From: Paraphysomonas bandaiensis
Taxonomy: Eukaryota; Protista; Chrysophyceae
Reading direction: 5' to 3'
NCBI GenBank assembly: GCA_965644295.1
Contig: CBFFRP010000499.1
Location: 1-25,006, forward strand
Length of the DNA: 25,006 nucleotides
The translations under genes and the position numbers were made by a program. Positions 1 through 25,006 of the stretch are shown here, in pieces; the stretch's first letter is position 1; every line of letters starts with the position of its first letter. The notes below the pieces were generated by a model. The model was not told the DNA's origin. It did not search any database and was given only the letters and a program-made list of their open reading frames with translations.

Positions 1-3000
1 CCCATATGATCTCCTCTGCAACATCATCACTAAATGGGTTACCAAGGCCCGGGCCAGAGGTCACACGGTAATCATTGCAGGCGACTTTAACGGATCCATG
101 GAAACGCACACCACGAATAGAGATATACGCCCACTAGCCGGTAAACTCCAGCTGTCGGCGCCACTAATCACACAATTACTCCAACGGCAAGCTTTTCACA
201 CATTCCACAGATTGGACAAGGGAATCTCGCGTATCGATCACATACTACATACGCCACTTCCACAGCATATGCGAATCACTGACACCGGATGCCTCAATTC
301 CCCCACCTTAATTGCAGCAGCGTTTGACCATAGGCCGGTTTGGGTTGGATTCAATATTACTGTAACACAAGATATCTCTTCCCCAGAGTCACACTTAAAA
401 ATACCTCCTCGCCTAAACATCAACCCAAGGGATCCTGAGGAGGTAAAAGCGTACACTGCCAAACTTCTCATGCTACACGCCCAACTGCCCCCTATAGACA
501 AGAACCTCAGCCCAACACTAGACCCAGAGACTGCAGCCACCCGACTAGCGGCGATACATCACATCACCTTGCAGGCAACGCTTACAGCAAAGGGTCCCCG
601 CTACAGCCGTCGCACGAGGCTCCATGACCGGTGTCAGCGAATTCGTTCACATTTTAAAGATGGTTTCTCCCCGGAAATGAGGGTAATTCAAGAAGGGATG
701 GTTATGGTAATAAAGATAGTTCAGAAAATGTTTAACTCAGCTGGATATAAAAGACACGGATGGCGTGGATCCCCATTACGCAATCCGATCCACGCGCTCA
801 TCACCGCCTGGCAGGAGCGCGGGAACTCGTACCTCCAAAACTCCACGGGACCTGCGAAAGGAATAGCCGACATCAACTTCAGGAATGATTACCGATCAGC
901 AGACCCCAGAGCCATTCTGAGCTGGACTGCCAAACAAGTCACCAAGAAGAACCTTCTACACATTGTGATTCGAATGCGAGGACTCTTGCACGGACGAGAC
1001 AGGACGGAGATGCGCAAGAGGCTCACAGACCGTACAAACCATATGGAAGCACTACTAGAACAGAGAAGACTACAAGCAGTACTGCAGAAGATAGGACTTA
1101 AAATCAAAACGCCACTTCGACTAACGACAGTGAGAACTACTGACGGGACACTTCTCACTACCCCGCAAGACATCCACGAAGGAATCAACAAACACTTTCG
1201 AGACCACCACGCGGAACCTGCAGGACTGGACCCAGTCGCACAAAGACTACAGGACGACCCCAACTGGTGGAAAACCCTCCTTGACCCTCAATCGGTGACT
1301 TCCCAGGAGCCCCTCCATCCGTGCTCGAACATACCCCTTACCCTACAACACGGACTACGACGTGCACTATGCACTAAAGTTAAACCAGAAATGGCGGACC
1401 TACTCGGAAAGGCTTTAGAGAAGGACATCACGCACGAAGAATTCTACTCCACCTTACATTCCATATCCTTCAACCGGGCTCCCGGACCCTCCATGGTCTC
1501 ATCCAACATGGTCAAATCCTGGCCTCCAGCCATACAACAGGAAGCATTCACCCTTATCAAGTCGCTCTGGAAGCACAAACACGTGCCTACTTGGTGGAGA
1601 GACAGAGTAATGACCCCCATACTCAAGAAACCGGGAGAACCCTCTTTTTCCAACCTTCGACCGATCGGTCTGCTCGAAATATCACGGAAAATTCTGACAA
1701 GAATAATCTCCCACAGGATACTCACAGTCTGGGAGGAACAGCAGATCCTACACCCGTCCCAACATGGATATCGCTGGAGAAATGGCACAGACACGGCCAT
1801 CTTAACGGTTCTAGCGGCCTCAGAGGCAGCCAGACGTCACAATGCCCAACACATCTGCACGCTCTGGGACTTCAAAAAAGCATTCGACTCCATAACACCT
1901 AATCTAATGAAACTAGCATGGGCTCGGCTAGGTGTCCCCGATGCTGTGGTTGAATGGTTTGGAGAATTAGACGCTGGGGGTCTCACATTCCCATGGACGC
2001 CGTTCATGGCGAACAACATGGAGCCACGCTCGTTGGCAGAACTTCTAGCTACCGACGGACACTTCCTTGCACAGTTCGTACTCGGATTTGAGGCCGTGAG
2101 AGGAATCACACAGGGGGGAACCGAATCCACTTGTGCCTGGGTGGCGCTACACGATATCCTTCTTACATGGTTAGACCTAGATCTTAGAGCAATCTGTCTT
2201 ACACCATCACCACTCCTACTGACCCCGAACTCAAAGAAAAAAGTCTCCTTCGCGGATGACATCACCACCATAGATGTGTCTATCACTCAAGCCCAGGAAA
2301 CGGCGATACGAATGTCGGCGTTCTGCAGCTTCTCGGGAATGGAACTCTCGGTACCTAAGGTTATCTGCACTTTTTTCCCTCACCTACGGGAAAATCTAGC
2401 CCAGGTCAAACAAACCGGACACATTACCTTATATGACTGGTATTGGAGACCCCAACCTGTACCAATACATACGACTCATGAATCGATACACTATTTGGGG
2501 GCTGATCTACCACTAACACTTACAGACACGGACTCATACAATTGGTGTACAAACTACCTAAAGGCAGCGGGCACACACCTTGGGATCAGGCACGCCTCAG
2601 CGGGTTGCAAAGTCATGGTTATAGAGACCCAAATCATCCCCACTCTACTTTACAAGGCCACCAAGGCTTCTTGGCCCCTGCAATATTATTACAAGAACAT
2701 CGATTCAACTTGCGCAAACCTTTACAGGAAAGCACTAAGCCTGAGTCCTGGTTACCCCACGGAAATGATCTACCTCTCTCTCAGGCATAATGGACTTGGA
2801 ATGAAACGCTTCTCAGACTCCGCTCAAGAACAAAAATGGGGCTCCCTACAGCGCGCCATAATCCTAGGCGGTGATGCCGGTGACGCAGCGCACTTTCTCC
2901 TAACACAGACTATCGCGCCGTACCCAAACTACCACCACTTTGCCTTAAGTCTGCGGGAATGGGGTACGGAGGTTGGCCTTACACTCCAACAACCCGACAT

Positions 3001-5053
3001 TCCGGAACCTCAAGATACCAACACCCTGACCAACATTATCCGCACATTAGAACTGGATGATGTAGCCGCGGATACATATCAGGCAATCTTCACCGACGGC
3101 TCATACACGCCTACAGCCCTATCCCCGCGCCGCATTACGCATGTACACCCACGTACAAGATGGGCACATTATGGAGGAGCGGCGGCAGTCTGGCTCCCCC
3201 CGGAGGATGAATGGAAGAACGGTACAACAAAAATACTGCGATTAGAGACACCCTTCAGCGACGTGCCTGGACTTGGCCCGTATGCATACGAGCTCATGGG
3301 AGCAGCAATGGCGCTTATACTGTCTGCGCGACTCCCATCACACATACCGATAAATACGGACTGTAAGGCCGTCTGCATACGCACACACGAAGCACTCTCC
3401 GCCAGACGTCGGGCACTGGGGCATCGTGCCAAAGGTGTACTGCTCGAAAGCATTGCAGCAAATAACGATTGCACAAGGACAGTAGCCTGGGTCCGATCAC
3501 ACCCCGAACGACGCACCTCTGATGAGTCTGAATGGACATATGAAGACAAAGGAATTTACATTGCCGACGCAGTAGCAGGAGGGGACTGGCTTGAGGTAGA
3601 TCGACTACTCGGACGACAAAATTACACTGTCTGTAACATGGAAGTGGACCAAGCCATCGAGAGAATACTCACCGAGGGTTTATGGCACTGGCGCCTAACT
3701 GGGGAACGACGGCCGTATCGCACTAGCCCCCTGCTCACGGATTTCCAATCCCTCCGTAATCAACGGACGCTGGAGGCATACACAGCTCTCCGAGACCAAC
3801 GCTACGGTCACAATCCCGACCGGGCTCCTGGATACTGGAAAGACAGCGGAGCACTACTTCCGCGCAAACTGGCGCAAGCAGATGGTGAACCATCAAAGGA
3901 CAAAGTGAGTTCCCACCTGCGCCAAAGAGTACTCAATGCAGCACTGACATGGGACAAATCCTTCAGCATAGGAAGAAACCGGGCGAAAACCAAACACGGA
4001 CTCGACATGGCTAAAGCCGTATGCTCTGACTGCGGATTTAGACTAGACTCACTCAAGCATATGTGTCTAGACTGCACAAACGACACCATAACGCAGATAA
4101 GGGAGTCTGCATTTCACAGCCACAAAAACGCGCTCCTAGAAGAAATGAGAAATCCGGAACTACCCCAATGGACCACCACTGTACTCCAGCGACTCTCCAG
4201 CAGGGCCTGGAACCCTTCCGTGCCACAGGTGGAGAGATTCTGGACGGGTACCATCACAACTACACAGCTTGAAATGGTTTTTGGAGATCACATCCATGAG
4301 TCACTGACATCCCAAGGACTGCGCAGCATCGAATCAGCGATCATCAAATTACTGCTACCGCTGTTCGCTGCAGCAAAGCTCATGATCCAAGATCGCGGAA
4401 GAAGATACGTGACCCTACGGAAAGGCCCCCCAAGGCTACTACCGCGGCCGAGTCCAAAGCACAGACAGAAACGGAAACGCCCAAGGGTGCTAAGATTACT
4501 AGGAATCCACAGACGAACCGAGACTGGAACACCGCCCACCGCACCTCTAAACCCTACCAGCCATACACAGAGGACCATAGCAACGGACCGTATGAAACCA
4601 ACAGGCCCTAGACAAAGGCGACGACGTCTCCGGCAACTCCACCTATGCCCAACGCCCAAACGGTGCATGGCGACACCGCCACATTCCACCACACCATCAA
4701 CCTCTCAGTCCACACATCTAGTGCTCTGTACACTCAGGACCTTAATACAGAACCCGGTACCTCAGAGTCAGGCGGAACCGTATCCCAAGGGGAGACCCCC
4801 GGACAACACGCGCCAGTGAGTCCTCAGACAGACGAGCAGGGCGAACTCACACACAACATCAAGAACGGAAGTGGTTGCACCTTGGTGCTTGCGGCGACGC
4901 ACAAGCAGCTTTTGTAGCGTTAAATAGTAGGATAATAGAATTTGTGCTGATTAGTTATGGGTAGAGGTCTAACTAGTAGACTAGTATTCAACTAGCCGCT
5001 ATATCGGAACGGGTTTTTAACGCCTATTGCTAAATAAAAAGACATTCAATATA
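1..5053 (+). mobile_element. Non-LTR retrotransposon (LINE) with APE, RT, RNase H and CCHC domains; 5' end lies outside the window
   Basis: One long ORF carries all the LINE domains. The 3' boundary (~5053, ...TTCAATATA) is where identity to the second copy at 18198-19384 stops. No poly(A) tail. Confidence 0.95.
2..4819 (+). CDS. LINE polyprotein (APE endonuclease, reverse transcriptase, RNase H, C-terminal Zn finger), 5'-partial
   Basis: The frame is open from base 2, upstream of the ATG at 98, and reads ...VIIAGDFNGS. APE motifs: GDFN, SRIDHI, FDHRPV. RT motifs: APGPS, RPIGLL, QHGYR, WDFKKAFDSI, GITQG, SFADD, YLG. RNase H motifs: IFTDGS, YELMG, NTDC, WVRSH, IADAVA. Zn finger: CSDC...HMCLDC. 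Confidence 0.95.
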   Translation, partial: PYDLLCNIITKWVTKARARGHTVIIAGDFNGSMETHTTNRDIRPLAGKLQLSAPLITQLLQRQAFHTFHRLDKGISRIDHILHTPLPQHMRITDTGCLNSPTLIAAAFDHRPVWVGFNITVTQDISSPESHLKIPPRLNINPRDPEEVKAYTAKLLMLHAQLPPIDKNLSPTLDPETAATRLAAIHHITLQATLTAKGPRYSRRTRLHDRCQRIRSHFKDGFSPEMRVIQEGMVMVIKIVQKMFNSAGYKRHGWRGSPLRNPIHALITAWQERGNSYLQNSTGPAKGIADINFRNDYRSADPRAILSWTAKQVTKKNLLHIVIRMRGLLHGRDRTEMRKRLTDRTNHMEALLEQRRLQAVLQKIGLKIKTPLRLTTVRTTDGTLLTTPQDIHEGINKHFRDHHAEPAGLDPVAQRLQDDPNWWKTLLDPQSVTSQEPLHPCSNIPLTLQHGLRRALCTKVKPEMADLLGKALEKDITHEEFYSTLHSISFNRAPGPSMVSSNMVKSWPPAIQQEAFTLIKSLWKHKHVPTWWRDRVMTPILKKPGEPSFSNLRPIGLLEISRKILTRIISHRILTVWEEQQILHPSQHGYRWRNGTDTAILTVLAASEAARRHNAQHICTLWDFKKAFDSITPNLMKLAWARLGVPDAVVEWFGELDAGGLTFPWTPFMANNMEPRSLAELLATDGHFLAQFVLGFEAVRGITQGGTESTCAWVALHDILLTWLDLDLRAICLTPSPLLLTPNSKKKVSFADDITTIDVSITQAQETAIRMSAFCSFSGMELSVPKVICTFFPHLRENLAQVKQTGHITLYDWYWRPQPVPIHTTHESIHYLGADLPLTLTDTDSYNWCTNYLKAAGTHLGIRHASAGCKVMVIETQIIPTLLYKATKASWPLQYYYKNIDSTCANLYRKALSLSPGYPTEMIYLSLRHNGLGMKRFSDSAQEQKWGSLQRAIILGGDAGDAAHFLLTQTIAPYPNYHHFALSLREWGTEVGLTLQQPDIPEPQDTNTLTNIIRTLELDDVAADTYQAIFTDGSYTPTALSPRRITHVHPRTRWAHYGGAAAVWLPPEDEWKNGTTKILRLETPFSDVPGLGPYAYELMGAAMALILSARLPSHIPINTDCKAVCIRTHEALSARRRALGHRAKGVLLESIAANNDCTRTVAWVRSHPERRTSDESEWTYEDKGIYIADAVAGGDWLEVDRLLGRQNYTVCNMEVDQAIERILTEGLWHWRLTGERRPYRTSPLLTDFQSLRNQRTLEAYTALRDQRYGHNPDRAPGYWKDSGALLPRKLAQADGEPSKDKVSSHLRQRVLNAALTWDKSFSIGRNRAKTKHGLDMAKAVCSDCGFRLDSLKHMCLDCTNDTITQIRESAFHSHKNALLEEMRNPELPQWTTTVLQRLSSRAWNPSVPQVERFWTGTITTTQLEMVFGDHIHESLTSQGLRSIESAIIKLLLPLFAAAKLMIQDRGRRYVTLRKGPPRLLPRPSPKHRQKRKRPRVLRLLGIHRRTETGTPPTAPLNPTSHTQRTIATDRMKPTGPRQRRRRLRQLHLCPTPKRCMATPPHSTTPSTSQSTHLVLCTLRTLIQNPVPQSQAEPYPKGRPPDNTRQ

Positions 5054-5157
5054 CATATATTGTTATTCATAATTCTCACTCTATCGTGTTCATTACTTAC
5101 ACTCTAATAATCACAACATTGTTTTACTATTATAAAGATCAATTCTTTATTTGGTAG

Positions 5158-5307
5158 CGGATGATAGTTAAAGTTACAAGTTACGACCCAACCGAATCGG
5201 ATTCGACAACCGACAAGCGAAAAGACTCAATGCCGAAATTCGATGCGAAGGACTTCTCCAGGTGCGAAGAAGTCCTTAACTCAAAGCGTTCGTTTTCAAC
5301 ACTTTGA
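5158..5307 (+). CDS. Possible terminal exon of a host gene whose intron contains the LINE
   Basis: A T-rich tract ending TTGGTAG (5157) is followed by 49 open codons (RMIVKVTSYDPTESDS...RSFSTL*) with higher GC than the flanks. No homology recognised. Confidence 0.35.
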   Translation, partial: RMIVKVTSYDPTESDSTTDKRKDSMPKFDAKDFSRCEEVLNSKRSFSTL

Positions 5308-5500
5308 GAATCACTCGAGAGTGTAGGATTTAAGTATTGCAGTCCTATTAAGTTAATCGTGACTAAATACTAACCACACAAGATTTTTATTGGGGTGCGA
5401 TAAAAAGCTGGCACACTTTTGTCTGCCAATTCTAGACTTTTGTATGCTATGATAAACACGATGATATGAACAACTACTTACTGCAATATGTATTGGTCTC

Positions 5501-6142
5501 CTACGGAGACTTGATCTTAATGTTGAAAGTGCACGCCGGAAGGGTGTTAAACTCGGCCACAACTATCGACGACAGCCCAAGATTTGCAAGAGCACCTCTC
5601 AATATACCACATGGAAAGTGCAGCATTCGTGCTGCAGCCTGCTTAGAAGAAATATCATCGGATGCATACCGATCTAGCCACTTAAACTTGAAGTCCGATA
5701 AAACGAACACCCCACGATGATTCGTCTGTAATTTGTCGACCTGATGCGTATAAACATATTGCTCTCATCAGGGGCACGGATTACCTTTTTCTTGAACACG
5801 TCATCCCAAAAGTCCTTGCATACAAATTTGACGATTTCCAGGGGATCCGACATTAAAGGTCTATTCTGGGCTAATTTTTCAACATACCTATTCACAGTGG
5901 GATCAATTATTTACAAGATTACCAGACAAATGAACACACCTAAATCCAACATCATACCCCAAATTGTCTAGCCTTTGTTGATATAACGAATTACGCTCCT
6001 GGCAACAAATCCTAGTCATCAACATGCATACGACAGGAAGCAAACACACCTGTTCTAATCCAGGTATGTCAGGTAGTTCCAATGCAAGTATTTCGCACAG
6101 TAAAAACTCGAACGCGCTTTCGGAGACTTCAGTTCTTGACAT
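5501..6142 (-). CDS. TRAPPC6: TRAPP complex subunit 6 (Trs33, Bet3 family), 4 exons, ~164 aa
   Basis: Exons 6142-6050, 5998-5940, 5887-5785 and 5740-5501 are joined by GT-AG introns of 51, 52 and 44 bp in a consistent frame. Motifs: VSESAFEFL, LGYDVGFR, LEIVKFVCKDFW, VDKLQTNHRGVFVLSD, FPCGILRGALANLG. Confidence 0.93.
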
Positions 6143-6622
6143 TTGCTAAACAGTTTCGACAGGCTAAGAAGTAAAGCACAATACAGCAAAATTATATTAT
6201 ATCTGTGCACACGCGCACATAACGTAACTTTATATGCTTACGATATGCAGCTTTCAGATATGCGAAATGCATGACAGCTCTTTATGATGAAATACATCCC
6301 TCCTGAAGAAAGCACTGTACCATGTACGCACCTATTGACTGTAGGAATTCCTACGGTGTACGTATAGAGTACAACAGCACAATATTCCTGATTTTTTGTT
6401 CTTGTTGATGACAAAACCCCTGTTTATATATCTAGATATCCATATCTATACCACAGCAATTCTGAATAAATACCGTATTTTAGTATTTTAAGAAGGACAT
6501 GTAGTGTATCTACCTCAACAAACAAATCATCACTATTCAACACATATTTAATTTTGTATTGTATCTGTGTGTTGTAATTATCAAACTCTGGAAAACAGTT
6601 ATTGCTATCAGTATCAACTACA

Positions 6623-8998
6623 ATGATACTTTATAATGTTTATGTTTTAGTTTTATTTGCGTCAAGTACATGGATAACAACTTGTGCTTTATCGGAAACT
6701 GTAAAGGCGTTCAAAGAGCGACAGCGGCAGCACTTGTTAAAACAGCAACAGCAACAGCAGATACAGCAGGAAGAGCTTCATTCCGAGTCATCTATCAATT
6801 TTGATAGGCAGAGACAAGCGTTGGAGAGGCAGTGGGTTGCCAGAGAGCAGTCAGCCCACGCTCCCTCAGACACAGTGGAAGATACGGAGGAGTACTATTA
6901 CTATTACGCATATGATGAAGATGATTCCAGTGACCAGGCTTCACCTTATTTTGCAGATATTGATGCATTTTCTGAGCGGTACCTTATTTCTATGGCCAAA
7001 AAGCATGCGAACTGCCTACGCAAAGGTGAAGAAGACCCATTGCTGGTACATGAATAGTAGCATGAATTCTCTAAGGACTAATGAATTATAGGCTCAAGCT
7101 ATTCAACTTGTAGAAGCCAAACGACTCCTCACTGAGCAAATAAACAATGCAATGCAGGGTTTGGGCCGAAATTCTTTCGGTAATTCTACTAATTTTACAC
7201 TGGGAGAGAACAAAACAGAATCCAGTGAAGAAGTGTCGAAAACAAAATCTGGGGCGAAGTCTAAGAAAGCTGAAGAGGAAAAGACAGAGGAAGAGATCGA
7301 GGAAGAGAAAAGACTTGCCAAAGAAAGAGAACTAGAGGAAGTAGGATCCCGTATTATTACCGCTGACGTCTTTTTATGACTGATATAAGAGCATTGCTAT
7401 AATTACCGCTGATTATATATTGACTGAAATGTACTCACAGCTTGTGTGAATGTTTTGACCGAGTAGGTACTGGATAAAGGCAGTATAGTCGGCGCGGACT
7501 GCGAAACTCAGTTATGCGGCGCATGTAAACTCGTGGTGCAGGAGTTCGGTAAGTTAATTCCTCTTTGAGGTGCCTTCCGTGATTTAATTGGCTATTCTAG
7601 CCCAGGCAGTAGAAAAGCAAGTAGGCAACGCGTACGTGAAGTACATGAACGGCCTCACGGAGGAGTTCTGCGAATCGAGAGCTATCACTACTCCTTATTT
7701 ACCACTGGTACAGGCTATATGCAAAACTCTCTTCTCGGTATGGTAGCTGTAGTTTTACTTCGTTTATACTCCGCTACGTTTAAGCTATGATTTCTATGCC
7801 TTGAAACATTTGGTGCTGCATACTTTTTTTTATGAGTGAATCCTATTTTGAAAGGGGTCATATATGAGACTGTTCTCTAGTGTGGGATATTAATATGTGT
7901 GTGTATTGAGATGGTTGCGTACAGGGTGACGTGGTCTATCGCAATGCCATTATTCAGACTGTACGGGCTCACCACCAGGCATCCGCATCCAACCTTTCCC
8001 TTCTTCAACAGCAGGTAAAATGTAAAGTGTAAAGTATAGTTTGCAGCGTCTGAACGCGGGTTGCGTGCATACTAATTGTATTGTATTTTTGGATTTCAGG
8101 TGTGCCTACCCACTGGGTACTGCGTCGTAAATCAGATGAGATATGATTTACCGAAGACGCTTCCAACAGGCGATATTCTGTATGTACTTGATATATATGT
8201 CTCTAGTTGTGTCTCACCAGATTTATGGAGTGTGGATAGATGCGAAGTATGCCGAGCACTAGGGCGACATATAGAGGTATGCGATGCGACCATGTCAGTG
8301 TTTTCATTATATGCCAGCCTCGTCTCTGCGGTATCGCTTTTTTATGAACTAAATTGAAATAGACGTTTAATCAGATACTGCATTGCAGTAGTAGTCAAAT
8401 GATGCATATTGTATGTTATCGATTGATATCATCTGTCGTAATTTTACAGGAGATGGTGTCTTTGGTGTGGCGTGTGACAGACAGTGCTGCGACTGGGATA
8501 GTAAGAGAAGCCTGCGACAAAATGGTATGTTATTGTAACAATTTAGGCCATATTCTGGACGTCTAATCGAATTGTTCTGCATGCATTTCACCTTTTTCCT
8601 ACTTGAGATGTTTTCTTGTAGGCCCTGTCGAGCGAGCTTCATGACCACTGTTCAACTATTAGCTCCGGTCGAAAACTAGGTACAGTCACTAGTGACCCAC
8701 GTTGTTGTATATTATACAATATGTATACTGTATATATGCCAATGAATATGTTGCTCTGAAGAGGTATAGGTATTTGACTTATAAATTCCTATCTGATACC
8801 GGGTGTGTTTTGTGCTGATGAATAATTTCTTCAGCTGAGATCGCCTGGATTTCGAAGGTGTACTCAGAGGATGTAGAGCGTAAAAAGCGATCAAAGGTTT
8901 CTTTTCCGGTAAAGCTCTGTAATGAAATCAAGTTTTGTTTTGGGGAAGTCGATGAGAAAGCCACTCTCATGCGGACGATAGACGCTGTATACTCGTAA
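6623..8998 (+). CDS. Multi-exon secreted protein with two putative saposin-like (Canopy/SapB-type) domains
   Basis: Hydrophobic N-terminus, poly-Q and acidic tracts. Exon 1 is 6623-7045, exon 2 is 7092-7340 and exon 3 starts at 7467. Cys pattern CGACKLVV...EEFCES...AICK...VCLPTGYC, then CEVCRAL...EACDK...LCNEIKFC. Stop at 8996-8998. Later exon boundaries are only approximate. Confidence 0.65.
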
Positions 8999-9819
8999 TA
9001 TCCTGCGTTAGTTTTCGGTCCAATCGTGGTATATACACTGTGTGAATAATATTCGCTAAATGGTTTTAATAGAGACGAAATGTAAAATACCACGATATAA
9101 CTTGTTAGTTATTGGAGGTCATGCCGCTTTACACTTCGCCATGTCACAGAAGACTTATTGTCAGAGTAGAATAGTTGTATTAGCTCTACAACTAAACAAT
9201 GTGGTCCCAATAGCTTGTCATTGTAAATCAAAATGATGAATTATATGAACTAGTCCTTTTTTAGAAAGAACCATTGTCATCAATTATGCTCGATACAGCT
9301 ACGCATTGCTTACAGACATAGTCTTAAGGTCAAACCAGTGCAGCATAGCACAGGTGGAACTTAAGAAAAAAAATTAGTAAAAGAAGACAAAAACGAGATA
9401 TATAGTACATAGTAATATGGACGGAATTACCATCGAAATATGTAAACTACATCAAAATCAATTCATACAATTCTTTGAACGTTGGACTCACTGAATAATC
9501 AATTACAGTAATTACAATTGTAATATAATTATAATCATTCATTTGTCAATCACTGTATTATACATGGTGCATCAATAGTATTGATGGATTTTTTAAACCG
9601 GTCCTACAATACAATTACAATATATTGCAATATATTGTCAATGTATTGCAATATATTAGTATGACTAATCAGTAGGTAAACACATCCGTAGATTTCATTT
9701 TTAGTATTAGTCATTAAGATCACATGACAACCAAAAACCAACTGCTGCTTATCCTCTGAGCCATAATCGGTGACGTCAACATCACCATATTCATCCACAG
9801 AATTAATTGAAATATGCTA

Positions 9820-9935
9820 GAGTATCCGGCCATAACTGTCGAATCGCTTTCAGAAACAACAGCATATCAAGTAGGATGGATACTTTTTGCGCAACACTGA
9901 TATAATATGTTTAGCTGTGCTGAACAGACGTTCCC
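9820..9935 (-). pseudogene. hAT transposase C-terminal dimerisation domain remnant
   Basis: The minus strand reads ERLFSTAKHIISVLRK, then after a frameshift LLDMLLFLKAIRQLWPD. This resembles the hAT ERxFS...LFLK..W signature. An in-frame TGA lies just upstream. Confidence 0.8.
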
Positions 9936-10255
9936 ATCATGTACATACCAGGGCCAGGCAACCGTTAATGACTCGTGGATCTGTACGTTTCTTAATTTTT
10001 TGAGCTGACTGAAGATTTTTAGTCGCATAGTCAACATTAGCTTCATTATCCTTTGTAATGTTGTAATCAATTTCTCGGTTATTTATATCCTTTTTGCACC
10101 CTACAGTTGAGAATCTTCTCTTATATGACTATCATAATATTGATTGCAATATATTGCAATAGTATTCTTTTAACAGAAACACTATTGATGGAATATTTGA
10201 CCAGTCCACCAATCCATATATTTTACAACGTATTGCAATACAATATATTGTTCCC

Positions 10256-11603
10256 TGCAATGGAACTCAGGTTGGGACCTGAGAGCCAAACTCTAAATAA
10301 GCTAAAACTCGCTTTAAGAGAGAGAATGTTGCTTATTATTAACCTATACTACTTCTGCAGTACTAAATGCTTCTCGGCACCCCAAGAAACTAAAGCACAA
10401 CTCACCAGCTATGCAGTTCAGTACTAAACAGAAAAGTGACGAGCTACAACAACCAACAAAGAGAGAACAAGCTTAACTAAAAAGAATGACGATGCGCTTG
10501 AGCGTTGACAGCCACACAGTGACTAAATCCAAATTTTCTGCGAAGGAGTGACGATATTTATGAATATTCTTGGAGAATTCTTCTTCTTCATACTCTACAC
10601 ATTAATGTATGGACTCTGCCGTATACACTCTCAACTGCTGCTCATCTAAACGATAATGGGCACTCGACCAATCAGCATTGAGAATAGGGAAAGCATTGGT
10701 TCAGTATTCGCTTCCTGTATTTATACAGTGTAGGGTACAGTATACTGACACCGTATACCTACGAGTGATATAGACGCATACATACGATAGAGGAATACTG
10801 CAAATACATCATATACAGTGTATACGGTATACAGTGCGGTTGCTGAGAGGAGATGCAGCTCGCTCCTAACTGCCATCTTAATGTGATTGCAGCACACATA
10901 CCGAACATACTTGTAAGCGAGCAGATTATCGTGAAAATTGAACAATATGTCCAGAGATGCATTACCATTGTACTCGCTAAAGACCACTGCTTCTTCAATT
11001 GCCGATATAGAGTACGAGGCGATATAGTATATTGACTGTTCAGCATCAGTACGAGGGTCCACACAGTGTGATGATCAAATGGAAGGTACCGTAAAATCAT
11101 GTAATCAGTACGTACAGTCATGACAGGTGATATATAGGTCCTTCTTCCAGACAGAGGTGGTCTATGGCAACCCTTAGTCACCATTAATTGGAAATGGATA
11201 TATGCACCACACAGAGGCACATAATAACGGTAAAGAAGCCGCAGACGCATCCACTGACTGCAGGAAAAGCACGTATACACTGTTTACGTACTATAGGTGA
11301 TTGTAGAAGCTACATATGTGCATTTACAGGCCACTGGTTGAATATAGAGCCATGTACACATATATACCATATATTAGGGTAAGGATACAACATATATATA
11401 TATTCTGTAGAAGGGTCACAACCTATACATATATGTGTGGGTGAAAGAGAGAAACTAGGTTAGTATGTACGCATATATATATGTATACATCCAAACTGTA
11501 ATAATAATAACTCTTCAAAAGAATTATATATCACAGCCCAGCATATAGAATAGAAGATAGTGCTGATGATTATAAACCTGCTTTAAACCTGCACAGGTTT
11601 ACA
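10256..11603 (-). repeat. 3' LTR
   Basis: Direct repeat of 15856-17203 with about 6 substitutions seen. Adjacent to the PPT. Confidence 0.97.
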
Positions 11604-11633
11604 CTACCCTCTCTCTCCTTCTCCTCCTTTCCC
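11604..11633 (-). other. Polypurine tract
   Basis: Minus strand GGGAAAGGAGGAGAAGGAGAGAGAGGGTAG lies directly before the 3' LTR and just after the pol stop. Confidence 0.92.
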
Positions 11634-11635
11634 GT

Positions 11636-14600
11636 CTATTCCTGGGTTGGGCCATCCACAGCGAGGATTTCGGGGTGGTGCTTGGTGATCGTATCATCCA
11701 CGAGAATCATGCTGGATTCATCGAATTCCCATTGACGACCCCACGCATAAACCATGTAATTATCAAAGCCATATAATTGCTTGTTGAGGTCAAATCGAAC
11801 GGTAATTTTCTTGCGACTCCCGCCCTTGTGATACCAACGGAGGTAGGTAAAAGGAACAACATAGCTGGAAGTTTCCCAGTCTGGAAGCTGTAGGGATTCA
11901 TAAAAAAGGTCCCCAAAGAATCTCAAATCCACGTATACTGTGTCCCCCGGTGATACTGAGGTAATGTTTTCCTTGCGCTTGTCTCGTATGAATCTTGTGG
12001 CCATATCCGTGTCCAAGGATAGGTGAAAAAGGAAAGGCTTACTCTGGCAGAAGTCATAGTACGCCTCACATAGGATATCAGGGGTATACGGAATATCAAG
12101 AACTTCTCCATCAGCATACTTAACCTTGAAAGTCATCGAAGTCCTCTTTCTGCAGTCTCCCTTGTAGCCAAGAATCTTATCGACCATGAACTGCTCCTGA
12201 TCTCGCATTGCAGCATTGAAAGCCTCCTCTGCCGAACCATAGAATAGCTCAAGATCCTCAACCGAAAACTTTTTTATTGCTCCACTTATCAGATTCCTAC
12301 AATCCACATCGTTTTTGTATTGATGGACAACTTGCATTGGACCCTTATGACGACACGCCAGTTTAGGATGTGGTTTTGGACCAGCATCAAACAAGACAAA
12401 ATCTCCTGGCGCATACATATTTTGGGGCATAAGTCTCGCTTGACTCGCTCTTTCTTCAACCAACTGATCTTGAAATTTCTTCGAAGCCTCTCGGAGCACT
12501 GTTAGATTCTCATTTAGCTGTTTTAGCAGCATGTGGGACGGTTCACCCTCACAATCTTTCAAAAGATCCTTATATACCGCGTCCACGGATCCAAATACAA
12601 GCTCAAACGGCGTAAATCCAGTCTCTGAGGACACATGATCATTGAGAATGTATTGTACGGAAGGAATCTTTGTAACATCATCGAAGATATCTTGGATCCT
12701 TGTGTCAAATACTAGTGCTCGCAAATGCCGCACCACTTCCTTTATTGGCCTCTCTGTACCGTTAGCATGTTTATCTGCAATGCTAAACACATGGCGCATT
12801 CCCATGAGCTGAACTAACTCTGCGAATAACTTCGAGGTAAGGTCAGTACCCAAATCTGAGATAATCATGTCAGTATGTCCAAAATTGCTCCAATATATCC
12901 ACACAGAAGCAGCTAAATTTTTCGCTGTAACGCCTATTATCGCTCTGAGAAATGCATGTTTGCTGAACAAATTAACAATGACCAGGATATGTGATTCACC
13001 GTTCTTCCCTGCTGGTGTTATCTTCACAGCATCTATTCCAATGACACTTCTCGCATGTGGGGGTTTCAGTGTTCTAGGGATCTTAATTAAACGGTTTTTA
13101 CGCTCTCTCCGTGTTTTCTCACAGCACGCACACGAACTCACAAAGTCTGCTATTTCTTTATATGGAATCTGATGCCCAGGACACAGTTTATTCAGCCGAT
13201 TCCACATCTCTTTAGCTCCCCAGTGGCCTGATTGGGCATTATGTACTTCCTCCATAAGTTCCTGGGCCCTTAATCTAGATACAGGCTCAGGGGCTGTCTC
13301 TGATATATCAGTTAGGTCGAATACGTTCATGAGGGCGTGGAATGTCCAATCATCATCACTATCCTCTTCACCCATTGTTCTATCATGATCCGAATCATCC
13401 ATGGAGATCATAAATAAACGCGATAGGGCGTCGGCCACAGTATTTTCTCTTCCACTGATATGTTGTACAACAAAATCAAACGATTGTAGATAAACTCTCC
13501 ATCTGACTATTTTCGGCACTTCTGACGCCTCCATCCATCTTAGATTGTTATGGTCTGTCTGGACGATGAAGTGTTTCCCAATCAGGTAATACGCAAAATG
13601 TCTCACCGCATAAAAGATGGCATATCCTTCTTGCTCAATTGTTGACCATCTCATAGCTTCAGGTGAAAATTTCTTTGAACACATGGCTATAACTTGGTAT
13701 ACAACTTCACCATTTTCGAGGCGTTTTACTTGGAATAGGACTGCTCCAATACCGAACTCACTAGCATCCGTACGCAAGAACCACTCCAATTCGTAGTCTG
13801 GGTAAAAGACTGAACAAGCCTCTTGAAGTCCAGTTTTATAGTCCTCCCATTCCTGCCTATAATCTATTTTCCACGTGGTTTCGTCCCAATTAAAATCTTG
13901 CTTTGTAAGGTCCGTCAAATGCTTCACCTTGTCCTTGTAGTTCTCAACAAATGGCGCAAAGAACACACCCATACCCAGCATTGACCTCACCTTTTTCTGA
14001 CGATTCCCACTCTCCGGAAAAGGAATTTTCAAAATAGCTTCCTTCCTATCATTGGTCAACTCATAAGAATGATGTCTGCAATTGTAACCAAAAAAATGAA
14101 CTTCTCTTTTCCCTAACCATGTCTTAGCAAATTTCAATACAACGCTGTGTTCAATGCAACGATCAAGGAACAAGTCGAGCTTCCTATACGCATCATCATA
14201 ATCCTTTGCCAATATTAAAACGTTGTCGAACAGACATATAGCCCAGTCAAAATCACCAAATAATTCCATAATAGTTTGTTGAAGCTTTCCACTGCCCGGT
14301 CCTATACCCTCAGGAACATATAACGGCTGGAATTGACCCCATGGGGTCTGAATCGATAGTTTGGCCGAGGTTTGCTCAGTCACGGGTATCTGGTGGAATG
14401 CGTTCGTTAGATCAATGTCTAGGAAGATTTCATACTCAATAATACGATCCAGCTGATGACGCACATTCGGAATATAGTAATGTGGGATTTCCATATATTT
14501 ATTGATGATTCGATAGTCACCACATAGTCTGATAAATGGCTTAGTCGCCTTAGGGGCCACTGTGAGACATGAAGCCCAGGGTGATGAACTTTTTACGTAA

Positions 14601-15550
14601 ATATACCCTCTCAGACGCATAAACTCTTGTTCAGTAGCCTCATAGAGCCTAGGATTGATAGGTCGTGCCTTTGGTTTCAGTCGGTGGGGTAGATCCTCTC
14701 TAAATTTTATATCCAATGGCTCGATCCCCTTCATACCTGTCCACTTCTCCGGTACAAAAGCATTCACGCCTTTCCCACGTAGAAGTTCTTCAACTTTAGT
14801 GGATTTTCGAAATTCAGGGTCAATATGGTCCTCGAACATACTTATAAACTCACTGATTGCATCTTCTCGCGATTTACCCAGAAATAGTGACACATCCCCA
14901 AAACTCGTAGGCAGAGGGTTATCCTTTTCTTCAGAAGCTTCTTCTGCTGATGAAAAACTCCACGGCTGTAGGTATTGTTCGACGTCTGACACATGCAAAG
15001 TCTGCAACTCTGGTAAATGCATATTCTCGGTCCTAACTGCCTCAACTTCTGATTTAAAGAACTGCCATAGTTCTCCAAGAATCGCCGGCATACCTATGAT
15101 GACTTCGTTTTGTAGCATCTCAAGGACAACGAAATCTCCGGAGTATATAATATCTTGCTGTTCACTCGATATCTTCATGTCTAATTGGATTGTTGTATCA
15201 CTTTCAAGTCTTGTCTTGTTGTCAGCCAGCCCGATCTTCAAATTCTTTTTAATAATTCTCTTGTTCTCTAGTTGTTCTCTTATTTTTGTGAAAATTCTCT
15301 TACTGATGTAGTTCGCACACAGGGCTCCAGTGTCGAACAAAACTCTAATCTTATCTGACATTACAACATTATTATCAAAATTGCTGCTTAACAGCTGTCC
15401 ATTAAAATGCACCATGTCCGGGGTAGCTTGAAAATTTCTCACCAAATCCCCCACAATGGCACATAACTCATGTGGAGGCATCTTCGACTCATCAGGATTC
15501 ACAAGTATGTTTTCATTATCCTGGTGAGTGCCGGAGACGCCTCCTACCAG
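11636..15550 (-). CDS. pol: Gypsy Pol polyprotein (protease, RT, RNase H, integrase, chromodomain, extra C-terminal region)
   Basis: Protease LFDTGA. RT DIDLTNAFHQ and CLFDNVLI. RNase H TDASEFG, EQEGYA, TDHNNL, VADALSR. Integrase HHCC, GIDAV, SDLG, NGTER, KGPM. Chromo-like FMVDKIL...FKVKY. The frame is open back to 15550. Confidence 0.95.
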   Translation of the reverse strand: MVGGVSGTHQDNENILVNPDESKMPPHELCAIVGDLVRNFQATPDMVHFNGQLLSSNFDNNVVMSDKIRVLFDTGALCANYISKRIFTKIREQLENKRIIKKNLKIGLADNKTRLESDTTIQLDMKISSEQQDIIYSGDFVVLEMLQNEVIIGMPAILGELWQFFKSEVEAVRTENMHLPELQTLHVSDVEQYLQPWSFSSAEEASEEKDNPLPTSFGDVSLFLGKSREDAISEFISMFEDHIDPEFRKSTKVEELLRGKGVNAFVPEKWTGMKGIEPLDIKFREDLPHRLKPKARPINPRLYEATEQEFMRLRGYIYVKSSSPWASCLTVAPKATKPFIRLCGDYRIINKYMEIPHYYIPNVRHQLDRIIEYEIFLDIDLTNAFHQIPVTEQTSAKLSIQTPWGQFQPLYVPEGIGPGSGKLQQTIMELFGDFDWAICLFDNVLILAKDYDDAYRKLDLFLDRCIEHSVVLKFAKTWLGKREVHFFGYNCRHHSYELTNDRKEAILKIPFPESGNRQKKVRSMLGMGVFFAPFVENYKDKVKHLTDLTKQDFNWDETTWKIDYRQEWEDYKTGLQEACSVFYPDYELEWFLRTDASEFGIGAVLFQVKRLENGEVVYQVIAMCSKKFSPEAMRWSTIEQEGYAIFYAVRHFAYYLIGKHFIVQTDHNNLRWMEASEVPKIVRWRVYLQSFDFVVQHISGRENTVADALSRLFMISMDDSDHDRTMGEEDSDDDWTFHALMNVFDLTDISETAPEPVSRLRAQELMEEVHNAQSGHWGAKEMWNRLNKLCPGHQIPYKEIADFVSSCACCEKTRRERKNRLIKIPRTLKPPHARSVIGIDAVKITPAGKNGESHILVIVNLFSKHAFLRAIIGVTAKNLAASVWIYWSNFGHTDMIISDLGTDLTSKLFAELVQLMGMRHVFSIADKHANGTERPIKEVVRHLRALVFDTRIQDIFDDVTKIPSVQYILNDHVSSETGFTPFELVFGSVDAVYKDLLKDCEGEPSHMLLKQLNENLTVLREASKKFQDQLVEERASQARLMPQNMYAPGDFVLFDAGPKPHPKLACRHKGPMQVVHQYKNDVDCRNLISGAIKKFSVEDLELFYGSAEEAFNAAMRDQEQFMVDKILGYKGDCRKRTSMTFKVKYADGEVLDIPYTPDILCEAYYDFCQSKPFLFHLSLDTDMATRFIRDKRKENITSVSPGDTVYVDLRFFGDLFYESLQLPDWETSSYVVPFTYLRWYHKGGSRKKITVRFDLNKQLYGFDNYMVYAWGRQWEFDESSMILVDDTITKHHPEILAVDGPTQE

Positions 15551-15814
15551 TTAGGCTCTGGTCTGGTCCCGCTTTAGGACCTTGGGGTATCCATCTCTCT
15601 CAATCGTAGCCAACTTCTTCATTAACCATTGCCTGGTCTCTTTAGCTGATACATGCGATCCATCATCCCTTTCATCATCTTTATCAAGAGTGCGCTCGCC
15701 CTCCAAAATACTGAGTCTAGATTCGAGTGCGGCAGATCTATCCGCTGGTAAGTCCATTTTCACAACCAAAGACTGTAAAAGAGTCTTTATAGTGTCTTCT
15801 TCGTCAATTTCCAT
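15551..15814 (-). CDS. Very short gag-position ORF (87 aa), probably an internally deleted gag
   Basis: ATG at 15814, 41 nt after the 5' LTR. Coiled-coil-like start (LQSLVVKM...LESRLSILE). No capsid-sized domain or Zn knuckle. Same frame as pol. Confidence 0.65.
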   Translation of the reverse strand: MEIDEEDTIKTLLQSLVVKMDLPADRSAALESRLSILEGERTLDKDDERDDGSHVSAKETRQWLMKKLATIERDGYPKVLKRDQTRA

Positions 15815-15855
15815 TGTTAACAATATTTTCCGGCTTTTAACCCAAGTAAATTTAC

Positions 15856-17203
15856 TGCAATGGAACTCAGGTTGGGACCTGAGAGCCAAACTCTAAATAA
15901 GCTAAAACTCGCTTTAAGAGAGAGAATGTTGCTTATTATTAACCTATACTACTTCTGCAGTACTAAATGCTTCTCGGCACCCCAAGAAACTAAAGCACAA
16001 CTCACCAGCTATGCAGTTCAGTACTAAACAGAAAAGTGACGAGCTACAACAACCAACAAAGAGAGAACAAGCTTAACTAAAAAGAATGACGATGCGCTTG
16101 AGCGTTGACAGCCACACAGTGACTAAATCCAAATTTTCTGCGAAGGAGTGACGATATTTATGAATATTCTTGGAGAATTCTTCTTCTTCATACTCTACAC
16201 ATTAATGTATGGACTCTGCCGTATACACTCTCAACTGCTGCTCATCTAAACGATAATGGGCACTCGACCAATCAGCATTGAGAATAGGGAAAGCATTGGT
16301 TCAGTATTCGCTTCCTGTATTTATACAGTGTAGGGTACAGTATACTGATACTGTATACCTACGAGTGATATAGACGCATACATACGATAGAGGAATACTG
16401 CAAATACATCATATACAGTGTATACGGTATACAGTGCGGTTGCTGAGAGGAGATGCAGCTCGCTCCTAACTGCCATCTTAATGTGATTGCAGCACACATA
16501 CCGAACATACTTATAAGCGAGCAGATTATCGTGAAAATTGAACAATATGTCCAGAGATGCATTACCATTGTACTCGCTAAAGACCACTGCTTCTTCAATT
16601 GCCGATATAGAGTACGAGGCGATATAGTATATTGACTGTGCAGCATCAGTACGAGGGTCCACACAGTGTGATGATCAAATGGAAGGTACCGTAAAATCAT
16701 GTAATCAGTACGTACAGTCATGACAGGTGATATATAGGTCCTTCTTCCAGACAGAGGCGGTCTATGGCAACCCTTAGTCACCATTAATTGGAAATGGATA
16801 TATGCACCACACAGAGGCACATAATAACGGTAAAGAAGCCGCAGACACATCCACTGACTGCAGGAAAAGCACGTATACACTGTTTACGTACTATAGGTGA
16901 TTGTAGAAGCTACATATGTGCATTTACAGGCCACTGGTTGAATATAGAGCCATGTACACATATATACCATATATTAGGGTAAGGATACAACATATATATA
17001 TATTCTGTAGAAGGGTCACAACCTATACATATATGTGTGGGTGAAAGAGAGAAACTAGGTTAGTATGTACGCATATATATATGTATACATCCAAACTGTA
17101 ATAATAATAACTCTTCAAAAGAATTATATATCACAGCCCAGCATATAGAATAGAAGATAGTGCTGATGATTATAAACCTGCTTTAAACCTGCACAGGTTT
17201 ACA
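15856..17203 (-). repeat. 5' LTR
   Basis: 1348-bp repeat. In element sense it reads TGTAAACC...CCATTGCA. Confidence 0.97.
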
Positions 17204-17288
17204 TCCCTATCCCTGGTCACTACTATCAGCGAATATTTTACAATCATAGACATACAAAATCGTTCACAGTTCACAGTCAATATACTTC

Positions 17289-17371
17289 CCTCAACAACGT
17301 CAAACTCACACCTCTTCGTAGTGCTATGGGGGATAAGTACCAGAGATATTTCTTCGGGAATCTAACGTGAG
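17289..17371 (+). ncRNA. HDV-like ribozyme candidate (degenerate P1)
   Basis: P2 CUCAC (17305-09) pairs with GUGAG (17367-71). P3 ACC/AGU closes L3 UCUUCGU. An AGUA/GAA motif closes P4. J4/2 is CUAAC with a candidate catalytic C at 17362. Confidence 0.6.
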
Positions 17372-17695
17372 CCACATATATAGTATATAGTCAGCAGATA
17401 ATTTTCTGCCCGCTCATAGCCAAATACTTGTGTGGTACAAGGAACACTAATTAGTGTCACTTGTGTAGACGTTTTTGGGCCTCGACGAATATATAAGGAT
17501 CCGAGACTGGGCCTACCTGAAGGGTAACCGGGGGTATTGGGCTGCCTGTTGAAGTCAAGCATCCGGGCTGTTCACCTCAAGGACTCAAAAATCCTGAAGT
17601 CAGCAGGTGTCAGGTATATCAACCTTCTGCTTGCTCACTGCATTTACTTTGACTGATAGAAAGTTAATCACTAGTTAGTTAAGTTGTTGTGCTAC
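17290..17695 (+). mobile_element. Non-autonomous ribozyme-headed retroelement, copy 1 (LINE-homologous tail block deleted)
   Basis: Reverse complement of 17739-18109 and homologous to 22845-23293. Retains the terminal AGTTAATCACTAGTTAGTTAA...GCTAC seen in copy 3. Confidence 0.8.
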
Positions 17696-17721
17696 ATTAG
17701 TTCTGACTCTTACACGCCTTT

Positions 17722-18109
17722 GGTGCAACCACTTTTGCTCTATCAATCAAAGTAAATGCAGTGAGCAAGCAGAAGGTTGATATACCTGACACCTGCTGAC
17801 TTCAGGATTTTTGAGTCCTTGAGGTGAACAGCCCGGATGCTTGACTTCAACAGGCAGCCCAATACCCCCGGTTACCCTTCAGGTGGGCCCAGTCTCGGAT
17901 CCTTATATATTCGTCGAGGCCCAAAAACGTCTACACAAGTGACACTAATTAGTGTTCCTTGTACCACACAAGTATTTGGCTATGAGCGGGCAGAAAATTA
18001 TCTGCTGACTATATACTATATATGTGGCTCACGTTAGATTCCCGAAGAAATATCTCTGGTACTTATCCCCCAGAGCACTACGAAGAGGTGTGAGTTCGAC
18101 TTTGTTGAG
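17722..18109 (-). mobile_element. Non-autonomous ribozyme-headed retroelement, copy 2 (3'-truncated); ribozyme candidate at 18028-18109
   Basis: Inverted copy of 17290-17660. Keeps AAGTGGTTGCACC, the start of the block shared with the LINE 3' UTR. Confidence 0.8.
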
Positions 18110-18197
18110 AGATATTATAAACACCTTGTCAACCTGGTAATTGTTGCACTCTCTAATTTCTAATGTATTTATGCCAAGGTTTTTCTTCTACTTGACA

Positions 18198-19384
18198 TAT
18201 ATTGAAGGTCTTTATATTTAGCAATAGGCGTTAAAAACTCGTTCCGATATAGTGGCTAGTTGAATGCTAGATATACTAGCTAGGCCTCTACCCATAACTA
18301 ATCAGCACAAACTTTATTATCCTACTATTTATCGCTACAGAAGCTGCTTGTGCGTCGCCGCAAGCACCAAGGTGCAACCACTTCCGTTCTTAATGTGGTT
18401 TGTGAGGTCGCCCTGCTCGTCTGTCTGAGGACTCACTGGCGCGTGTTGTCCGGGGGTCTCCCCTTGGGATAAGGATCCGCCTGGCTCTGAGGTACAGGGT
18501 TCTGTATTAAGGTCCTGAGTGTACCGAGCACTAGATGTGTGTACTGAGAGGTTGATGGTGTGGTGGAATGTGGCGGTGTCGACATGCACCGTCTGGGCGT
18601 TGGGCATAGGTGGAGTTGCCGGAGACGTCGTCGCCGTTGTCTAGGGCCTGTTGGTTTCATACGGTCCGGTGCTATGGTCCTTTGTGTATGGTTGGTAGGG
18701 TTCATATGTGCGGTGAGCGGTGTTCCAGTCTCGGTTCGTCTGTGGATTCCTAGTAATCTTAGCACCTTTGGGCGTTTCCGTTTCTGTCTGCGTTTTGGAC
18801 GCGGCCGCGGTAGTAGCCTTGGGGGACCTTTCTGTAGGGTGACGTATCTTCTACTTCGATCTTGGATCATTAGCTTTGCTGCAGAGAAAAGCGGTAGAAG
18901 TAATTTGATGATCGCTGATTCGATGCTGCGCAGTCCTTGGGATGTCAGTGACTCATGGATGTGATCTCCAAAAACCATTTCAAGCTGTGTAGTTGTGATG
19001 GTACCCGTCCAGAATCTCTCCACCTGTGGCACGGAAGGGTTCCAGGCCCTGCTGGAGAGTCGCTGGAGTACAGTGGTGGTCCATTGGGGTAGTTCCGGAT
19101 TTTTCATTTCTTCTAGAAGCGCGTTTTTGTGGCTGTGAAATGCAGACTCCCTTATCTGCGTTATGGTGTCATTTGTACAGTCTAGACACATAAGCTTGAG
19201 TGAGTCTAGTCTAAATCCGCAGTCCGTGTTTGGTTTTCGCCCGGTTTCTTCCTATGCTGAAGGATTTGTCCCATGTCAGTGCTGCATTGAGTACTCTTTG
19301 GCGCAGGTGGGAACTCACCTTATCCTTTCATGGTCCACCATCTGCTTGCGCCAATTTGCGCGGAAGTAGTGCTCCGCTGTCTTT
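18198..19384 (-). mobile_element. 5'-truncated copy of the LINE, flanked by a 23-bp TSD
   Basis: Aligns to ~3838-5053 in reverse. The perfect direct repeat CAAGGTTTTTCTTCTACTTGACA lies at 18175-18197 and 19385-19407. There is a 29-bp internal deletion near 19222. Confidence 0.96.
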
Positions 19385-19959
19385 CAAGGTTTTTCTTCTA
19401 CTTGACAAGGCAGTTACGCCAAAATTTCTATGACGAGTTTTTTCATTGTGCCTTCCAAAGATAAGCAATACATCACGTCATAATATTGAAATAATCATAG
19501 AAATTTTTGTTGAGCTTGAAGAAGTATAGCAATGCTATTGACCAACACATTGCCTCTAAACTTACTTAGCTATTGATGCAACTTAGTAGATAATTAGTAG
19601 AGCTAGTAGTATCTCTACGCGCTGACTGCTATAGTTATAGTCAGTAAGTTGATATGAAGCTTGGTAATAGGTAAAAAAATTCAAGTAACTCTTTCCTTTT
19701 ATCGAACAACAATTAATTTTAAACGGATACTTCTCAAAACAACACAACAATAAAATGGATAAAAAACACGCTGCTCAGTCTCAGAAGTCTTTTTTCAACA
19801 ATGATTTACTATTTACATTCATAGCCATTATTCTTCTACCCATTTATATGTTAGAGCATCATAACACTGCCAAAAGTATCACCATACCGTCAATATATAC
19901 AATTTTACAGATGTATGTCGTGTCCTGTATATAGTTCACCAAACAAGGTGCTTCGATTT

Positions 19960-20298
19960 TTAACAATCACCAGGCTCCCTTTGGTGAGCCAGAAGCATAT
20001 AGTCACCAAAATGGTCAACAACCACGACGCGTACACGGAAGCATTTGTTTCCGAGCTCCCCTTGCGGATGAATAGCAATAATCATTTCATACTTTAAACC
20101 CGAAACAACTTGGCGACTAGCAGAGAGAACGTCATAGGACTTTACATAATCTGGATCATAGAAGTTCACTACAGAGTACCGCGATGCCTCTATGACAGCA
20201 TCATCCTTAACGTCTATTGAAGTCCATCCGCCGGACATTTGAGCAGCGAGCAGACTCGTAAACAATGAATATAAGAATATTATTTGATGGACCTTCAT
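19960..20298 (-). CDS. Secreted cystatin (cysteine protease inhibitor, family I25)
   Basis: Signal-peptide-like N-terminus, SGGW trunk, QVVSG (QxVxG) loop. 112 aa, intronless. Confidence 0.9.
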   Translation of the reverse strand: MKVHQIIFLYSLFTSLLAAQMSGGWTSIDVKDDAVIEASRYSVVNFYDPDYVKSYDVLSASRQVVSGLKYEMIIAIHPQGELGNKCFRVRVVVVDHFGDYMLLAHQREPGDC

Positions 20299-20750
20299 AT
20301 TGATAAGTATGTAGAATACAGGATTCTAAGCGATTCTTCAATATGATGATAGTAAACTACTTGCTTTACTGTATATCAACAAGAAGAAAGGGTGAAAGTT
20401 TCTGCATATAACATGATGTCATAACTTACTTGAACTTTTTTCTTCTTCGTGTTCTTCATGTTCTCGATTTTCAGTGTGTGTCGATTGAAGATATTAACAT
20501 CCATCTGTTCCCAACTTAGCGGATGTTCATATCCGGTAACGAAGAGACATCCGGTCTGATTTCATCGTCGTTACATACTTGAGTGAAAGATGCAAATATG
20601 TGAATAGAATGAATTGAATTACTCCTCATTTCCTGTTGCTCGCTAGTAATACACTACGTAATATTCACAGTAAGCTTTGCTTGTCCTCTGATCACTACAT
20701 ATAGTGTACAGGTGGAGTATCTGTAATTATTTGGGGTATTGGATTTAGAA

Positions 20751-21197
20751 ATGGTCCTTAGTCAAGAAGAAATCGATGGATGTCGTGAAGCTTTTCTAGC
20801 ATTCGACAAAGATCGTAGTGGCACGATTGATGTTTGGGAGCTAAGACAGGTGTTGGAAGCAATGGGCCAGAAGCCAACTGAAGAAGAACTCTTTCAGATG
20901 ATTAGTGAAGTGGATGAAAATATGTCTGGTTCAATTGATTTCGCTGAGTTTCTGAAAGTGATCGAGAATCAAAAAGAAAGAGCGGAAAACTTCGATGATG
21001 AAAGCGACATGATAGATGCTTTTGTCGCTTGCGGAGGCTTGCAAGACAAATCCGGTCACGTCAAGCGTGAAACACTGGTTAGAATTATCAAACTTGACTT
21101 TGGACTCACAATTGATATCGAGGATCTGATCAACAAAATTGACACTGATGGTAGTGGAGAAATTGAATTCGAAGAATTTAAGACGCTGCTGTCTTAA
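20751..21197 (+). CDS. Calmodulin-like EF-hand protein, most similar to outer-arm dynein 18-kDa light chain LC4
   Basis: EF loops DKDRSGTIDVWE, DENMSGSIDFAE and DTDGSGEIEFEE. The degenerate third hand DAFVACGG...DKSG and FGLTIDIE are features I associate with LC4. First ATG at 20751. Confidence 0.85.
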   Translation: MVLSQEEIDGCREAFLAFDKDRSGTIDVWELRQVLEAMGQKPTEEELFQMISEVDENMSGSIDFAEFLKVIENQKERAENFDDESDMIDAFVACGGLQDKSGHVKRETLVRIIKLDFGLTIDIEDLINKIDTDGSGEIEFEEFKTLLS

Positions 21198-22094
21198 TAT
21201 TTTATGAGCTCAACGGGTCAAATGATTTCGGTGTCGACTATAGCAGCCTTCCTTTCTGATGTACAGGATTAACGTGGTGTATAGTAGCTGCTACTGTCCG
21301 CGCTATTGAAGTGTGTAGTATTTGTCATAGGCACCATTTATTTGAGGTTTAAGAGTAGTTTGTCTTACTTTTTCTATCATTAGAAATCCCGGTAAATAGT
21401 AAGGTATAAAGCAGACGAAAGCATTGGGTTCGTGCTGATTAGTTCGTGAGTCATCTATGCAGTTTTTAAAACTGAAATTTATCCGTCTATTATTTATTCG
21501 ATTATTCTGTTTGCTACTTACATTACCCATTAGTTTAGATTAAAATCGGGTAAGCAATGAAATAAGGGTATTCTGTTCCCATCGAGTCAATACATCCTCA
21601 ATTATCAATTAATTACAATTGTAATATCATTCCCATTATCATTGTCATTTACCATTTATAGTGTTGCCACTCCTACTACCAACCAATATTTTACAATCTT
21701 GGATAGACACTATAGTTTACAGTTTACAGTCAATGTATTTCAGTTTCAGTAACATGATTCATGCCACTTAATGAAATTCATATTGTACTGCTTTTAACTT
21801 TAAACTACTGTATTATTCAGTTAAAGGTTTTAATTTGAAAACTTTAAAATACTGCTTCTAATAGGTTTAAAAAACTCAACACGCGCTCTACTGCACCGGT
21901 AAGTACGAAGCCTGAGATGTGTATGGTATCTTTATGTAGCGTAGGGGCTATGTATGTCGAAGGACGTCGAAGTGTAAACAAAAAGAGTCAGGAAGTGGAT
22001 ATCGCTCAAGTTATATTAAATTCTATTGAGTTCCATTTAATACATATTATCTATATGCTTTCTTTATTATAATGGTTAATATTGAGCGAATTAA

Positions 22095-22547
22095 ATGCGT
22101 TTTCAGGAGTTTGGTTTCATGGTGCTGTACTGCATTCTCCAACTGGTCACTATTCGTTTCAATTCCTTGTTACAGTTAAAGGTGTTTTTACAAAATGATG
22201 ATGTAAAATTTATTAACGAAATTTATTTTAACAGTGGTTACTATGATTCGAACAATGAAAAATTCAACCGCGTGTTTTTGAAAAGCGTTACATTGCACAC
22301 TATATTAAAAGAGACTATAATCAATCTACCAAATAAAGGACGGCCGAAAAAGGTTAAATCATATGTATCAAAGATATACCCATCAAAAGCTAATTTAGGT
22401 ATTATGCTGTTTATATTGAGTTCACCATTGAGAGGTAAAACAATCAAAGATCAAGAAATTATATCGGGTCACGGTATTTCAGGAAAATGCTCAACGCTCA
22501 ATAATGTTACTAATCCATCATTGATATTTAAAAGAATTGCAAAGTGA
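22095..22547 (+). other. AT-rich ORF of unknown origin, possibly a decayed TE or viral gene
   Basis: 150 open codons in very AT-rich DNA, K/N/I-rich, with an AT-hook-like KGRPKK. No family recognised. Confidence 0.3.
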
Positions 22548-22844
22548 CACATTTCAACAAGGAATAAATATATAATATCAACATTACATTTTCCAGTTCA
22601 CCACAAGTTAGATAAGAGATCAAATAATTGATGACACTTTGTTTTTAAGGAATTTTGCGTACGTGCTCTCCAAACTACTATGCTGTATAACAAAAATAAA
22701 CACAAAGTAGTACGCTACAGCAAATTTCAAAGTGGATTCAGGAATGGCCAGAAGAATTAAAGAATTTCGCATATGGCTAAATTCTTAAAATATGAAAAAG
22801 ATGCAAGTGTTGAAACAATGTATATCTTGAAGATGCAGACTAAG

Positions 22845-23293
22845 GTAGCAACACAATTTAACTAACTAGTGATTAACTCTGATATCCTACTATTTAGCGC
22901 TACGAAAGCTGCTTGTGTGTCACTGCAAGCACCTATGTGCAACCACTTTTGCTCTATCAATCAAAGCAAATGCAGTGAGCAAGCAGAAGGTTGATATACC
23001 TGACACCTGCTGACTTCAGGATTTTTGAGTCCTTGAGGTGAACAGCCCGGATGCTTGACTTCAACAGGCAGCCCAGTCTCGGATCCTTATATATTCGTCG
23101 AGGCCCAAAAACGTCTACACAAGTGACACTAATTAGTGTTCATTGTACCACACAAGTATTTGGCTATGAGCGGACAGAAAATTATCTGCTGACTATATAC
23201 TATATATGTGGCTCACGTTAGATTCCCGAAGAAATACCTCCGGTACTTATCCCCCAGAACACTACGAAGAGGTGTGAGTTCGACTTTGTTGAG
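22845..23293 (-). mobile_element. Non-autonomous ribozyme-headed retroelement, copy 3 (most complete tail)
   Basis: Body matches copies 1 and 2 except for a 30-bp deletion. 22883-22948 matches LINE 3' UTR 4869-4934 at 59/66 nt without gaps. No TSD found. Confidence 0.85.
23212..23293 (-). ncRNA. HDV-like ribozyme candidate (best-paired copy)
   Basis: CUCAAC...CUCAC-ACC-UCUUCGU-AGU-GUUCUGG-GG-GAUA-AGUA-CCGGAGG-UAUU-UCUUCGG-GAA-U-CUAAC-GUGAG. P4 is fully paired; P1 and P3 are imperfect. Confidence 0.65.
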
Positions 23294-23413
23294 CGTGCCA
23301 TTCATCATCGCAGTGAAATATGGAACTTAGGAGTAGTACAAGAAGACAAGTTAGGAAAAAACTAATACCGTGTATATTTTTTCTAGATAGTTCATATGAT
23401 AGCTAGAGACTTA

Positions 23414-23720
23414 CAGGGATAGGGAACAATATATTGCAATACTATTGTTAGGTAGCGTTCCATCAATAGTATTGATGGATTTTTTAAACCGGCCCTACAA
23501 TACTATTGCAATATATTGCAATATATTGTACAATATATTGCAATATATTAGTATGACTAATCAGTAAGTAAACACATCCGTAGTTTTCATTTTTAGTACT
23601 TGCCATATTTTATAAGGTCTAAGGTCACTTGATAATCAAACCCACTACTCTTAACTAATTAAAAGTTTCCTCATACTCATCCTCTGAGCCATCATCGGTG
23701 ACATCATCATCACCATAAGT
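23414..23720 (-). mobile_element. End of a second hAT-family copy: TIR plus subterminal repeats
   Basis: TIR CAGGGATAGGGAACAATATATTG, arrays of CAATATATTG and TATTGCAATA palindromes, and homology to 9570-9788. Confidence 0.85.
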
Positions 23721-25006
23721 CGGTGTGATCATGAAACCTGGTAAAGTGATTTCACCAGGTTTCATATATGGAAATGTTTCATATAAGTGCTTATTTGAAG
23801 TCTGTATTAATATTAGTTATAACTTAGTTGTTGTATATTATCAATTATATATATTATTTTAAAAATATTTTACTAAAATACTGTATTATATTGTTACTTC
23901 TCATATAAATCTACTGTATTACTACTTATGAAAATCTCACATCAACGTAACACTACTATATATATATTATGCACAGACAACACATACACGAAGTAATAAA
24001 ATGCAGACACAATATCCCTGAATTAATTACGCTTCACCGAAAACGATATTTTATTTGAAGTAATTCTGCAACACTAAGTTCTCGTACAAAATATTCTTCT
24101 TTTCCGCATCATGTAATCGATGCAGTCGATCAGTTTGATCTTGCACTGTAGACATAAGCATAAAAGAATTTCGACCATCACTACAATGAACAGCTTGTTG
24201 AGGTGCAAGAGACACACCAGTATCATCACAAGCACCAAGAGAAGCAGTACGTGCCACAGGGATAGTAGGAGGTACAGGCGGTTCGGAAACACCAACAATA
24301 GATGCAGGCTGAGCAGAGGGATCGTGCTGTACAGGTGAGGGAGCCACTTCTCTGCTTGATACGATCTGCTTCATCTCGTCTCTCAACTCCATACACATAG
24401 CCTGGGACTCTTTCAGTTGTTGCATCAACTCTTTGACGACAGCATCCTGGTGAAGGGGAGGGGGTGGATGAGGAATACCCCCATCCTGGTGGGTGGGAGG
24501 GGATGCATGAGAAATACTTCTATCCTCAATCGTGATTACTTCGTCATCATGGTACTTCCCCTGCACAATAAAAGTCAAAAGTTAAATAAAATATCCAAAG
24601 CATAAAAGCAGACATTTCTTACGACTTTACTCCGCTTCGGTTTCTTAGAAGAGATCTTCTCGACCAGTTCCTGCGCCTTCTTCATGGCGCAGGCCTTCTT
24701 GCGCCGCCCACACACTTTTGGCACCACTATACTGTTGTCCGAATGAACTTTCTTGGTTCTCCGGCCAGCCCCCTTTCGCTTTCCTTCAGAGGGTTCCTGG
24801 TCCCAGCCATCCGTCTCAACAACAACAAATGACCCCGTTTCATCCTTGTTTGGTCCTCTCTCCGGGACATAGGTAAAGTCATGGATTTCAAACCAATTAC
24901 CTAAGGAAGATATCAGTCTATCATGGTCCTCAAACTCCAGAGGAAGATATCTGTATTCCTTCTTAAACTTCGAGATCCCCTGTACGCGGAACCACTGTTC
25001 CATTGT
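23721..25006. mobile_element. Probable unclassified element nested in the hAT copy, running off the right edge
   Basis: hAT homology stops at ~23717-23720. The new sequence starts CGGTGTGATC and is followed at once by a 12-bp inverted repeat (23731-23765). Confidence 0.45.
24051..25006 (-). CDS. Hypothetical protein, 5'-partial, at least two exons
   Basis: Two ORFs join in phase 0 across a 62-bp GTAAG...TGCAG intron (24622-24561), giving KRSKV|GKYHDD. Basic NLS-like clusters, a Pro-rich linker and a coiled coil. Confidence 0.65.

Follow-up and report, generated by a model that had tools for sequence, protein, structure and literature searches.

A probable SINE-type retroposon family with a LINE 3' UTR tail in the chrysophyte Paraphysomonas bandaiensis

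Overview

The genome of the chrysophyte Paraphysomonas bandaiensis very probably harbours a SINE-type non-autonomous retroposon family of ~490-510 nt, non-coding and without poly(A), whose members are composites ending in a LINE 3' UTR. Each is built from a ~90-nt conserved 5' module that always starts CCCTCAAC, a hairpin-rich body and a tail that represents a whole LINE 3' UTR. Judged by homology, the tail appears to stem from the type of SET-endonuclease-RT LINE found in the window, the whole 25,006-nt stretch of DNA that was analysed; it holds a conserved stem-loop and a terminal motif. The abundant pair of LINE and parasite is real, and its ~1,400 recognisable 5' ends represent on the order of 1% of the 62.5-Mb genome. 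This documents an abundant SINE/LINE pair in a poorly studied protist lineage, with clean tail homology and with subfamilies recognisable by an older or a fresher form of the tail. The head is the most conserved module of the element, yet it is without small-RNA ancestry and apparently incompatible with Pol III.

Element copies in the window

The window comprises the first 25 kb of contig C499, in a eukaryotic assembly of 62.5 Mb in 669 contigs. It contains three copies of the element, two of the partner LINE and one LTR retrotransposon:

1-5055, plus strand: partner LINE, with its ORF extending to 4819 and its 3' UTR at 4820-5055; the contig start cuts 3,561 nt into the ~8.6-kb element
10255-16154: Ty3/gypsy element, with LTRs at 10255-10554 and 15855-16154 (300 nt, 100% identical)
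17288-17713, plus strand: SINE-like copy 1, with 74 nt of the tail block missing and a 3' truncation at the junction with copy 2
17723-18111, minus strand: SINE-like copy 2, the inverted partner of copy 1, truncated at family position ~357
18196-19388, minus strand: 5'-truncated copy of the partner LINE, 95% identical to 3835-5053 and 84 nt from the 5' end of copy 2
22846-23295, minus strand: SINE-like copy 3, with its 5' end at 23295; family similarity ends ~60 nt short of the true 3' end
22875-22957, minus strand: stem-loop block of copy 3 resembling the LINE 3' UTR, 59/66 identical to window 4869-4934
23210-23295, minus strand: conserved 5' module of copy 3 (family nt 1-86), a candidate HDV-like fold, or a plain hairpin followed by the P4 hairpin

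An earlier note on this DNA had described three copies with a common 5' start. All three are confirmed, copies 2 and 3 lying on the minus strand (strand was absent from that note); the common start is likewise real, but across the family at large it takes the form CCCTCAAC and not CTCAAC. The match between a 66-nt block of copy 3 and the LINE 3' UTR was recounted from the alignment and again gives 59/66, and a repeat search of the window aligns 81 nt at 84% identity (LINE 4862-4942 with copy 3 22875-22955). The further statement that the last ~35 nt of the element differ from the LINE proved to be an artefact of the truncated copy 3, which loses family similarity ~60 nt short of the true 3' end; full-length copies carry the LINE terminal motif.

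Copies 1 and 2 lie inverted to each other as a pair, 98% complementary over arms of 374 nt. The window copies are 96-99% identical among themselves and only ~76-82% identical to the best copies elsewhere in the genome. Because their mutual identity is so far above that to other copies, the three are local, rearranged duplicates that go back to a single old insertion.

Other repeats are also present in the window. A repeat family at 9570-9789 and 23461-23717, in blocks 92-96% identical with CAATATATTGCAATATATTG-type internal palindromes, adjoins copy 3 and sits upstream of the Ty3/gypsy element; contigs of three marine metatranscriptomes cover window 23414-23717. The 69 nt directly upstream of copy 1 (17220-17288) recur 4.4 kb off at 21673-21741 with 80% identity and probably mark the border of a further repeat. 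The Ty3/gypsy element encodes an intact 1,288-aa pol-type ORF (RT, RNase H, integrase), which together with its identical LTRs indicates a very recent insertion.

Family size, termini and target-site duplications

Genome searches reveal a large, dispersed family. With copy 3 as the query, 3,249 first-look candidates were returned, the best 61 scored matches being spread over many contigs, and a second query returned 3,142 first-look candidates, of which the best 74 matches were scored. Exact matches to the 25-nt 5' end number 392, and allowing up to three mismatches raises the count to 1,378, compared with zero for the reversed control. The body motif lies at the expected distance behind 237 of the 392 perfect heads, indicating that these heads belong to the SINE-like element. 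As is characteristic of SINEs, the element is short (489-510 nt), non-coding (longest stop-free stretch of 60-94 aa), dispersed and abundant.

Both termini are fixed. Across 27 copies aligned with their flanks, the 5' end reads CCCTCAACAAAGTCGG... and the 3' end ...AAGACATTCACTAC(T), with no poly(A) at the 3' end and with unrelated flanking sequence on either side. These fetched copies share 69-89% identity with their majority-rule sequence, which provides the working coordinates, and the sample is skewed towards old copies since scoring covers only the 40 candidates most like the query. Target-site duplications (TSDs), scored at a minimum of eight matching bases, flank seven of the 13 testable copies (those with both ends intact) with 8-14 matching bases, compared with 1.6% of shuffled flank pairs; TSDs of variable length at fixed ends are a further SINE hallmark. 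A complete 489-nt copy of the young subfamily B (L021:2480-2968) is bounded by a perfect 12-13 bp TSD. Copy number, shared ends and TSDs, which the earlier note had proposed as a genome-wide check of its reading, all bear out a dispersed mobile family.

The LINE-derived tail

The 188-nt tail of the subfamily-B copy L021:2480-2968 is 84.6% identical to the LINE UTR and colinear with it to its last bases. The corresponding LINE segment spans window 4866-5052 on the plus strand, beginning 46 nt past the stop codon. The old-type tail, which is that of the window copies, also aligns colinearly, with internal deletions and 72% identity counting gaps. Full-length SINE copies and the LINE have in common the terminal motif ..AACGCCTATTGCTAA..AAGAC.TTC, and the 3' part of the element thus has a homologue in the 3' end of a resident LINE, as is usual for SINEs with a LINE partner. 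The first ~75 nt of the shared tail adopt a conserved stem-loop fold; at one stem pair, the LINE and the young SINE type have G-C where the old type has A-U (9 G-C, 7 A-U, 3 G-U). A shared stem-loop of this kind is as expected of an RNA element that the LINE reverse transcriptase would recognise. Tails ending ..GCTAATAATAAGAC.TTCCATAT were considered as a possible sister LINE and set aside: where the sequence upstream is readable (L021, L055), they belong to SINE subfamily B.

Tail homology is what points to mobilisation by this particular LINE. As the tails are 72-85% identical to it, not identical, a closer sister LINE may be the actual driver. In the mechanism that we infer, element RNA would come from a source other than Pol III, namely read-through, Pol II, or an internal start. 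The LINE protein would then recognise the shared 3' UTR in trans, nick AT-rich DNA and copy the RNA by target-primed reverse transcription (TPRT), which would leave the TSDs of 8-14 bp.

The partner LINE

The partner LINE begins TCAACATTGTGG... in two full-length copies with different flanks, 3,561 nt upstream of window base 1, and seven LINE copies match from that same first base. At the opposite terminus, 30 LINE 3' ends are 93-100% identical and end ...TTTTTAACGCCTATTGCTAAATAAAAAGACATTCAATAT, with the terminal unit duplicated in some. The LINE family is young and multicopy. In one copy, a single frame, open from the third base, spans at least 1,203 aa and continues into the frame of the window ORF. 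The LINE part upstream of the window encodes a SET domain (PF00856, E=6e-9); in the window part, RVT_1 is significant and the endonuclease match is weak (E=0.0044, below the cut-off). The designation "APE-RT-RNase H" in the earlier note needs amending in its last term, as neither Pfam (E<=5) nor a PDB sequence search detects RNase H in the C-terminal 673 aa (window 2798-4816).

When the LINE is read from window 1-4819 together with L044:3-3611 (minus strand) and L043:2981-6601, no early ATG is seen in the open frame. The product would consist of a ~860 aa N-terminus of no recognised family, followed by SET, the weak endonuclease match and RT. One A-run varies by 2 nt in length between LINE copies, and this difference interrupts the frame in one copy but not in others.

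The two families also meet in the genome. Four of the 30 LINE copies (L055, L063, L064, L068) have their 3' junction inside a SINE copy, three of these junctions falling within ~25 bp of one and the same antisense AT-rich stretch, and SINE copies occur in nested or inverted groups on many contigs. The LINE junctions within SINEs and the SINE clusters suggest a target preference that piles elements up.

Subfamilies and activity

A set of 100 heads, listed from among the 392 perfect ones, resolves into three subfamilies told apart by one hairpin:

Subfamily A: CCGGAGA-TATT-TCTCCGG
Subfamily B: CCGGAGAG-ATT-CTCTCTGG
Subfamily C: CCGGAG-TTATTT-CTCTGG

Nt 1-52 are invariant across all three, in a sample chosen for a perfect first 25 nt. 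Subfamily B is the commonest among the listed heads, with many that do not differ from one another over 80 nt, which indicates recent activity of the family; the SINE/LINE pair is probably still active. An initial reading of the 27 fetched copies as an old and inactive family was dropped, since pattern counts and the 100 heads reveal a young subfamily.

Head-to-tail SINE dimers occur at L021:~2009-2040 (plus strand) and at L023 ~1452 (minus strand). At the junctions, the tail is cut after GCTAATAATA or GCTAAAACAA, ~14 nt before the normal end, and CCCTCAAC of the next unit follows directly behind. Both dimers carry the variant AAAGGCC, and this shared variant possibly reflects a dimeric subfamily or a template switch by the RT.

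Transcription and the 5' module

The head has no recognisable small RNA ancestor. The earlier note had seen no tRNA, 5S or 7SL head in the sense orientation, and Rfam and ARAGORN extend this to both strands: no Rfam family matches on either strand (the window at the gathering threshold, the copy regions at E<=10 and six other loci at E<=5), and ARAGORN finds no tRNA on either strand at eight loci. The only Rfam signals at relaxed E are chance miRNA-like matches from the inverted pair. In this respect the element departs from the SINE definition, in which a small RNA gene supplies the head together with an internal Pol III promoter. Two metagenome scans for relatives in other species, one with a body pattern and one with a head pattern, gave 0 matches.

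No A or B box is found in a usable place or orientation, the sole B-box-like match being antisense at the extreme end of the element. The sense strand contains a T4 run at nt 26-29 in all subfamilies and T5 runs at 108 and 452 in subfamily B. Given these runs and the lack of usable A/B boxes, Pol III transcription appears unlikely from the sequence. Assembled contigs suggest that the family is transcribed. A sequencing run of the same organism covers the unique gene at 24017-24500 and leaves unique intergenic DNA uncovered, and it is on this basis taken as RNA; it contains hundreds of SINE-family contigs. A piece resembling the family consensus is also present among the assembled contigs of two marine metatranscriptomes.

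One explanation of the conserved 5' module, to which we give somewhat less than an even chance, is that it acts as an internal promoter or start, either Pol II initiator-like or unconventional Pol III, with the RNA starting at CCCTCAAC. Most SINE heads hold the promoter (PMC7245038; PMC4494074), which would accord with the constancy of nt 1-52 between subfamilies, and two ordinary hairpins would suffice as the head fold. TCAACA stands at both the SINE and the LINE start and could be a common start signal, though it is only 6 nt long. The Pol III version of this explanation has to contend with T4-T5 runs that would stop the polymerase and with A/B boxes that are neither properly placed nor oriented, and a head unlike any small RNA family also counts against a promoter module.

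A candidate HDV-like ribozyme in the head

A second explanation, put forward tentatively, is that the first ~86 nt form an HDV-like ribozyme that would cut 5' of C1, freeing the RNA from a read-through transcript and setting its 5' end. The earlier note had called the head HDV-like, and the ribozyme stays a candidate: a matching topology can be drawn and the L3 and J4/2 motifs fit, whereas P3'/P1' spacing and covariance models fail. Starting from the TSD-defined nt 1, the helices can be drawn in HDV order:

P1, nt 1-6/40-45: CCCUCA/UGGGGG, 6 bp
P2, nt 15-16,18-22/80-86: GG(A)CUCGC/GUGAGCC, 5-7 bp
P3, nt 23-25/33-35: ACC/GGU, 3 bp
P4, nt 53-59/64-70: perfect 7-bp hairpin
P1.1: 1 bp
L3: UUUUCGU, fits the U...CG. 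pattern
J4/2: ends C-U-A-A-C directly before P2', fits C.AA

Conserved core positions of L3 and J4/2 have been described for R2, HDV and CPEB3 (PMC3774820), and the candidate fits them: the C and G in L3 and the putative catalytic C and constrained A in J4/2 are all present as sequence matches. A relaxed HDV descriptor fires at 0.5-1% of anchored positions without the core motifs and at ~1e-5 with L3 and J4/2 included (11 of 514,276 positions, four of the 11 being SINE 5' ends), although it was loosened after the sequence had been seen. Differences between subfamilies are confined to the P4 apex and wobbles and to the region downstream of P2', and P4 is the only helix that changes at the subfamily level among the 100 heads listed; P4 is a dispensable, variable helix in HDV-like ribozymes (PMC3774820). 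The CCC/GGG orientation of P1 and the 1-bp P1.1 both have precedent in L1TcRz (PMC3185411; PMC4035085). The T4-T5 runs and missing A/B boxes, in speaking against Pol III, also favour this explanation.

The geometry is less accommodating. The HDV-like family is defined by a P1' immediately 3' of P3' (PMC3774820), but here a 3-4 nt spacer (GUUC) separates the two; because of it, the canonical HDV descriptor yields no solution. J1/4 is 7 nt long, and 4 extra nt lie between P4 and the putative catalytic C. The Rfam HDV, CPEB3 and drz models give no match on nine copies even at relaxed E (<=10), and RF00094 (HDV_ribozyme) has no match in the whole genome, so that the fold escapes the covariance models in six scans and genome-wide. 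The minimum free energy fold is a nested hairpin that uses the spacer and competes with P2/P3, and the head is no more stable than shuffled sequence (z=-0.74). In 34 copies, neither the HDV-like nor the nested model displays covariation beyond shuffles, and the two fit equally well (87.1% versus 88.3% paired). Loss of a P1 pair (G43U, G44A) did not keep some sub-subfamilies from multiplying. The partner LINE itself has no such fold at its 5' end, as judged with the relaxed descriptor from -30 to +12 of the LINE start.

A ribozyme at the front end is therefore best regarded as a plausible guess, modelled on sequence and no firmer than a candidate. Were it to exist, it would have arisen independently of the LINE and would contain an unusual 3-4 nt insertion at the P3/P1 crossover, in a promoterless SINE borne by read-through; this fuller scenario is equally speculative. 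If the fold cleaves, this would be the first SINE known to us to have gained a ribozyme from a source other than its LINE; the range of geometries accepted for HDV-like ribozymes would grow, and SINE formation in a stramenopile would have a route that bypasses Pol III. Should the fold prove inactive, the element would be an ordinary SINE with an orphan head.

Relationship of the head to the LINE 5' end

It is very improbable that the element is an internally deleted LINE of the SIDE/NARTc/RIME type, with both ends in common with the LINE. Its tail is indeed a LINE 3' UTR, and its first bases share TCAACA with the LINE 5' end. However, the SINE starts CCCTCAACA.. and the LINE TCAACAT.., and that hexamer is all they have in common. 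BLAST comparison of the SINE with the 5' regions of two full LINE copies (3.5 kb each) gives nothing better than E=1.3. The check proposed in the earlier note, whether the LINE 5' UTR matches the head, thus has a negative outcome. Among the matches listed (contigs up to C130), moreover, no perfect 25-mer lies within 1 kb of the 5' matches of ~70%-identical LINE families. The element shares no 5' end with the autonomous LINE of the window, and since its head matches nothing in the 5' 3.5 kb of that LINE, the two are a classical composite SINE/LINE pair with an orphan SINE head, and the element is no deletion derivative. The analogy to NARTc, RIME and SIDE elements drawn earlier thus fails at the head, which is unlike the LINE 5' part, and at the LINE, whose 5' end has no HDV-like fold.

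The notion that only local duplications or fragments of a LINE 3' UTR exist, with no mobile family, can be dismissed: the window copies are indeed mutual duplicates (96-98% identity), but the family's 1,378 5' ends are dispersed, its termini are fixed, and its copies have TSDs and unrelated flanks, all of which refute the notion. The two outcomes against which the earlier note had weighed its reading, purely local copies lacking TSDs or fixed ends and a mere fragment of a longer LINE, both fail because there are many copies with fixed ends and TSDs and the element is no fragment of a longer LINE. A dispersed family of non-autonomous retroposons, tailed by the 3' UTR of the window LINE, is upheld as genuine.

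Comparison with known systems

No description of a SINE was found in the literature for heterotrophic stramenopile-type protists, and as far as the literature shows, this LINE/parasite pair is undescribed for the chrysophyte host lineage. Several better-characterized systems offer points of comparison. NARTc, RIME and SIDER elements of trypanosomatids inherit the Pr77 HDV-like ribozyme and share the 5' end of their LINE (PMC3185411; PMC4035085). The Paraphysomonas element is likewise non-autonomous and LINE-dependent, with a candidate fold that begins at nt 1 and, as in L1TcRz, has a CCC...GGG P1 and a minimal P1.1. In contrast to those elements, its head is unrelated to the LINE 5' end, the LINE is devoid of an HDV-like fold and the ribozyme is a candidate only.

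R2 SIDEs of Drosophila are internal deletions of R2 that insert site-specifically in 28S rDNA (PMC3414825), and R2 HDV-like ribozymes have a canonical core with P1' directly after P3' (PMC3774820). Common to R2 SIDEs and the present family are a non-autonomous lifestyle, a LINE 3' UTR used for TPRT (in our element, putatively) and a precise 5' end. The Paraphysomonas element differs in that it is not an internal deletion, is not specific to 28S and has no canonical ribozyme core. Perere-3 of Schistosoma carries at its 5' end a twister-variant ribozyme, which has been shown experimentally and resides on an autonomous element (PMC8501958). The resemblance lies in the idea of a 5' self-cleaving RNA that sits beside the TSD and fixes the 5' end of a non-site-specific non-LTR element; the ribozyme class is different, and that of Perere-3 is proven and located on the autonomous element itself.

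Classical SINE/LINE pairs unite tRNA-, 5S-, 7SL- or snRNA-headed SINEs with CR1/L2/RTE-type LINEs (PMC7245038; PMC4494074). Unlike these, the Paraphysomonas SINE has a head without recognisable small-RNA origin, lacks A/B boxes and contains T4-T5 runs. In other respects it resembles them: it is a short non-coding composite whose 3' part, including the stem-loop and terminal motif, is copied from the partner LINE, it has no poly(A), variable-length TSDs and a high copy number, and the tails of its subfamilies stand at differing distances from the LINE.
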